From IMG/VR virus record IMGVR_UViG_3300027754_000003, positions 34,061-98,060 of that record: a stretch of DNA of 64,000 bases; one strand, given 5' to 3'. The stretch's first letter is position 1. The number at the start of each line of letters is the position of its first letter. The stretch is from a virus. Shown in pieces: positions 1 through 64,000 of the stretch. The notes below the pieces were generated by a model. It searched no databases. It was not told where the DNA came from and saw only the letters and a list, made by a program, of their open reading frames with translations. The position numbers were made by a program, and so were the translations under genes.

Positions 1-5
1 AGCCA

Positions 6-647
6 TTAGATACCGACAAACAAGAATGGGTGAAGTGGTTGTTCTCGTACGCCTTCGTATTTAGCAAGGTTTTGCCAACCAGTATCATCTGAGTAAACAT
101 ACAATGATGATTGTTCTACTGCTGGTGTACCAGTTTTAAAGTACAAGTCACCAGGTTCTGCCGCAGCACTAGGGGCTGAAGAACCAGAACGAATAATTGT
201 TTCAAGAAAAACTCGCTTATCTACACAACTCTTTGAGTCAAAAGTTTCACCAGACTTACGGTAAAGCGCATACATAACCGTTTGGTTCTCAGTGATTGAA
301 GGGAACACTGGGTTAGTGGCAGAAGGAGTACCAACAACAGTTGTGTAGAAGAAAGAAGTTCCAGACTTTTCTGCACAAATAAGATCAAACCTTGCTTCAA
401 CAGCAGGTGCAGTAAAAGTTAATGTTGCAGCCGATACATAACCATAATAACTGTTGACATAAACTTCAGCAGCAGTAAGTGCAGCACTACCGTTACCTGC
501 TGAGAAAATAGTAACGTCAGCACCACTAAGTACACCGTGGTTACTGTTTCCTAGGATGTAAAAATCAAGCGAATCTGGTTCCGCTTGGTCAAGGCTTTGG
601 ATTGTTGTTCCGTACTCGCTTGCATTAGGTACTGTAAATCCAGCCAT
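6..647 (-). CDS. Putative virion structural protein
   Basis: Downstream of the capsid gene; Ser/Thr/Ala-rich with an RxDLI motif and a GSSAPS..GDLYF segment as seen in phage fibre/baseplate proteins. Confidence 0.55.
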   Translation of the reverse strand: MAGFTVPNASEYGTTIQSLDQAEPDSLDFYILGNSNHGVLSGADVTIFSAGNGSAALTAAEVYVNSYYGYVSAATLTFTAPAVEARFDLICAEKSGTSFFYTTVVGTPSATNPVFPSITENQTVMYALYRKSGETFDSKSCVDKRVFLETIIRSGSSAPSAAAEPGDLYFKTGTPAVEQSSLYVYSDDTGWQNLAKYEGVREQPLHPFLFVGI

Positions 648-654
648 TTAAACC

Positions 655-912
655 TCAGAGAGTGTCGTAGATATTGCCATTCTTCTTTAAATACTCAAAC
701 AATCCACGTGGAAGTCTGTAACGCTTACCGTCATTAAACAACCATGTGTCTTGACCCCAGAACATTGTCCATGTACCTTTGACACGAGCGCTAACAGTGT
801 CGCTCTTTATCTCAGATTCAGTTTCTTCTGCTTGAGGAACTTCTGATACAAAAAGAATCTCTTCTTCTTGCTCTACAAATTCTTGAATGATTGATTTCTT
901 TTTTGCTGCCAT
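655..912 (-). CDS. Hypothetical protein (head-associated position)
   Basis: 85 aa ORF with GGAG SD, directly after the capsid gene. Confidence 0.6.
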   Translation of the reverse strand: MAAKKKSIIQEFVEQEEEILFVSEVPQAEETESEIKSDTVSARVKGTWTMFWGQDTWLFNDGKRYRLPRGLFEYLKKNGNIYDTL

Positions 913-929
913 TTTATTCTCCGATTGTG

Positions 930-968
930 AAAGGGTTGGGGGAATCGGGTTTTACCCCGACCCCCCAA
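930..968 (-). terminator. Stem-loop after the major capsid gene, likely intrinsic terminator
   Basis: Minus strand reads ttggggggtcggggtaaaacccgattcccccaa followed by ccctttc. Confidence 0.6.
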
Positions 969-983
969 TACTATTTGACTTAA

Positions 984-2063
984 TTACGAGGAAGCGATTG
1001 CTCCGCCCTTGGTGTTCAGCAACACACGTGATTCGTGTGTAATCATGCCGAAGCCCCAAATGGCGTACCAAGCAAGACCATGCTCACGACCAAAGTCAAT
1101 TACGCCACCGTCACGGAGTTCAACTGGCAATGCAATTGCATGTCCAAAAGCGTTGTCACCGATCATAATTGCGTTGTACGACTCTGCGTTCATTGCCTGC
1201 ACACCCGATGCTGAGTTGTTAATGTCTGCTGGGCCAGCAGCCTTCGTAACCTGTGTGGTTTCAATGAAGACTACGTCATACAGACGACCAATTTCACCAA
1301 GCATGAAGTTTCCTGGAGCAGCATACTTAGATACTTCAATGAATTCAGGCCAGTCACGAAGCGCACGGCTCTGTGAAGGGTGAACGAAGCACACGTACGT
1401 GTCGCCAAGGCGTGGGATGTTCTGACCAGCAAGGATTTCAACTGCATCCTTGATAGTTGCAGGTGAGAGGTAACCTGGGTTTGTTGCGTCACCCAAGGTG
1501 CCTGCATCGTAAGGAGCAATTGAACCACGAGTTGCACCGAGAGTTTTGCGACCAAACACGATGTTTGGAGGAACTGCGGAACCACCAGCAAATGGAATTG
1601 CGGTCTTGTACAGGGTGTTACGAGCCTGGATGTCCATAGACTGTGCCATGTGACGACCAAGCAAGCGGCTTGACGATGCCATAACGTCATCAAATGATGC
1701 GTTAAGGAGCAATTCAGTAACTGCAAGAGCCTGACCTTGTTCGCCAACCGTGATTTGAATCTGTGATGCAGACAGTGATACTGGCTCCATACGGACACCT
1801 TCATCAAGGGTTGCGCCTTCGTCTTGGTCTACTGCAAGGTTGCTGTAACGCATGAAGTTGATGGTCAAACCTGGTTGAACACCAAGTTCGGTCTTCTTCA
1901 CTGCGAACTGCTCAAAACGTAGAACAGGCATTGCTTGGAACAAAATCTCTTTGGACCAGATAGTTTGAATTGCTGGGGATAAAGCGGAATCGCTACTGTA
2001 GCCAGTTGAACTGATGTTCGCTGTTGCAGTAATCGCACCGCCTGTTGGTGCTGGAAATGCCAT
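984..2063 (-). CDS. Major capsid protein, N4-gp56 family
   Basis: Motifs PGLTINFMRY, YVCFVHPSQ..LR, GEIGRLYDVVFIET, DFGREHGLAWY; lies after scaffold and portal. Confidence 0.92.
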   Translation of the reverse strand: MAFPAPTGGAITATANISSTGYSSDSALSPAIQTIWSKEILFQAMPVLRFEQFAVKKTELGVQPGLTINFMRYSNLAVDQDEGATLDEGVRMEPVSLSASQIQITVGEQGQALAVTELLLNASFDDVMASSSRLLGRHMAQSMDIQARNTLYKTAIPFAGGSAVPPNIVFGRKTLGATRGSIAPYDAGTLGDATNPGYLSPATIKDAVEILAGQNIPRLGDTYVCFVHPSQSRALRDWPEFIEVSKYAAPGNFMLGEIGRLYDVVFIETTQVTKAAGPADINNSASGVQAMNAESYNAIMIGDNAFGHAIALPVELRDGGVIDFGREHGLAWYAIWGFGMITHESRVLLNTKGGAIASS

Positions 2064-2095
2064 GATGTCTCCTTAAGTGACTATGGATAGATTAT

Positions 2096-2875
2096 TTAAA
2101 ACCGACCTTTTGATCGGGAACTTAAAAGCCTGTCTCGCATTTTAACATACTGGTCCATTGTCATGTTTCGGATGTCCTCCGCATTCAATGTTTGGTATTC
2201 CGTTTGAGTTTCCATTGGCCCAACGGATGGTGACGTTACTGCCACACCCCTAACACGACTCGGTTGAGTCGCTTGTTGGATACTCTCAATAATAGCAGCA
2301 CTCCGTTGACGAAGGATTTCCACTGATGCTTCAATCTCTTCTGGGGTGTTGCCTGCGACCAAATCAATCAGTTCTGGAATGATTTCGTCTTGAGACTCGT
2401 GTACACGGCGCTGGCGGTAGGTTTCAACCTCACGCAACTGGCGCTCTTTATCTAGGAGTGCCGACTGTGCTGCACGTTCTGCTTCAATCTGAGCAAAACG
2501 ACTCTGCCATTCAGCATCCACATTCTTAATCTTGACATTGAAATCATCCTCGGTTCGCTTGAGAAGTTCTTTTGCACTCAACTCATCAAACTCACGCTGG
2601 CGGCGAATCTCTTCGTCTTTACGGGCAATTTCCTGTGCTTCACGGATTGCCTTTTCACGGTCTGAAGCAAGGGATGTAACTTGCTCTTCCATGCTCTTGT
2701 AGCGGCTTTCAGCCTCTTCAATGCGCTTGTAGAGTTTGTCCTTCTCTTGCTTGCGGATGTTTTCTACTTCATCTTCAGTGAAGATTTTGCCCTTTGGGGC
2801 TACTGTGTTTGCCTCCGCATGAAAGGCTTCTGTAGCCTCCACAGGGATGACAATTTCGTCATTACCTTTTGCCAT
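2096..2875 (-). CDS. Capsid scaffolding protein
   Basis: Coiled-coil, charged, FTEDEVENIRKQEKDKLY; lies between portal and capsid genes. Confidence 0.82.
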   Translation of the reverse strand: MAKGNDEIVIPVEATEAFHAEANTVAPKGKIFTEDEVENIRKQEKDKLYKRIEEAESRYKSMEEQVTSLASDREKAIREAQEIARKDEEIRRQREFDELSAKELLKRTEDDFNVKIKNVDAEWQSRFAQIEAERAAQSALLDKERQLREVETYRQRRVHESQDEIIPELIDLVAGNTPEEIEASVEILRQRSAAIIESIQQATQPSRVRGVAVTSPSVGPMETQTEYQTLNAEDIRNMTMDQYVKMRDRLLSSRSKGRF

Positions 2876-2928
2876 GATTTTCTCCTAAGTGTTGTTTAGC
2901 AAATATTGACTTGAATTATTTATACGTG

Positions 2929-4620
2929 TTATTTATCTTCGTCAGGTATACGGCGCTGGGCGAACCTTGCTCCGTATGCCTTACTAGTCATTTGATTCAT
3001 CAATTCCATTTCTACTGGCGGTACAGCAGTTCCTGGAAGCACTCCGCCCCCTTGAGGGCTTCCTGCACTAGTTACATTACCATCTCCTGAAGGAGCAGGT
3101 TCAAGACCCCCTCCATTAGGAAGTAGTCCTGTAGCCATCATTACCGCTTGACCAATTTGAGCACGAATCATATCCAGTGCTCCTTGGTCAACAGCGTCAT
3201 CTCGTAGTTCCTCAAAGACTTCAATCATCTTCTCATTCGGGAACTCTTCACCTAGGGCTCGTAGTGCGCCCTTCTTAGACTCAATACCTAAAGCCATCTT
3301 TGCCTGCACTTCATTGAGTTTGATGAGAGCATCAACAGGAAGGGGGTCGGGCCAATGGATTGTTGTCTTATATGTATTTGGGTCATTGGGGTCCAACTGC
3401 GTGAGCATGTCTGGCTCAGGCATTGCCGTTTGTGAAGGGTTGTAAATAAGCAACTCTGGAATAAACACAGCACAAGTTTTAATAATGATTTCGTTAAGTT
3501 TCTCAAGACCCTGTGTAAAGTGAATCTTCTTCATCTGGTAACGGTTCATCAAAGGCTGATACTGGATAGCCAAAGCAACACCTGAAGTGTTAGATACTGG
3601 TTGGAATTGACCAAGGGCAGTTTCAGGAACACCAGTGATTTCGTGCATTGCTCGTTTAATCATTTGCACGTATTCAATAGCACCAGACATTTCACCACGT
3701 GATTCAAGGTTAAATACTTGTGCTTCTTTTGGAAGTCCAGCCCAAACCTTTTTAGGACCACGCTCAAGTTGTGAAGCCTTAGCGCCTGTAATAATTGTTA
3801 CAGGAGCAGCATGGTAGTTAATGATGTCTGAAATTTCAGTCATCTTCTCGTTGAGTTCACGGTTCAACTGGATAATGTCCCAGATGTCTGACTGACCCCA
3901 AGGTGATGAAGTTATTGTAATGTTCGGAATGTGAACGATTGGAACAACACCAATTGGGTTTTCGTACTCGTCAATTAACTCATCATTGATAAATTGTTGC
4001 ACGGTGTTATCCGTGAGGATTTCAGTAAAGGTGTAAACCTGACGAGTACCTTCGGGTGATGTACCCCAAAAGCGGTACTTAAGTTTGAAACGAATCAAAC
4101 GCTCACGGTCATGGGGGTGATACTCAGGGAAACAATGCGCTGGGTTTAACGGGAGAATACGAACACGACCTGGATGTTGTAGACCAACACCGTCAGCGTA
4201 AGGCTCATCAAAAGCAACCTTTACAAAGCAGTCTCCAGTGATACTTGCAAGTTGTCCCATTTGCCACAACAAATAATGTTTGTTGTTGTGGTTATCCCAA
4301 ACCTCATGGAGGAGTTGGGGAATGATTGCTTCGTTTTGCTCAGGTACTTTAAATTGAATACCTTTACCAAAACAAAAGTTTGTAATGAAGTCCGACATGG
4401 TCTTCACATAGTTCATGGTGACATTGTTTTCACCTTGCTCACGGCGGTGTGACCAGTGGTGTCCTAGATACCAAGCCCAAGCAGCAGAATACCTGTTGAG
4501 TCTTGGTCCGTGAACTTCAAACTCTTCGTCAGCAAGTTCAACCAATCCAAGTGGACTAATCGCTACGGTTAAGTCGCTAGATGCCGCCCTATAAGACGGG
4601 GACCAAAAATCAACAGGCAT
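2929..4620 (-). CDS. Portal protein (SPP1 gp6-like)
   Basis: 563 aa; TGDCFVKV, NPIGVVPIVHIPN, GQSDI, SGVALAIQYQPL motifs; gene order. Confidence 0.9.
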   Translation of the reverse strand: MPVDFWSPSYRAASSDLTVAISPLGLVELADEEFEVHGPRLNRYSAAWAWYLGHHWSHRREQGENNVTMNYVKTMSDFITNFCFGKGIQFKVPEQNEAIIPQLLHEVWDNHNNKHYLLWQMGQLASITGDCFVKVAFDEPYADGVGLQHPGRVRILPLNPAHCFPEYHPHDRERLIRFKLKYRFWGTSPEGTRQVYTFTEILTDNTVQQFINDELIDEYENPIGVVPIVHIPNITITSSPWGQSDIWDIIQLNRELNEKMTEISDIINYHAAPVTIITGAKASQLERGPKKVWAGLPKEAQVFNLESRGEMSGAIEYVQMIKRAMHEITGVPETALGQFQPVSNTSGVALAIQYQPLMNRYQMKKIHFTQGLEKLNEIIIKTCAVFIPELLIYNPSQTAMPEPDMLTQLDPNDPNTYKTTIHWPDPLPVDALIKLNEVQAKMALGIESKKGALRALGEEFPNEKMIEVFEELRDDAVDQGALDMIRAQIGQAVMMATGLLPNGGGLEPAPSGDGNVTSAGSPQGGGVLPGTAVPPVEMELMNQMTSKAYGARFAQRRIPDEDK

Positions 4621-4657
4621 TTGTTACACCTTTTCTGAAAAGAAGAATACTAAGATA

Positions 4658-4927
4658 TTACTTCTTTTTTGCTGGTGAGGCTTTTTTGGCTGGGGACTTC
4701 TTAGCAACTGGTGCTGCTTCCAAAGCCTTAGTCGCCACGCTCAAGAGAAGAGCCGTGTTCTTAGGACCAATCTTGGTTGAAATAACCGAGACAATTGCTG
4801 CTGCTGCAGGTACTGCAATTGCAATCATTTCTGGGGTCAAGTCCAACTTGGCTCCTAGATAAGTAAGTGCGCCCAAAATTGCGCCCTTGATTGCTGCATC
4901 TGCTGTTTCTACTTTTGCTTGATTCAT
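4658..4927 (-). CDS. Small membrane protein with Lys/Ala/Pro-rich basic tail (holin-like)
   Basis: Two hydrophobic segments; C-terminal AKKSPAKKASPAKKK; TATAAT and AAGGAG upstream. Confidence 0.55.
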   Translation of the reverse strand: MNQAKVETADAAIKGAILGALTYLGAKLDLTPEMIAIAVPAAAAIVSVISTKIGPKNTALLLSVATKALEAAPVAKKSPAKKASPAKKK

Positions 4928-4954
4928 GTTAACTCCTTAATAGGGGATACCCGA

Positions 4955-5587
4955 TTATACAGGCTTACGGGTTTTACTTGTTTCGTACTCCTGAATGTAC
5001 GTGTGATACGGAGGACCCGTATGAGGGTCAAATCTAGCACTAACTGTCAGAGCCTTCAAAGCGTTAGTTTTAGCCTGTTGCACAGTTTGCTTCTTATTGT
5101 GCGTAAGTATTTGCATAGCCCCTAACGCATACTCACCACCAGAACCAATTACGTAAAGACCACTGGCTTCTGAAGCCCAAGCGTAATCACCATCAACGAT
5201 ATAAATAGTTCCATTAATGGCTACAAGGATTAACGACCCTTGCTCCGCAATATGTTCTTTATTCTCGTTGAGGTCGGGGATGGAGTATCCCTGAGCATCA
5301 AAGCATTCTCTGAGTGCTGGGATAAACTTCGCCGTAAAGAACTGGTCAAGTTTCTTCCCCTTAAGGTTTGGTGGTGGGGTCGGCGGTTGAAACACGTGAT
5401 GGAGAATGTTGATGGCTCGTACATCTCCAGCAGCACCAAGTAAATATTTTCCATTAGTTGATACCTTGCTGCTTCCTTCACGAAGCGTTCCTATTTGCGT
5501 GGCAATGCCCCCATCAATAGATGAGATACGAGAGTCCACACATACGACAGCGAAACCATCACCTTGGACAGCAACGATAGTAGTCAT
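4955..5587 (-). CDS. Proteasome beta-subunit/HslV-like N-terminal threonine protease
   Basis: Starts MTTIVAV..DSR; conserved Lys (SSKV), GAAGD, IGSGGEYALGA, D.HTG. Confidence 0.85.
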   Translation of the reverse strand: MTTIVAVQGDGFAVVCVDSRISSIDGGIATQIGTLREGSSKVSTNGKYLLGAAGDVRAINILHHVFQPPTPPPNLKGKKLDQFFTAKFIPALRECFDAQGYSIPDLNENKEHIAEQGSLILVAINGTIYIVDGDYAWASEASGLYVIGSGGEYALGAMQILTHNKKQTVQQAKTNALKALTVSARFDPHTGPPYHTYIQEYETSKTRKPV

Positions 5588-5590
5588 GGT

Positions 5591-6748
5591 CTACTCGGCA
5601 ATAAATTCTTTACCATGATACAACGCCCATCCGTTGTAAATAGGAATAACATCGTATGAGAACCTGTGATTTCCGTCATCTTCGTAAGTGACAACACCAA
5701 TACCTTGTTGCCAGTTCTCATACCGAGTTAGAGGTCGCCCGTCTAAATCCACCCCACCCCTAGTGCTAGGAATAGCCCCGTCAATCCTAGCCAAGCAGCC
5801 AGGAGAAGCAGCCATGATAGTTCTGGGACCATCAAAGTCTTCACGAGTTTTAAACGCTGTTTCAATGCGGTGAATGTGACCATAGATAACACTTGTCTTT
5901 TCTTGGTTGAGGTAAACATGTGCGGTTGACCCTGAAGATTTTACACGGTCACCGTGAATGATGCGAAGTTTTTCATTAACCCAATAATCTGATGCTGGGT
6001 AACCTGGTCGGTATTCAATACCAAACTCTTCCATGCGACAGAGATAAGGAACTGAAAGAACAGGCCATGACGCTGGTGTGTTTCCTTTGCGAAGACCATA
6101 AGCAGCACCTGCGTTTTGCACAAGGTACTTAGGCATACGCTCTTCGTGGTTTCCTGCAAGCCAGATAATCTTTGCATCTGGAGCAGCAGCACGAAGTTGA
6201 GCGCAGAACAAAGTTGCACGGTCAATTGATGCTTGCGTAGTTTGTGCGTACGCAGGATATGTCACATACTTACCCATCTCAGGTAAGTCAAGGTTGTCAC
6301 CAACAAGAGCAACAACTTCAGGCTGTAAATCTTCTACAAGTTTGATGCAGATTTCAAGAGCCTTTTCATCATGCGTTGCTTCTAGCAAACCCTCACGGTT
6401 ACGGAAATATCCAATTTGAATATCTGGTGGAACCACACAAGTTTTAAAACCTGTTAATTTTTTCTTAGTTGCTTTTGGCGTTGGCAATTTAATTGCAGGA
6501 CCTTGTTGTACAACAGGCCATTCAGGACCTGATTCCCACTTAGGTGAGAATTTAAATTGCACACCAGCAAGGTCATGGATTTCCGCTTCACCTTCTTCGT
6601 TCTTGGTAAGCGATTGATACAAAGATACCCTTTGAATTTGGCCTATTTCATCTACGTCAATTCCTTGACGAGCAAATAAATCAGCAAGTTTTCCGAGCAC
6701 TTCTTTAGGACTCTGTGGTCCAGCAGTTAGTTCTTCTTTAATGGACAT
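5591..6748 (-). CDS. Calcineurin-like metallophosphoesterase
   Basis: PDIQ, GDNLD, GNHE, HG, GHIH metal-binding motifs. Confidence 0.85.
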   Translation of the reverse strand: MSIKEELTAGPQSPKEVLGKLADLFARQGIDVDEIGQIQRVSLYQSLTKNEEGEAEIHDLAGVQFKFSPKWESGPEWPVVQQGPAIKLPTPKATKKKLTGFKTCVVPPDIQIGYFRNREGLLEATHDEKALEICIKLVEDLQPEVVALVGDNLDLPEMGKYVTYPAYAQTTQASIDRATLFCAQLRAAAPDAKIIWLAGNHEERMPKYLVQNAGAAYGLRKGNTPASWPVLSVPYLCRMEEFGIEYRPGYPASDYWVNEKLRIIHGDRVKSSGSTAHVYLNQEKTSVIYGHIHRIETAFKTREDFDGPRTIMAASPGCLARIDGAIPSTRGGVDLDGRPLTRYENWQQGIGVVTYEDDGNHRFSYDVIPIYNGWALYHGKEFIAE

Positions 6749-7019
6749 CGCAACTACACATCTTTCTACTATGTTTTTCTACCATTCGGATTGTTACATC
6801 ATGCTCATGTTTTTTAAGCAAATCAGAAAGCCACTTATACGTGTAGCCACTAGTTTGGATTGAGCGAGGTGAAGCGTTCTTTTCTCGTATCTTAACGAAC
6901 GCATCGTCTAATGCTGCTTGCTCTTCAACAGACATTTCATTACGGACTTTGCCAATACCGCAAAGTTTTAGAGGAGCAGAACCTGCTTTAAGTTCGTCTA
7001 ATAAACTATTTTTTGACAT
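6738..7019 (-). CDS. Hypothetical protein, possibly Zn-binding/HTH
   Basis: N-terminal Cys and C-terminal H....CSC; overlaps the phosphoesterase start. Confidence 0.6.
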   Translation of the reverse strand: MSKNSLLDELKAGSAPLKLCGIGKVRNEMSVEEQAALDDAFVKIREKNASPRSIQTSGYTYKWLSDLLKKHEHDVTIRMVEKHSRKMCSCDVH

Positions 7020-7149
7020 TTTTCTTCTCCAACTTGTGTCGTTCTTTTTGAAGCACCTCTATTACTCTGAACAATTCTTCAGTATCAGAAGGCCCAACAA
7101 AGACCTTACTGAGATAATAGAGGATACGGTCAATGTCATGTACCTTCAT
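7006..7149 (-). CDS. Small hypothetical protein, 47 aa (not in ORF track)
   Basis: Manual translation MKVHDIDRILYYLSKVFVGPSDTEELFRVIEVLQKERHKLEKKNVKK; fills the intergenic gap. Confidence 0.55.
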   Translation of the reverse strand: MKVHDIDRILYYLSKVFVGPSDTEELFRVIEVLQKERHKLEKKNVKK

Positions 7150-7206
7150 GCTACCACCCTTTTGGTTTAGGTTGTGTAGCGTATCCTACCTAAGTAGGTG
7201 TGTCAA

Positions 7207-7743
7207 CTACCCCTGAAAGGAAGCGACAGCCTCTGGCATATTGTCACCACATACGTAGCGCAAGTGCCAAGGCTCTTCGGGAACGACTTCCCATGAGAAA
7301 CCAAATTTCTTAACATTGGCAATAAGCCAATTAAGACGCTTTGCTTCACCTGCATTAGCCACATCAACGGCAATGCCGAGGTTGTGCTGGGACTTACCAG
7401 GTGTCGCCAGGGTCGCCATACCTTTCTTCAAATACCAAGTCTTTCCTTCAAAAGTCTTGGTTTTGCCAGTTCCCGTATCGGCTAGTTGATAGCGTGTGAG
7501 GAAACCTTTTTTCTGTGTTTCGTAATCACGATATGTGTCGCCTGCTGAAGTCGGCTTGAGTTCAATACCTTCAGCCTTTGCAGCAGCAACCATTGCAGCC
7601 CATGCTTTTGCTGCAATGTGGTGCATCTTTCCGCCACCTACTGCTGGAACAAGAAGGTTTGCTGGCAACTTTCCAGGCTCAATGCCCTTAAGGTCTTTTG
7701 GCAATACAACTGGAACAATGTAATCCCATGCAACTTTACTCAT
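7207..7743 (-). CDS. Endolysin, peptidase M15B (VanY-like D,D-carboxypeptidase fold)
   Basis: YR...Q, PGKSQHNLGIAVD (SxHxxxxxxD), EPWH. Confidence 0.88.
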   Translation of the reverse strand: MSKVAWDYIVPVVLPKDLKGIEPGKLPANLLVPAVGGGKMHHIAAKAWAAMVAAAKAEGIELKPTSAGDTYRDYETQKKGFLTRYQLADTGTGKTKTFEGKTWYLKKGMATLATPGKSQHNLGIAVDVANAGEAKRLNWLIANVKKFGFSWEVVPEEPWHLRYVCGDNMPEAVASFQG

Positions 7744-8024
7744 ACTTCTTCCTCCTCAGTAGGAATTTCTGTAATGTCATCTTTTTTCTTAATACCGTTA
7801 GACATTACTAAACCTCCAAGAGAGCCAGTAAGGAACACGGTAAGAGTTTTTAGCAAGTCAATAAAGGCAGCATCGTTAGGTGCTTGTGCTCCAATTGGTT
7901 GTGTAATAAACATAAGAGCGTAAACAAAACCAAACACACAGGCTGCAAATACAAGAGCAAGAACTATGCCAACAAAGAAAATAAGTCGGGCGTGAAGTTC
8001 TTCTGGGCTAAATCGTTTTTTCAT
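7740..8024 (-). CDS. Two-TM membrane protein (holin-like)
   Basis: Two hydrophobic helices; overlaps the endolysin start. Confidence 0.6.
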   Translation of the reverse strand: MKKRFSPEELHARLIFFVGIVLALVFAACVFGFVYALMFITQPIGAQAPNDAAFIDLLKTLTVFLTGSLGGLVMSNGIKKKDDITEIPTEEEEV

Positions 8025-8239
8025 GGGGCTACTGTCTCCTGTGGGGCTGTGGTATCTACAGTGGATTCATGTGGGTCAAAACCAATCACATCTACGGTGC
8101 AGGTTCCTGAAACTTTGCACTCTGGCGGTGTACATTCTTTAGCATCCCAGTTTGCTGGGTCTTGGCATGTATATCTGTACGCACCGTCATAGCCACAACT
8201 TGCCAAAAGCATTACTGAAACAAAGAATAACTTTTTCAT
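8021..8239 (-). CDS. Cys-rich lipoprotein in the lysis cassette
   Basis: Signal peptide with LASC lipobox and four further Cys. Confidence 0.65.
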   Translation of the reverse strand: MKKLFFVSVMLLASCGYDGAYRYTCQDPANWDAKECTPPECKVSGTCTVDVIGFDPHESTVDTTAPQETVAP

Positions 8240-8454
8240 TTCTTTTCTTTATCCATATGCCAGTCAATGTGGGTACTTAAACGATTAGCCACGTTTTCAA
8301 CACCAGTACGAACTTTACGAAGTTCAACCATTACGTTTGCGTGGTCTTGGCGATTTTCTTTTCTAAAGTTTTTGAATTCCCTTAACAGAAAACCTAATCC
8401 TGCCCCTACTACAGGTATAGCAGCAGCGATGATGATTGCCCACGAGTCCGTCAT
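8236..8454 (-). CDS. Single-TM plus coiled-coil protein (holin/lysis accessory)
   Basis: N-terminal TM followed by an amphipathic helix ending HIDWH. Confidence 0.6.
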   Translation of the reverse strand: MTDSWAIIIAAAIPVVGAGLGFLLREFKNFRKENRQDHANVMVELRKVRTGVENVANRLSTHIDWHMDKEKK

Positions 8455-8457
8455 AGA

Positions 8458-9612
8458 TCACTCAGCATTCCAAAATTGAGGACCATTCATTTTCCTACGA
8501 ACAACATCGTGCATTGGAATATTGAATGTTTGTACTGGAGAAACTGGTGATTCGTCACCTTCAAAAGTTGCACCTGGTGTGTACGGTGTGTGTTTGTCAG
8601 TTAAAAACTGTTCTGCTTTTGCTTGACGTTCAGGAGCACGTTTTGAAAATCCAGGGCTTTTAGCACGAAGCATTCCAGCACTACCAGTAAATGGGCGTAA
8701 TGGGATAACGTCATGTTCGTCATAATCAACAGCAGACATTACCAATGGTCCACCTTTAAACTGAACGCTTACATGAGATGGGATTTCTTTAGGGTGCGTG
8801 GATGTTCCATAGTTTGTTGCAGGAACGGCAATGTCAATACCACGACTTTGTAATTGTTTGCCACGAGCAAGAGTTGTTTGCCCACTCCAACTAGGTACTC
8901 GCACTACGTTAGGTTGTCTCCAAGTAGGCTCTGGTCCTGGAAGCACATCTTTTGCTAACCCTTTTCCATACTCTGAGACAAGTAAACTTGGATAACCTTT
9001 GAATGGACCATCTTCTTGAGGTTTTGAGTGTCTACCTATTACGTAGTCACCAATGTCCATTTCGTCTATTAGCAATTCACTTGTTGCGTCAAACCTACCC
9101 ACAGCAAGTTTTGGTCCATGACCTTTTGCTCTGTTATAGGTTGCCGCATCTCTCACGTGGTTATCAACCTCATTAGCAAGAAGAGCAACAGCATCTGGAC
9201 CCATTTGCTCAAGAGCATTAGTTCTTGCTATTTGATTAGCAAGGTCTTGAAAACCACTGTCATGCAGACAAGCCGCAGTACATGGGCCAGTCTTATGTCG
9301 GCAAGTATCCGCAGTAGCAAATTTACCTGCTGGTGTCAGGTACATTCCTCTCATAAGTGCATGTTGCACCGTTGGGTCCGATGCGCTTCCTGTTTTATCA
9401 AATTTTATACTGCCACTTAAAAACTTAATGTCCTTACTGGCTCTTAATGGTTCTCCAGTTTTCTTGTCATTACGCATAGGATTCTCAGTTGCGTCTGCAA
9501 TACTTTGAAATTTCTTTTGAGCCATTTGTAGTTTTCGGTCATCTTTGTGGACCTTTTCTACATCTGCATATGAAATTTTGGCTAATTGTTCGTCAAGCCA
9601 TCGCCGTGCCAT
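8458..9612 (-). CDS. Phage gp88-like Cys-cluster protein
   Basis: TCRHKTGPCTAACL..SG (Cx6Cx3C), downstream RFDATSE and DYDEHD segments. Confidence 0.55.
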   Translation of the reverse strand: MARRWLDEQLAKISYADVEKVHKDDRKLQMAQKKFQSIADATENPMRNDKKTGEPLRASKDIKFLSGSIKFDKTGSASDPTVQHALMRGMYLTPAGKFATADTCRHKTGPCTAACLHDSGFQDLANQIARTNALEQMGPDAVALLANEVDNHVRDAATYNRAKGHGPKLAVGRFDATSELLIDEMDIGDYVIGRHSKPQEDGPFKGYPSLLVSEYGKGLAKDVLPGPEPTWRQPNVVRVPSWSGQTTLARGKQLQSRGIDIAVPATNYGTSTHPKEIPSHVSVQFKGGPLVMSAVDYDEHDVIPLRPFTGSAGMLRAKSPGFSKRAPERQAKAEQFLTDKHTPYTPGATFEGDESPVSPVQTFNIPMHDVVRRKMNGPQFWNAE

Positions 9613-9616
9613 GTTG

Positions 9617-10159
9617 TTACCCCTGCTCGTAGTCGTACTGGTCTTTACGACCCTTACTCACGTGAATAGCCCTACGGCGAAGGTCAGTCTCTTTTACTAA
9701 ACGACCTTCATCCTCTGGGAGAACTGTGTCTTTAAGTTTCTTGTCAAGCATTGGTTTACCAGGACCAAACGCAGAATCAATTGGGTCAGACAACGGGTCA
9801 CGTTGTCTGAATTGAGATTCCTGTAATGTGTCTGCTGCTTGTAGGTCACGGGGAACTACATAACCAGTTGGTTGATAAACCTTGACACCCATGTCATTCT
9901 TAAGATAAGAGGTAAGAACAAATGGGTGTCGGCGTTCACGAGTTTTAGGTGGTGGGGCGACCTGAAAGGAAGAGTAGAACTGACCAGTTCTGCTTACGTA
10001 CAAACTAGGACTATACGCTCCCGTAGGGCTTAGTCCATACGTTTGGGCAATGCTTTCCTTTAGGTCATCAGTTGAAGTTAGAGCAGGCGAGTCAGAACCA
10101 AGTGGTTCAGAACCCGTTGCACCAGCGTCAACACCTGAGTCGCCGCCGACATCTGACAT
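9617..10159 (-). CDS. Hypothetical protein
   Basis: 180 aa ORF packed in the minus-strand operon. Confidence 0.6.
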   Translation of the reverse strand: MSDVGGDSGVDAGATGSEPLGSDSPALTSTDDLKESIAQTYGLSPTGAYSPSLYVSRTGQFYSSFQVAPPPKTRERRHPFVLTSYLKNDMGVKVYQPTGYVVPRDLQAADTLQESQFRQRDPLSDPIDSAFGPGKPMLDKKLKDTVLPEDEGRLVKETDLRRRAIHVSKGRKDQYDYEQG

Positions 10160-10161
10160 GG

Positions 10162-10563
10162 TTAGTCGTTAACAACCGTCACGTTTGGTCGGTTCATGTG
10201 ACCACCTGAGTTATATGAGTACTCAAACTGTGGCATGTCATCGCCTGCCATTGCACCTTCAACAAACTCTGAAAGCACTGATGGCGCTTCAACCCACGAT
10301 GCTGAACCAACATGAGCACGTTCACGCATGGTGTCTGCTGCATGCTTGTAGAACATCTCTGGGTTGTTCTGGTTCATTCGCAAAGGCGATGGTGCGGTGT
10401 CCTCGTAGGCTCCACGACCAAAGTCGTTTGGAACGTCAGTGTCTGTTGCGACACCTTCTTCAAAACGGAGAGGTCCTTTGTTGCCTGGGATGCTTGGGGC
10501 CATGTTGCGTTCAAAAACGGTTGAGTCCCGTTCAGGAAACATTGGCGATGGTGCTACTGTCAT
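10162..10563 (-). CDS. Hypothetical protein, possibly virion-associated
   Basis: Strong AAGGAG SD; directly downstream of TerL. Confidence 0.65.
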   Translation of the reverse strand: MTVAPSPMFPERDSTVFERNMAPSIPGNKGPLRFEEGVATDTDVPNDFGRGAYEDTAPSPLRMNQNNPEMFYKHAADTMRERAHVGSASWVEAPSVLSEFVEGAMAGDDMPQFEYSYNSGGHMNRPNVTVVND

Positions 10564-10603
10564 GTGTTACTCCTTGGAAAATAAGGTTTCCATAAGAATA
10601 CCA

Positions 10604-12169
10604 CTAATTGAAAAAGGGATTTTCGCCAACTTGAATAGTGGGCATGGCATCGTACACAGACATGGCACAGGCAAGAGCCAATGAGTCTGGGTAGTCGTCA
10701 AATGCGCCCTTCTCATTAGGGGCTTCAGCCAACATATATGGACCACGATAGACCTTTTCAAGGTCATTCATCTGCTGATTAAAGCGCTTCCATGAACGGG
10801 TACGGCGAGCCTTAGAGTGTCCTGGGATTACTAATTGCTCACGTTGAATCAATTCAGTTAGGTGTACCCAACGCTGGTTTTGATTTTTAGAGTCAGAAGT
10901 CATTGAAATCACTTCTATCTGGGGTAGCAAAATCTTAAGTCGTTCTGCCACAGCACCACCGACACCTTGTGAATCCACACCAATACGAAGAACATCGTAG
11001 TTTCTTAGGAAGTCAATGATTTGAAAATACTGCTGTTCCCATTCTTGGTCGTTGATTTCTAGCCAGTTAAGAATGCGGTGCTCGTAAAAACCAAAAGGGT
11101 CTGGATGGTCCCAGTCAACCCAGCAGACAGTTACTACGGTAGAGTCGTTTGAACGAGCAACGTCAATCCCCACTACTACAGGAGTACGCCACCACTGTTT
11201 TACCAACGGCATAGATGGGTCGTAAAGTCTTTCCATACGTTCCTCAGTGACGAACATTCCCTTTTCCAACATCCATCGGTTGCAATACGACATCTGAAAT
11301 TCGTCAGAGTCTTCACCAATGCGGAGTTTTTCTTTAGCAATAAACTTCCCATAGTTAGAGTTGTATTTAGAAGCAACTTTGTAGTCGTACTCAAAATGGC
11401 AATCTCGTATTACTTTCCTGCTTTGGTTAATACGCCGTTTGTTGTATTGAATCATCTTGTAGAAATAGGACTTGTTACGAGAAGCCGTTCCAGTGAGCAT
11501 GATGCTCCCGTTGTTAAACGCCAACATCGGCTTGATTGACTTGGTAATCATAAACTCATCGGCTTCCTGAGCCTCGTCAATAAGCACAAAGTGGTAGGTC
11601 TTTGACTCAATCTTTGCCTTTGGGTTACAGGTCTGCATTCGGCAGATAGAACCAGAGCGCTTCATGGTGATGATTTTTCCCTTACCACGAGTACCACCAG
11701 AGGTAGCCTTGTCATCTAGTTCAGGGTCAAGGAGAAAACCAAGAGCGTGGTCGCTAGTCAAACGACTGACAATACGGCTAAACACGGTGTCTGCTTGGTC
11801 TTCAGTTGGGGCAAATACTCCAACCCAGAAACCTTTTTCAAACTTAGATAACCACGTTGGATAGATGCCTGAAAGTTTTGGAAGGATAACCATCATTGAT
11901 GCAAGCACGTTGGAAAGCACTTCTGATTTACCAGATTGGCGAGTTGCAATTAAAGTTATTTCTTCACCGTCACCTAAGACAATGGACTCAATGATTCGGT
12001 ACGCAATAGGGATTTGGTACGGAAATAGTTCAACATTGCAAAATTGCTCGGTAAAGAGAACCAGTTTTGTAACTAACTGGTCAACAAATTCAGCCGAGGT
12101 TTCGTCAAGTTCCTCAACTAATTCTTCGGCTAGTAACTCTTGTTCTTGGTCCAATAGGGAATCCGACAT
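10604..12169 (-). CDS. terL: Terminase large subunit
   Basis: Walker A ATRQSGKS, Walker B VLIDEAQ, coupling motif TGT, nuclease motifs GIDVAR and DDYPDSLALA. Confidence 0.95.
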   Translation of the reverse strand: MSDSLLDQEQELLAEELVEELDETSAEFVDQLVTKLVLFTEQFCNVELFPYQIPIAYRIIESIVLGDGEEITLIATRQSGKSEVLSNVLASMMVILPKLSGIYPTWLSKFEKGFWVGVFAPTEDQADTVFSRIVSRLTSDHALGFLLDPELDDKATSGGTRGKGKIITMKRSGSICRMQTCNPKAKIESKTYHFVLIDEAQEADEFMITKSIKPMLAFNNGSIMLTGTASRNKSYFYKMIQYNKRRINQSRKVIRDCHFEYDYKVASKYNSNYGKFIAKEKLRIGEDSDEFQMSYCNRWMLEKGMFVTEERMERLYDPSMPLVKQWWRTPVVVGIDVARSNDSTVVTVCWVDWDHPDPFGFYEHRILNWLEINDQEWEQQYFQIIDFLRNYDVLRIGVDSQGVGGAVAERLKILLPQIEVISMTSDSKNQNQRWVHLTELIQREQLVIPGHSKARRTRSWKRFNQQMNDLEKVYRGPYMLAEAPNEKGAFDDYPDSLALACAMSVYDAMPTIQVGENPFFN

Positions 12170-12190
12170 ACCCTACAAGCCTACCTCACT

Positions 12191-12427
12191 TTAGAAAAGT
12201 GATAGTTGGTCAGGGTTATTAGGGGCAAATAGGCGGCGTTGTTCTTCCATTTCTTCCACTACCTTTTCTACCTGACGGAGAAAATCATGCATGTCTGCTG
12301 TGTCTGCAACTAGTCGGTAGTCAATTCTCTTTAGCAACCCATTGTGTGGGAATGCTTGAACACGAACCGCTAGGTCATTGGCTAACCCAATGGTTTGGTC
12401 CATCTTAAGTTCTTCAGGTGCTCTCAT
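12191..12427 (-). CDS. Hypothetical protein ending in NNPDQLSLF
   Basis: 78 aa ORF; C-terminus matches the beta-clamp-binding consensus QL[SD]LF. Confidence 0.6.
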   Translation of the reverse strand: MRAPEELKMDQTIGLANDLAVRVQAFPHNGLLKRIDYRLVADTADMHDFLRQVEKVVEEMEEQRRLFAPNNPDQLSLF

Positions 12428-12666
12428 TGTTTCCTACTCTCTAGTTCTGACCAAATTATTTGTAATGCTTCCACACAATCGCTAACTTCACTTGCAGGAG
12501 CATCTTTAAATCTCCAGGCATCAAAAGAAGCGCCTAAAGACATGATTGAATTATCCATCCAACCATACAAAGCGGAGTTGTCTAATTTAGAGGCTCGTTG
12601 CTGTGCCTTGCTTGGCGGAAGTTTATCATGTGATTTTTCTTCCTTTTTAAATATTCCTAGTGCCAC
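12424..12666 (-). CDS. Hypothetical protein
   Basis: 80 aa ORF overlapping its neighbours. Confidence 0.6.
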   Translation of the reverse strand: MALGIFKKEEKSHDKLPPSKAQQRASKLDNSALYGWMDNSIMSLGASFDAWRFKDAPASEVSDCVEALQIIWSELESRKQ

Positions 12667-12926
12667 TGCTTTATCTCCTCTACTGTTGTATCCATCTCAC
12701 GACCACCAAGAGCAAATAGTAGTCCTTCTCTTTCACCTTTGATGTTGTTCTTTTTGCATACTCCAAATTGTAATAAATACTTACCAAACTTTAATTGTGG
12801 TCCTTTACCTGTTCGCCAGTACCCACCAAGTTCTTGACATGTACCCATAGCAATATGCGGAATGTTGGGCGTACCTGTATTGCGAACAATCCAATAAAAA
12901 GACCAAAACCCACGAACTTTATTCAT
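12657..12926 (-). CDS. Hypothetical protein
   Basis: 89 aa ORF in operon. Confidence 0.6.
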   Translation of the reverse strand: MNKVRGFWSFYWIVRNTGTPNIPHIAMGTCQELGGYWRTGKGPQLKFGKYLLQFGVCKKNNIKGEREGLLFALGGREMDTTVEEIKQWH

Positions 12927-12944
12927 GGTTTTAGATACTAGCGG

Positions 12945-13505
12945 TTATTGCCAGTCAAGTGGGAGTTGACCCTGTCGTGTATCTTGTTTCTCAATACCAG
13001 GATAACCTTGATCTGCTTGTTGTTGGCTAAACGCACCGTGTTGTAGTTTTTTACCTAACGGGGTTGCTTGTTGCCTATTGAAGTGGTCTGGGTCGTAATC
13101 CACATAACCACCACTCATACCGCCAGTATTAAAAGTTTTACCCTTTGACAAGGCTTCGTAGAAACTTTTTGCTTGGTACACAGGGACATTGTTGAATACG
13201 TACTTGGTTGGGTTCTTCCTTCCCTTCTTTCCACGAAAGTCCATGTAGATATCCCCCACCATAGTTTCTGGGTTAAAGAAGTACTGGACAAAAGTAAAGC
13301 GAGTACTATCTTGTCCGTTGGTTCGTTCACCCAGCATGTCATCAGTTGCGTTATCCACGCCACCACTGTTGGCTACCCAAGGGTCAAAGCACTCTTCTCG
13401 GTTAAACAAGTTTTCTTTTGTTTGTTCATCAGAAAGGGCAAACGCCTGTAAAGAGTCCTTGATTCTTGCTTTACCAGCGTTTCCTAAACCTCGTGCTCTA
13501 GCCAT
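12945..13505 (-). CDS. KTSC-domain-like protein
   Basis: YVFNNVP.....F..A.SKGKTFN pattern; leaderless TATAAT 6 nt upstream. Confidence 0.65.
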   Translation of the reverse strand: MARARGLGNAGKARIKDSLQAFALSDEQTKENLFNREECFDPWVANSGGVDNATDDMLGERTNGQDSTRFTFVQYFFNPETMVGDIYMDFRGKKGRKNPTKYVFNNVPVYQAKSFYEALSKGKTFNTGGMSGGYVDYDPDHFNRQQATPLGKKLQHGAFSQQQADQGYPGIEKQDTRQGQLPLDWQ

Positions 13506-13542
13506 ACCCTAATTATAGATTACTTCCCTAAGAAGTAGTTTA

Positions 13543-14409
13543 TTACCTTTGTTCCCGTACAGCCCTTGCAATTCCTTCTTCAAGGGATATCTTTGGGGTG
13601 TAGAAAGAAAGCATTTTCGTAGGGTCGCAAACACGATATTGAACACCTTCTGGTGCTCCAATTATTCTTTCAAACTCAGGAGAGTAACCGCATTCAGTTG
13701 CTACTAAAGTTGCCAAGTCATTAAATGAGGTAACTCGCCCAAGCCCTAAGTTTACTGGACCTTGTATGTCTTGTTGTACGGCTTCTAATGTTGCCGCAAC
13801 AACGTCTTCCATGTGTATAAAATCTCTTACTTGGTTTCCTGAACCCCAAATTTTAAATGGATTTGCTTGCTCTACACCACGTTTAATAAAAGATGGGAAA
13901 GGGTAGTCAAGCGACTGGTCTTCTCCGTATCCAGAAAACGGTCTGAACACATGGACTCTTAGCCCTTCTTTTTCTGCATAACTTGCAAGCATCTCTCCAG
14001 TTAGTTTTGCCCAACCGTATGTGTAGTCAGGAGATTGAATGTTGTTTAAATCAATATCCGACTCAGTTAGGTGGTGCGTAGAACCATAATCTTGTAACTT
14101 TATTGGATAAGCAGCCGAAGAAGAATAATAAATAATCTTTCCTGGTTTTGTTCTTAACGCCCACTGAAACAATTCAGAATCAATTGCGAGGTCTACTGCG
14201 ACAGATAGTGGCTCGCCCTCTATGGTCGCCCTTCCTCCAACAATTGCCGCTAAGTGAACAACGAGGTCAAAGTGTGTTTCATCTGTTGCAAAAAACTTAC
14301 GAGCATCTATTCCGTTTTTTATGTCTACACCTGTGATGTCGTGACCATCAAGCGCTTTGTGGAAATATCCCCCAACAAACCCTGCATCGCCAGTAATAAG
14401 AATTTTCAT
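13543..14409 (-). CDS. NAD-dependent nucleotide-sugar epimerase/dehydratase
   Basis: ITGDAGFVG, HLAA, SSSAAY, YGWAK (YxxxK), RDFIHMED. Confidence 0.93.
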   Translation of the reverse strand: MKILITGDAGFVGGYFHKALDGHDITGVDIKNGIDARKFFATDETHFDLVVHLAAIVGGRATIEGEPLSVAVDLAIDSELFQWALRTKPGKIIYYSSSAAYPIKLQDYGSTHHLTESDIDLNNIQSPDYTYGWAKLTGEMLASYAEKEGLRVHVFRPFSGYGEDQSLDYPFPSFIKRGVEQANPFKIWGSGNQVRDFIHMEDVVAATLEAVQQDIQGPVNLGLGRVTSFNDLATLVATECGYSPEFERIIGAPEGVQYRVCDPTKMLSFYTPKISLEEGIARAVREQR

Positions 14410-14966
14410 TTACATCCCCACATTCCATATATGTATGGTTCGCCAAATACTGTTGTATCCAACATAACAAAAACATCTGGAGTCCAGCCAGCATTCTTCA
14501 GAAGAGTTTCAACATCTTGCCTGCCCCAGGCCCAATAGTGCTCTTCATTTGTGTCATACCAAGCATCAATTGGGGTTGAAAGGACCAATGTTTGTGATTT
14601 ACTTCTTATTAAGTTTAGGACTGAACTTGGGTCTTCAACATGCTCAATGCTTTCTGAACAAATATACAAGTCAACATTGTCAATCTTTGGCAAATTAACT
14701 TCAAGAGGCCCAGAGTATTCATGACCCTTTGCATAATCTCCAAGTATTGTTTTTTTGATGCCTAGCGCTTTAGCGATTGCACCATTGCCGCAACTCAGGT
14801 CAGCAACTGATTCCGCCTTTGCCTGGTAAGCCATGTCTTTAGCGAGTTGTATTGTTGTATTTACTCTGATTCCATGCCCACGCCCATATATTGCATGGTC
14901 GTGTGGTGTGGGATAGATTTCTGCTAGTTCTTTAACAGTATGGAACTCTCGTAATTTTTTTATCAC
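14406..14966 (-). CDS. Class I SAM-dependent methyltransferase
   Basis: VADLSCGNG, CSESIEHVEDP, LSTP. Confidence 0.8.
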   Translation of the reverse strand: MIKKLREFHTVKELAEIYPTPHDHAIYGRGHGIRVNTTIQLAKDMAYQAKAESVADLSCGNGAIAKALGIKKTILGDYAKGHEYSGPLEVNLPKIDNVDLYICSESIEHVEDPSSVLNLIRSKSQTLVLSTPIDAWYDTNEEHYWAWGRQDVETLLKNAGWTPDVFVMLDTTVFGEPYIYGMWGCK

Positions 14967-15673
14967 CTGTGAACCGTCATGTCATGACCACGAGTTTCAA
15001 TAGCACCAACCGATTCTGGGAAATGTCGTGCAATACAGTCTTCACGCACATATGTCGGAATTTTTAGATAGTGGAGTGCATCATGATGGAAGCATGGGTC
15101 GTCTGACATGTTCCTGTCCATATCCCACCTCCATCTAATTCCAGAGAATACATCTCTTGCAATAAAGATTGCTGCGGCTGATGCCATTGCATCCATCACT
15201 GGAAATGGATACTTGTCAATTACTGGACCACGCAAACCATATGTCGTAATGTATGGAGCGCAAAGAGGGTGGTTCATCTCCAACATTCTTGGAAGAATAT
15301 CGTCTGGTGGCATGGTGTCAGCAGCAAGAAACAACATATGTGTGCATGCAGGATTTGACATTGCAAAATCATTTACCAAGTTCTGACCAACCGTGATGTG
15401 ACGAACTCTGTTCTTGGTGCTGACTTCGGTGCGCCCATCATCTAGTGAGTATGTCCAGTATGTTCCACCAATGGCTTCAAGGCGTTCAATAAACGGTTTA
15501 AGAGGTTCTAAACCACGAGCGTCTACCTGAATTGCTGCAAAATATGTAACATCAGTCCAATTCCCGAACTGCTGATACTGCTCTTTAACCTGTTCTGCAT
15601 TTCGCATCCACGAACCCCAATGGTCTTCGTTATCCATCACAAATGCATGCACTGTTGTTCCTACAACTATCAT
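14963..15673 (-). CDS. Glycosyltransferase (GT-A/family 2-like)
   Basis: THMLFLAADT (DxD-like), SDDPCF, late His; start set at the ATG overlapping the upstream stop. Confidence 0.6.
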   Translation of the reverse strand: MIVVGTTVHAFVMDNEDHWGSWMRNAEQVKEQYQQFGNWTDVTYFAAIQVDARGLEPLKPFIERLEAIGGTYWTYSLDDGRTEVSTKNRVRHITVGQNLVNDFAMSNPACTHMLFLAADTMPPDDILPRMLEMNHPLCAPYITTYGLRGPVIDKYPFPVMDAMASAAAIFIARDVFSGIRWRWDMDRNMSDDPCFHHDALHYLKIPTYVREDCIARHFPESVGAIETRGHDMTVHR

Positions 15674-16752
15674 AACTCCAGTATCCTTTCCATCACTTCG
15701 TTCCAATCAAAGCCACGTTTTTCCATTGAAAATTGTTCCCTAACTACTTCGTAGTTTACCATTGCCTCATCTTTACGCATATTTGGGTCAAGTAGTTCCT
15801 TTAGGTGGTACTTCCATTCATCTGGGCTTTTGGCAATACGACCTGCCCCAGCATCTGCAAGATACTGATATTCAGGTGAATACGAAGCAATAAAAGGAAC
15901 ACCAGCAGCGACATACTCAAGACCTTTGATAAAAGACTTTGCGTGGTTGAACTCAACATTGTTTAGGGGAACTAAACCAATGTCTATAGGTGGAAACAAC
16001 CTAGGGTAATCAAGTATTGGAGCCATCGGCATAGTTGTTGATTTCTGTCGGTAATGCCCAAGTTGTGAATACGCAAAAGGAGCATTTTCTGTGTGACCAG
16101 AATGATGAAAAGTTAAATTATGTTGTTTTAAAAACTTAGGAACGTGTGGATTAAGGCTTTCTAAGTCACTAGACCGCCAAGGTGTCGCACCAACCCAACC
16201 AACAACAGGCAATCGTTTTGCTTTATCCTTACGCATCTTCCAACGATAAATATCTATACCGTTGCGAACTAGAAACACATTCTTTCTCTTCTTTGAGTAG
16301 AAGTCGTACAAGAATGGAGTAGAAGTAATTACTGCATCGGCTTCGTCAATCATATGAAAGTAGTGGTCACGATTATTTTCTGGATTTAATTTTGGGTCTG
16401 TAGCCGCATACGCACGATTAGTTGGTTCAAGACCTTCAAAGAAATCGTCAATATCTACAACAATTTTTTGTCCCATTTTCTTTGCTATTTTTACCATGTC
16501 GGTAATTTCTTTACGCATTACCAACTTGAATACAAGAATTTCCCAACCGTGAACGGCTTTATCGTTAGCAACAATTAGCCCGTAGCCGTGTTCTTCGTGC
16601 CAGCGTGGGAAACCCATACCAACTCGCCAGCCAAACTTCTCTAACTCTTTCATAGGGAGAAAACAGCGATACCACGCACAACCGTTTGGTTGTAGTGGTT
16701 TTGTTCCGTGCGCCCAGTCGTATGTCAAAAAACCAATCGTTTTGTTACCCAT
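15670..16752 (-). CDS. Glycosyltransferase (GT-B/family 4-like)
   Basis: YRC..P, VVDIDD, VGWVG, DIGLVPL...FN..KS.IK.LEY.AAGVP. Confidence 0.85.
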   Translation of the reverse strand: MGNKTIGFLTYDWAHGTKPLQPNGCAWYRCFLPMKELEKFGWRVGMGFPRWHEEHGYGLIVANDKAVHGWEILVFKLVMRKEITDMVKIAKKMGQKIVVDIDDFFEGLEPTNRAYAATDPKLNPENNRDHYFHMIDEADAVITSTPFLYDFYSKKRKNVFLVRNGIDIYRWKMRKDKAKRLPVVGWVGATPWRSSDLESLNPHVPKFLKQHNLTFHHSGHTENAPFAYSQLGHYRQKSTTMPMAPILDYPRLFPPIDIGLVPLNNVEFNHAKSFIKGLEYVAAGVPFIASYSPEYQYLADAGAGRIAKSPDEWKYHLKELLDPNMRKDEAMVNYEVVREQFSMEKRGFDWNEVMERILEL

Positions 16753-16758
16753 GAACCT

Positions 16759-16935
16759 CTACTCTTCGTCTGTGTCACTACCCTTTCCAGCAACAGCAAC
16801 GAAGTGTACAACAAGTCCAGCCACAGTAATCCACACGCCCCAGGTCAGGGTTTTCCCAGACAGGGTAATAAGAACCATGCCTGTTCCAGCCAATGTCCAA
16901 ACTAGTCCATGCACTTCCTCAAAAAGTCTTTTCAC
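16759..16935 (-). CDS. Small two-TM membrane protein, 58 aa (not in ORF track)
   Basis: GTG start with AAGGAG SD; MKRLFEEVHGLVWTLAGTGMVLITLSGKTLTWGVWITVAGLVVHFVAVAGKGSDTDEE. Confidence 0.75.
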   Translation of the reverse strand: MKRLFEEVHGLVWTLAGTGMVLITLSGKTLTWGVWITVAGLVVHFVAVAGKGSDTDEE

Positions 16936-17014
16936 AATTCTCCTTAGTTAGGGTCGTTTTGCCTATTTACGCTTGTCTACGGGCCTCCTAGGAGGCTCTA
17001 CGTGGCTTGTGGGC

Positions 17015-18589
17015 TTATCGTCTACGTCTAGATACGACTGGTGCAGGCAGTATAAATGATACCGTAGTGGCGGCTACCACGACACGGCGTACCCCTACAG
17101 ATACAGTAGAATCCGTAGGAACGTAATTATCAAAGCCACCTTCAAAGACGTTAATTTCTTCTTCAAAGGCTTCTTTTACCTCTGTTGGCGCATTTTGTAC
17201 AGCATCAACGATTGCTTGTGCTTGTTCTTCAGTTAACTCGCCAGTGTCTACTGTGGCGAAAATCTCAGTTGCTTGGTCAGCAGTTATGTTTTCCAGAACG
17301 GCTGCGCTCGTAGCAAGTTGTGTTGCTTGGTCGCTAGAAATGTCTGTAGACAAAATGGTATCCACAACGTCTTGAACTTGCTCTTGGGTAATGTTGTCTG
17401 ACTCCAAGATATTTAAAACCTCATCCAGAACCTCTGCGGTTATCTCAGTAAGGGTATCCAAGTTCTCAACCACGGCATCAACAATCTCTTGAACTTGCTC
17501 TTCTGTAATGTTGTCTGAGTTCAAAGCATCTACAACCTCGGACAAAATCTCTGGCGTAATTTCTGTAATGTTGGTCAGTTCTTCAACTACCGCATCTACT
17601 TCTTCTGCGGTAATTACGTTATCAACGACAGTATCTTCAGGGATAATTTCTTCAGGTGTAGTTGTGGTTGTGGTTTCTTCCTCAGTAGTATCAGGGTATG
17701 GTTCAGTTGTTGTTGTATCTGGCTCAATGGTCGTGGGCTCTGGCTCAGTTGTCGTGGTTGTTTCTTCGGGAAGCATCTCCTCTGGCGTGGGTTCCTCTAC
17801 TACTGTCGTTGTGGTGCCTGTCGGTACTTCTACGACCTCTTCGGGAACGGCAGGGGCGATAGATGTTGTTGTGGTGCTTACTGGCATCTCCGTTGTCGTG
17901 GTACTTGGTTCTGGGACTGTTGTGGAAGTTGAAGAAGTCGTTGTCGTCTGAGGCTCAGTCGTAGATGTTGACGTTTCTAACGGCAGTGTCGTGGTCGTGC
18001 TTGATACTGTTGATGTTGTTTGGGGTACGGAAGAAGAAGTAGATGTTGTTGTAGAACTAGTGGTTGTTGTAGTTGTAGAACTAGTGGTTGTTGATTCAAC
18101 AAGACCATTCCATAAAGACAAATTGCTAATTGTAAGATGCCCAGGTTGGCAGCAAGTATCTATTGAGTACTGGCGGAATGTGAACATATCACCTTCATTA
18201 ACAGGTATAGATTTGGTTCCTGTTGCATTGTTCTGTTGTGTAAGCAAGGTGTACACGCCGTTAACCGCATACTGGGGTGGGTCATACACCCAACCATCAT
18301 TGGTTTGATACGCCCACGTAAAATCAACTGTGTTCACATCGGCAGGGATTGTGGTTTCAATTTTGACCCAATGTGCTCCGCCACAAGGAGAACCTTGTGG
18401 TGCTAGTTGGTTATCAGGACCGTGCAAGGTAATACTGCTACCAGAAACTTCAATGTACCCACCACAGTTTTGAGATTGACTGTATGTCCAGTTTCCAAGA
18501 GCATCTGCCTTAACAGAAGTAACTGGTGCAAACCAAGCCAGAAGCGCTACAGGGAGGTAAAACCAAAATCCTTTGCGTAGTTTAGGCAC
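17015..18589 (-). CDS. Secreted/membrane-anchored mucin-like Thr/Ser-rich protein with acidic repeats
   Basis: Signal peptide, Cys-containing beta domain, long T/S/E/P stalk, repeated acidic helices, C-terminal hydrophobic segment plus RRRR. Confidence 0.8.
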   Translation of the reverse strand: MPKLRKGFWFYLPVALLAWFAPVTSVKADALGNWTYSQSQNCGGYIEVSGSSITLHGPDNQLAPQGSPCGGAHWVKIETTIPADVNTVDFTWAYQTNDGWVYDPPQYAVNGVYTLLTQQNNATGTKSIPVNEGDMFTFRQYSIDTCCQPGHLTISNLSLWNGLVESTTTSSTTTTTTSSTTTSTSSSVPQTTSTVSSTTTTLPLETSTSTTEPQTTTTSSTSTTVPEPSTTTTEMPVSTTTTSIAPAVPEEVVEVPTGTTTTVVEEPTPEEMLPEETTTTTEPEPTTIEPDTTTTEPYPDTTEEETTTTTTPEEIIPEDTVVDNVITAEEVDAVVEELTNITEITPEILSEVVDALNSDNITEEQVQEIVDAVVENLDTLTEITAEVLDEVLNILESDNITQEQVQDVVDTILSTDISSDQATQLATSAAVLENITADQATEIFATVDTGELTEEQAQAIVDAVQNAPTEVKEAFEEEINVFEGGFDNYVPTDSTVSVGVRRVVVAATTVSFILPAPVVSRRRR

Positions 18590-18604
18590 GACCCATTATA
18601 GCCG

Positions 18605-18913
18605 TTAGGTGAGATTTTGAATTTGCCTTTGGTGGTCTGGCAATGCTTGATGTACAAAAGTGCCGTAAGCACTGATTGCTTGTAAGTACGCATACACACG
18701 TTGGTAGTTGTAGTAAATATTATGTTCTAGTGCGTCAACTACTTCTGCCAAAACTTCTTTTGTTGTTTGAAGGATGTGCTCTTTCATTACATCAACAAAT
18801 TCTGGGTGTTCCTCCACCAACTCAAAAAGGTCTGGAAAATCTTGAAGTGTGTAAACGGAATTATTATAAGTAATGACAGGACCAATATTGCTTACATTAA
18901 TTTTAAAAGACAT
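18605..18913 (-). CDS. Hypothetical protein
   Basis: 102 aa ORF in operon. Confidence 0.55.
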   Translation of the reverse strand: MSFKINVSNIGPVITYNNSVYTLQDFPDLFELVEEHPEFVDVMKEHILQTTKEVLAEVVDALEHNIYYNYQRVYAYLQAISAYGTFVHQALPDHQRQIQNLT

Positions 18914-18916
18914 GTT

Positions 18917-19066
18917 CTACCACTTTCCAATTGGGCATGTTTGTGATTCAAGCCTAGTCTTTATTTTCATAAAGCAACCACATTCTTTACATTGAAATGT
19001 TGGTTTAAAAAGACGATCACAATTTCTACAGATTTCTAAACGCTTTTTTGTTAGTTCTTCGCTCAT
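18917..19066 (-). CDS. Small Cys-rich Zn-binding protein, DUF6171-like, 49 aa (not in ORF track)
   Basis: MSEELTKKRLEICRNCDRLFKPTFQCKECGCFMKIKTRLESQTCPIGKW. Confidence 0.8.
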   Translation of the reverse strand: MSEELTKKRLEICRNCDRLFKPTFQCKECGCFMKIKTRLESQTCPIGKW

Positions 19067-20148
19067 GCAGGCCAGTATACAACCGTTTCTACGGTTGTTG
19101 CTTGCGTACCAGAGGCTACAGGGGCAACAATAATTCCATGTCTTGTAGTTCTAGTCGGGCTGGCTGGAGTGGTTTGTATTTGGGCTACTGTTCCGCCAGC
19201 GCTCGTTTGTGCTGTTGCGGTTATTTGTCCAGCATCATTGGTTGCTACGTTCATATAGGAAACACCAATACTATTATCAGTGGTTGCCCCAAACCCTGAA
19301 GTGGCTACTTGTGAAACCACACCATTTTCCATTTTAATCAGTTTGATTGATGTGGTGTAATACGTAGTGGCGTTGTAAGTGTTTCCACCACCAGTAGCAG
19401 TACCCACACATGTTTGTTCAACATACTCTCCGCCTGTTTCTGAGTGCCACGCTAACGATGTTGGTGGAATGAGGGGGCAAGCGGTATACCCTGAGTAACA
19501 TTTATTTCCTACAAGACCACCACCAGGTCCACAAGGTCCTGGGCATCGTGCTTCACAAGTTAAACCTGAAGGTGAACCATAGTAAACGGCGTTACCTTTG
19601 AACGTGGTGTAATAACAACAACCGTTAGTGCCAAGTAAATACCCAGTTTGTGCGCCGCAGTAATAACCGCCTGCGTCATATCCACCACATATGAATACCC
19701 CAATATATTGAGTTCTGTCTGGTCCACAAGTACCACCAACGATTGGTGTGGTGTAACTACAGTCGTAGTTGTAGTTATACGAATACGGTGTTACGTAGCA
19801 AGTCCCATCCCCGTTATTAACGTCACCAGCACTACACCCAAATGAAGATGTTTTTTCGGAAACTACTGCCCACCAGTTTTCTGAGTCTTTTACCCAAAAA
19901 GCAACACCCCATCCACCTGCTAATTCTCCGTAGTCAGCCCTAATACTTACATTCTTTGTGTTTGCGTTAAACGTAGTAAGTGGGTATGTATTAGCGGCTG
20001 AATACGTAGCGGCTTTATTAGATTGAATGCTCCAAGAGCCTCTGATATTTGACCACTTTGAAGGCAACGAGGAGCCGTTAGAACCTACAAACGCATCCGC
20101 AAATGTTGGGAGAATGCCAGATGTGGAGGCAACAATGCCAGTAATCAT
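19063..20148 (-). CDS. Putative fibre/receptor-binding protein with Cys/Gly/Tyr-rich insert
   Basis: N-terminal GIVAS motif; lectin-like beta domain interrupted by a Cys-rich segment. Confidence 0.6.
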   Translation of the reverse strand: MITGIVASTSGILPTFADAFVGSNGSSLPSKWSNIRGSWSIQSNKAATYSAANTYPLTTFNANTKNVSIRADYGELAGGWGVAFWVKDSENWWAVVSEKTSSFGCSAGDVNNGDGTCYVTPYSYNYNYDCSYTTPIVGGTCGPDRTQYIGVFICGGYDAGGYYCGAQTGYLLGTNGCCYYTTFKGNAVYYGSPSGLTCEARCPGPCGPGGGLVGNKCYSGYTACPLIPPTSLAWHSETGGEYVEQTCVGTATGGGNTYNATTYYTTSIKLIKMENGVVSQVATSGFGATTDNSIGVSYMNVATNDAGQITATAQTSAGGTVAQIQTTPASPTRTTRHGIIVAPVASGTQATTVETVVYWPA

Positions 20149-20151
20149 GGA

Positions 20152-20508
20152 TTAACTCGTGATGTTTCCGATAAGGACCCATGTGTTGGCTGCGGTCTTA
20201 ATCAAAGTAGCGGCTGCGTACTGACCGTTTAGTTTATATTTGTTGCTCTCCGCAAAAAGCGTGGCGTTGCCAGCAGAAACTGTCACTACGTTTGCCGCCG
20301 AGCCAGTCTGTAGAATATCTACACGGTCACCAATGCCAAAGTTTGCTTCACTATCGTTAGGTACAGAAATTGTCCACGCACCCGTAATTAATAGAATCTT
20401 TCCCAAGTCATTAAGAGTAAGAACTCTAGTCCCTGTGAAATCCTCAACTTGTGAGTTAAACCCAACCAAGTTCCTACTAGCGGTGTTTTCAGAAAGGCGA
20501 GAAATCAC
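20152..20508 (-). CDS. Fibre-associated adaptor protein
   Basis: T....DLGK....TISVP......F.IG and QYAAATLIKTAANTWVLIGN, typical of phage fibre C-terminal modules. Confidence 0.65.
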   Translation of the reverse strand: MISRLSENTASRNLVGFNSQVEDFTGTRVLTLNDLGKILLITGAWTISVPNDSEANFGIGDRVDILQTGSAANVVTVSAGNATLFAESNKYKLNGQYAAATLIKTAANTWVLIGNITS

Positions 20509-20834
20509 GAAATTTCTGCCCCGAACAACGAGAACGAAAGGTTGGCGCTTGACGCATAGACAGTCACTACGTCAGTAGTTGCCAATGTCAAACCAACACT
20601 CAAAGTGACGGTGTCTTTTGCCAAGATGTTGGCATCATAAATCATGTAGTGCTGGTTAGCAATAGTTGCACCAACAGGGCGTACAGCCACACGATAGGTG
20701 GCTGCCGTTGTTCCACGGTTACACACGGACAGCGTTGAAGCCACTACTGATTTCCCAGCACCTACGGTGAGAAGGTCGGTATTGGTAGTCGCTGATGGTG
20801 CTGATTGGGCAAGAACTTTATATGCTTGGGCCAC
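20505..20834 (-). CDS. Virion structural protein (paralog of 29529-29891)
   Basis: YKVLAQSAP.ATT.T.L.TV, VCN, LSFSLFGAEIS; AAGGAG SD. Confidence 0.65.
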   Translation of the reverse strand: MAQAYKVLAQSAPSATTNTDLLTVGAGKSVVASTLSVCNRGTTAATYRVAVRPVGATIANQHYMIYDANILAKDTVTLSVGLTLATTDVVTVYASSANLSFSLFGAEIS

Positions 20835-20880
20835 GGGTGCTCCTTAGAAGTCTGTAATGACCCCCATTTTACCATCAATC

Positions 20881-21165
20881 TTATAAAAAGTGCTTGAGGA
20901 TAGCCGTGGTTGCTAGAACCACCCAACAAAGATTGAACCAAATGATTGTTGGCATGGTCTTGATTGTTGATGTGACAATCAAAGCGATGCTTGACGCAAG
21001 AGCAAAAAGGTACATCCACCACCATTGTTTATCAAAGATAAGACCTGGAACAATGATTGAAATCTTGGTCATAAAAGCCCAAGCCTCAATAATGTTCACC
21101 TTTGTCCAATAATCTCGGTCACCCCAACGGCGTGTTACCTGCATAATTTCTGATGGTTTTAACAT
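20881..21165 (-). CDS. Three-TM membrane protein
   Basis: Hydrophobic helices; leaderless TAGGAT 6 nt upstream. Confidence 0.65.
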   Translation of the reverse strand: MLKPSEIMQVTRRWGDRDYWTKVNIIEAWAFMTKISIIVPGLIFDKQWWWMYLFALASSIALIVTSTIKTMPTIIWFNLCWVVLATTAILKHFL

Positions 21166-21174
21166 GGCTTTATC

Positions 21175-21579
21175 CTACTTGCTCATTGACAATCCTGCTC
21201 TAGGGGTCAGGGAAATAACCTCATGGTTTACTGTTGCTGGGACATAGATAAGGTCCCCAGGTTCTAGCGTGTAATCACCATAATCCGTAATCCATTTTGT
21301 TGAACCCTGGCATTGCCAAAAATAAACATCTTCCGTATCGTTATGTTTACCGAATCCGTGGTTTCCTTTTGCCGTAGACACGTAAACATGAGCCACAGTT
21401 AAGCCTAGGGTTTCCAAAACCGCTTCTGCGGACTTCATGGTGTGTCCATCTACGGTTGTCGTAAAGCACCCCCCAATGCGGCGAAACGAACCACCAGATT
21501 CTTTTGACGCTTCAATATTTTCGTTTATCTCATCCCATGTTGGGGTAGGAAAATAAAACCCTTTTGTAAAGATCACCAT
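21175..21579 (-). CDS. Cupin/JmjC-like oxygenase
   Basis: FGKHNDTEDV (HxD), QCQGSTKW, LEPGDLIYVPA...HEV. Confidence 0.85.
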   Translation of the reverse strand: MVIFTKGFYFPTPTWDEINENIEASKESGGSFRRIGGCFTTTVDGHTMKSAEAVLETLGLTVAHVYVSTAKGNHGFGKHNDTEDVYFWQCQGSTKWITDYGDYTLEPGDLIYVPATVNHEVISLTPRAGLSMSK

Positions 21580-21585
21580 TTTCCC

Positions 21586-21601
21586 ATACTAGCGCTAGTA
21601 T
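21586..21601. promoter_or_regulatory. Perfect 16-bp palindrome giving back-to-back -10 boxes for two divergent leaderless genes
   Basis: atactagcgctagtat; TAGTAT lies 6 nt before the ATG on both strands (21579 and 21608). Confidence 0.7.
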
Positions 21602-21607
21602 CTGGTC

Positions 21608-22099
21608 ATGGACAAAAAAGAACCATTTCATGTAGTTGTGCGAGATAGAAGTTGCGGAACATGCACAAAATGTTGTGAGGGTTACCTAGCAGGGGAAATC
21701 CAGGGGATACCTTTCTACGAAGGAAAACCCTGTCATTTTGTGGACATTGGTTCTGGATGTTCTATTTATGAAGACAGACCAGAAGAACCTTGTAAGGCAT
21801 TCAAGTGCTTATGGTTATCTGACCCAAACTACCCAGAATGGTTGAAACCAAATATTAGTAATGTCATGTTTGTTGACAGGTACATTGGTCCACATCCTTA
21901 TGTTTTTGCTAAAGAGGCTGGCGGGAAAATGGATGCCAGGACATTATCTTGGGCAATAAACTACATGTCATTCAATAAGTTTAATTTTGCTTGGCAATAT
22001 GACGGTGGGTGGAACGCAATAGGTACTGACGAGTTTGTTAAAGCCTATTTTGAAAATGAGCGATATTATGCCCCAAACGGAAAAGTTGAGAATCGCTAG
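21608..22099 (+). CDS. YkgJ-like Cys-cluster (Zn/Fe-chelating) protein
   Basis: CGTCTKCC, PCHF, GCSIYEDRP..C..F.CLWL. Confidence 0.75.
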   Translation: MDKKEPFHVVVRDRSCGTCTKCCEGYLAGEIQGIPFYEGKPCHFVDIGSGCSIYEDRPEEPCKAFKCLWLSDPNYPEWLKPNISNVMFVDRYIGPHPYVFAKEAGGKMDARTLSWAINYMSFNKFNFAWQYDGGWNAIGTDEFVKAYFENERYYAPNGKVENR

Positions 22100-22653
22100 A
22101 TTGTTAGTTCAAGGAAATCAAAATTAAAAGCAATTACTGTCTTTCTTTTCTTTGAGTTATTCACTGGGGAGCGATGTATCAGGGATGCTGGAAATAGCAC
22201 AACGTCACCTTCGGATACGTTGAATCTTCTCACGATTGACGTATCAAACGGTTCAACAAACTCCGTCACACATTCCTGGTCTGGGAGTTCTAAATAATAA
22301 ATACCAGAAAAGTTTGAACCAGCGTGATTGTGCCAATGGTGGTAGTCGCCACTCTCATATTGTTGGAACCAAACACCACGCATTTCAAGTGTTTTATGCA
22401 GTATTGAATCTGGGAGACTAGCCATGAAACCATTAATGTATTCACAAAACAGAGATGACCACGGTCTTTCCTCTTCCAGCAATGAGAAATCATATCTAGA
22501 GATTCGTTCTAAGTTATTAGATGGGTCTTTCTTTGATTCAAAGTCAGCAGACTCTATGAGGCTTAACATAACTGGTTTTAGAGAGTCATGGTTTGGCATT
22601 TTTCTAACCATGTATGAACCGTGATATTGGTGTTTTGTTACAAAATCAGACAT
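22096..22653 (-). CDS. Putative 2OG-Fe(II) oxygenase (TIGR02466-like)
   Basis: WFQQY...HHWHNH, FSGIYYL, EGDVVLFPASLIH, K..IAFN. Confidence 0.8.
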   Translation of the reverse strand: MSDFVTKHQYHGSYMVRKMPNHDSLKPVMLSLIESADFESKKDPSNNLERISRYDFSLLEEERPWSSLFCEYINGFMASLPDSILHKTLEMRGVWFQQYESGDYHHWHNHAGSNFSGIYYLELPDQECVTEFVEPFDTSIVRRFNVSEGDVVLFPASLIHRSPVNNSKKRKTVIAFNFDFLELTI

Positions 22654-22663
22654 TGTTCCTCTT

Positions 22664-23308
22664 TTACACGTATTTTTGGTAGGTATTCATTGACTTGTGT
22701 AAGTACTTTTTTATCATTTTATTTTCACGTTTTTTGTAAGCGGTATGGTATTCCTCTGTACGAAGTGGGCTTACCCCTGTATTATTAAAAAACCAATGAT
22801 CTGGTTCAGCATAGTGTGCAATAAATACTTCTACATAATCGTTATAGTTTTCTTTAGGAAACTCTGGCCTCCAGTGTAACTGCTTTACACCATTATACAA
22901 AAGAGCATCCCTGTCCCCCCATGTATATTCTTTTCCGTTTACGTACATAGGCCATGAGACAGTTGATTTGAGTTGTATATCAATTGTGTATGTGCAGGCA
23001 TTGTCGTCTAGATGTGGTGGCAAATTTGGAACGCCGTACTGTGGAGAGTACCGAAACCATTTAAAATAAGATGGTAATGCTGTACTAGAAAAGTTATCAA
23101 CAACAATTTTATTTAATGTTTCGTATATTTCAAAAGGTAAAGATTCTCCATCAACAAATGTTGCTCTTGGGTCTGCACTTTTTCTTCCAACTGCGTTATT
23201 AAAATGGTTCTTTTTTTGTGGATGTGTGTTGATGTACTCAAGTATCACGCTCTGTTGCTGTTCAGAGATGACGTTTTTTAAAACTTTTGGTTTTTTTACC
23301 CTTTTCAT
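22664..23308 (-). CDS. 2OG-Fe(II) oxygenase-like protein
   Basis: LPPHLD (HxD), WPMYV, LLYNG....HWR. Confidence 0.75.
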   Translation of the reverse strand: MKRVKKPKVLKNVISEQQQSVILEYINTHPQKKNHFNNAVGRKSADPRATFVDGESLPFEIYETLNKIVVDNFSSTALPSYFKWFRYSPQYGVPNLPPHLDDNACTYTIDIQLKSTVSWPMYVNGKEYTWGDRDALLYNGVKQLHWRPEFPKENYNDYVEVFIAHYAEPDHWFFNNTGVSPLRTEEYHTAYKKRENKMIKKYLHKSMNTYQKYV

Positions 23309-23985
23309 ATAACTAATGAAGGTTTGCACTCAAACTGGATTGGTTTATGCGGTGGTTCGTGGCAATCAATGAATGTACTAATCATCCATTTATCTCCAGA
23401 AATTGGAACTCTACCGACATGTGGGTGTGTCCAATACGCTGGAAATATTGATATGTCCCCTACAGATGCTGGAATAACAATATTGTGTGATGGGAATCCA
23501 GTCCCACCACCTACATCAACTGTGTTTAGGTACATGACAACACCAAGAACACGCAAATTAATAGGGTTTGAGGACCAAGGGTCACCATCAGTATGTGACC
23601 TGTAAAACCCATCTCTTGGGGAGTACCTTTGGAGTCTATAACCAGTGTCTTTTAAATCAACATGAAACAACTCAACGTATTCCTGAACGTACAATGCTAA
23701 AGCAGAATAAAGACCAACAGTTACTGCATCTTCACATTTAGTAAATACTGAACTGTTAATACCAAAAGAATCAACAACTGACTTTGAAAAAGAAAAGTCC
23801 ATAGTGTTTTTTATTTTTGGGTTAAGCCCACCAAGTGTTGGCCCTGGTGAAAAAAGAGTTTCAAAGTTTTCAAGGCACTTAGTGACTAACTCAGAACATA
23901 CGTTTTCTGGTATTGCATTTTTAACTACAGCAATAGCAGAAGATTTTCCAGCAGGGAATTCTATCCTCATTTGATTATCCGTCAT
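23305..23985 (-). CDS. Prolyl 4-hydroxylase-like 2OG-Fe(II) oxygenase
   Basis: LQRY...FY..HTD, YLN....GGT.F, FPAYWTHPH, K. Confidence 0.88.
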   Translation of the reverse strand: MTDNQMRIEFPAGKSSAIAVVKNAIPENVCSELVTKCLENFETLFSPGPTLGGLNPKIKNTMDFSFSKSVVDSFGINSSVFTKCEDAVTVGLYSALALYVQEYVELFHVDLKDTGYRLQRYSPRDGFYRSHTDGDPWSSNPINLRVLGVVMYLNTVDVGGGTGFPSHNIVIPASVGDISIFPAYWTHPHVGRVPISGDKWMISTFIDCHEPPHKPIQFECKPSLVI

Positions 23986-24398
23986 GGTATGAATACTAGC
24001 GCCGAATCAACGAGATTTCCACCCTTCAAAATTTGGATTAAAAACTCTCCAGATTCTTCTGGAGTAAACGAACCTATTAGAGAATGTTTGTCCCGTAAAA
24101 ATGAGTAATAAACACATTCTTTATCCCCGTTAGTCACGACTAACTTGCAGTTTTCTACGGTTTCAAAATCGTTCAAATAATCAAACAATATTGGAAATGC
24201 GTGGTTAACTTCATCGGGTATATGCATCATAAACCCGTTGTTAACGGGAACTACTACTACACATGGTTTTGACCTATCAAACTCAATAGATTTTGTTTTT
24301 TCCGAATCACCTATTTGGATTGGAAGGCTCCACTCCTTGGCAAGTTCCTCTGCTTCTTCTAGTTGTTCTTCAGATTGGCAATAAACAATCCTATCCAT
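23982..24398 (-). CDS. Hypothetical protein
   Basis: 138 aa ORF overlapping both neighbours. Confidence 0.6.
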   Translation of the reverse strand: MDRIVYCQSEEQLEEAEELAKEWSLPIQIGDSEKTKSIEFDRSKPCVVVVPVNNGFMMHIPDEVNHAFPILFDYLNDFETVENCKLVVTNGDKECVYYSFLRDKHSLIGSFTPEESGEFLIQILKGGNLVDSALVFIP

Positions 24399-25260
24399 TT
24401 TTGTTTTCCTTACGCAGTTTTGTATCTATCTTATTTTGTTCTGCTTTGTACTTTCCATGAAAATCTTCGTTTCTCCACGCACCATCAAATCCAAGATTAT
24501 CAAGGAGCGCATACATGGATGAATCTCCTCGTTTTAATGTTGATTTCTTTGTAGTGTCCTCACGTTTGAATGGGATTACGTGGTACAGAGGGGTTCCTTC
24601 TTTAATTACAAACTCGTTATCAACTTTTATATTCAAAACTATGTTTGCATGATGGTAATAGTCAGTATTGACAACTCCAGCCATAACTTGGTAATTTTGG
24701 TTTGGTTCCCATTGAGGACCTATAAGCAATGATGAGTAGCCTGGTGCTGTCTTAATAAGCCAAGGATTTAGCAATTTTACATAATTAGATGTTTTTAATT
24801 TTCTATCGTTTGCCATTGGACACTCACCAGTTTGGGCAAAATTAAACTGATTTTGAGCAACACCCTCGTCTGAAAAGTACTGTTTTTTTTCTTCTTCTGT
24901 AAGTACGCCCGTTTCCAATACAGTACTACTGGAGTGGTTGTATTTAGTATCCCATGTAGCATTTAACTTGCTTATAGGTGGTCGTATGGATATTTCTGCC
25001 CACATAGGTATTGTATACCCAGAACGCAAAAAATCTGATAGACCAGAACACGTACGAAGACTTGCATCTCCCTTTTGTAGTTTTTCATACCACTCTGCAA
25101 ATTTTGTATTGCTTGCATAAGCGGAAATTGATGGATGATAAAAATGATTTGTTGGTGGTACCATCAAAACTTCATTTGGTTTAATTTCTGGTATTTGCTC
25201 CCAGGTATCTGCTTTTACTAGCCCATCTTCATTATTTTTGATTTTTGAAAATAGACGCAT
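24391..25260 (-). CDS. Conserved phage hypothetical protein (dUTPase-like beta fold, DUF6065-like)
   Basis: C.G..D....GY.IP.W, NPWLIKTAPGYS, GVVNTD, GTPL..VIPFKR. Confidence 0.55.
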   Translation of the reverse strand: MRLFSKIKNNEDGLVKADTWEQIPEIKPNEVLMVPPTNHFYHPSISAYASNTKFAEWYEKLQKGDASLRTCSGLSDFLRSGYTIPMWAEISIRPPISKLNATWDTKYNHSSSTVLETGVLTEEEKKQYFSDEGVAQNQFNFAQTGECPMANDRKLKTSNYVKLLNPWLIKTAPGYSSLLIGPQWEPNQNYQVMAGVVNTDYYHHANIVLNIKVDNEFVIKEGTPLYHVIPFKREDTTKKSTLKRGDSSMYALLDNLGFDGAWRNEDFHGKYKAEQNKIDTKLRKENKNG

Positions 25261-26710
25261 GTGGAACTCTCTTTCGTTGTAGTGTCATTGACCTTAGTGA
25301 CGTATAGTGTTGAATTATTGGTTCTCTTGATTGATAAGCATCTAGACCCATAGATGCTACTTCTTTTGGTATTAACCCCTGCCCTTGTGCAACGTGCCAC
25401 AAATGAGGAGTAGCAAATAACTCATAACCAAACCTAGGAATATCAGTGTCTAATGGTACTCGTTCTTTCCACAATTCAAGAAGAAAACTCAGTGTATCTG
25501 GAATTTTTGCGTTTTTCTGAGCAACCCACATAGCCGAATCTTCTCTATCTGATATGTAGTGCAATGAAATCATAGTCAGGATGTTATCCATTAAAGAATC
25601 AAAGGTTTTTCTGTAATGTTCAACCTGGGCTACTGACGAAGGTCCAAATGTTGGCAAAATTGCACAAATCATTCTTGCCTGTTGAATTGAGGTTGAAATT
25701 GATGTTGCCTCAAGTGGTTCTACAAAGGAGGAAGCAAGACCAACGGAAGCACAGTTGAACTCAAAGGAGTGTTTAAAATACCCAGATTTGTATCTGATTA
25801 TTCTTGCTGGGGTTATTTCCCTACCATATGCTTCAGAGAGTTCTTTAACGGCCTGATCGTCTGAGCAAAAATCAGATGCAAAGATATAACCATTTCCTCT
25901 GCGTTCTTGAGTTGGTATCTCAAACACCCAGCCATTTGCTAACGCTCGTGCTCTTGTGTATGGTCGGATTTCCCCAGACTCGTCTGGTGGTGTTGGAAAT
26001 ACTGCAGCAGAGTCAGTGGGCAAATAGTCTCTGTACGAAATAAAAGTATCTTCTTTAACTAGTTGTGACATCAACATACGTTTAAACCCAGTTGCATCAA
26101 TATAGAAATCTGCGGCAATGTTTAAACCAGTGTCTGTTGAAATTGATGTAATAAACCCGTTTTCTGGGTTTCTTTCAATTTTTTCAACAATTCCTTCATG
26201 CAACTCAACCCCTCTATCCTGAGCAAGTCGTTTGAGGTAATTGTTTAGTTTGAAAGTGTCAAAATGAAATTGATTTGTTGTGTTGTGTTGTTGATGTGGG
26301 TCTTCCGTTTGGATAACCTCGTTATCCCATAGATGATCTGAGTTTACGGCTGCTGTGAGAGGCCACCCGTTTTCAAGTGCAAATGCATAGTTTGAGTAAT
26401 AGTCGTTTGGCCCAAAGCCACCCTCTGAAACGCTATGAAAATAGTCTGGTGTATGATTTGTCCAGTTTTCAAACCTGATTCCGTATTTGTGCGTTGCAGC
26501 GCATTCACGAACCATTTCATTAACATCTATACCGTGTGGGGTAGTAAAGAACTGTTTCCAGTGCTCTGTTGAGCCTTCCCCAACGCCAATTATTCCTATC
26601 TTTGCTGAAGATACAACTGTTAATTTGTAGTGTGGAAAAAAACCACGGGCCATTATCGCAGTAAGTAATCCAGCAGTACCAGAACCAACTATACAAACAT
26701 GTTTTTGCAT
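25232..26710 (-). CDS. Flavin-dependent halogenase (tryptophan halogenase family)
   Basis: VGSGTAG FAD motif, IGVGEGS, catalytic Lys in THKYGIRFENW, WVFEIP (WxWxIP variant), FVEPLEATSI. Confidence 0.92.
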   Translation of the reverse strand: MQKHVCIVGSGTAGLLTAIMARGFFPHYKLTVVSSAKIGIIGVGEGSTEHWKQFFTTPHGIDVNEMVRECAATHKYGIRFENWTNHTPDYFHSVSEGGFGPNDYYSNYAFALENGWPLTAAVNSDHLWDNEVIQTEDPHQQHNTTNQFHFDTFKLNNYLKRLAQDRGVELHEGIVEKIERNPENGFITSISTDTGLNIAADFYIDATGFKRMLMSQLVKEDTFISYRDYLPTDSAAVFPTPPDESGEIRPYTRARALANGWVFEIPTQERRGNGYIFASDFCSDDQAVKELSEAYGREITPARIIRYKSGYFKHSFEFNCASVGLASSFVEPLEATSISTSIQQARMICAILPTFGPSSVAQVEHYRKTFDSLMDNILTMISLHYISDREDSAMWVAQKNAKIPDTLSFLLELWKERVPLDTDIPRFGYELFATPHLWHVAQGQGLIPKEVASMGLDAYQSREPIIQHYTSLRSMTLQRKRVPHASIFKNQK

Positions 26711-26713
26711 GTA

Positions 26714-27319
26714 CTACCTAAACCAAGAAACAATTGAATACTTTACTTCCTCGCTGTTTTCTCCAACAGGGTTAGCGTAATGGAAATACGGAAAGTTACT
26801 TGGGAACAAAACTACAGAACCAGCCTTTGGTTTTACTGTCACATTAAGCAACGGGAATGTAAGTTCTCCACCATCACTAACGTCATTTACAAATCCAACA
26901 AGACTAAATACTCTCCCGTTATCTTGGTGGTGGTCAACATGGCCCCGATATTCAGCGCCAGAACCATACTTAAGAATTCTGTAACCTTCGTTTGTTGATA
27001 CTTCAATATTGAATGAATTTCTGTAATGCCAAATAACTTTTTCTAATTGTTCAGTAATATCTTGTGCGGATTTAGCCAAAGGTATTACTCTTTCAACTTG
27101 GATATTGTCAACTGGAGACATTAATGGAGAAAGTTCACAACCTTGTGAAGAACGGTACGAACTTGTTGTTGCGGTGCTTTCTCCGCCAGTTTGCGACCTA
27201 AACCATTGGACATATCCCCAATCTTGTTTACATTCTCCTTCTAAAAGTTCTATAAAGTTTGATGGTTTAAAAGCATTCTCATACACGTATATACATGTAC
27301 CAAGTTCAATTGGTTTCAT
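26714..27319 (-). CDS. Prolyl 4-hydroxylase-like 2OG-Fe(II) oxygenase
   Basis: LKY...Y..HVD, GGEL.FP, LFPSNFPYFH, KYSIVSW. Confidence 0.9.
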   Translation of the reverse strand: MKPIELGTCIYVYENAFKPSNFIELLEGECKQDWGYVQWFRSQTGGESTATTSSYRSSQGCELSPLMSPVDNIQVERVIPLAKSAQDITEQLEKVIWHYRNSFNIEVSTNEGYRILKYGSGAEYRGHVDHHQDNGRVFSLVGFVNDVSDGGELTFPLLNVTVKPKAGSVVLFPSNFPYFHYANPVGENSEEVKYSIVSWFR

Positions 27320-27334
27320 TTTGTTAGTCTTTCG

Positions 27335-28795
27335 TTAGGAATCTATGTCTTTGATTATAGTCACGTTTGAGTTGGGTATGTGCGTAGAAATGTTTCTTGT
27401 GAAAACAACAAGGGTTCCAGGGGCTCCAGGGTTTCCACTAGCGCCAGGGTTTCCAGGGTTTCCAGAGTTTGCTGTCCCACCAGTACCACCTGGGTAGGTA
27501 GGGTTGTGATTTGCTACGGTTCCTGGGGTATGACCAGTGACGTTGTGGGTATTGGCGTTATGACCACTGACATTGTGGGTATTAGCGTTATGATTAGCGA
27601 CATCGTGGTGATTAGCGTTATGACCACTGACGTGGAAGTGGTTTGCATGGTGTCCATCTTGTGCAGCAACATGTTTTGTGTGTGAGTGACCTTTATGCGT
27701 TGGGTGACCAGCGTTATGCGCTGCGTTTCCTGCAGTATGGGCTGCTGGTCTATGGTGCGCTGGGTTATGGGTTTTTGGGGGAGTTGCACGAATAACGGTT
27801 GAAGCGTTATGAAGCGCTCCAAGGAAATGACTAGGGTTATGGTATGGGTTTCCAGGAACTGTATGTGGGTGTTGGTGGTTTGGGTTTGAATATGGATGAT
27901 TTGAAGCAGCAATATGCCACGCAATTGCTCCGCCTTCTGCATGATTTGCATAAGCCCCACTACCAGAATCATGGTGGTTTGCAGTAGCCCCACTACCAGA
28001 ATCTGAATGGTTTGCAGTAGCCCCAGTACCAGCATCCGTATGGTTTGCAGTCGCTGGGTTTAAGTTTGCAGTACCAGCAACTGTTGTTCCAGCATTTCCT
28101 GCTACTCCAGCATTTCCAGAAGTGCCAGAAGTACCCGATGCTCCAGTAGTTCCCTCGCTCACAAAAGTTCCACTCCCAGTAATGTTGTTTGCAACAATAA
28201 CCACTGAACCACCTGCTTGACCAAACGACCCACCAGTTCCCTTTAATCCCTTTGTCCCAGCAGTTCCAGCGTTTCCAGCAGTTGCGCCGCCTGCTGGTGA
28301 AGGAGCCGCTCCGCCTGGATTTGCAGTTCCGTCTGCTCCGTCTGCTCCGTCAGAACCAGCAGTTCCTTTTGTTCCAGGATACCAACGCTTAACTTGCAAC
28401 CCAGTTTGACGTACTCCATAAATAAGTGAGTCGTAATCATCAATAGAAGCAATAGATGCAATGCTTCCGTCAATAGCATCGGCAGAATTGTATCCAGCAG
28501 TCCCGTCATCACGAGTCATCACGCTTCCAGCAAGAACAGACGTTGTCTGCGAGGTTCCGCTTGGCATACCTACTGTGCCACTGTTAGCAAGCGTTCCTTT
28601 TACAAATATCTTAAATCCGTTTGTGAATAACGTAATTCCGCTATTTACAGTCAGGTTGTTGTAGTACATATCTCTAGAAATAGTTTGATTAGTAGATATG
28701 ACAACATTACCGTCAGCACCGTTTCCAAATAATTTTAACGCTCTGTCGTTTTGAGCAGTCTTGTTTGAAGGTTTGTTGAGTCTAATTTTTTTCAT
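27335..28795 (-). CDS. Gly-rich fibre-like protein with long His/Asn-rich repeat insert
   Basis: N-terminal G.DG domain shared with 28795-29529; Gly-X-Y runs; about 190 aa of ANH/HNAN repeats. Confidence 0.75.
   Translation of the reverse strand: MKKIRLNKPSNKTAQNDRALKLFGNGADGNVVISTNQTISRDMYYNNLTVNSGITLFTNGFKIFVKGTLANSGTVGMPSGTSQTTSVLAGSVMTRDDGTAGYNSADAIDGSIASIASIDDYDSLIYGVRQTGLQVKRWYPGTKGTAGSDGADGADGTANPGGAAPSPAGGATAGNAGTAGTKGLKGTGGSFGQAGGSVVIVANNITGSGTFVSEGTTGASGTSGTSGNAGVAGNAGTTVAGTANLNPATANHTDAGTGATANHSDSGSGATANHHDSGSGAYANHAEGGAIAWHIAASNHPYSNPNHQHPHTVPGNPYHNPSHFLGALHNASTVIRATPPKTHNPAHHRPAAHTAGNAAHNAGHPTHKGHSHTKHVAAQDGHHANHFHVSGHNANHHDVANHNANTHNVSGHNANTHNVTGHTPGTVANHNPTYPGGTGGTANSGNPGNPGASGNPGAPGTLVVFTRNISTHIPNSNVTIIKDIDS
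27531..27650 (-). repeat. Coding tandem repeat, about 4 x 30 bp (HNAN[TH]H[ND]VxG)
   Basis: tgaccagtgacgttgtgggtattggcgtta / tgaccactgacattgtgggtattagcgtta / tgattagcgacatcgtggtgattagcgtta. Confidence 0.8.
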
Positions 28796-29529
28796 TATCC
28801 AACCTGCATGTAATAGACAGTTCCACTAGCACAGCCAGTACCCCCAGTTACGTCTGTTGATACTGCTGCATTTAAACTTGAATCAGAAGAGATAATTAAG
28901 ACTACACCACCGCCACCGCCACCTGCTCCTGGAGTTCCAGGGGCAGAAATGTAAGCAGTGCCTGAAGTTACTGTAATGTACCTAGCAACGACCATAACAA
29001 CGCCACCACCTGCGCCAGCAGTTCCACCAGCGCCACCACGAAGAAATGTCGGGGTTGGACTAGCGGCAGATACCGCCCATCCTTTAACTGCTTGGAGTGG
29101 TTGTTGGTAATAGATAGAACTACCAAGGGCTGCTGTTGGGGCAGTGGCGGTTTGTGAGGCACTAGCACCACCAAGACTGTGAGTAACTGATGCCGATGTA
29201 CCCCCACCTTGTCCTAACGTGCCAGCAGTAGAATAACCAGTCGTATAACCGATTCTTGCTCCAGGACCAAGTGTTAGGACATTACGAACAAACAACCTAT
29301 AGCCGTTTGTTGACACGGTAATACCACCAGCAATAGTTAGGTTTGTATAAAACTTGTCCTCAGTCAAAGAAGTGTTAGCGGAAATTGTTGCATCACCGTC
29401 TGAGCCAGAACTGTAAATAGGGTCAGGAACATTAATGTAATCAACTACATCAGTCCATGTACTTGAGATTGTAGATGTACTTTCCGCAGTTGATATTGTC
29501 GTTCCATTTAAGCGAACGAACGATGCCAT
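28795..29529 (-). CDS. Gly-rich virion fibre/decoration protein
   Basis: GSDGDATIS, YTNLTI, TNGYRLFV, GGGGGG.V motifs. Confidence 0.7.
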   Translation of the reverse strand: MASFVRLNGTTISTAESTSTISSTWTDVVDYINVPDPIYSSGSDGDATISANTSLTEDKFYTNLTIAGGITVSTNGYRLFVRNVLTLGPGARIGYTTGYSTAGTLGQGGGTSASVTHSLGGASASQTATAPTAALGSSIYYQQPLQAVKGWAVSAASPTPTFLRGGAGGTAGAGGGVVMVVARYITVTSGTAYISAPGTPGAGGGGGGVVLIISSDSSLNAAVSTDVTGGTGCASGTVYYMQVG

Positions 29530-29891
29530 TACGACTCCTCAATACCAGTAAGGATAATATTTACTGCTGAGTTAGTACTTGCCGAACCAATGATTTGGTC
29601 GCTATTTGTAGCGTTTGCAGTGCTTCCGTTGTTGTTTAACACCAAAGATGTTGAAATGGTTACAGTTTCGTTTGCTGCTAAAGAAAGAACATTTAAGAAG
29701 TTTTGTGACGAAGCCTGAGCCACGTTGAGGGGTTTTAGCACCAAAGTAACTGTTACAGCACTACCAGTGGTGTTACATAGCAAGATTTGCTTGATGATTG
29801 TGGTAGTACTGATTGGCGTGGTGTACAGCACCGTTGATGTTGTCGTAGTCAACTGGGTTGGCCCAGAAAGACGTTTTTGGGTGACTGGCAT
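29529..29891 (-). CDS. Virion structural protein
   Basis: T.LYTTP....IIKQILLCN..., ends GIEES; paralog of 20505-20834. Confidence 0.65.
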   Translation of the reverse strand: MPVTQKRLSGPTQLTTTTSTVLYTTPISTTTIIKQILLCNTTGSAVTVTLVLKPLNVAQASSQNFLNVLSLAANETVTISTSLVLNNNGSTANATNSDQIIGSASTNSAVNIILTGIEES

Positions 29892-32410
29892 TACATAACC
29901 TCCATATAGAATCTTATTAAGTTATCACGAACTACATTACTATCTACCCAGGCAGTACCATTCCACAGTAACACTTCTCCAGTTGTAGGAGATGGGGCCG
30001 CCACATTACCAATATCGTCAAGAGCATTGATAGTAGGAATGCTGTCTGCAACCCATGCTGTTCCATTCCACTTAAGGAACTGACCACTTGATGGAGTTGC
30101 TGCCGAAACATCACCAATGTCATCAAGCGCATTAATTGTTGGTATTGCTGCTGGAACCCAGGCAGAAGAAGCAGAAACATACTTTAGGAAGTTTCCGTCT
30201 GCTGGTGATGGGACAGTAACATTGGACAGGTTATCCAGTGTTGCATTTAACGACACCGAAGCAGAAGAACCTTCACCTGGCGTATGTGAAACCGTAAGCC
30301 CAGTACCAGCAGTAATGTCTGACATATAGTTGCCAGTGGTTTGCGTACCAAGAGCAACAGTGTTATTTGGGAGAGTTACTGTTCCTGTAAATGTTGGCGA
30401 ATTTAAGTTTGCTTTAAGGTCAAGTGCTGTTTGTTGTGCAGTAGAAACTGGTTTTGCCGTGTCTGCGGTATTATCAACGGAACCAAGACCAACCATTGTT
30501 GCCGTAACACCAGAAACTGTTCCAGTAAAAGTTGGGGAAGCAATTGGTGCTTTAGTGTCAATCTGTGTTTGGATTGCAGATGTCACGCCATTCAGGTAAC
30601 CAATTTCCGTATCGGAAACATCTGTTACTCGTGCTTGAATCGTTGTGGTATCAACTGACAGCACATTGGATACTAGATTGATTCCACTCCCGTTAGTTAT
30701 TGTTTGTGCGGCGTTAAACGGGGCGTATGTGATGTTGTCAGTTCCAATAACAATTGGATTTGTAGCACTGTTATTTATATATCCGTACCCAGCGTTGGTG
30801 TTTCCACCCATAACAAAGCAGAAGTCTCCAGTAGCCAGTTCTCCAGACGGGTTATTGTCAGCGTCTGTTGCTCTTGTGACTACCCAAGGGGCGCTTACGC
30901 TACCGACTGCCGTAATGGTATAAATACCATTTTCTTTTGAATCGGTCTGCGACTTAACAAGAATTCTGTTTCCAACAACAACTGAGGCTCCATCAATAGT
31001 TCCAATTGAACCGTTTGTTGCTTTTGTAATTGTTGCACCAACACCGCTAGTTCCATTGTCATATGTGCCAGCGAGGTTGCCAATTGTTGCTGCAACTACT
31101 GCTGCATGAAAATTGATTCCAGCAGTCACATTATCTACATATTGTTTAGTAACTGCCTGAAGCGCTGATGATGGGTCTGCAGCAAGTGTCACCGTTCCAG
31201 TTGCAGTAATGTTTGCAAAAGTTACTGATGCACTTGTCCCAACTGCCTGCCCAATGGCTACAGTCGGAGTTGCTGTTTCCCCAGAGTTATTGGTAAGGGT
31301 TACACCCGTTCCAGCAACAAGAGATGCAACGTAATCACCAGTAGTCTTTGTTCCAAGAGCAACTGTGTTGTCTGGAAGAGTTACAACACCAGTAAAAGTT
31401 GGTGAAGCACTTGGGGCCTTAGTATCAATCTGTGTCTGAATAGCAGAAGTGACTCCGTCTAAGTAGCCAATTTCCGTATCGGTTACGTTAGCAACACGTT
31501 CTTGGATAACTGAGGTATTAACGGCAATTGCGCCTGTTCCGTCTGTATAAGTAAGACCAGTACCAACAGCGTTTCCAATAGCGTCTTGTGCTCGCTCGTC
31601 AGTAAAGTAAAGGGATGTTCCTTCGGCAATATCTGTCGTGGTTAAACCATCAGCGTAAGCAACAGCGTTAGTATATGCAGTTGATGCTGCACCAATAGCA
31701 TCATATGTTGCTGAAGCAGCATTAATTGCACGTAAATTAGTAAAATAACGGTTAGTTCCTTCTGGGACAGACGTTGTTGTTAGAGCAGAAAAACGACCAT
31801 CGGTATAGATAGTTGATTGACTAACTGCGCTAATTGTCGCAACAGAGGCACTTCCTACATGGTCATATGATGATATGGTTGCATCAATGGCCCGTTGATT
31901 TGTAAAGTATAGATTTGTATTTTCTGCAATGTCTGCCGTTGTAAGAACATCAATTGCTTCGTAAAGCGATTCTACTTCTCCCATTAGGGATGCTTGTATG
32001 GCATTTCCTGTTCCATATGCATCGTAAGCACTTGCACTTACTGCAATAGTGGGGGTGGAACCTTCACCTGAATTGTTTGTAATGGTCAGACCAGTACCAG
32101 CAACTAGTGACTCAACATAGTTACCAATGGTGTCAGTAGCAAGGTTTATGGCATCGTTATACCAAACAGATGAGGAGTTGTTATAACGGAGAAAATCACC
32201 TGCGGCTGCTCCCGTAATAGTTACATCAAGTAACTCTGCAAGTTTTGTGTCTTCATAAACAAAATAGTCAGTGCTGGACCAGTTAGCGCCAGTACCAATC
32301 TTCATCCTGCCACTGTCTGTTTCGTAGCAAAGTTCACCAGCAAGAAGTGCTGGGTTAGCACTAGTCCAGTTTGCTGCAGTATCTCTACGTATTTGGATTC
32401 TAGAAGCCAT
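29891..32410 (-). CDS. Long tail fibre protein with Mtd/hyaluronidase-type N-terminus
   Basis: RIQIRRDTAANWTSANP.L..GE..YETD..KIG.G; internal repeats (EIGYL.GVTSAIQTQID x2, N.YFT..RA x3, LDDIG.V x2); GGAGG SD before 32410. Confidence 0.85.
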   Translation of the reverse strand: MASRIQIRRDTAANWTSANPALLAGELCYETDSGRMKIGTGANWSSTDYFVYEDTKLAELLDVTITGAAAGDFLRYNNSSSVWYNDAINLATDTIGNYVESLVAGTGLTITNNSGEGSTPTIAVSASAYDAYGTGNAIQASLMGEVESLYEAIDVLTTADIAENTNLYFTNQRAIDATISSYDHVGSASVATISAVSQSTIYTDGRFSALTTTSVPEGTNRYFTNLRAINAASATYDAIGAASTAYTNAVAYADGLTTTDIAEGTSLYFTDERAQDAIGNAVGTGLTYTDGTGAIAVNTSVIQERVANVTDTEIGYLDGVTSAIQTQIDTKAPSASPTFTGVVTLPDNTVALGTKTTGDYVASLVAGTGVTLTNNSGETATPTVAIGQAVGTSASVTFANITATGTVTLAADPSSALQAVTKQYVDNVTAGINFHAAVVAATIGNLAGTYDNGTSGVGATITKATNGSIGTIDGASVVVGNRILVKSQTDSKENGIYTITAVGSVSAPWVVTRATDADNNPSGELATGDFCFVMGGNTNAGYGYINNSATNPIVIGTDNITYAPFNAAQTITNGSGINLVSNVLSVDTTTIQARVTDVSDTEIGYLNGVTSAIQTQIDTKAPIASPTFTGTVSGVTATMVGLGSVDNTADTAKPVSTAQQTALDLKANLNSPTFTGTVTLPNNTVALGTQTTGNYMSDITAGTGLTVSHTPGEGSSASVSLNATLDNLSNVTVPSPADGNFLKYVSASSAWVPAAIPTINALDDIGDVSAATPSSGQFLKWNGTAWVADSIPTINALDDIGNVAAPSPTTGEVLLWNGTAWVDSNVVRDNLIRFYMEVM

Positions 32411-32915
32411 TAGCATTTCCTCCGTCAATTGGTGACATATCAAAGGTACTACTTGCTGTACCACCGTCTAAATAGCCTGAAAAACCACCACCACCAATGT
32501 TGTCTTGGTTTACCCAGTTTGTGCCGTTATATGCAAGAACTTGCCCGTTAGCAGCAGTTGTAATAATAACATCTGATAGATCATCAATGGAGCCAACGGT
32601 GCTGGCAACACCTGGAATAAACTTAGTACCGTTAAACTTAAGTACTTGGTTGGTTGTAGCACCAGTTGGGTCAATTTCAATGTTGTCTACGTAGAGGATT
32701 GGCGCTTTGAAAGTGTCGTCTGTTTTAAGAACATTGGCAGAATCACGGTATAGGTTTACATCGCCAACAGCAGAACCATCTCCCCAAGTAAGTCGCCCAC
32801 CTGCTTCAACTTTTAAGCGAGCATATGTATCTTGGTCAACATAGACAGTTACAGCGTCAGAACCAGCAGATGATAATTGCTTAACGGTAATAGGTACTGT
32901 AAATTTTTGTGCCAC
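32400..32915 (-). CDS. Fibre/structural protein
   Basis: LYRDSANVLKTDD, LSDVIIT....GQVL.YNGTNW, DGG motifs. Confidence 0.7.
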   Translation of the reverse strand: MAQKFTVPITVKQLSSAGSDAVTVYVDQDTYARLKVEAGGRLTWGDGSAVGDVNLYRDSANVLKTDDTFKAPILYVDNIEIDPTGATTNQVLKFNGTKFIPGVASTVGSIDDLSDVIITTAANGQVLAYNGTNWVNQDNIGGGGFSGYLDGGTASSTFDMSPIDGGNANGF

Positions 32916-32963
32916 GACCTCAATCGCTTTCTATGTTGTGACTCCTCAGAGTCTGTTTGACTA

Positions 32964-34268
32964 TCAGCCAGTTACAACAATGGTGTAGTCGTTAGCCGAA
33001 ATAGTTCCGTACAAGACAACTGACACGGTGTCTGCGTTGGCACGGGTTACGTCACCAATTACCGTAGCACCAGTTGCTACTTCATAAACTTGTACAAGCA
33101 CATCAGACGTGTTGAAAAGGTGACTCACTGTTGTCGTGGAAACTCCAGTAGAAGAAGCCGCACAACCCTGCTTGGCAACACGAGCAAGTTTTGAAGCACT
33201 TGTTGTGGCAGTTCCAGCACTTGTCTTAATACCAAGGTTTGTGCGAGCACCAGCAGCGTCTGAAGCGCCAGTACCACCGTCTGCAACGGCAACGTCTGTA
33301 CCGTTCCAAACACCTGTGGTGATTGTACCGAGCGTGGTGATTGAGGACTGACCAACGTAAGTTGATGCAATGTCAATCGCATCAGCCGTAATTGCCGTGC
33401 GGTTTGCTGTGACGTTGACATTGATAGTGTTTCCGTCTTTTGAAAGACCATCACCTGAAGTGAATGAGCCAGCGCCAGAGAACTGAGTCCAAGCAATTGC
33501 GGTTGAATCAATGGTGATTGTTCCATTGGTGGATACAATAAATCCCTTGTCAGAGTTGGCTGAACCTTCTTCAACGAAGGTAAATGTTCCTGGCTTTAGT
33601 TCACCTGTGTCGGCTGTACCGTTAGCATCAGATGAGCGTGATGCTGCACCTGATGTTGTTGCTACGTAAATGCCGTTTTCAAGGGCAGTGCTTTGGTTCT
33701 TTACGAGAACACGATCACCAGCAACAAGTGTTACCCCGTCAATCGTGTCTCCAGCATTGAGGTCTGAAGCAAGGTTGATTGGGTCAGTTGTTGCAACTCT
33801 TACGGATTGCTTGACATCAAGACCTTGACGGGCAGCATCAACATAACCCTTAGTGGCAATGTGGTTAGAATCTGTTGGGGTAGCGACCTTTGCATTGCCG
33901 TTTCCATCACGTTTTACAAGTTTAGAAACTGTTGCATCTGAGGTTGCATCTGTGAGCATTTGCCACATTGCGGCTGGCAATAGACCAGCGCTGTCGGTGT
34001 CAGCAACATTGAGGGTAAGCGTGACAGTACCATTTGATTCTGATACGGTAAGGGCTTCAGCAATACCAGCACCACCACCAGAAACGATAGTGTGAGGGAG
34101 TGAAACAAACGCCGCACCCGTGTACACCTTAATGGTGTCGGTTGCAGTGTTGTAAATTAGGCGACCTTCAAAGTTACCCGATGAAGGGTCTGTGCCTAGT
34201 TTTTCAAAGGTGGCACTAATCAGTTGGTTCTGATTGAGGTCAATATTAGTTAGAAATTTTTGAGCCAT
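32964..34268 (-). CDS. Tail fibre-like protein
   Basis: ATKGYVD..QGLDVKQSVRVATT, GDRVLVKNQ....NGIY, VADGGTGAS.A..ARTNLG. Confidence 0.8.
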   Translation of the reverse strand: MAQKFLTNIDLNQNQLISATFEKLGTDPSSGNFEGRLIYNTATDTIKVYTGAAFVSLPHTIVSGGGAGIAEALTVSESNGTVTLTLNVADTDSAGLLPAAMWQMLTDATSDATVSKLVKRDGNGNAKVATPTDSNHIATKGYVDAARQGLDVKQSVRVATTDPINLASDLNAGDTIDGVTLVAGDRVLVKNQSTALENGIYVATTSGAASRSSDANGTADTGELKPGTFTFVEEGSANSDKGFIVSTNGTITIDSTAIAWTQFSGAGSFTSGDGLSKDGNTINVNVTANRTAITADAIDIASTYVGQSSITTLGTITTGVWNGTDVAVADGGTGASDAAGARTNLGIKTSAGTATTSASKLARVAKQGCAASSTGVSTTTVSHLFNTSDVLVQVYEVATGATVIGDVTRANADTVSVVLYGTISANDYTIVVTG

Positions 34269-34277
34269 GAAGAATCC

Positions 34278-34706
34278 TTACGTGAGGTAGGCGTAGCCTG
34301 AGAACGCTGATGAAAAGTTTACTACAATTTGTGAGGTGCTTGTATAACTGATTTCTCCGAATACAACCGTTTTTGCACTATCAACAATAGATACGGATGG
34401 GTAACCACCTAAAGAGTGGGTAATTGTCCATATTGTTGATGCTGTTCCTTGTGTATGCACATGGCGTGATGCCTTGGGATAAACAAGGTTAAGAACTTGG
34501 TTTGGCGAAATTCCTGTAATGCTGGCAGAAGCAGTTTCACCAGTAGTAACTGTGCCAATAGTTAGAACATTTGGGGGACCAGCAACACCAGGGTCGCTGA
34601 CAACTATGTCAACGGTTGAAGAGTTTACACTTAAGTTACCAAGAGCAGATTCGTCTACATAGACAATGCTGTCATCTGGACTAAGTACAAGGGTGTAATC
34701 AGGCAT
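34278..34706 (-). CDS. Virion structural protein
   Basis: LTIGTVTTG, HTQ.....WTITHSLG.YPSV, FSGYAYL. Confidence 0.65.
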   Translation of the reverse strand: MPDYTLVLSPDDSIVYVDESALGNLSVNSSTVDIVVSDPGVAGPPNVLTIGTVTTGETASASITGISPNQVLNLVYPKASRHVHTQGTASTIWTITHSLGGYPSVSIVDSAKTVVFGEISYTSTSQIVVNFSSAFSGYAYLT

Positions 34707-35412
34707 ACGGGTTAGTTGCCACCGAAGCGTCTACAACAATGGTTCCTGAAGCAATTCTGTCCCAATCTCCAGCGCTGTCTTGAACAAACAGGTCAAAGGT
34801 ATGCCTACCTGCAGGAATAGGGTTTTTATCCGAAATATGCATTTCTAAGGTAGTCCCAGTCTTTGGGGCCAAGTAACCACGTCTGTTAGCAGTGAGGGCA
34901 ATAATTGTTGCTTCGTTGGGGGCAGTTGAGTACCAACGCAAGTCAAGAGTCTTTACATTGTTAGCGTCTACTGCCTGAAGGTATGCATTAGAAACAACCT
35001 GAAGTACCCCAAGACTATCTTTCCACGTAAATGTTTTACGGAAATCCTGGTTTTGGGTCATACGGAGTTCCATTGATTGCGCCTCACTTCCATCGGTTAC
35101 TGTATTATTGGCTTCTACTGCAATAACTCCACTACTAATTTTGTAGTAAACACCGTCATACTCGGCTAAAACATCATACTCTAAGTCACCAATTGGTAAT
35201 TCAGCAGTTTCAGCAGCAGTAAGAGATAACATAATTTCACCAGAGCCAGTTATCTCCGCAGTAAGTTTTCTCTTAGAGTTACTAGTGGATTGTATTTGAG
35301 CCTTAACAGCAGTAGGAACCATCAACCGATGACGGGCTTTACTTTTGGTTACAAGGATACGGTAAAGGGGAAGACCCTGAGTAATGGTGTAATTAACAGT
35401 ACGAGCGCCCAT
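34699..35412 (-). CDS. BppU-like/baseplate-associated protein with two repeated domains
   Basis: I.QG, LSLTAAETA, YDV repeated in two halves; leaderless TACAAT upstream. Confidence 0.55.
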   Translation of the reverse strand: MGARTVNYTITQGLPLYRILVTKSKARHRLMVPTAVKAQIQSTSNSKRKLTAEITGSGEIMLSLTAAETAELPIGDLEYDVLAEYDGVYYKISSGVIAVEANNTVTDGSEAQSMELRMTQNQDFRKTFTWKDSLGVLQVVSNAYLQAVDANNVKTLDLRWYSTAPNEATIIALTANRRGYLAPKTGTTLEMHISDKNPIPAGRHTFDLFVQDSAGDWDRIASGTIVVDASVATNPYA

Positions 35413-35430
35413 CTACCTATTGTACCCCAA

Positions 35431-35745
35431 TTACTTTTTACCTTTACCTTTGCCACCAGTCTTCTTTGGGAAGTCGTGACCAATCTCAGCCATTTTTCTA
35501 CGTACAAGACTTTCCATGTTTTTTACGGCACGGTGGTCTGAAGGGGTACTAGCCATGTGGACAACCCCGTCACCTTTGATGCGAAGTTGGATGTGACCGC
35601 TTTGGGTCTTGTGACCCATCACAGGGGTGCTTCCTTGCCCTACACGGGACAACATCTCACGAAAGGGCTTGTCGGTGGTCAAACTACGGACACGGTCTTC
35701 ATTAAGAGCGTGTTGGTCCCAATTAAGATGCTCTTCTGTACCCAT
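35431..35745 (-). CDS. HicA-like (dsRBD-fold) small protein carrying the N-terminal EHLNWDQ peptide
   Basis: SGHIQL....GVV...STPSD.RA..N pattern. Confidence 0.5.
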   Translation of the reverse strand: MGTEEHLNWDQHALNEDRVRSLTTDKPFREMLSRVGQGSTPVMGHKTQSGHIQLRIKGDGVVHMASTPSDHRAVKNMESLVRRKMAEIGHDFPKKTGGKGKGKK

Positions 35746-35757
35746 GCATAGATTGTA

Positions 35758-36003
35758 CTACTCTCTAGGCATACGGTACGGGAGAATGTCCTCCATGCGC
35801 TTGAGGGCTTCATCAAACTCTTCTGGGGTGCTGAAGACACGGATTACGTGCATGCAAGGGTCAGCCCCATCTTCCATCTCGTTTTCTTCTTCGTCTGTGG
35901 TTGGGATACCATCGTGCATGTAACAGGTTGGATACAGACACCATTTGTTGTCAACCCCCATTGCCAACCATGTGTCAAAGTCAAGTTCTTCTTTGTTTGT
36001 CAT
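35758..36003 (-). CDS. Hypothetical protein with Cys/His motifs
   Basis: WC.YPTCYMHDG.P....DPCMH; AAGGA SD. Confidence 0.65.
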   Translation of the reverse strand: MTNKEELDFDTWLAMGVDNKWCLYPTCYMHDGIPTTDEEENEMEDGADPCMHVIRVFSTPEEFDEALKRMEDILPYRMPRE

Positions 36004-36013
36004 CTTTGTTCCT

Positions 36014-36172
36014 TTACTTCATTACGGATAGTGTTACCTGATATTCACCATACTCTGGCTGGTCAATCGCAGTAACCATGACTGAACTAAAGCCTTGGTT
36101 GTGAGCGAGTATAACAGCCTGTTCCTTTGCGTCAAGCATCTGAGGCGTATTTATTGTGTAGGTGATTACCAT
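36014..36172 (-). CDS. Small hypothetical protein, 52 aa (not in ORF track)
   Basis: MVITYTINTPQMLDAKEQAVILAHNQGFSSVMVTAIDQPEYGEYQVTLSVMK; TAGGAT 6 nt upstream. Confidence 0.55.
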   Translation of the reverse strand: MVITYTINTPQMLDAKEQAVILAHNQGFSSVMVTAIDQPEYGEYQVTLSVMK

Positions 36173-36187
36173 ATCTAAATCCTATCG

Positions 36188-36340
36188 TCAGTAGTCGTAC
36201 TTTGAAAACTTCTTTATCTTCTTTTTTTCTTTGCGGTCATTTGAAGATTTGCGGTTTTCTTTATGAATGTGGTAATCCTCGTACGACTCATCCTCTTCAT
36301 CGGGAAACTGCGAACTTAGATTATTATTTTTTTGGTTCAT
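36188..36340 (-). CDS. Small charged protein, 50 aa, with NLSSQF peptide (not in ORF track)
   Basis: MNQKNNNLSSQFPDEEDESYEDYHIHKENRKSSNDRKEKKKIKKFSKYDY. Confidence 0.55.
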   Translation of the reverse strand: MNQKNNNLSSQFPDEEDESYEDYHIHKENRKSSNDRKEKKKIKKFSKYDY

Positions 36341-36455
36341 CTGTTTTACGGAACAACTCGGAAAGTCGCTGTTCTACACGAGCATCACGGGTTGTAACCA
36401 ATTCACGGAAGCGTTGCTTACCGTATTCTCCTAAACCATTTTGAAAGTCTGTCAT
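36324..36455 (-). CDS. Small hypothetical protein, 43 aa (not in ORF track)
   Basis: MTDFQNGLGEYGKQRFRELVTTRDARVEQRLSELFRKTDEPKK; TATGGT 7 nt upstream. Confidence 0.45.
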   Translation of the reverse strand: MTDFQNGLGEYGKQRFRELVTTRDARVEQRLSELFRKTDEPKK

Positions 36456-36477
36456 GTCCCCTACCATAGCAGTTTTG

Positions 36478-37881
36478 TTAGAACTTAAACATACTGGACC
36501 AAGGGTCCGATTTTTCCCTTGCTCTTATAGCCTTATTATGTGCTTTTGCTTTTTGTTGTCTTTCAAAGGCAGGGTCGTCACGGGTAAGTTGTTTTTTACT
36601 CAATGGTTTTGGCATTGGGTTTGCGGCGGCATTAACATTAAGTTCATCGTATGCCTCCATTCCTGGAAGGGTGTTTTGAACACCAATGCCTCTTGCTGAA
36701 ACACGTTCATTATCAACGCTTAAACTTAATGAATTATCAACAGACCCAGCACCTAATCTTTCCACAAGGTCTAATGCTTCATTTTTTGCTTCCCTAACCC
36801 GTACTGGGGTGTTTGCAACATGGTGTCTGTAAAAGGCTTGCGAATAGTTAGAAACATCACCTAATCCCATTGATTCTAATTGACCATGTATTGCAGGGTT
36901 TTCATGGGTTAATTGACCTAGGTAAAGATGACGAGCAGCAGTTTGGTATTCAGGCTGTTCTTCTAGTGGTTTAACAGACCCACTTTTATTTGATTTTATT
37001 AATGCCGCCCTCTTTTTTTCTTTTATTTCCTTACCTAAACCTCCTAAGTGAGTTTTAGCAAGTTCAGTCATATCAGGTAGTGTTTCTAGAGCAGATTTAC
37101 CGCCAGTTGCTACATGCAGACGAGTAGCAGCGTATAAAGCCATTTCATGCTTATCTTTCCACCCTCTAAAGTCAGCGTGATAACCACCTGTTGAATTTGC
37201 CATCCATAGGTCGTTAAACCTTCCTGGATTTTGTGCTGGGTCAAGTGTGGGCTCACGCCTTTTTGGTGTTCCACTATCCCAACCTGGTTGTTCTGCGTAG
37301 CGGTCAGTGTACGCATCAGCAGCACCTTCAAGAATTGGTGAGGTAACTGTTCTTGTTCTTCCTGACCCTTTTTCTGCTGCATTTATTTCAAGAGACTTTG
37401 CGCTTCTACGGCTTCCTGTTCTTTCTTTTGATACATCAAAATCTTCTTTATGACCCATTTCGTGGGCAAAGGAACCAGGACCAGTATTATGCGTGTCATT
37501 ATTAGAACTTAATTGTATTTTGTGAGCACCAATCTCGTATCTTCCTGCTTTAACAGATGAAGATGTCATTGTTGTTGCATTAATTTTGTTAGGGTCTTTT
37601 AACCCAGCGACACTTGGGCTCATTACGTGTGTTGGCATATCCGTATTTTCGGCATAACTAACTGCAAGTTTTGAAGATGTGTTTAGCGCTTTAGAAATAT
37701 CACTACGGCGTTTTTCTTGTGGGTATGTTGGGTCATCTGAGGTCATAGTCCCTGTTGCAGGGTGAAACAACATTCCTTGGGGATTTTCCCATTGTTGATA
37801 AGGGTGTACAAAATCTTGAGTTTCCCCACCACCATCAGGGGTAAAGTAGGTGTTATTGAACTGTGAACCAAGAGTAGGCAT
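36478..37881 (-). CDS. Zincin-like metallopeptidase domain protein (paralog A)
   Basis: FAHEMGH plus downstream EGAAD; starts MPTLGSQFNNTY; PQGMLF. Confidence 0.65.
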   Translation of the reverse strand: MPTLGSQFNNTYFTPDGGGETQDFVHPYQQWENPQGMLFHPATGTMTSDDPTYPQEKRRSDISKALNTSSKLAVSYAENTDMPTHVMSPSVAGLKDPNKINATTMTSSSVKAGRYEIGAHKIQLSSNNDTHNTGPGSFAHEMGHKEDFDVSKERTGSRRSAKSLEINAAEKGSGRTRTVTSPILEGAADAYTDRYAEQPGWDSGTPKRREPTLDPAQNPGRFNDLWMANSTGGYHADFRGWKDKHEMALYAATRLHVATGGKSALETLPDMTELAKTHLGGLGKEIKEKKRAALIKSNKSGSVKPLEEQPEYQTAARHLYLGQLTHENPAIHGQLESMGLGDVSNYSQAFYRHHVANTPVRVREAKNEALDLVERLGAGSVDNSLSLSVDNERVSARGIGVQNTLPGMEAYDELNVNAAANPMPKPLSKKQLTRDDPAFERQQKAKAHNKAIRAREKSDPWSSMFKF

Positions 37882-37887
37882 GACTAA

Positions 37888-39528
37888 TTATAGACCAGGT
37901 AATTCTGGCTGTTCATAAACGTCACGCTTCATACCCTTCATGCTTCCTTTTCCTCGCATTGCAGAAGGGTCTGCTACTCGTGACATGTACGTTTCATGTG
38001 CTGTTTTAGCAGTTTTACCAAAACCAAGTTCATTTAGTACAGGGCGAACATGTGGCATATGTTCGTACATATGACCAAGCATTAGTTTTGTTGTTGGTAT
38101 TTCAATATTGTTATAGGAATGGGAACGATTAAATAATGTGTCTCCCAATTCTTTGCGGTTTTTCATTCCTTCTATTCGCTCAGGGTGTGCTGCTACGTGA
38201 AAACGAACAGCAGAATAAAGCGCTCGTTCTTCTGCATTCCACCTACCAAAGGTAGACGAATACCCAGTCGTACTAATATCTTTTGCACGTAGTTGTGGGT
38301 TAGTCAAATGCTTTTCAAATTGACCAGAATAGTGATGCGCCCTGTCGGATAAAGAATCTGCATACCCTTCACTAACTGGGTCATAGATGGCTATATCTAT
38401 CCCACGCCTACCTTTACTGAAGATGTCTCTTTGGTTCTCATCTCCATAAGGTTCTGTTGTGTGACCCAACTCGTGAGCAAGGGTATTAGCGTTGGCTTCG
38501 TACCCGCTTATGTTAGTACTGTGCTTATACGTGATTTTAGGTGGTTTTGTTGTATCTGGCTCATACCGTGAATGCCATGTTTGGTAGGTATACCCAAAAC
38601 CAAAGTTTTCTGGCAAGTAACCACTTTCAATTTCAATCTTTTTACCAACTGCGTGTTTTTTACCACTCTCTCCTTTAGTCGGGTACACGTTTGGTCGGTA
38701 GTTATTGTCTTTCAACCAATCCATTGCTTCAATCTCAGATACACCAAACCCACCATTAACACTTTCAATATGGTCAAATGGTTTACCTTGAATCGTGTGT
38801 CCCTCATCATTTGTCCAATGGACATCTTTTTCACCAACAAGTGAATGAATATCCCCAGGGTGTTGAACTTTCTTTCTGTATTGTGACCAAAAATTCTTAT
38901 TTGGAATAGGTTTGTCAGATGGTTCGTGTGTTGATATTTCTTCTACAACATCTGTTTTCCTTTGGCGAACCCCAACAACAATTTCGTCACCACCACGTGC
39001 ATTTGCCCAACCTGCATTCCATTCGGTTGGTTTAGTGGTAACACCTTTACCTTGTTCATACATATGTGTTGGTATATCTAAATTATTTGCTGCGTTTGCA
39101 AGTGCTACATTTTTTTCGTACCTAGTCTTAGTATCACCATAATTTGGTAAATTCTTGCGATAAGGTTTTTTAGCCACAAACCGTTCATGGGAACTATTGT
39201 AAGCATCTATTTCTTTGTTTTTTTGTATTCTGGCATCTGCTTGCTGTTGAAGTTCATCCATGCCCATTAGACGCAATGTTTTGTTAATAGCGCCCATTCG
39301 TTGCTCAGTAGGAATAGTTGGGTCGTCTTTTAGCCCCGTATAAGAGTGTGGGCTAAACAACATCCCTTGTGGACTATCAGATGTACCAAAACCATCAGCA
39401 ATTTGAGGAGTACGTTGTTCTTTTGTGGGCAATTCACCTTCTGGAGTAGCCAACTCTGTAGAAGACATAACAGACTTTGACTTGGGGTCTTCCCAGTATG
39501 TGTTGCTAAATTGCGGTCCTAAAGGCAT
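37888..39528 (-). CDS. Zincin-like metallopeptidase domain protein (paralog B)
   Basis: LAHELGH plus downstream EGYAD; starts MPLGPQFSNTY; PQGMLF; ALY.A.R.HVA shared with paralog A. Confidence 0.65.
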   Translation of the reverse strand: MPLGPQFSNTYWEDPKSKSVMSSTELATPEGELPTKEQRTPQIADGFGTSDSPQGMLFSPHSYTGLKDDPTIPTEQRMGAINKTLRLMGMDELQQQADARIQKNKEIDAYNSSHERFVAKKPYRKNLPNYGDTKTRYEKNVALANAANNLDIPTHMYEQGKGVTTKPTEWNAGWANARGGDEIVVGVRQRKTDVVEEISTHEPSDKPIPNKNFWSQYRKKVQHPGDIHSLVGEKDVHWTNDEGHTIQGKPFDHIESVNGGFGVSEIEAMDWLKDNNYRPNVYPTKGESGKKHAVGKKIEIESGYLPENFGFGYTYQTWHSRYEPDTTKPPKITYKHSTNISGYEANANTLAHELGHTTEPYGDENQRDIFSKGRRGIDIAIYDPVSEGYADSLSDRAHHYSGQFEKHLTNPQLRAKDISTTGYSSTFGRWNAEERALYSAVRFHVAAHPERIEGMKNRKELGDTLFNRSHSYNNIEIPTTKLMLGHMYEHMPHVRPVLNELGFGKTAKTAHETYMSRVADPSAMRGKGSMKGMKRDVYEQPELPGL

Positions 39529-39544
39529 GGTTAATTATAAACCA

Positions 39545-39718
39545 TTATCCTCCGTTGGAATAAAAGCCTCTACCTACAAGATTTACTGCTGGAGAGAAGT
39601 AAACAGGGCGCAACTTCTCATTACAGTCTGGACACAGACTTGTCTTCTGCTCATCGTAGATACTGCGAGTTTCCTCGTGACGATGGTTGTTTGGGCATTT
39701 ATAAGCGTATGTTGGCAT
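39545..39718 (-). CDS. FmdB-family zinc-ribbon protein, 57 aa (not in ORF track)
   Basis: MPTYAYKCPNNHRHEETRSIYDEQKTSLCPDCNEKLRPVYFSPAVNLVGRGFYSNGG. Confidence 0.85.
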   Translation of the reverse strand: MPTYAYKCPNNHRHEETRSIYDEQKTSLCPDCNEKLRPVYFSPAVNLVGRGFYSNGG

Positions 39719-39724
39719 ACTTCA

Positions 39725-39732
39725 ACTATAAT
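39725..39732. promoter_or_regulatory. Overlapping divergent -10 boxes for leaderless genes
   Basis: TATAAT (+, 39727-39732) 6 nt before ATG 39739; TATAGT (-, 39725-39730) 6 nt before ATG 39718. Confidence 0.65.
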
Positions 39733-39738
39733 TGATAA

Positions 39739-40104
39739 ATGGCGGCGCATGAGAGCATAAATGATAAGCAATTCTTTCATGGGACTACTTTTCGCTTTGG
39801 TCACATCAAAGCAGGTGACCACATTAGACCAGGGGTAGAAATTGATGCAGAACCGTACCATGATGCAGAGATGTTCCCTGAAGCAAGGCATTGGGCGCAT
39901 GCCACCCCGTTTTTATCTGCTGCTCGTAACTACGCTGAGTGGAATGCCAATGGTGACCATGAAAATGCTGCTGAGTACGACAACTATGAACCGCATGTGT
40001 TTCAAGTAGAGCCTGTAGGGGAAGCAATGCAAGACCCAAGACACCTTGCTGGTATTCGTGCAAAGAGACTTCGTGTAATACGAAGAGTGCTACCTGACGA
40101 ATAA
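39739..40104 (+). CDS. ADP-ribosyltransferase, Arr (rifampin ADP-ribosylase)-like fold
   Basis: FFHGT....GD.I.PG, HAT.....A..YA, VFQVEPVG....DP, LRVI. Confidence 0.75.
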   Translation: MAAHESINDKQFFHGTTFRFGHIKAGDHIRPGVEIDAEPYHDAEMFPEARHWAHATPFLSAARNYAEWNANGDHENAAEYDNYEPHVFQVEPVGEAMQDPRHLAGIRAKRLRVIRRVLPDE

Positions 40105-40118
40105 CCTATACTTGTTTT

Positions 40119-40607
40119 ATGCCACGAGAGCCACGAGACACACATAACAAGGAATACCCCCTTGAAAAACTAAGTCAGGTTCAATTTCGTTATTTGTACG
40201 ACAAACCCATTAGTCCTGGCGGAATGCATAGAATTAATGTTCAAGCAAGGCATTATTACCCTGCCAATAAAAAAGACCCCACAACAGGGAAATTGGTGGA
40301 AGATGCAAGTGGCAACCATGTACAAGTAGCAAAACAAAACACTTTCCACGATGCTGGGCATATGGACTGGGATGGTTCTGGGAAACTAGAAGAAATCCAC
40401 GTTGATACCAACTTTAGAAGGAAGGGTGTGGCTACAAAGATGTGGAATGTTGCCAAAGCATATTCTGCTACAAGTTCTGGTGCAATACCGCACCCAACAC
40501 ACTCTAATGAAAGAACGCTTGAAGGTGACCAATGGGCAAAGAGCACAGGTGACCCTGTACCCAAAAATGAACACCCAAGTAATTGGCCTGATGCTGAGTG
40601 GGAATAA
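40119..40607 (+). CDS. GNAT acetyltransferase
   Basis: IHVDTNFRRKGVATKMW acetyl-CoA motif; TATACT 6 nt upstream. Confidence 0.8.
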   Translation: MPREPRDTHNKEYPLEKLSQVQFRYLYDKPISPGGMHRINVQARHYYPANKKDPTTGKLVEDASGNHVQVAKQNTFHDAGHMDWDGSGKLEEIHVDTNFRRKGVATKMWNVAKAYSATSSGAIPHPTHSNERTLEGDQWAKSTGDPVPKNEHPSNWPDAEWE

Positions 40608-41011
40608 TGGCTAAAGAACACCTTTACGGCGAACAATTACAGATGTTCATGCCTGCCCGTGACTTGATGAGCGTACCTGCTGGGGACTCATGGCCCATAC
40701 TCATAGGTCACGAAAGAAGCCCTTACCCTGATGGTTTAAAGTTCCTAAAATCAATGTCTGAAGACAAGCGTACATACAACTCCAAAATTTATGACGCAAA
40801 ACAGTTAAATCGGAAAACAAACACGACATTGGAAGAAAGCATCAAAGAAAGAGGCGTAGAAGAACCTGTGTCTATAACCCACATTAAACAGTTTCCACAT
40901 AAGATGATTGCAGATGGGCATCACAGAATTGCTGTAGCGCACTCTTTAGACCCAAATATGGAGATTCCAGTAAAACATCACGCAAGTAAGTTCTGGGATG
41001 AGGAACAGTAA
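40607..41011 (+). CDS. Standalone ParB/Sulfiredoxin-like domain protein
   Basis: L.ESIKERGV..PV, IADGHHR; no HTH; TAATG-coupled to the GNAT gene. Confidence 0.8.
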   Translation: MAKEHLYGEQLQMFMPARDLMSVPAGDSWPILIGHERSPYPDGLKFLKSMSEDKRTYNSKIYDAKQLNRKTNTTLEESIKERGVEEPVSITHIKQFPHKMIADGHHRIAVAHSLDPNMEIPVKHHASKFWDEEQ

Positions 41012-41541
41012 TGGCATTAAATCCTGACCAATTTGTAACCGTTTATCGTGGTTTATCGGGTATAGACCACCCCGATGGTCTTGACCCTGAATTGATTGGT
41101 CCCCATTGGACACACATTAAAGAAGCAGCACAAGGTTTTGCTGGAAAAACAGGTTCGGTAGTTACTGCACAAGTTAATAAAAAACACTTGTTGCAAGATA
41201 GTAGCACTGGTGAAACCCACCCTGACTTATTGCACAATTATGGAATGGGATATGACATTGTGCATAAAGTATTCCCAGATGATACGGAGATGGAAACATT
41301 TGTCCAACCTGGCAACAAAGTACATATTACGCATATGGAAACGCACCCTAACAACCCAATTCGGGATAAGTGGGAGTTTAACCCCCCAATGGTTAGAGAC
41401 AGTACAAAACTATGGGCGTACACTGCAAAACCAGATGATGGACCTGAACCTGATTGGAATGTTAGTAAAAACGACCCTGAGTACGATTATAAAACAACAC
41501 ACCCTGGAGATGTTGTTGAATGGCACAAAGGAGAAGATTAG
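41011..41541 (+). CDS. Putative ADP-ribosyltransferase-fold protein
   Basis: TVYRGL, IGPHWT....A..FA, ExE (EME) before the final strands. Confidence 0.55.
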   Translation: MALNPDQFVTVYRGLSGIDHPDGLDPELIGPHWTHIKEAAQGFAGKTGSVVTAQVNKKHLLQDSSTGETHPDLLHNYGMGYDIVHKVFPDDTEMETFVQPGNKVHITHMETHPNNPIRDKWEFNPPMVRDSTKLWAYTAKPDDGPEPDWNVSKNDPEYDYKTTHPGDVVEWHKGED

Positions 41542-41581
41542 CCCTTTCAACGGCAAATTTTTTACCATCTATAATTAGTAA

Positions 41582-41755
41582 GTGGACCCTAGACACGAAA
41601 GCCCCCAATTCCGTTGGAAATCTAATACCAACCCTAAAGGGCATACCTATGTAGACGGAGAGGCTGTCAACATAGACGACCTCCATCAAGCAGCAGGGTT
41701 TACCAAGCGTGACCCACAATACCTTCTAGAGAAGCGTAAAGCAAAGAAGAAGTAA
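41582..41755 (+). CDS. Small basic protein, 57 aa, with HESPQF peptide (not in ORF track)
   Basis: MDPRHESPQFRWKSNTNPKGHTYVDGEAVNIDDLHQAAGFTKRDPQYLLEKRKAKKK; TATAAT 6 nt upstream; TAATG overlap with next gene. Confidence 0.65.
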   Translation: MDPRHESPQFRWKSNTNPKGHTYVDGEAVNIDDLHQAAGFTKRDPQYLLEKRKAKKK

Positions 41756-42180
41756 TGGCTGCACACGAACATTTAAACCCTGACCAACTTAAGGGTATAG
41801 CCGAAGCACATGGTGCTAAGTACTTTGCCAACTATCAAGACCCAGAGAAGCGTGACCGAGGCATGTGTTATGAGTATTCAGACCATTTTGGAAATTACAG
41901 TGGGATAAAAGGAGTACACAGTAAGAGTTGGGATATGGATGGCGGTGGTCATTCAATGAGCGTTGTTCCAACCACTCAAGGACCTCACGCAGTAGATTTT
42001 ACGTATATACAGTACGATAAAACAGCAAAAATGCCTATTGTTGAACATTTAGATGCTTATCGTGCTCGTGCTCATAGGGACCATAAAGAACCAAATGAAG
42101 ACCCTAAAAGGTATAAACCAGAGCACATTGATGAACACATCTACCCAAGCATGGACTGGAAACACGGGGACCCACTGTAA
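41755..42180 (+). CDS. Papain/transglutaminase-like Cys-His-Asp triad protein
   Basis: GMCYEYS, GGGH, VDFT..QYD in the canonical order and spacing. Confidence 0.6.
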   Translation: MAAHEHLNPDQLKGIAEAHGAKYFANYQDPEKRDRGMCYEYSDHFGNYSGIKGVHSKSWDMDGGGHSMSVVPTTQGPHAVDFTYIQYDKTAKMPIVEHLDAYRARAHRDHKEPNEDPKRYKPEHIDEHIYPSMDWKHGDPL

Positions 42181-42527
42181 TGGCGGCTCAAGAGCACTTA
42201 AGCGGTCAGTTGTCTATGTTCATCCCTGCACGGGAACTGATGGACTACACCGCAGGGCATACCGAGGGCTTTGGCGACAAGTACCTACTTTTGTCTGAGT
42301 CCCCTGGGGTTATCAGAGAAAAGTTGCAAGAATCTAAAGAAAAGTCATCATCGGGTCGCTACGGCAGTAAAGATAGCCTTCACGACAGTATTAGAAAAGA
42401 AGGTGTTAAATACCCAATAGCACTACGTATCCGTAAAAATGGCGTACAAATCAATGATGGTCACCACCGAGTCGTATCGGCACATGACATCAACCCAAAT
42501 ATGGAAGTACCAGTGAGGTACATGTAA
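42180..42527 (+). CDS. Standalone ParB/Sulfiredoxin-like domain protein
   Basis: LHDSIRKEGV..PI, INDGHHR, NPNMEVPV. Confidence 0.8.
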   Translation: MAAQEHLSGQLSMFIPARELMDYTAGHTEGFGDKYLLLSESPGVIREKLQESKEKSSSGRYGSKDSLHDSIRKEGVKYPIALRIRKNGVQINDGHHRVVSAHDINPNMEVPVRYM

Positions 42528-42823
42528 TGGGTAAGCGTCTTACTGCACAACAAATCATGGATAACTACCAACCTGGGGATATGTTGCGTGAAGACACCCC
42601 TGAAACCTTCTGGGCAGGCAAGTTAGAATCTGCTAAAACTACTAAAGTATCTGAGGACAAGACTTTGTACCAAGACCTTGAAGAGCGTGGTCAACAGAAG
42701 CCAGTCACTATTGGCTATAAGGGGTTTGGGTCACCGTCTATCTTAGATGGTCATCACCGTTTAGCAGCATTACACCACATGAACCCTAACCAGTTTGTGA
42801 AATACCGAAGGGTAACCCCGTAG
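42527..42823 (+). CDS. Standalone ParB/Sulfiredoxin-like domain protein
   Basis: LYQDLEERGQQKPV, ILDGHHRLAA. Confidence 0.8.
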   Translation: MGKRLTAQQIMDNYQPGDMLREDTPETFWAGKLESAKTTKVSEDKTLYQDLEERGQQKPVTIGYKGFGSPSILDGHHRLAALHHMNPNQFVKYRRVTP

Positions 42824-42988
42824 TACTAAATTTAGAGCGAAATTTAGTACAAACAGTAGCCTACTGAAGTCGGAATAGATGTGAAATAAGCCTATGTATG
42901 GGCAAAATTGATGTGTGTGTCCAATTTTTTGGGGTGGGTCTATCTAGTGGGGTGGTGCGTATTGGCTAGTGGGGGCTCCACCCCTCAC

Positions 42989-43128
42989 AACCCTCAACCT
43001 CTACTAAAGGGTGGGGGGGTCTAACCCTCAACTAGAGAGTTAGGGTTAGAGTTTGCCCAAGTCTCAACCACTACTAGAGGGTTCATCCACCGTGTATACC
43101 CCATAGTCTCTACCTACAGTAGAGGGTT
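42989..43128. repeat. Four imperfect palindromic repeats in the non-coding strand-switch region
   Basis: aaccctcaacctctactaaagggt (42989), aaccctcaactagagagttagggtt (43023), ctcaaccactactagagggtt (43063), ctctacctacagtagagggtt (43108). Confidence 0.7.
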
Positions 43129-43412
43129 ATACCATGTGGTTTAGTGTTTGGGCGAATCCTTACTGGGCATGGAGCAACGCTCAACAACGCATTAGGAGGC
43201 TCTAGGAGCGTTTGGGATGGCGTAATAGCCCAGATACAGCACTACCCCGTCTGCATCGCTCTACGAGGCTCTACGTGGGCAATCCATGCCTACTTCTGGG
43301 TCTATGGCTGGGGCATGAATCGGTATCGGGGACTAGGTGGAGCATTAGCCCTATGCCACGTGTGCCAGTAGCAACTATTCGCTGGCACAGCACCAGAACG
43401 CTCCAGATGCTC

Positions 43413-43661
43413 CTACACGCTCCAGACCGCTACAGACTCACCATTCAGCGTTACCGACTCCAGAACACGCTCACGCATCCCTACGGCATACTCCAGCGAC
43501 TCCAGATGCTCCTGTATTCCCTCCATGATGAGGATGATGTCCATGACTCCAGATGGTGAATGTCGGGCGATTCTGCACGAGTACTCAGCCAGACTCACCA
43601 GCACCATCTGGGCATCCAGTCTTTGCTCCTCGGTGTACGTGTCCACGTCATGTATGAGCAT
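43413..43661 (-). CDS. Hypothetical protein
   Basis: 82 aa helical ORF, last gene of the minus-strand early block. Confidence 0.5.
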   Translation of the reverse strand: MLIHDVDTYTEEQRLDAQMVLVSLAEYSCRIARHSPSGVMDIILIMEGIQEHLESLEYAVGMRERVLESVTLNGESVAVWSV

Positions 43662-43903
43662 CCTTCGGTATCAGAGTGTCAAGTATCTGGGCGAAAAAAT
43701 GGCTTTAGCGGCGAGATGAAATCATCAATAAAAATGGGGCTTATTTGCAGGCCGTATTCACGTCAATGGAATGCAGTTGTCACGAGCATTCGACCCACGT
43801 CATTCAATGAATCCAGTATGAATTGCCATGACTCATCATCCATGAGCATTCATTCCAGAGGCTTAGAACGCCTCCTATCGCCTGTAAATCTGGGCATAAA
43901 TGC

Positions 43904-43939
43904 AAAAAACCCCGATACCCATCAATCTGGGTATCGGGG
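43904..43939 (-). terminator. Intrinsic terminator
   Basis: ccccgataccca-gattga-tgggtatcgggg followed by tttttt on the minus strand. Confidence 0.85.
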
Positions 43940-43958
43940 CTCGTGCAGAGCGATTGAC

Positions 43959-44792
43959 TCACCAGATGTCAGAGCCCTCCGCACACTTCGCACCCATGCC
44001 ACGCTTCCGTGATTCATCATCGGTCAGGATGCGATTGCAATGAAAACATCTGCCGAGATTCTGGGCGAATTGCATCTGGGCTTCATCCCATTGGGCTGAG
44101 TCCATTGCTTCAATCGCATCCATCACACGCTTCGCCTCGGTGAGTGACATGACTGGCGAATTGCTTGTGTCCTCGTGGTGAAATGCTCCACCAACGATTC
44201 GCTTCAGAACGTAAATCGTTCCCGACTTCCGCCTGCTCACAACGAAACCATAGAAATCCAAATCGTTGTTGCCCGTGTGCGATGGCAATGCGAAGTAAGC
44301 ATCGCCATCCAAATCTGCACACGCTTCAGCGATGAATGCTTCAACACGCTTCGCAAGAATTGATGAAGGCTTCGCAGGCTCAATGCACTCACCCTTCAGA
44401 TGCCACGTGCTCCATCCACTCTGACTCATCACGGCGAGTCCACTCATGTAAGCGACATCATGTCCGCAGAGTTCGCATGACTTCGCAAACTTATTTTGGA
44501 TGATGCGTGTCATTCCAGATGTTCCTGCATCAACGATGTGCGAACAGTCGTACGAGTAGAACACTTCGCTTTGCGATGACTTCGCAGGAGTGATGACATC
44601 AACAGGCTTGTCCTTCAATTCTGAAATCAATTTGCTCGCCTGTGACTTGGTGATGTTCGCATTCTTGGATTCAATCCACGACTTCGCAGATTCAATCGTT
44701 GGCTCAATGCCGAACAACGATGCACGTTGTGACATGAGCGTGAGCAGAAACTTCATCTGCGGTTCGGTGATTGGTTCGGTACTTACTGACAT
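43959..44792 (-). CDS. DUF6011 Zn-finger domain protein
   Basis: C-terminal GRCFHCNRILTDDESRKRGMGAKC; N-terminal T..Q..FL..L; GGAGG SD. Confidence 0.75.
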   Translation of the reverse strand: MSVSTEPITEPQMKFLLTLMSQRASLFGIEPTIESAKSWIESKNANITKSQASKLISELKDKPVDVITPAKSSQSEVFYSYDCSHIVDAGTSGMTRIIQNKFAKSCELCGHDVAYMSGLAVMSQSGWSTWHLKGECIEPAKPSSILAKRVEAFIAEACADLDGDAYFALPSHTGNNDLDFYGFVVSRRKSGTIYVLKRIVGGAFHHEDTSNSPVMSLTEAKRVMDAIEAMDSAQWDEAQMQFAQNLGRCFHCNRILTDDESRKRGMGAKCAEGSDIW

Positions 44793-44861
44793 GGTGACCT
44801 CCTCTGGTCATTTGGGTTGATTGAACAGTACAGATATTTTGGGCGAAATTGGTGCTGGGTC

Positions 44862-46349
44862 TTAGCCCTCCCATCCATAGGACTCCAGCACCAACATGGC
44901 AACGGCTTTGCGCTCGTCATCCAGAAGGTCATCTGCCTCGCCATCCAGAACGCTGGACAGGATTCGGTTCTTCATCAGGATGATTTGAAGCATTCGCTCA
45001 TCAATCGTTGAGTGCTCCTCAATCGCTGACAACATGACGTGCGAAACGACATCACGCTTCTGTCCGATTCTCTGCAGACGGTCTTCGCATTGCAGAAGGT
45101 CTGCTGATGTCCACGGCAACGATGCACTCACGTGGTGACGTGCTGACGTGAGTGTGAGTCCAGTTCCCGATGCAATGATGTTGCCAACCAACACTCGTGC
45201 TGTTCCGTTCTGGAATGCATCAACACTCGCCATCTTCGCTGAGTCACTCATGCCACCAACAACTTGTACTGCATTCACATCTGCAAATGCATCCATGTAT
45301 CGCTGTGCCTCTTCCTTGAATGCACAAGTGATGAACACCTGCTCATCGTTCTCCAGAAGTTCACGCACGTAGGCAACGACTCCATTCACTTTGCCAAGCG
45401 ATGACAACTTGCGAAGTTCATTGATGCGAATCAATGCTTCTGCACGTTCAACATTGTTCGCCTTCTCCTGACCTTTGGTGATGCGAATCCACTCGTAGAG
45501 ATTCGCTTCGGCGTAGCGGTACAACTTCTCGTACTTCGCTTCCATCTCCATCGCAACTTCCATGCGACCCTTGTTCGGCAATTCCAGAACATCGGAACGC
45601 TTCATGCGAAGCATGAATGAGCCCACGAGAACATCGTGCAATTCATTCAAGCGTTGAGCACCACGTGTGCCGTAGTTGTCAATGCGTGGTGCATAGCGAG
45701 CCATGTATCCACGGATGCCACCTTCAAATGCTCCCTGTTGCTCCAGACCATTGATGACCGACAGCAATTCCATCGGGCGATTGATGAGTGGCGTTCCCGA
45801 CATCATCACTCGGATTCCAGACAACGGAATTGAGTGTGCAATATCAATTACGGCTTGCGAACGCTTTGCACGTTTGCCACCCTTGATGCGCTGACACTCA
45901 TCAACAATGATTCCCTTCGCATGACCCTTCAACAGATTCTTATAGCCATCTGCCGATGTGTCACCCATGATGAGTACATCAACATCTGGAAATGATTTGA
46001 TTCCTTGCTTCACAGGGTTAGTACCCGTGATGGTATGCACACTCATGTGCGGAGCGAAACGTGCGAACTCACGCTTGAATTGCAATCGCATTGTCGGTGG
46101 GCAAACGATGAGCATTGGTCGCATTCCTGCTTCAACACTTGATTGCGAAATCGCAACAGCAGTTGGTGACTTGCCAGTTCCCATCTCCATCGCAAGCAAC
46201 ACTCGCTGACGCTCCAATGCAAACTTGGTCGCTTCAATTTGATGTGGCATCAATGGCAATGCAGTTTCGTGAACAGCGAAGTTCAACTTGCTTGGTGCAT
46301 CATTCAAAATTGACATGAAGCCTTGAAGTGCATCTGATTGGGTTTTCAT
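44862..46349 (-). CDS. SNF2-family (HARP/SMARCAL1-like) helicase/translocase
   Basis: L.PHQ, EMGTGKS, IVDECQ, SGTP..NRP.EL, GTGLTLT, QCEDRLQRIGQ; GGAGG SD before 46349. Confidence 0.92.
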   Translation of the reverse strand: MKTQSDALQGFMSILNDAPSKLNFAVHETALPLMPHQIEATKFALERQRVLLAMEMGTGKSPTAVAISQSSVEAGMRPMLIVCPPTMRLQFKREFARFAPHMSVHTITGTNPVKQGIKSFPDVDVLIMGDTSADGYKNLLKGHAKGIIVDECQRIKGGKRAKRSQAVIDIAHSIPLSGIRVMMSGTPLINRPMELLSVINGLEQQGAFEGGIRGYMARYAPRIDNYGTRGAQRLNELHDVLVGSFMLRMKRSDVLELPNKGRMEVAMEMEAKYEKLYRYAEANLYEWIRITKGQEKANNVERAEALIRINELRKLSSLGKVNGVVAYVRELLENDEQVFITCAFKEEAQRYMDAFADVNAVQVVGGMSDSAKMASVDAFQNGTARVLVGNIIASGTGLTLTSARHHVSASLPWTSADLLQCEDRLQRIGQKRDVVSHVMLSAIEEHSTIDERMLQIILMKNRILSSVLDGEADDLLDDERKAVAMLVLESYGWEG

Positions 46350-46444
46350 ATTTCCTCCTGTGGAATTGGTTGGGTTCATCGTATCCAGAACGGAATGGAT
46401 TCGGCAGGACATTACAGACTTTTTTTTACAGCCCCAGAATGCCC

Positions 46445-46480
46445 AAAGCCCCGACTCCACAGGGGTTCTGGAGTCAGGGC
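46445..46480 (-). terminator. Stem-loop, likely terminator
   Basis: gccccgactcca/tggagtcagggc arms followed by ttt on the minus strand. Confidence 0.6.
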
Positions 46481-46505
46481 TCTGGCTGGCGATTTGCAGG
46501 CCGTA

Positions 46506-47243
46506 TCAACTGATTCGTTGAGTGCCATCCTGAGTCCACGTCTGTCCTCGGTGGTTTTCACATACCCAGTCATGCGTGGCATCGCATCCACACTCATCTT
46601 CTCCCCACGCACAGATGTCATCTTTGCCATCACGCTTATCCTCGTATTCGTGCAGAGCACTCAATTCAGCACCACGAGTGTCACCATCATCATCAGATGC
46701 TGTTGCCATTTTGACTGCCATCTCCATGATTGCATTGCCCATCTCAGCCGTGAATACAAACTCGTGACTTCGCACACCATCACGCCACGCCCTGCGAATC
46801 TGTCCGTCTGCAATCGCTGTCCACTTGACAGCACTCACAATGTCATGGCGAGACAAGCGTGTGAAGATTCCATCGTTGGCAACACGCTCAACTGTTGAAA
46901 GACTCATGTCGTACTGTTCCACTTCAATGAAGCAATCTCGGAATCCAATCGGATGATTGTTCTCTGAGTAACCAACGTCAATGCCGACATCTTTCCAGTT
47001 GCCAACACTTGCGAACTCGGAGAGAAGAACACCTTTGACAAGTTCATCGGTGAACTGTCCTGTGGTTACAAATGAGAGTCGCATTGCAAAGTCTTGCATC
47101 GCTTCCATCGTTCCACACTCAGAGCAAATCTCGGTCTGATTGTCTCGGCGTGACAATGCACCTGCGTACATTCCAGCGTGTTCACGATTTGGAATCGGCT
47201 GTCCGCAAATAGGACACATTTTGATTTCATTTTGAATTGACAT
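46506..47243 (-). CDS. Hypothetical protein with N- and C-terminal Cys motifs
   Basis: CPICG...ALSRRDN.TEICSECG..EA; C-terminal CxxxxxxCxC....CxxH. Confidence 0.65.
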   Translation of the reverse strand: MSIQNEIKMCPICGQPIPNREHAGMYAGALSRRDNQTEICSECGTMEAMQDFAMRLSFVTTGQFTDELVKGVLLSEFASVGNWKDVGIDVGYSENNHPIGFRDCFIEVEQYDMSLSTVERVANDGIFTRLSRHDIVSAVKWTAIADGQIRRAWRDGVRSHEFVFTAEMGNAIMEMAVKMATASDDDGDTRGAELSALHEYEDKRDGKDDICAWGEDECGCDATHDWVCENHRGQTWTQDGTQRIS

Positions 47244-47244
47244 T

Positions 47245-47523
47245 TCAGTATGACTCCTTTGTGATTGTGATTGAGTTGTCAAATGATTCTGTTTCAACAG
47301 AGATGTTGATGATGTCTGCAAAGAACTCACCAATCGCTTGGGCTTGGTTTGCCATTGCAATGAAATGTTCTTCAACCCATTTGAAGTTGTCAGAAGTGTT
47401 CATTGTCTTTGCATCTTCACGGTACTTCTCTGATGCGTAACCAAGAATGCGAACAAGTGTGTACGCATCAATTACGCAAGCATCTTTTTTGGTATCTGGG
47501 ATTTCTACTTTTGCAAGTCTCAT
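47245..47523 (-). CDS. Hypothetical protein
   Basis: AAGGAG SD before MRLAK. Confidence 0.6.
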   Translation of the reverse strand: MRLAKVEIPDTKKDACVIDAYTLVRILGYASEKYREDAKTMNTSDNFKWVEEHFIAMANQAQAIGEFFADIINISVETESFDNSITITKESY

Positions 47524-47639
47524 TGACTGCTCCTTTTGTTTGGGTACTGACATCATATGTCGGGGGTGTATCAATGTCCAACATCTAATTTCATCGCCTT
47601 AGAACGCTTCCTATGAGGCGGTTTTTGGGGACATAACAG

Positions 47640-47674
47640 AAAAGAGCCCCAAACCACTTGGGTCTGGGGCTCTT
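47640..47674 (-). terminator. Intrinsic terminator
   Basis: aagagcccca...tggggctctt inverted repeat followed by a T-run on the minus strand. Confidence 0.7.
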
Positions 47675-47742
47675 CACCTGTGAGGCGGATTCCGATACTT
47701 AGCGGAGGCTTTGCATCGGACTCACAAGTACGTGGGCATCGC

Positions 47743-48057
47743 TTATCGTTTTTGGTACGTGGGCAAAGCATCTTCCAACGTGCGCTCGTACTCACCTGTC
47801 TCTGCAGAGAATCCGTTTGGGCGAGCAATGACTGTCCACACAACGAATGGCGTGTAGTTGTTTTGTGGAAGGAAGCACAACGCTTTCCATGATGCGTATG
47901 TCTCACCAACAACACGCTCTCCTTTTCTTTCACATTCCAGAACAATGCCACCAGTTGTACCAACAAGGTCACCTCTGTGTAACACGTCATTGCTCCTGTC
48001 TTTTGGACTGATGTCCAAGATTGAATCAACAATCTCTTTGAATACTTGCTCGTTCAT
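47743..48057 (-). CDS. Hypothetical protein
   Basis: AAGGAG SD before MNEQ; YTPFVVW...GEY. Confidence 0.6.
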   Translation of the reverse strand: MNEQVFKEIVDSILDISPKDRSNDVLHRGDLVGTTGGIVLECERKGERVVGETYASWKALCFLPQNNYTPFVVWTVIARPNGFSAETGEYERTLEDALPTYQKR

Positions 48058-48087
48058 TTCTGCTCCTTCGTTAGGTTTGGGATAATC

Positions 48088-48116
48088 AGGGTATCTACTT
48101 GTCGGACACATTTCAA
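48088..48116 (-). promoter_or_regulatory. SigA-type promoter TTGAAA-17-TACCCT
   Basis: Exact 17 nt spacing, upstream of the SD of the gene starting at 48057. Confidence 0.55.
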
Positions 48117-48210
48117 ACATCATTCCCAGAACAAATAAATCAGTAACAATGTGTAGAAGATGCACCAGCCGACTGTGGCGTAGTTGAACATATTCGGGCT
48201 TTCAATAATG

Positions 48211-48266
48211 AAGGGCTCAGAGAGTCGCAATGTTGGGGGAACATTACAGACTTTTCTGAGCCCTTC
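48211..48266 (-). terminator. Long stem-loop downstream of the DUF932 gene
   Basis: gaagggctcaga...tctgagcccttc outer arms and aatgtt/aacatt inner arms. Confidence 0.6.
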
Positions 48267-48279
48267 TGGGTTGATAGGA

Positions 48280-49344
48280 CTATGCAGTCACCAAAGCGAG
48301 TTTGGCGAGAACCATCTTGTCGTACTCCGCTTGCTGGTTTGAAACCAAGCGAGTGTAGTTACGGTTGTAACGATTCTTGTCAGAGCCTGACAAGTGCTGA
48401 TGGAATGTTGTTGTTGCCTGAACAACACCAAGTGCTGTGTTCTTCCACGGCAACACTCGTGGGTCTGTGCGCCACAAACCATTCAACAAGTCACGCTTCG
48501 GATTCTGCTTGCCAGCAGAACGTGTGTCCTGTGTGTTGGATGGAACGATGAGTGTCTTTCCAGACTCATCCTTCATGGTGAGTTCAACCATGTTGATTGG
48601 GAACAAGTCTTTCACCAGAGCATCAAACTGATTGTCAGTTACTGCCCATGATGACAACTTCTCCAACTCTTCCATCATGTCGCTTCCTGCGCTGTAGACA
48701 ATTTCCAGAGCCTCACGCAAACTGCCGAGGTCATTCAACTGTGCTGAACGGTTGTGGCGAATCTTCACCTTGTGGTCATCGTTCTCATTGAGTGCCAACT
48801 GCAACGTGTTATCGCAGACCACCGCCTGAAGGCAACGAAGATATTGAGTCTGTCGCATACCGTCATGTGACGTTGTTGCAATGAGTGTTGGGCGAAACTC
48901 AAACCCAGAACTGCTGGAGAGATTCTCTGGTACTGAGATTTGTACCCAAGCACGACTGCCCTTCTGGAGCAATCCTGCTGAGTCAATTCCGAGTTCGCTG
49001 TTGTCAAGAATCGCTTCCAAGTTCTTCAACAACACATCTTCGTATTGGTGAATCTGGTAACGATTAGAAACAACACCAAAAACTTCTCCGTTGTTGCTGT
49101 GTGTGATTGCTTGCTTGCCTTCAATCTCTTTGAATGAACCATCAAGATTCCTTGCGTAGACAGGCTTGCTAACTGCTTGAAAACTGAAGAGTCGGCGTTT
49201 GACATCTTCGGCAGGAACGAAACCTTCGTAATGATTTGACTCATCACCTTGTTCCTCTTGCCTCCAATGCCAAGCCTTGCCACGCTTCAACGTGTTTCCA
49301 ATGAGTGTCATTCGGTTGAGCCAACCGCTTGATTCTGCTGACAT
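48280..49344 (-). CDS. DUF932 family phage/plasmid protein
   Basis: AWH, GVVSNRY...Q, SAG.L..G...W, TSHDG, VCDNTL..AL, IRH. Confidence 0.88.
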   Translation of the reverse strand: MSAESSGWLNRMTLIGNTLKRGKAWHWRQEEQGDESNHYEGFVPAEDVKRRLFSFQAVSKPVYARNLDGSFKEIEGKQAITHSNNGEVFGVVSNRYQIHQYEDVLLKNLEAILDNSELGIDSAGLLQKGSRAWVQISVPENLSSSSGFEFRPTLIATTSHDGMRQTQYLRCLQAVVCDNTLQLALNENDDHKVKIRHNRSAQLNDLGSLREALEIVYSAGSDMMEELEKLSSWAVTDNQFDALVKDLFPINMVELTMKDESGKTLIVPSNTQDTRSAGKQNPKRDLLNGLWRTDPRVLPWKNTALGVVQATTTFHQHLSGSDKNRYNRNYTRLVSNQQAEYDKMVLAKLALVTA

Positions 49345-49453
49345 GATTTCTTTCCTCCTGAGCCCGTGGGCTCGTTATTTGTTTGGACTAATGATTCAAT
49401 CGGATGTTTTGTCTTTTTGCAACCTTTTCTTATTTTCTTTTTATTGCAAGGGT

Positions 49454-50263
49454 TTACCGCCATCCCTTGCCAAAGTCACGAGCGTTCTTCCAGATGGTGG
49501 AGGACTCTGGTACTTCCATTGCTTTGACTGCGTGAAGTTGTCGCATGACCTGCTGGCGAATCATCGTGTTCATCGCTTGGGCGAGTGCTTGCGTGAACTC
49601 TGTTTCTGACAGCATGGACATGACAATCTTTTTGAAATCAAAGTTCTTCATTTCATCTTGAACCATTTCTTTGAAATCCATTTCATCAATTTCATCCTGT
49701 ACTACTTCGCTGAAGTCGTAACCTCGGATTTCATCTTGAATGGTTTCGCTGAAGTCAAAGTTTGAAACTTCTCTGCTAATCATCATGTCCATTTCAGAGT
49801 TTGATGCTTTGCTGTCTTCCAACTCTGCAACCTGTGCTTCAAGCGCATCAATTCTGTTGCAAAGATTGTTCAACCACTCTGGTGCTTCTGGAACAATCTC
49901 TTCATCTTGTGATGCTGAGTTAGACACATCTTTGAATTGGAATGGATTCAAGTGGTCAATTTCCAGATGAGTTTTGTAAATCTTTTCTGGATTCACTTTG
50001 GTGTAGTACTCCAAGTACGAAGACATTACAGAAACTCGCATTCCATTTGGCAGTCTCAACATCTCCCAACCTTCAACAGCGTCACCTGCATCAGCAAGTG
50101 TGTACGCACCATCAATCCAGTTTGCTGGAAGAAGTGTGTTCGTTCCTGTTGTCGTTGCTGGAATGAGTAAGTCGCTGTCACCAGTCCAATGAACAACTCG
50201 TACGTAGAGTCGCTCATTTTCTGGAAGGTCATCTGCGATGTTCCAATCAGTTTGAATGTTCAT
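49454..50263 (-). CDS. Hypothetical protein with acidic 12-residue repeats
   Basis: [FYM]DF[SK]E.[IV]QDE[IM] repeats after a coiled coil. Confidence 0.6.
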   Translation of the reverse strand: MNIQTDWNIADDLPENERLYVRVVHWTGDSDLLIPATTTGTNTLLPANWIDGAYTLADAGDAVEGWEMLRLPNGMRVSVMSSYLEYYTKVNPEKIYKTHLEIDHLNPFQFKDVSNSASQDEEIVPEAPEWLNNLCNRIDALEAQVAELEDSKASNSEMDMMISREVSNFDFSETIQDEIRGYDFSEVVQDEIDEMDFKEMVQDEMKNFDFKKIVMSMLSETEFTQALAQAMNTMIRQQVMRQLHAVKAMEVPESSTIWKNARDFGKGWR

Positions 50264-50265
50264 GT

Positions 50266-50700
50266 TTACTTTCCTTCTTTCGTTGTCCAATGGGTTTTGA
50301 TTTCATCTTTGATTGCGGTGGTAAATGTATCCCACATATAGTCCGAGTTCAAACATCCAGCGAACGATTCCAAATCTTCTTTTGGCAATCCAGCGAAATA
50401 CTTTGCTTTTTCTGTTTCATCTTCGCTGAAGTAGAACGCTGAGTTCTCTTGCAACTCTTGTTGAATTGCAACTGGACTAAATGCAATGGAGTTTGAGTAA
50501 TTCAAATCCCCGTAACCGCATCCTTCAAGCATTGGCTCCAACTCTTTACCCAGTTGTTCTGCGAGTTCCAATACATCTCCATCGCCACCTTGAAAGATTT
50601 CTTCTTGGTCTTGCTCCGAGAGTTCATCTACATCAACGATGACGCAATGTTCAACGTACAGAATTGTTCCAGATTGCTGGCAAATAATAATCTTTGACAT
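50266..50700 (-). CDS. Acidic hypothetical protein
   Basis: 144 aa ORF in the early block. Confidence 0.6.
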   Translation of the reverse strand: MSKIIICQQSGTILYVEHCVIVDVDELSEQDQEEIFQGGDGDVLELAEQLGKELEPMLEGCGYGDLNYSNSIAFSPVAIQQELQENSAFYFSEDETEKAKYFAGLPKEDLESFAGCLNSDYMWDTFTTAIKDEIKTHWTTKEGK

Positions 50701-50990
50701 CAGCGCACCACCACATCGTACTCAGTTACATAAAAGTCTTCGTGACTGACTGACATATGTCCGTTCATCAATCCTTTCAACTCTTCAACACCACCTGTTG
50801 CGTAGAAGAAGATTTGGTCATCTGGATGTCCAAACACATCTGCAACTACATCTCCGTTTTCATCTGTGACTTCATCACCAAATGAAATGTAAACGTAGTG
50901 GTCTTTCTTTGCTTCATCATCCCAATATCGGATGGTTGCATTCGCACCTTCTGGTTTCACTTTCGCTCCTCTGTTTGTTGGGACTCTCAT
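50700..50990 (-). CDS. Acidic hypothetical protein
   Basis: 96 aa ORF, translationally coupled. Confidence 0.6.
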   Translation of the reverse strand: MRVPTNRGAKVKPEGANATIRYWDDEAKKDHYVYISFGDEVTDENGDVVADVFGHPDDQIFFYATGGVEELKGLMNGHMSVSHEDFYVTEYDVVVR

Positions 50991-51037
50991 TGAATCAGAT
51001 TGGAACGGACATTACAACCTTTTTCCATAGAAATGCG

Positions 51038-51080
51038 AAAGCCCCAGATGCCACTCACTAGGAGAGCATTATCTGGGGCT
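51038..51080 (-). terminator. Stem-loop, likely terminator
   Basis: agccccagat...atctggggct inverted repeat followed by tt on the minus strand. Confidence 0.6.
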
Positions 51081-51190
51081 CAATGTCATACCGAAACCCA
51101 AATCGGTATGACATTACCTCTGCTATTACTCAGAGGCTCGCTTGGTTACCTGTCAAACGAAAGGAGGAAAGGAGACAGGCAACCAATTCT

Positions 51191-51406
51191 TTACCAAAGT
51201 GCTTTTACATACTTATGTGTGTCTTCACTTACGGCATCTTTGTGGAACGGGTCGTGCATTGATGAGCGAAGTGTTTCGGCAACATCGGAACGCACGTTGG
51301 ACAGAACATTGAAATACGCTTGACCGTATCGCCATGTTGGTTTGAACTGGGCGTAGTACTTCTCTACACGCTCCAAGAACTCTGTGTACGTAACTTTCTC
51401 TTTCAT
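51191..51406 (-). CDS. Hypothetical protein
   Basis: WRYGQAYFNVL...DPF motif. Confidence 0.65.
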   Translation of the reverse strand: MKEKVTYTEFLERVEKYYAQFKPTWRYGQAYFNVLSNVRSDVAETLRSSMHDPFHKDAVSEDTHKYVKALW

Positions 51407-51843
51407 TGCACTCCCATCAAATACTCAACACTAAATTGAACTGCATCAAACAAGTCATGTGTTACGTACAAGCCTTCTCCGCCAGAACTGTTGTTTGCAT
51501 CAAACACTTCAAACCACGGATTGTTCACGTACACGAATCGCTTTCGTTCTGTTACGAACTCATCAAGCGTTTCATCGTTAGTGATTCCCCATTGCTCCAA
51601 GTCAGTTGCGTTGTAAATCGCTCCATAATGGTCGTGACCTTTGGACACAATGTCAATCTTCAATTCACCTTGAACACATACTGCGAGTTGCATGGTCGGG
51701 CTTTGTGCAAACACAACGGTCTTGTTTGTACCTCCGACATACCATTCCGCACCAGCACGAGACAAGTTTGGTGGAACATTCCAGATGACTTGTGGGACAT
51801 TACGAACATTCCCACCTGTGACAATGATATTTCCTGTGCTCAT
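51403..51843 (-). CDS. Hypothetical protein
   Basis: NNPWFEV motif; overlapping stops/starts. Confidence 0.6.
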   Translation of the reverse strand: MSTGNIIVTGGNVRNVPQVIWNVPPNLSRAGAEWYVGGTNKTVVFAQSPTMQLAVCVQGELKIDIVSKGHDHYGAIYNATDLEQWGITNDETLDEFVTERKRFVYVNNPWFEVFDANNSSGGEGLYVTHDLFDAVQFSVEYLMGVQ

Positions 51844-52151
51844 TCTTCTTCTCCTCTTGCTACATCAAGACAAAGCAATGCAACGCTTGCATCGGTATCA
51901 ATTTCTTGAATCGTTTGCCCGTTCCATTCAACAGCGTGATATGGGTACGCAGTTGCTCGCATGAATGGTTCTCCATACACCGAGATGTTGATGTCCCATT
52001 CCCCACCGCCGAGTGCATCTGGGATTGTTACACCTTGCCATTCGTCAAAGTCACCGTAGAACACCTTCTGTTCACGAATCGCTTTCTCTGCCAAATGCAA
52101 TGCTTCTTCTGTGAGATAGTGAACTAACTCTTCGCTTTTTGTCAAGAACAT
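51840..52151 (-). CDS. Hypothetical protein
   Basis: GGAGG SD; coupled ORF. Confidence 0.6.
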   Translation of the reverse strand: MFLTKSEELVHYLTEEALHLAEKAIREQKVFYGDFDEWQGVTIPDALGGGEWDINISVYGEPFMRATAYPYHAVEWNGQTIQEIDTDASVALLCLDVARGEEE

Positions 52152-52375
52152 ACTTCCTCCAAGTATTCCAAATCAATGTTGTATAAAATAACCGTGTGAC
52201 CTTCTGGAGCGTGAAACTTTACAAACGCTCCGTCAAACTCCTCTTCCATGTCTTCATTTACATTACAGACATATTTGAGTTTCGCAATATCCTCGTCACC
52301 ATAAAACTGGTTGGTGTTGAGTGCTGGAATCAGCAAATCGTCTGCAACTAAATCGGGGCGAACAATGTGTGGCAT
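52142..52375 (-). CDS. Hypothetical protein
   Basis: TAATG coupling to the upstream gene. Confidence 0.55.
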   Translation of the reverse strand: MPHIVRPDLVADDLLIPALNTNQFYGDEDIAKLKYVCNVNEDMEEEFDGAFVKFHAPEGHTVILYNIDLEYLEEVCS

Positions 52376-52881
52376 TAGAAGTGAAAATCCCACATAACAA
52401 CGAATTGTTCTTCTGGCTTTGCAACAACACGATTGCGGAAGTCTTTCAAGTTTGTGCTGTGGTACTCAATATCAAATACTTGTGAGTGTGAGCAGTAACC
52501 TTCGGACTCAACAATTTTGAGTGCCTTCTTTGCTCGGTACACCGCCAAGTAATCGTCACCAAAGTAGTCTTTGTCATCAGACTGATTTTTTCTGCCAATG
52601 CTTACAAGTTCGGAAATGGTGTAATTACCAACTTGGTCAATAAGTCGTTCAAGTTCCTGTTCCATTCCTTCTTGCCATTCTTTGATTTTCTTTTCAAAGA
52701 GTTCTTCATTGCCTTTGTAACAGAGAATGTTTGAACCATCAAACTCTCCATCCCATCTTCCGCCGATTTCGCTCCAGTCTGACCAACCGTTCTGAGCGTA
52801 CGATTCAACGAAATCATTTACTTTGTATTCTGCTTCTTTTTTGTCAGTTGCTTGAACTAACAGAATGTGTCCGATGTGCAT
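52375..52881 (-). CDS. Hypothetical protein (DW..IGGRW family)
   Basis: MH..H.L, WSDWSEIGGRWDG, C-terminal V..DFH. Confidence 0.7.
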   Translation of the reverse strand: MHIGHILLVQATDKKEAEYKVNDFVESYAQNGWSDWSEIGGRWDGEFDGSNILCYKGNEELFEKKIKEWQEGMEQELERLIDQVGNYTISELVSIGRKNQSDDKDYFGDDYLAVYRAKKALKIVESEGYCSHSQVFDIEYHSTNLKDFRNRVVAKPEEQFVVMWDFHF

Positions 52882-52891
52882 GATGTCTCCT

Positions 52892-53575
52892 TTATTGGGT
52901 TTGGGTTTGCTTAGACAACTTTACAGGTGCTGGGAGAGAAAGCAACGCCTCTTCCAACATTTTTCCAATCTCTTCCTGAACAAGGTCTTCCATCTCGTAA
53001 TGAACTTCTCCAGTATCGTCATTTGACATTCTCTTGAAGATGTCAATCCATTTTTCATCTTCTGAGTTTGCAATGTCAATGAATGATTCAAAGAATTGAC
53101 CACCACGGTAGTGAGCAGTCAGGCCGTAGAAGCCCATACCCATCTCTTCGTAAGTTTCAATGAATGCGAGTGTTGGATACAAGTTGCTGATGTTTTGCCA
53201 CAATGGTGAACAAGGTGACCATGCAGTTTGATAACTAAACTCTGCATAATTTCGTGTAATGAGGTTCTGGTAAATCTCTGCTGGTGACCATTTAGTTCCC
53301 CAGTTAGCAATGTTCCAGTCGTACCAATCTTTGTACCCGTACATTACAATGTTTTCTGCTTGCTTCTTCTCGTGCGCTTCTTTTTCTGGGCTACCTTCGG
53401 CATACCATCCTGAAACGGTGTTTGCCAATGCATCTGGTGTTGGGTGCAACTTGGTGAAATCGTAAACCGATTCATCATCGGTATTGCATCCATCAATTCT
53501 GACCCAATACAAGAAGTCAAGAAGTTCGTTTGCTTCTCCGACTACGGTGATTGTGTTGTTGCAGTAATTAGGCAT
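52892..53575 (-). CDS. DUF1281/YubB ferredoxin-like (Api92-like) protein
   Basis: MPNYCNN, WYDW...NWGTKW, TAWSPC. Confidence 0.8.
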   Translation of the reverse strand: MPNYCNNTITVVGEANELLDFLYWVRIDGCNTDDESVYDFTKLHPTPDALANTVSGWYAEGSPEKEAHEKKQAENIVMYGYKDWYDWNIANWGTKWSPAEIYQNLITRNYAEFSYQTAWSPCSPLWQNISNLYPTLAFIETYEEMGMGFYGLTAHYRGGQFFESFIDIANSEDEKWIDIFKRMSNDDTGEVHYEMEDLVQEEIGKMLEEALLSLPAPVKLSKQTQTQ

Positions 53576-53885
53576 TTTCCTCTTCCTCTTCTTCGTAAAT
53601 ATCTACTTGGACTTCCATGTATTCCTGTGTGCATGGATTTTCAGTAACAAAGTATCCGATGCGATTGACCCAATGGTAACCACTCATAATCCATGTGCCT
53701 TCGTCACCATCTACCCATGTCCAAATGTTTGCATCTGGTTGTTTGGCAATGAACTCCAAGTCCTCTCCGTAGGTTTCAAACATCGTGCCATTCCATCCCA
53801 TGTCACCATTTGGATTTTGAATTGGTTTGAATGTTGTTTCCCACAACTCCAAATCCTTTTCCATTTGTTCTGTCACCTCAGCCAT
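53568..53885 (-). CDS. Hypothetical protein
   Basis: FETYG, IWTWVDGD, G.H.VNRIGYFVT. Confidence 0.7.
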   Translation of the reverse strand: MAEVTEQMEKDLELWETTFKPIQNPNGDMGWNGTMFETYGEDLEFIAKQPDANIWTWVDGDEGTWIMSGYHWVNRIGYFVTENPCTQEYMEVQVDIYEEEEEENA

Positions 53886-54079
53886 TATTCCTCCTCCTTC
53901 AAGAGTTCAACTGTTTCGTACAACACTTGTTGTAACACCTCGTTACCCAATTCCACAACACGTTCGTGGACATAACCTTCAACTTCTTCCATTGCTTCAA
54001 TGCACTCGGCTTTTGACCAATGTGGGTACATTGCTTGGGCATCTTCCCAAGACCACTTGACTACAACTTCACTTGCCAT
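53885..54079 (-). CDS. Hypothetical protein
   Basis: WS.ED; GGAGG SD. Confidence 0.6.
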   Translation of the reverse strand: MASEVVVKWSWEDAQAMYPHWSKAECIEAMEEVEGYVHERVVELGNEVLQQVLYETVELLKEEE

Positions 54080-54196
54080 GAATGTTCCTCCAGATTCTCA
54101 TTGCGAAGTATGTTTGTGCGCTTCCGTATGCGATACCAGTCCACATCCAGATTGTTTCTGTTTGAAGTGTGATTGTTACGTCTGCAAGAATTGACA

Positions 54197-54370
54197 TTAC
54201 AAAGTTCCTCCCTCTTCAACTGCTTCTGCTTCAATGAGTTCACGGGTTTCCAGAATGAACTCACCTTTGTCAAAGGCGTGTGTTTCGGCTGTGTGTGGGC
54301 TGTCTGCTTCAATTTCATACACATCAGTTGCTGTGTAGTAGTACGTGACTCGGTACTTCTGAAGTTTCAT
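54197..54370 (-). CDS. Small hypothetical protein, 57 aa (not in ORF track)
   Basis: MKLQKYRVTYYYTATDVYEIEADSPHTAETHAFDKGEFILETRELIEAEAVEEGGTL; TAATG coupling at both ends. Confidence 0.6.
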   Translation of the reverse strand: MKLQKYRVTYYYTATDVYEIEADSPHTAETHAFDKGEFILETRELIEAEAVEEGGTL

Positions 54371-54600
54371 TAGAACTCACCTTCCCCTGTGATTGTGTAA
54401 TTGAGATTCATCCACACTTGTTCGTTCACGCTGTCGTATCCACCTTCAGCGTCAAACTCGTCTACTGCTTTGTTCCACTTGTCTTCTGAAACGATTACAT
54501 CGTCTGAGTCTGTGAACAAGTTGCGTTCCCACCATGAACAAGCGATTTGCTCGTCAGGGTTGAGTTCACTAAGTAACTCAATGACCTTGCTTACTTTCAT
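54370..54600 (-). CDS. Hypothetical protein
   Basis: AAGGAG SD before MKVSKVIELL. Confidence 0.6.
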   Translation of the reverse strand: MKVSKVIELLSELNPDEQIACSWWERNLFTDSDDVIVSEDKWNKAVDEFDAEGGYDSVNEQVWMNLNYTITGEGEF

Positions 54601-54629
54601 GTCTTCTCCTTTGGTTGTTCGTGTATGGA

Positions 54630-54658
54630 ACAGTACAGACATTTGAGTGCAATAGCAA
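54630..54658 (-). promoter_or_regulatory. SigA-type promoter TTGCTA-17-TACTGT
   Basis: Exact 17 nt spacing; same -10 box as 55763-55768. Confidence 0.65.
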
Positions 54659-54675
54659 CCACCATTTCAAACTTT

Positions 54676-55110
54676 TTATCCAGCCTTACCCCGTGTGGCT
54701 TTGCCAAGAAAACCATTGGCTCTGGCAAGCATCACTCGCTTGGCTGACGTGGACTTAGAGATACTGAATGCTTTTGATACAGCCTCAATAGGTGACACTC
54801 CGTAGTTCAATGCATCTTTGTAGATTCGGGCAACTTCTTCCAGAAGGTCATCTGGCAATGTTGCACCACGTTGTGCGCCTGTAAGTGTTGCTTTGAAATC
54901 TGGTTTCGGAAGAATACTTACAAGAGCATCTTTTGCTAATTGAATGATTGGTACTCGTCTGTAAATCTCCACCGTGATTGTGTCGTTAGAAACTGACGCA
55001 ACGCTGACACCTGTGAAGCGAAGCATTCCTCCAATTTTTGTGAACTTGATTCCAACTTCAAACTCTTGTTTGGTGACTGGGTCAGTCCATGTAAACATTT
55101 CTGAACTCAT
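54676..55110 (-). CDS. Putative DNA-binding protein with C-terminal HTH
   Basis: VARIY..A......P...V...F..S.STS.KRV..AR..GFL. Confidence 0.6.
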   Translation of the reverse strand: MSSEMFTWTDPVTKQEFEVGIKFTKIGGMLRFTGVSVASVSNDTITVEIYRRVPIIQLAKDALVSILPKPDFKATLTGAQRGATLPDDLLEEVARIYKDALNYGVSPIEAVSKAFSISKSTSAKRVMLARANGFLGKATRGKAG

Positions 55111-55337
55111 TGTTTGCTCCTTTGACTGCGAAGGTCTGTTCGCTTTCGTGCTGTAGTACCGCCCCAGATACCTAATTCATAATTATCTAATGCAAAGTTG
55201 AGACAACTTTCTTTTACAGAACAGACATTACAAAAATCTTCAATAACGACTTTGTAGTGCGCTCCAGCAGAAGACCTTTCTGGAAAGAATTGGTCTGAAT
55301 CAACTCCTCTGCAAGCACCCTGTTCCATCCATGTCAT
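55107..55337 (-). CDS. whiB: WhiB-family Fe-S transcription regulator
   Basis: W...GAC, FFP, C..C.V...CL..AL, GIWGGTT...R. Confidence 0.92.
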   Translation of the reverse strand: MTWMEQGACRGVDSDQFFPERSSAGAHYKVVIEDFCNVCSVKESCLNFALDNYELGIWGGTTARKRTDLRSQRSKQ

Positions 55338-55405
55338 TGACTCACGAAGAATAAGTGTTTTGCGAATCTCTTCTTGTTGATTGTGGTAGATGCGTTCTGC
55401 TGAAC

Positions 55406-55738
55406 TCAAACTGCTTCCTCCATTTGCCAGAAGCCAAAGCAAGCACCATCGGAATCCAATGTCCCAAACGTGCATCCTTCTGGTGCGATTGCATCCATCA
55501 CATTGAAGAGATGGTCTACAAGGTATTCCTCTTGTTCTTCGTCACGGTTTGATTTTGGGTCAATCATTGCGAACAGAACATCGTTCCAATCGTCAAGTAC
55601 TGAGTCTTTGATTTTTGGGTCATGTTCGCCAATGACTGCAAGAAAGGCTTTTGCCAAGTCCTCAGTACGAAGTGTTCCTTCGGAAACAATGGCATTTGTC
55701 CATTCGCTTCCTAAAGGCTTGATGTTTTCATAAGACAT
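55406..55738 (-). CDS. Hypothetical protein
   Basis: VSEGTLR.EDL, APEG..FG....DGACFGFW; AAGGAG SD. Confidence 0.7.
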   Translation of the reverse strand: MSYENIKPLGSEWTNAIVSEGTLRTEDLAKAFLAVIGEHDPKIKDSVLDDWNDVLFAMIDPKSNRDEEQEEYLVDHLFNVMDAIAPEGCTFGTLDSDGACFGFWQMEEAV

Positions 55739-55762
55739 AACTGCTCCTTCTGTAGGAGCATT

Positions 55763-55791
55763 ACAGTACAGGTTTAGAACGGGAGTGGCAA
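55763..55791 (-). promoter_or_regulatory. SigA-type promoter TTGCCA-17-TACTGT
   Basis: Exact 17 nt spacing. Confidence 0.65.
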
Positions 55792-55948
55792 CCCTATTCT
55801 GAGGCTTTTTTGCCCACTTCATCCATAGGTAGGTATTTTTCTGGGCGGGAACTACCACCGCATTGGTGCATAGGTGGGTGATTGACTTTTACAAAAATCG
55901 TGACTTCTTGTCCACATTCTGGACAACTGTATTTAGTACCTTTTGACA

Positions 55949-56506
55949 CTACAAACTCCAATGGTTTAGACCGCCGTTATCAAGTAAATACTTGCTCACT
56001 TTTAGGTTACAGTCAAGTGTTCTCAAAAGTTTGATGTCTCCGCCACAAATCTTCCGTGTCACGGTCTGCCATGAGGAATTGACCTGTAGGAGTCCAGAGT
56101 CATACGAGCCATTTTTGTTCAATGTCCAAGTGATGTTCCCGTTTGCATCCCATTTAGCATTTATAGCCTTTGGGTTACAACCGCTTTCACGCCATGCAAT
56201 GTACGAGAACACCTGCACAGGGACTAAGCCGTAGTCTCGGAATGCTTGTTCAAACTTAGGGCATCTTTTTGTTTTATCTGAAGGGATGCGACTATCTTCA
56301 GGTTCTGGAACTGTAGTAGTGGGAGCAGGGAGGGCAGTGGTAGTTGGGGGAAGAATTAGGTAGGGCGTTACATCTATGTATCTGATTGCTTGGGGGGTTG
56401 ATTCTGGTGGTGTTGAATTGTTTGGAGACATTACAGAAAAGATGGAAGCGAGGACAAGATTTCCAGTCAGCGCAACCGTTTTGAGTATTTCCGACAATCT
56501 AATCAT
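55949..56506 (-). CDS. Secreted lytic transglycosylase (SLT/lysozyme-like)
   Basis: N-terminal hydrophobic segment, P/T linker, WRES (catalytic Glu), GLLQVN, C-terminal W. Confidence 0.78.
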   Translation of the reverse strand: MIRLSEILKTVALTGNLVLASIFSVMSPNNSTPPESTPQAIRYIDVTPYLILPPTTTALPAPTTTVPEPEDSRIPSDKTKRCPKFEQAFRDYGLVPVQVFSYIAWRESGCNPKAINAKWDANGNITWTLNKNGSYDSGLLQVNSSWQTVTRKICGGDIKLLRTLDCNLKVSKYLLDNGGLNHWSL

Positions 56507-56529
56507 TCATTATCCTTTGTTCGGGTAAT

Positions 56530-56559
56530 AAAAAAGCCCCATCCATTGAAGTATGGGGC
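56530..56559 (-). terminator. Intrinsic terminator just upstream of the transglycosylase gene
   Basis: gccccat-acttcaatgg-atggggc followed by tttttt. Confidence 0.75.
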
Positions 56560-56599
56560 GCACGGCTCAATATGTGGAGCACTACAAGTTTACACCAGT

Positions 56600-57013
56600 T
56601 TATTCCGCTAACAACCCCTGTAGAAGTATTTTTAGGTCGGGAAGTGCTTCTCCCATAAGGGGAACAGAATCTATATCTATTTCTTTGCGTAATGGTCGTG
56701 ATGTGTGAGCCCAATCGCATTCATTACAAGAGCAACCTTGACGGAAGCGCACAACAGTTCCATGTTCAGCAAGATTATTTGTTGTGTCTTTTTGAAGAGG
56801 TATACGTTCTTGTGGTGTTAGTCCGCCCCACACTCCGAATGTTTCTTTTCTTCCTATTGATAGACAACTATCCCAAACAGGACAGACATTACAAACTTGT
56901 TTTGCAATGAGATAATTTATTTCTGGAGTTTGTGAGTCAAATGGTGGGAAGAAAATATCTCCATGCATTTTTCTGCACAGAGCATCTGACATCCATTCGG
57001 GAGTGTCTACCAC
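56600..57013 (-). CDS. whiB: WhiB-family regulator with C-terminal HGT...GCxCxxC extension
   Basis: WM..ALC, FFPP, C..CPV...CL, GVWGGLT..ER. Confidence 0.92.
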   Translation of the reverse strand: MVDTPEWMSDALCRKMHGDIFFPPFDSQTPEINYLIAKQVCNVCPVWDSCLSIGRKETFGVWGGLTPQERIPLQKDTTNNLAEHGTVVRFRQGCSCNECDWAHTSRPLRKEIDIDSVPLMGEALPDLKILLQGLLAE

Positions 57014-57315
57014 TAGTTTTTCTCTCGGTACAAAACAAGAGCAATGATTGCGTATGACGCTAGGTCAATAAGAGAGTCTTCAATTCCTTCGTTACGAAGT
57101 TTGCTACCTTTCGCTGCGGATTGCAGACGAATCACTTTGTCGTTTGCACGAATAAGTGTCCCAATCCAAGCAGGTACTCCCCAGTCGGTTGATGCACGAA
57201 CATTTGCAAGAGGGTCTTGACCAGTTCCGTAATCGCTACCCTTTTTCTCATGCATATCTCCCAACTCTTGGAGTATGCGGTAGAACTCTGGATGTCCTGT
57301 TTTATCTACGTTCAT
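57013..57315 (-). CDS. Nucleotide modification-associated domain 1 (DUF1599/MazG-like) protein
   Basis: H..K..DYG...D...N, DK..RL, EDSL.DLA.YA. Confidence 0.8.
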   Translation of the reverse strand: MNVDKTGHPEFYRILQELGDMHEKKGSDYGTGQDPLANVRASTDWGVPAWIGTLIRANDKVIRLQSAAKGSKLRNEGIEDSLIDLASYAIIALVLYREKN

Positions 57316-57734
57316 TCTGCTCCGTTTTCTGTCCACTCTTCAAGGCTTTCCGTACCGTAAAAAATCGGCATTTCCAACCTCTCTGCTTCTTGTATTTCTT
57401 CAACTGATTCGTAGGCTTCAAACACCAGAACAGCGTCACAACGCTTCATCACTTGAAAGCAATACTCATTCCAAAACTCTGTACTGTTGGGGTATTTTTG
57501 ATTCCAGAAGCCACAGGTGAGTACAGGGATTACTGGTAGACATATTCCAGAGGTATACAACTCTTCTGCTAGGTCAATAGCATCTTGATAATTGTCATCT
57601 ATGGTGTCACGGTGATACGGCCCAATAACGTAAACGTGGGGAAGCAGAATATGAGCAAGGGTTCGCATAAACTCTTTATTTACTCCTTCTGCCATGATGT
57701 CTTCGGAGTAGTTTCTTAGAACGAAATCCCCCAT
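57312..57734 (-). CDS. DUF4406/nucleoside deoxyribosyltransferase-like protein
   Basis: VYVIGPY, P.IP, RCDAVL, E...A.....PIFY. Confidence 0.6.
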   Translation of the reverse strand: MGDFVLRNYSEDIMAEGVNKEFMRTLAHILLPHVYVIGPYHRDTIDDNYQDAIDLAEELYTSGICLPVIPVLTCGFWNQKYPNSTEFWNEYCFQVMKRCDAVLVFEAYESVEEIQEAERLEMPIFYGTESLEEWTENGAE

Positions 57735-57810
57735 TATGAATGCCTGTTCATACTAGAACGAATAGCCATGTAGTAGCAAGCAAGGGCGCAAACAATGAAT
57801 ACCTTTGTCA

Positions 57811-58032
57811 TCACTTGTCCTGTAACCATTTCAGACCATTACGGAAATATATGCTTGCATAGCAAAACGCCATGAATATAAACCCGTACTGTTTGGTGTG
57901 GATTGCGAAGGCAACCCAAAGCAGTTCATTGACTGTTAGAAAAAAGAATGCGTGGGCGTTTTTCTTGCCGACATACCACATCCCTGTAACGCCAATGATG
58001 GCAAGCACCCATGACCATATCTGTCCATCCAT
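57811..58032 (-). CDS. PnuC-like small membrane protein
   Basis: Three TMs, WSW.L..IG..G...G.K, QYGF. Confidence 0.6.
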   Translation of the reverse strand: MDGQIWSWVLAIIGVTGMWYVGKKNAHAFFFLTVNELLWVAFAIHTKQYGFIFMAFCYASIYFRNGLKWLQDK

Positions 58033-58075
58033 TGTGTACTCCTAATATCCGTGTTAGGAATACCTTAGTACAAAA

Positions 58076-58315
58076 TTACTTCTCTGTACTCCAATGATGA
58101 ACTGACTGAATAAGTACACCCAAGATATCGTCTGGATTCTCATCTTCGTTTACCAGAGACTGGCAATAGGTGGAGGCGGACTTAGCCACACTCTCAGCCT
58201 TTTCCAATTTCTTTGCCATAGACGAAAGCATCTCACGAAGAGCCTGCTTGTCATCGTACGCACGAGCAAGTGATACCTGAAGGTCTTGAATTACTGCAAA
58301 CTCAAATGACTCCAT
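58076..58315 (-). CDS. Hypothetical coiled-coil protein
   Basis: 79 aa with GAGG SD. Confidence 0.55.
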   Translation of the reverse strand: MESFEFAVIQDLQVSLARAYDDKQALREMLSSMAKKLEKAESVAKSASTYCQSLVNEDENPDDILGVLIQSVHHWSTEK

Positions 58316-58367
58316 AAAACCTCTCTCTTTAGGTTATATACAAGCGTACAACCTATGAATGGTCTTG

Positions 58368-59804
58368 TCAAGCCTCATCCGACAGGTCAATGACATCCTG
58401 ATACATACGGTCAGTCTGCTGGGCATTCAATCCACCACCAGATAGTTGTCTTGTGGACTCACCGACTGCCTGACCAAAGATGCGACTAAGCACCCCACTA
58501 CTGCCTCTTGCTTCTACTTCAAGGCGCATGACATCACGAGTATCCGATATGTCTTTGAACTTCTCTACCAAGTTGAATAGACGTTCTACTTCTCCCGATA
58601 GTGCTGGGTCAAGTCCTTGACCTTCTAGTTCTTCAGCGAAGCGAGCAAACAGAACACGACTCACTTGCATCTCCAGAAGAGCCCTCATTGCACCCTGCAA
58701 CTGGTCTTTGGTTTTGATTTCTACAGGCAACTTGAATCCACATTCTGCATTCTCCTTGAATGCAGGACATCTGGCACTCAAATAGCAACTATTACATTGT
58801 CTAAAGAGACTGCTTTGATACTGAATTACAGGTACTTTTTCAATACCTATTTCTTCAGATTCTCCTTCTCCTGCAAGGTCTTTAGCCAGTTGTGGGGTGT
58901 ACTGCTCAATACCCATAACTGGTAGCAATACTTTGTCATCCTCGTGCCTCTTCTCAGAGCCCCTAATAGTAATACTTGTACCCCCTGAAGCCACATTTGG
59001 CGAAGTAGGCAAATTACTCAAATAGTTACTATTATCCCCATTATCCGATAGACCTATTTCTTCTTCATCAGAGTCTGTTGCAGGGTCATAGACCCCTAAA
59101 ACACCTTGCTCCCATGCTTGCCAAGATTTGATTGCTAACTTTGCAACCTCAGCATTATCATCCTGAACTATCTGTTCATAGTCAATGCCTAAGCGAATAA
59201 TGTCGGCTCGGTGTTTCTTTCGGGCAGAATCTTTCTGCTGGGCTGGGTATCGGCGTAGACCGTGACCATCCCACACTTGGGTTTCGCCATAACGCACAGC
59301 CGATGTCCATGAACCAACAAGAACAGAATCCCAAGGAAGGGACTCAATAACCTCTGGCTTTGACGACAAGCCAATAAGTTTGGCATCCCATCTTTGGACT
59401 AGGTTTCGGATTCTGGAGATGGTCTTACCATTTACAGCCTTATCGCTAATCGCAGCCCGACCATAGCGTTGGCACAAATAGGCAAGCCTTTCCATATCAT
59501 CTGGGTCGTTCCATACGGGAATGTAACGCTCGTTTAGCCACGCACCGTCATAATCAGGTCTACCTATGATTGCTGTCAGGCTCTCGTAATGCTGGCGAAT
59601 AAAATCGTCATAACGAGTTACATCCTCATCGTTCTCAGAAGTGTAGAGAATGACCTCATTTCCCCCGAACATTACAGACAAATCAAGTTCCTTTTTCTTA
59701 GGAACAGCCAAGTGGGTGAGGTTTACAGCAAAGCGAGTTACGCCAGCATTCTGAAGGAGCGACCTATGTGATGACTTTTCGGCATTAGCAAAGTAAATCT
59801 TCAT
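58368..59804 (-). CDS. Conserved phage protein: possible degenerate TGT/TIM-barrel N-domain plus C-terminal Cys4 domain
   Basis: MKIYFA, IPVW, SV...SW.S..RYG; CNSCYL...CP.F.....C. Confidence 0.45.
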   Translation of the reverse strand: MKIYFANAEKSSHRSLLQNAGVTRFAVNLTHLAVPKKKELDLSVMFGGNEVILYTSENDEDVTRYDDFIRQHYESLTAIIGRPDYDGAWLNERYIPVWNDPDDMERLAYLCQRYGRAAISDKAVNGKTISRIRNLVQRWDAKLIGLSSKPEVIESLPWDSVLVGSWTSAVRYGETQVWDGHGLRRYPAQQKDSARKKHRADIIRLGIDYEQIVQDDNAEVAKLAIKSWQAWEQGVLGVYDPATDSDEEEIGLSDNGDNSNYLSNLPTSPNVASGGTSITIRGSEKRHEDDKVLLPVMGIEQYTPQLAKDLAGEGESEEIGIEKVPVIQYQSSLFRQCNSCYLSARCPAFKENAECGFKLPVEIKTKDQLQGAMRALLEMQVSRVLFARFAEELEGQGLDPALSGEVERLFNLVEKFKDISDTRDVMRLEVEARGSSGVLSRIFGQAVGESTRQLSGGGLNAQQTDRMYQDVIDLSDEA

Positions 59805-60286
59805 TGTGGTTCTTTCGTAGTCCTATACAACGACTGTACTTCAATTTCACGAGTTAGGTCTGTCCACATCTGCTTTTCCCGTGGTTTATCCTCACGCCAT
59901 TCTGGGCGAACAAAGTTAGGAAGACCAACGAGAAGACATGGAATCGCTTCTTTCATAACAAGAGTAACTGCTTCTGGATTGGTGTCTACATACCAATCAA
60001 TCTTCCCATAGGCGGCGTGAAGAGCCTTCACACGTTCACAGAGGGCTTTAGCCCCTGTACCGTTTGCAACATCAACGTGGGCGTATTTGTAACCTTCACG
60101 CTTTGCCCATGATGACAACACATCTGCTGAAAGACCATTGTCTCCCAAGAGAATGAGCCTGCCGTTGTATCGGGCAAATAATGCCTCGTACAGCCTTTGA
60201 CCATCTGGAATCGGCTGTCGTGCGCCTGGAACTTGTGCTTTATCAGTCTGTGCGTACGCTATGACATCAAAAGTTACGATAAGCAT
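59801..60286 (-). CDS. HAD-fold-like hypothetical protein
   Basis: N-terminal VTFDV, P.P.G..L, WYVD.NP. Confidence 0.45.
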   Translation of the reverse strand: MLIVTFDVIAYAQTDKAQVPGARQPIPDGQRLYEALFARYNGRLILLGDNGLSADVLSSWAKREGYKYAHVDVANGTGAKALCERVKALHAAYGKIDWYVDTNPEAVTLVMKEAIPCLLVGLPNFVRPEWREDKPREKQMWTDLTREIEVQSLYRTTKEPQ

Positions 60287-60744
60287 CAGTCGTACATGCC
60301 CATCGCTTTACGCTCTTGTGTTGCTACATAACCAGAACCAACTGGGCAGAAATGGCAAAGGTACTGCCATTGTTCTTTAGGTACACCGACTTTGCGACCA
60401 ATCGTTTTAGATTCATCTTCCCAGTCAATGCAACTTCCTTTAGGCGCACCATGTCGCTGAAAACATTTGAGTGCTTCTACTTTGAGGTCATCACGAACTT
60501 CACGAACCTCAATCTCGTTCTTCATCAACTCTTTTTTGATTCCAGTTTCACCATCAAGCGCATCGTAGGTGGCTTGGTCACAACGGAAGAGTTGGGACAT
60601 GTGTGCTTCGGGAGATTGATTTTGAGCACGAGCAAGGTGCATCTTAATAATTTCCTGTAACTCCATGTCATTGTCTGCATTACCTTCGTAATCACGAAGT
60701 TTGTGCATTGTTCCACAAGAATTGCAAACTAGAAGTCTTGGCAT
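60286..60744 (-). CDS. Zn-binding hypothetical protein
   Basis: CNSC, C...H..P..SC.D, YLCHFCPV. Confidence 0.65.
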   Translation of the reverse strand: MPRLLVCNSCGTMHKLRDYEGNADNDMELQEIIKMHLARAQNQSPEAHMSQLFRCDQATYDALDGETGIKKELMKNEIEVREVRDDLKVEALKCFQRHGAPKGSCIDWEDESKTIGRKVGVPKEQWQYLCHFCPVGSGYVATQERKAMGMYD

Positions 60745-60784
60745 ATTGTACTACTTTCTGTGAACTTGTTATTTAGTTAATGCT

Positions 60785-60856
60785 TTATTTCTTTTTCTTG
60801 GCGGTTTTCTCTTTAGCCTTGTCCTTACAGTTACAACCACATGCTTTACATGCCAT
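60785..60856 (-). CDS. Cys/Lys-rich micropeptide, 23 aa (not in ORF track)
   Basis: MACKACGCNCKDKAKEKTAKKKK; AGGT upstream. Confidence 0.45.
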   Translation of the reverse strand: MACKACGCNCKDKAKEKTAKKKK

Positions 60857-60887
60857 ATTACTTACCTGCCTTTTTCTTGGTTTGGAA

Positions 60888-61226
60888 TTATTCTTCTGGA
60901 TTTCCCATGAAGCCTTTTAATGACGAATGGAAATCTGTATCGTTGGCTAGTTTCCAACGAACTTCATCGTAGTTTACATCCTTTAGGTCAAAGATGTCAA
61001 TCTGACGAGGAAGATGACCAAATGAAACAGCAAGTTCATGCAGTTTTTGGTCTGGGACTTTCTTCAAAACATCAAAAATAGGCTTGTTAGCCGTGCGCTT
61101 TGTCATCTCATCATTGGCATCGGAAAATAGTCCTTGCTTTGATACAGATGGGTGAAACTGTTGTTGTTCACCACGCCTTGCTATTTTCTTACGGCGAAAC
61201 TCCGCCATGTCAATGATTTCGCCCAC
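60888..61226 (-). CDS. Hypothetical protein
   Basis: Probable GTG start (GEIIDMAEFRRKK); contains FHPS and QGLF. Confidence 0.55.
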   Translation of the reverse strand: MGEIIDMAEFRRKKIARRGEQQQFHPSVSKQGLFSDANDEMTKRTANKPIFDVLKKVPDQKLHELAVSFGHLPRQIDIFDLKDVNYDEVRWKLANDTDFHSSLKGFMGNPEE

Positions 61227-61236
61227 ATTACAACCT

Positions 61237-61437
61237 TTAGAGGCTAATCGTTGGCTCAGTTGCCTCAGCAAGTGGGCTTTTTGGGGTAACACCGTACTGC
61301 GGTGGAACTACCATACTGCGCTTGATTGATGTACTTTCATCAACATCGCCACCACGGTCTGGGGTAAGGCTCTTGTATGACCCGTCAAGGATTCCCTTAC
61401 GAAGGTCTTGGTTCTGTGAGCGTGATGTATTTTGCAT
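61237..61437 (-). CDS. Hypothetical protein
   Basis: 66 aa with AAGGA SD. Confidence 0.6.
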   Translation of the reverse strand: MQNTSRSQNQDLRKGILDGSYKSLTPDRGGDVDESTSIKRSMVVPPQYGVTPKSPLAEATEPTISL

Positions 61438-61476
61438 AATAATCCTTATCAGTTGTGGGCAGATGCACCCATTTTA

Positions 61477-62298
61477 TCATCTATGGTTTTGTGCATTTCC
61501 TGCTGTAGAAATAGCCATACCTTCAATTTTTCCAGCGTTCATAAAACCAGGTGCTGGAGAGCCATCACCACCGCCACCAAAAGTGTTGTCATTACCTTGA
61601 AATGCGTTGTTAGACGAAGCGTCATTGACAACTGCACCAGTCTTTGAAGAAGGCTTTGCAGGCTTTGCAGCAGGCTTTACAGGCTTTACAGGCTTAGGAG
61701 TTCTGCTTGGATTACGTGTACCATAGGCAGGATTTTCAGCCTTTTTCTGTGCTCGTTTTTCTGCTGTTTCTTTTTTCTGCTGTTCGGTGCGTGGTGCTCG
61801 TGGGGCTCGTGGGGTTTTTTCTGGTTGTTCACCACCACCCATATCACCGTAATTTTTGCTGGTGTCTTGCGGAGCAAAAGTAGTGCCTTGCCCACCTTGT
61901 GGTTGTTGCCAATTGCTTGTAACCCGTGGGCGGTCTACTGCACCTTGACCATAGTTCTTACTTGTGTCTTGTGGCGCAAAAGTAGCAGTTACAGGAGGAA
62001 GAGCGCCAACAATCTTGGTGATGTCATCGGCGCTAAAACCGCCTGCGCCACCGCCACCATCGCCACCGCCACTTCTAGGGCTATTACCATACCAACGGTG
62101 CATTTGACTGATGTTGTCAAAAGCGTCTGCAAAAGGGTTTGGTGACTTTTCTGGTCGTTTCATAGCAGACCAGTCACGTTGCGTACCAGCATTGGCAGGG
62201 CTGAAAGGGGCTACCTGTGGGGCTTCACCTCGGTTGATACGCCCTGTAGCGTTATACAACGGGGTTGTATTTACTTCACCGAAGCGGTTTGTAGGCAT
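61477..62298 (-). CDS. Low-complexity Gly/Pro/Lys-rich protein (paralog of 63139-63990)
   Basis: TFAPQDTSKNYG x2 and GAVVND.SSNNAFQGN.NTFG; TATAAT 5 nt upstream. Confidence 0.65.
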   Translation of the reverse strand: MPTNRFGEVNTTPLYNATGRINRGEAPQVAPFSPANAGTQRDWSAMKRPEKSPNPFADAFDNISQMHRWYGNSPRSGGGDGGGGAGGFSADDITKIVGALPPVTATFAPQDTSKNYGQGAVDRPRVTSNWQQPQGGQGTTFAPQDTSKNYGDMGGGEQPEKTPRAPRAPRTEQQKKETAEKRAQKKAENPAYGTRNPSRTPKPVKPVKPAAKPAKPSSKTGAVVNDASSNNAFQGNDNTFGGGGDGSPAPGFMNAGKIEGMAISTAGNAQNHR

Positions 62299-62304
62299 GT
62301 TCTA

Positions 62305-62625
62305 TTATACCCACAGACTCTGCATAGAGTATCTACCGCTACCACTATAGGTATCGTCATTCATTTGGGCTCGGCGGAACATAACAGGAGCGCCTGAAAC
62401 CCATGAACGGTATGACGGAGCATTACGGTCTACGGACAAGATGTCCATAACACCAAGTTCTTGTTTCAAGAACCCACGAGTATTTGGAAATACCTGCTGA
62501 GGAACTACAGGGCGAGTAGCACGAATGGTTTCTGGGTCAGAAATAGCGTTTTGCAGTGCAATGTCCACCAGCATTTCTTCACGAGATTGCCAAGGTCTGC
62601 GAGTGCGCTGATTATCTACAGGCAT
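62305..62625 (-). CDS. Hypothetical protein
   Basis: RPWQSR.E; TAATG coupling. Confidence 0.6.
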   Translation of the reverse strand: MPVDNQRTRRPWQSREEMLVDIALQNAISDPETIRATRPVVPQQVFPNTRGFLKQELGVMDILSVDRNAPSYRSWVSGAPVMFRRAQMNDDTYSGSGRYSMQSLWV

Positions 62626-62825
62626 TAGTCTTTCATTTCTTGTTCGCTGAAACCAGAATCAGGTTTTAAACCATCATTGCCACGAGCGTCTTCCATCGCT
62701 TCGTATGCATCACGGTCATCTTTACCGTAATTAGGACTAGTCATTGCAGCCATGTTTGCAATGTCAAACGAAAATCGGCTTACTCCACGATTTGGGTGAT
62801 GGCGAGTGTCTTTTCCTTTAGGCAT
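62625..62825 (-). CDS. Small protein starting MPKGKDTRHHPNR
   Basis: TAATG coupling; N-terminus shared with 62825-63139. Confidence 0.6.
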   Translation of the reverse strand: MPKGKDTRHHPNRGVSRFSFDIANMAAMTSPNYGKDDRDAYEAMEDARGNDGLKPDSGFSEQEMKD

Positions 62826-63139
62826 TACTTGTACGGCTTTCCTCTAAAAGTTCCACCATCTTTTTCATTCCAACCAAACAATGGTTTCTTCTCAACTCTT
62901 CCAGTGCCACCTTTAGCCTTATCAATAAGGTTACGAGGGGCAAGGTCAGACAAACGTGCTTGTTGTCCTGTGTACTCAGGCGTGTTTGGGTCATCCAAAT
63001 CTGTATTGTATGAACCTTCATCAAGACCTAACGTAGTTTTTATACGTTCCATAATAGAAGGCTTTGCCTTCTTAGCACGATGAGCGTCAAGACTTACAAT
63101 GCGAGCGCCGTGATGACGAGTATCTTCACCTCTAGGCAT
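62825..63139 (-). CDS. Small protein starting MPRGEDTRHHGAR
   Basis: TAATG coupling. Confidence 0.6.
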   Translation of the reverse strand: MPRGEDTRHHGARIVSLDAHRAKKAKPSIMERIKTTLGLDEGSYNTDLDDPNTPEYTGQQARLSDLAPRNLIDKAKGGTGRVEKKPLFGWNEKDGGTFRGKPYK

Positions 63140-63990
63140 TACGGTTGTTGAGTTCTTGGATTGTTAGTTGTTGGGCGACCCTGTCGTGTTGCATTGTGTC
63201 CACGGACATGTGCATTTCCACCAGTTGAAACAGCCATACCAGGGCCATCAGTGGTTGCATTTCCACCAGTTGAGATAGCCATACCGCCACCGCCAATGTT
63301 GCCAGCGTTGAAAGAGTTGTTACCGAAGGTGTTGTTGTTTCCTTGAAAAGCGTTATTACTTGAAGTGTCGTTAACAACTGCACCGTTCATGTTTCTGCCG
63401 TAGTTCTTGCTGGTGTTTTGTGGTGCATATGTGTTACCGCCACCGCCACTTGGGGGTGCTGGAGGGGCAAACCCACCTGAACCACCACCAGTTGGAGGTG
63501 CTGGAGGAGGATAACTACCACCACCAGGCTTTACACCCCCACCAGGAGGTGGGGGAGGTGCTCCACCGCCAGAACCCGATGTTGGGCGTGGAGGATTTGG
63601 AGGTGCTCCAGCACCAGCAGTTGGTGCTCCACCTTTACCGCCAGAACCTGCAATCCATCCACGAATACGTGAACCAAAACTTGGCTTAGTCGGTTTTGCT
63701 TCAGGAGCAGTTGCAGGCTCGCTTGCAGGAGCCGATTGTGGTTTTGGAGTCGTGTCTCGGCTACCGTTTGCCTTCATTTCACGAAGTTTGCGAATACGTT
63801 CAGCATTAGCCTTAGCCTCAGTAGCATCTCCGTAAACAGGCTCACTCTTACCAGACTTATCACCATTCAAAATAAACTTTTTACCATCACCTCGTGGTTT
63901 TGGTGCAGCATCTGCGTTCATGTCTGCTTCCCACTTGTCACCAACAGCATCCATGTCTGCTTTGTTTTGGGCTTTTTCTTCTGGTGACAT
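63139..63990 (-). CDS. Low-complexity Gly/Pro-rich protein
   Basis: Poly-Pro/Gly tracts; segments shared with 61477-62298; GAGG SD. Confidence 0.65.
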   Translation of the reverse strand: MSPEEKAQNKADMDAVGDKWEADMNADAAPKPRGDGKKFILNGDKSGKSEPVYGDATEAKANAERIRKLREMKANGSRDTTPKPQSAPASEPATAPEAKPTKPSFGSRIRGWIAGSGGKGGAPTAGAGAPPNPPRPTSGSGGGAPPPPPGGGVKPGGGSYPPPAPPTGGGSGGFAPPAPPSGGGGNTYAPQNTSKNYGRNMNGAVVNDTSSNNAFQGNNNTFGNNSFNAGNIGGGGMAISTGGNATTDGPGMAVSTGGNAHVRGHNATRQGRPTTNNPRTQQP

Positions 63991-64000
63991 TTTGTCCTCA

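What the first reader, a model, noticed from the sequence alone, without database searches (positions are those of the whole stretch)
35431..42823. Array of small enzymes with unrelated folds that share one short N-terminal tag: candidate peptide-addressed phage effector system
Seen in sequence: about 12 neighbouring genes, on both strands, begin with variants of (A-x-E/H)-[LI]-[NSG]-x(1-2)-Q-[FL]. They are MAAHESINDKQF (39739, Arr-like ART), MAAHEHLNPDQL (41755, papain-like), MAAQEHLSGQL (42180, ParB), MAKEHLYGEQL (40607, ParB), MALNPDQF (41011, ART-like), MPLGPQF and MPTLGSQF (two zincins), MDPRHESPQF (41582), MNQKNNNLSSQF (36340), MGTEEHLNWDQH (35745), ..EKLSQVQF (40119, GNAT) and MGKRLTAQQI (42527). 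The peptide also occurs near C-termini: MNPNQF (42527), MNGPQF (8458) and NNPDQL (12191). The bodies of these proteins belong to different folds, so the shared tag is not explained by ordinary paralogy. Several of the genes carry the same leaderless TATAAT-type promoter as structural genes. Established: T4 internal proteins share a short N-terminal capsid-targeting sequence, and T4 packages the ADP-ribosyltransferase Alt and injects it with the DNA. Inference: this is an analogous modular cargo system in which a docking peptide loads interchangeable host-modifying or anti-defence enzymes into the head, or onto one common partner.
Basis: partly seen in the sequence, partly recalled or inferred. 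Interest (0 to 1): 0.92.

Follow-up and report, generated by a model that had tools for sequence, protein, structure and literature searches.

The report
Shared address tag on phage enzymes
A group of uncultured lake phages of actinobacteria puts the same 8-12-residue peptide at the very start of dozens of otherwise unrelated small enzymes; it behaves like an address label, most plausibly for loading them into the virus particle, but what reads it is still unknown.

Summary
In this complete 98-kb myovirus-like phage genome, 7-8 of 15 genes at window 35431-42823 start with [LI]-[NSG]-x(0-2)-Q-[FL], against 2-5 of 134 elsewhere. Related lake phages carry different genes at the same place, and these start with the same tag. 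Across all fetched loci the motif sits at a protein start 118 times, against 8 expected, in 44 families.

Matching tag residues use synonymous codons at the chance rate, so the peptide is conserved, not the DNA. In AlphaFold models of an ADP-ribosyltransferase (ART) body and a ParB body the tag is a disordered extension that ends where the first strand begins. Each phage lineage has its own tag prefix, which points to a co-evolving reader.

The destination is not shown. Head loading is the best guess, at about 0.4. It fits the cargo types, the strict N-terminal position and the closeness to late genes. Against it, there is no T4-type protease or cleavage site, and the one complex prediction gave no verdict. 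Neither the tagged zincin family nor the phage's HslV-like protease occurs in every tag-bearing genome.

Some tagged proteins also carry sliding-clamp-binding-like motifs.

This scan had already noted the same tag on a related genome (e1-6013071, e1-6013079). I found no description of it in the papers searched.

The parts
35431..35745 (-). 104-aa protein of unassigned fold with a tag variant (E-E-H-L-N-W-D-Q-H). It is the most conserved tagged gene (94-96% identity in close relatives, motif kept at 37-39% identity).
35758..36172 (-). Two small conserved untagged genes (81 aa at 35758-36003 and 52 aa at 36014-36172).
36188..36340 (-). 50-aa acidic/basic protein with the tag at residues 8-12. 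The tag is kept in relatives.
36478..37881 (-). Zincin B (HExxH) with a short-form tag at residue 1, a Q-G-M-L-F motif at residue 35 and a leaderless TATAAT promoter.
37888..39528 (-). Zincin A (HExxH) with a short-form tag at residue 1, Q-G-M-L-F at residue 54 and a leaderless TATAAT promoter.
39545..39718 (-). 57-aa zinc-ribbon protein (Pfam Zn_ribbon_8), untagged, highly conserved, at the divergence point of the two arms.
39719..39738 (.). 20-bp divergent intergenic region with overlapping -10 hexamers (TATAAT on +, TATAGT on -), each 6 nt from its ATG.
39739..40104 (+). 121-aa ART-fold protein (Arr-like) with a long-form tag. In the model the tag is coil up to residue 11 (pLDDT under 50 for residues 1-8) and the first strand starts at F12.
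40119..40607 (+). 162-aa GNAT-like protein with the tag motif internal at residues 16-23. Its L003 homologue has the tag at residue 1 and other homologues have none.
40607..41011 (+). ParB/Srx-like protein with the tag followed by Q-L-Q-M-F. Its start overlaps the previous stop (TAATG).
41011..41541 (+). 176-aa protein with a short-form tag directly before a V-Y-R-G motif. The fold is not assigned.
41582..41755 (+). 57-aa tagged protein with a GTG start and a leaderless TATAAT promoter.
41755..42180 (+). 141-aa protein with a canonical long-form tag. The fold is not assigned (only a weak lead to a papain-like toxin domain).
42180..42527 (+). 115-aa ParB/Srx-fold protein with the tag followed by Q-L-S-M-F. 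In the model residues 1-10 are disordered and the first strand starts at residue 13.
42527..42823 (+). 98-aa ParB-like protein with only a marginal N-terminal match. Its C-terminal N-P-N-Q-F is a ParB-family motif, not the tag.

Best explanation
The block is a hypervariable accessory island of an uncultured freshwater actinophage. Many of its small enzyme genes carry one portable N-terminal peptide. These include an ART, ParB/Srx-type proteins, a GNAT-like protein, HExxH zincins and bodies of unknown fold. The long form of the tag is M-A-A-H-E-[HNS]-[LI]-[NS]-x-x-Q-[FL] and the short form is M-[PA]-(x)-L-[GN]-x-Q-F. The peptide is a disordered extension that ends where the first strand of each fold begins. 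It works as an address or docking label read by one common partner that differs between phage lineages. Shown: the tag is portable, it is selected as a peptide, it needs the N-terminal position, and it lies outside the fold in two modelled bodies. Inferred: a single reader exists. Most likely, but only by inference, the destination is the procapsid, so that ready-made enzymes travel in the virion and enter the host with the DNA, as T4 does with its internal proteins and Alt.
For: (1) N-terminal excess: 118 observed against 8.1 +/- 1.9 in shuffles, in 44 families clustered with the first 16 residues masked. In this genome 7/15 against 2/134. (2) Related phages have different genes in the island, and these carry the same tag. 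(3) At identical tag residues, different families share the codon 46.4% of the time against 45.5% expected from codon usage, so selection acts on the peptide and not on the DNA. (4) In AF2 models of the ART and ParB bodies the tag has pLDDT under 50 and is coil; strands begin at residues 12 and 13. (5) The tag is present or absent within single families (GNAT-like, an H-G-T family, ParB-like), so it is modular. (6) Each lineage has its own prefix, shared by its unrelated families: A-H-E-H-L, A-E-D-N-L or A-[SI]-D-N-[IL]. (7) For the head as destination: the body types are those of polyvalent and injected effectors, whose solo forms lie among late genes (PMC5512222). The island abuts the fibre genes and uses the promoter type found at the starts of the late gene clusters at 13505 and 35412. 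In L042 and L046 the tagged zincin lies between the large terminase and the portal. (8) The exact long-form start occurs in only 5 viral stretches, all of this clade, and in no bacterial genome as a gene start.
Against: There is no virion data. The tag does not resemble the T4 capsid-targeting sequence and no L/I-x-E cleavage site follows it. The genome has no S77 or S78 prohead protease and no MuF. Block genes have leaderless -10-only promoters or TAATG coupling, unlike the Shine-Dalgarno-led capsid, scaffold, sheath and tube genes, so their timing could be early. In one lineage the arrays lie beside lysis genes rather than head genes. No gene was found that is present in all tag-bearing genomes and absent from the tag-free relative BRock and could serve as reader.
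Confidence: 0.4

Rival explanations
1. The tag docks the enzymes onto a host hub protein inside the infected cell, for instance the beta sliding clamp, so that effectors are brought to host DNA or the replisome rather than into the virion.
For: Clamp-binding-like pentapeptides recur here. The 78-aa ORF 12191-12427 ends in Q-L-S-L-F preceded by N-N-P-D, which resembles the tag. ParB-like proteins have the tag running into Q-L-x-M-F. The zincin family has a near-invariant Q-G-[ML]-L-F in a variable linker. The phage has no clamp of its own. -10-only promoters would allow early expression by host RNA polymerase. The clamp-motif consensus Q-L-[SD]-L-F is from my own knowledge.
Against: In most tags the positions after Q-[FL] are not hydrophobic (logo) and belong to the first strand of the fold, so the generic tag is not a clamp motif. 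A conserved host hub would not explain lineage-specific prefixes or the strict N-terminal position. Q-x-x-[LM]-F gives 4 of 9 genome hits in the block, but these represent only two independent families.
Confidence: 0.15
2. The tag is a processing or turnover signal. It would be a common cleavage or recognition site for a phage protease (the tagged HExxH zincin, or the HslV-like Thr protease next to the portal) that activates, releases or destroys the enzymes, possibly by cutting after Q-[FL].
For: The zincin family nearly always carries the short tag at its own start, which could be a pseudo-substrate or a self-cleavage site. Polyvalent-protein zincins are proposed to process effectors (PMC5512222). 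An HslV-like gene with an invariant catalytic Thr and Lys occurs in most tag-rich genomes, next to the portal or next to the zincin. No other prohead protease was found.
Against: Neither protease is universal. G002 is rich in tags and has no zincin. The complete genome G008 has a tagged zincin and one other tagged gene but no HslV-like gene, even with a profile search. No residue preference follows the putative cut.
Confidence: 0.15
3. A small phage-encoded keeper or chaperone binds the common tag and holds the potentially toxic enzymes inactive or soluble until they are needed.
For: Small, highly conserved untagged genes sit inside the island (zinc ribbon at 39545-39718; 81-aa and 52-aa proteins). 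Lineage-specific prefixes fit a phage-encoded partner.
Against: These small genes were not detected in the complete genome G008. No binding was tested. One binder at a disordered N-terminus would not obviously block different active sites.
Confidence: 0.1
4. There is no reader. The shared start would be a relic of common descent, a recombination joint at the DNA level, or a requirement of translation initiation on leaderless or coupled messages.
For: Five junctions in the + arm are TAATG overlaps and several genes are leaderless, so the first codons could be constrained.
Against: Synonymous codons are used at the chance rate (46.4% against 45.5%), so the DNA is not conserved. The tag occurs on leaderless and on coupled genes alike. 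The conserved residues extend to codons 8-12. The bodies belong to different folds.
Confidence: 0.05

Closest known systems
Capsid targeting sequence (CTS) of phage T4 internal proteins IPI-III and Alt
   Same: A short peptide at the extreme N-terminus is shared by otherwise unrelated, variable proteins, one of them an ADP-ribosyltransferase. The concept is a portable address for head loading and co-injection.
   Different: There is no sequence likeness, no L/I-x-E cleavage site and no T4-type (S77) prohead protease. The host phylum and phage lineage differ. Loading is not shown here.
Polyvalent proteins of phages and conjugative elements (Iyer, Burroughs, Anand, de Souza, Aravind 2017; PMC5512222)
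   Same: The repertoire of effector bodies is the same (ART, ParB-type, GNAT, zincin peptidase). Both are linked to late or structural genes and vary rapidly.
   Different: Here each body is a separate small gene, coupled by TAATG overlaps, rather than one giant polypeptide. No fused form was found. None of the bodies reaches a PolyVal Pfam model. A short shared start is not described in the passages of that paper that I read.
Encapsulin cargo-loading peptides
   Same: A short terminal peptide addresses diverse enzymes to the inside of an HK97-fold shell.
   Different: Encapsulin peptides are mostly C-terminal and have a different consensus (from my own knowledge). No binding to this phage's capsid protein is shown.
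Bacterial beta-clamp-binding motif, Q-L-[SD]-L-F
   Same: It is a short linear docking motif. Good matches exist in the ParB-like proteins, the zincins and the 78-aa ORF 12191-12427.
   Different: The generic tag lacks the hydrophobic positions 4-5 and is tied to the N-terminus.
Phage P1 Dar antirestriction system (N-terminal packaging determinant of DarB; DdrB with ParB and zincin domains)
   Same: Head-packaged anti-defence proteins include ParB-type and zincin domains (PMC5512222).
   Different: P1 uses large proteins and a hierarchical assembly, not a short tag shared by many small enzymes (from my own knowledge).

Membership tests
T4-type capsid targeting sequence system | A short peptide at the extreme N-terminus shared by unrelated proteins | tested here: met
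   118 N-terminal occurrences against 8.1 expected, in 44 families
T4-type capsid targeting sequence system | The tag is followed by a prohead-protease site (L/I-x-E) and resembles the T4 CTS | tested here: not met
   The logo anchored at Q shows no such site or likeness
T4-type capsid targeting sequence system | T4-type prohead protease (Peptidase_S77) encoded in the genome | tested here: not met
   No match in the complete genome at E<=1; also none for S78
T4-type capsid targeting sequence system | Tagged proteins are present in virions and the tag is removed | not testable with these tools
   No cultured member was found
Polyvalent proteins | Two or more effector domains in one polypeptide | tested here: not met
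   The ORFs are separate. Zincin relatives are 59-740 aa, mostly 350-650, and none is giant. No longer ART relatives were found, which is weak evidence.
Polyvalent proteins | Domains belong to the PolyVal families (ART-PolyVal, MPTase-PolyVal and others) | tested here: not met
   A Pfam scan at E<=0.1 lists none
Polyvalent proteins | Effector repertoire of ART, ParB, GNAT and zincin, linked to late genes | tested here: met
   PMC5512222
Beta-clamp-binding motif | Q-x-x-[LM]-[FL] with hydrophobic positions 4 and 5 | tested here: not met
   The generic tag has no hydrophobic preference at +3/+4 after Q. The feature is met only in the ParB-likes, the zincins and ORF 12191-12427.
ADP-ribosyltransferase fold, Arr-like (gene 39739) | ART fold with an H-G-[ST] first motif | tested here: met
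   Foldseek top hits are Arr 2hw2 and 9iaf (E 7e-4, prob 1.0) on a modest model (pLDDT 62). H14-G15 are invariant. Pfam Arr-ms scores 17.4 bits, below the 25-bit cut-off.
ParB/Srx fold (genes 40607, 42180, 42527) | ParB N-terminal-domain fold with a G-x-x-R-type motif (D-G-H-H-R) | tested here: met
   Foldseek hits KorB, ParB, Noc and sulfiredoxin with prob 1.0. G94, H96 and R97 are invariant. PHROG ParB hits.
GNAT (gene 40119) | Match to an acetyltransferase family model | tested here: inconclusive
   Four GNAT models match at E 0.002-0.025, all below their cut-offs. No PDB sequence match.
Zincin metallopeptidase (genes 36478, 37888) | HExxH plus a downstream third ligand, and membership of a described family | tested here: inconclusive
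   HExxH and a downstream E-G-x-A-D are invariant over 34 diverse members. There is no Pfam, PHROG or PDB family match.

The most novel reading that the evidence does not exclude
The tag is a sequence-readable cargo code of a phage group that lacks any classical prohead protease. Tagged enzymes would be loaded into the procapsid and then released by the virion's HslV/proteasome-like threonine protease, which cuts after the Q-[FL] that ends the tag. That would be a proteasome-type head-maturation and cargo-release system, and it would let injected effectors be predicted from sequence alone.
Probability: 0.08. Interest if true: 0.9.

Novelty: new variant of a known kind. Interest (0 to 1): 0.72.

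Why it matters
If the tag is an address label, it marks a large and mostly uncharacterised library of phage effectors in some of the most abundant freshwater phage-host systems: at least 44 families in the loci fetched here, plus a zincin family of 178 clusters at 50% identity. Injected or co-targeted proteins would then be recognisable from their first dozen residues. It would also give a second, independent example of peptide-addressed cargo besides the T4 capsid-targeting sequence, in a different phage lineage and host phylum. Such a short tag might be used to load foreign proteins.

Tried and rejected
1. A DNA-level explanation (recombination joint, regulatory element, recent duplication) is rejected, because codon sharing equals the chance rate.
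2. The tag as an integral strand of each fold is rejected for the ART and ParB bodies.
3. Cultured relatives: none was found for the block, the ART or three zincins. The nearest capsid protein is that of Streptomyces phage BRock (about 60% identity), which has no array and no tags.
4. Bacterial genomes: the exact long-form start gave three hits, all internal or by chance.
5. The zincin as universal reader is rejected, because it is absent from tag-rich G002. The HslV-like protease as universal reader is rejected, because it is absent from the complete genome G008.
6. No phage-encoded clamp, MuF, or S77/S78 protease was found. The replication-module proteins shared only with tag-bearing genomes are a MerR-type regulator, a DnaC-like loader and unknowns, none of them an obvious reader.
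7. Fused polyvalent forms: none for the ART (weak evidence) and none among 178 zincin clusters.
8. One complex prediction (capsid protein + scaffold + HslV-like protein + the first 32 residues of gene 41755) gave no verdict (score 0.00, controls not run). It counts neither for nor against binding.
9. Fold or family assignment failed for 41011, 41755, 35431 and the zincins.


Full report
**What the window is.** The window is bases 34061-98060 of a complete 98,060-bp virus record with direct terminal repeats. The genome has sheath, tube, baseplate, an SPP1-type portal, a scaffold and an HK97-type capsid protein. The closest cultured capsid protein is that of Streptomyces phage BRock, at about 60% identity. 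A WhiB-like gene lies at 56600-57013. WhiB genes, and freshwater metagenome sources, mark lake actinophages (PMC6802176). The finding lies between the fibre genes (minus strand, up to 35412) and the early region (minus strand, from 43959 upward).

**The observation.**
- Every quoted N-terminus is present.
- In this genome, [LIM][NSGYT]x0-2Q[FL] within the first 14 residues occurs in 7 of 15 block genes and 2 of 134 others (Fisher 7.5e-7). E-[HS]-[LI]-[NSY] occurs in 5 of 15 against 0 of 134.
- These patterns were written after seeing the data, and the zincins and ParB-likes are paralogue pairs. The stronger test is therefore independent genomes.
- Seven IMG/VR loci were found with zincin A and five with the exact back-translated long-form start. 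All belong to relatives. Their flanks are 80-96% identical in protein to this genome, but the island holds different genes.
- Those non-homologous genes again start with the tag.
- A profile of the zincin family then retrieved 31 loci from more distant lake phages (GC 39-52%), again with arrays of tagged small genes.
- Over 1174 distinct ORF products the core motif [LIMV][NSGH]x1-2Q[FLW] starts within the first 13 residues 118 times, against 8.1 +/- 1.9 in within-protein shuffles. Internal counts are 93 against 72, and C-terminal counts are 14 against 5.2.
- The tagged products fall into 44 families when clustered with the first 16 residues masked. A few of these are false positives, such as the conserved fibre N-terminus.

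- The C-terminal examples are weak. The one in gene 42527 is a ParB-family motif aligned with its paralogues. The other two cannot be told from chance individually.
- 'Papain-like' for 41755 and 'ART-like' for 41011 could not be confirmed.
- The core structural genes have AGGAG leaders, not leaderless promoters. However, the TA[TC]AAT-N5-7-ATG arrangement does precede the first genes of the clusters starting at 13505 (upstream of the terminase) and 35412 (fibres), as well as 18589 and 62298.

**What the tag is.**
- At tag positions where two different families have the same residue, they use the same codon 46.4% of the time. Genomic codon usage predicts 45.5%. Selection therefore acts on the peptide, and DNA-level explanations fall.
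- The tag occurs on leaderless genes and on TAATG-coupled genes alike.
- In the AlphaFold2 model of the ART-fold protein (pLDDT 62; best Foldseek hits are the Arr rifampin ADP-ribosyltransferases), residues 1-8 have pLDDT under 50 and the first strand starts at F12. That is the F of Q-F, followed by the invariant H-G-T motif.
- In the ParB/Srx-fold protein (pLDDT 75; hits to KorB, ParB, Noc and sulfiredoxin), residues 1-10 are disordered and the first strand starts at residue 13.
- The tag is thus an extension in front of the fold, not part of it.
- Within families it can be present or absent: GNAT-like 1-2 of 4, an H-G-T family 1 of 6, ParB-like 9 of 13.
- A zincin relative (P0154) carries the long form where the others carry the short form. 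The two forms are therefore interchangeable.
- The prefix is lineage-specific but shared by unrelated families within a lineage: A-H-E-H-L in this clade, A-E-D-N-L in a second and A-[SI]-D-N-[IL] in a third. With synonymous sites saturated, this suggests a reader that co-evolves with the tags.

**The bodies and the neighbourhood.**
- Four fold types are supported: ART, ParB/Srx, GNAT-like (sub-threshold) and HExxH zincin (motif only). The rest are unassigned.
- This is the repertoire that Iyer et al. describe for polyvalent proteins. Those authors note that solo versions lie among late structural genes, and they infer delivery in the capsid (PMC5512222).
- Here the bodies are separate genes. 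Five junctions of the plus arm are TAATG stop-start overlaps.
- The zincin family has 178 representative clusters, 59-740 aa long (mostly 350-650) and none giant. Nearly all start M-[PA]-L-G-x-Q-F-x-N-T-Y-W and carry Q-G-[ML]-L-F some 20-120 residues in.
- In L042 and L046 the zincin lies between the large terminase and the portal. In another lineage it lies next to a CHAP endolysin and an HslV-like gene.

**Who reads the tag?** I looked for a universal companion and found none.
- The HslV-like Ntn hydrolase (4955-5587) has an invariant T-T-I start, an invariant Lys and the G-S-G motif, with weak matches to HslV and BPH. It sits beside the portal.
- It is the only recognisable head-module protease, since no S77 or S78 protease is found.
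- It is present in G000, G001, G002, G004, G007 and G011. It is absent from the complete genome G008, which still has a tagged zincin and one other tagged gene.
- The zincin is absent from the tag-rich G002.
- Comparison with BRock left no obvious reader among the genes shared only by tag-bearing genomes.
- The single complex prediction allowed gave no verdict, so it is not counted either way.

**The clamp theme.**
- ORF 12191-12427 ends in a textbook Q-L-S-L-F.
- The ParB-likes have the tag running into Q-L-x-M-F, and the zincins have Q-G-M-L-F.
- The generic tag, however, has no hydrophobic preference after Q-[FL], and those residues belong to the fold's first strand.
- I therefore treat clamp binding as a possible second address on some proteins, not as the meaning of the tag.

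**Verdict.**
- That the peptide is a selected, portable label read by something common to these proteins I rate at about 0.8.
- That the destination is the virion I rate at about 0.4. This reading is favoured by the cargo types, the strict N-terminal position, the closeness to late genes and restriction to lytic phage genomes. It is weakened by the lack of any T4-like processing apparatus, the distinct expression signals and the absence of an identified reader.
- The same tag was noted earlier in this scan on a related genome (e1-6013071, e1-6013079), with the same conclusion. My tests were made independently on this genome and its relatives.
- I found no description of such a tag in the searched literature.

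Noticed in passing
window 12191-12427 (-): A 78-aa ORF just upstream of the large terminase ends exactly in Q-L-S-L-F, a textbook beta-clamp-binding motif, and the phage has no clamp gene. Late-cluster promoters here are -10-only. This recalls clamp-coupled late transcription in T4 (gp33/gp55 with gp45) and the recent report for phage Mu (PMC12867686).
   Followed up: partly
window 4955-5587 (-): An HslV/proteasome-like Ntn hydrolase gene (invariant T-T-I start, catalytic Lys, G-S-G motif) lies two genes from the portal. No S77 or S78 prohead protease exists in the complete genome, so it may be the head-maturation protease. Phage proteasome homologues are known, but their function is not (PMC8665760).
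   Followed up: partly
window 36478-39528 (-) and proteins P0007-P0156: The two zincins belong to an undescribed family of 178 clusters at 50% identity. It has three conserved N-terminal motifs in an otherwise variable linker: the tag, Q-G-[ML]-L-F-x-P, and D-P-x-x-P. It has no Pfam, PHROG or PDB relative.
   Followed up: partly
window 39719-39738: The two arms of the island diverge from a 20-bp spacer in which the two -10 hexamers overlap in a near-palindrome. Each lies 6 nt from its ATG, so both first genes would be leaderless.
   Followed up: partly
window 40605-42529 (+): Five consecutive gene junctions are TAATG stop-start overlaps, so the plus arm would be translated as a coupled chain, like a polyprotein cut at the RNA level.
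   Followed up: no
window 49454-50290 (-) and 52142-52393 (-): Two early-region proteins hold good internal matches to the tag: D-H-L-N-P-F-Q-F at residue 114 and A-L-N-T-N-Q-F at residue 25. These may be chance or internal tags.
   Followed up: no
window 8458-9612 (-): A 384-aa GP88-like protein in the head/lysis module ends with a tag-like N-G-P-Q-F. It occupies the place where L042 and L046 have the tagged zincin, and it has no homologue in G007, G008 or BRock.
   Followed up: partly
L003 7264-8145 (-); L004 1066-1311 (+); L020 11123-14100 (-): The islands of relatives also hold untagged metabolic-looking genes: a fatty-acid desaturase and, judged by eye only, a ferredoxin-like Cys-rich protein. 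One lineage has four or more paralogues of an unassigned ~240-aa protein in place of the zincins.
   Followed up: no
window 42824-43958: About 1.1 kb between the end of the plus arm and the last early gene has no convincing ORF. A strong terminator-like hairpin lies on the minus strand at 43942-43907.
   Followed up: no
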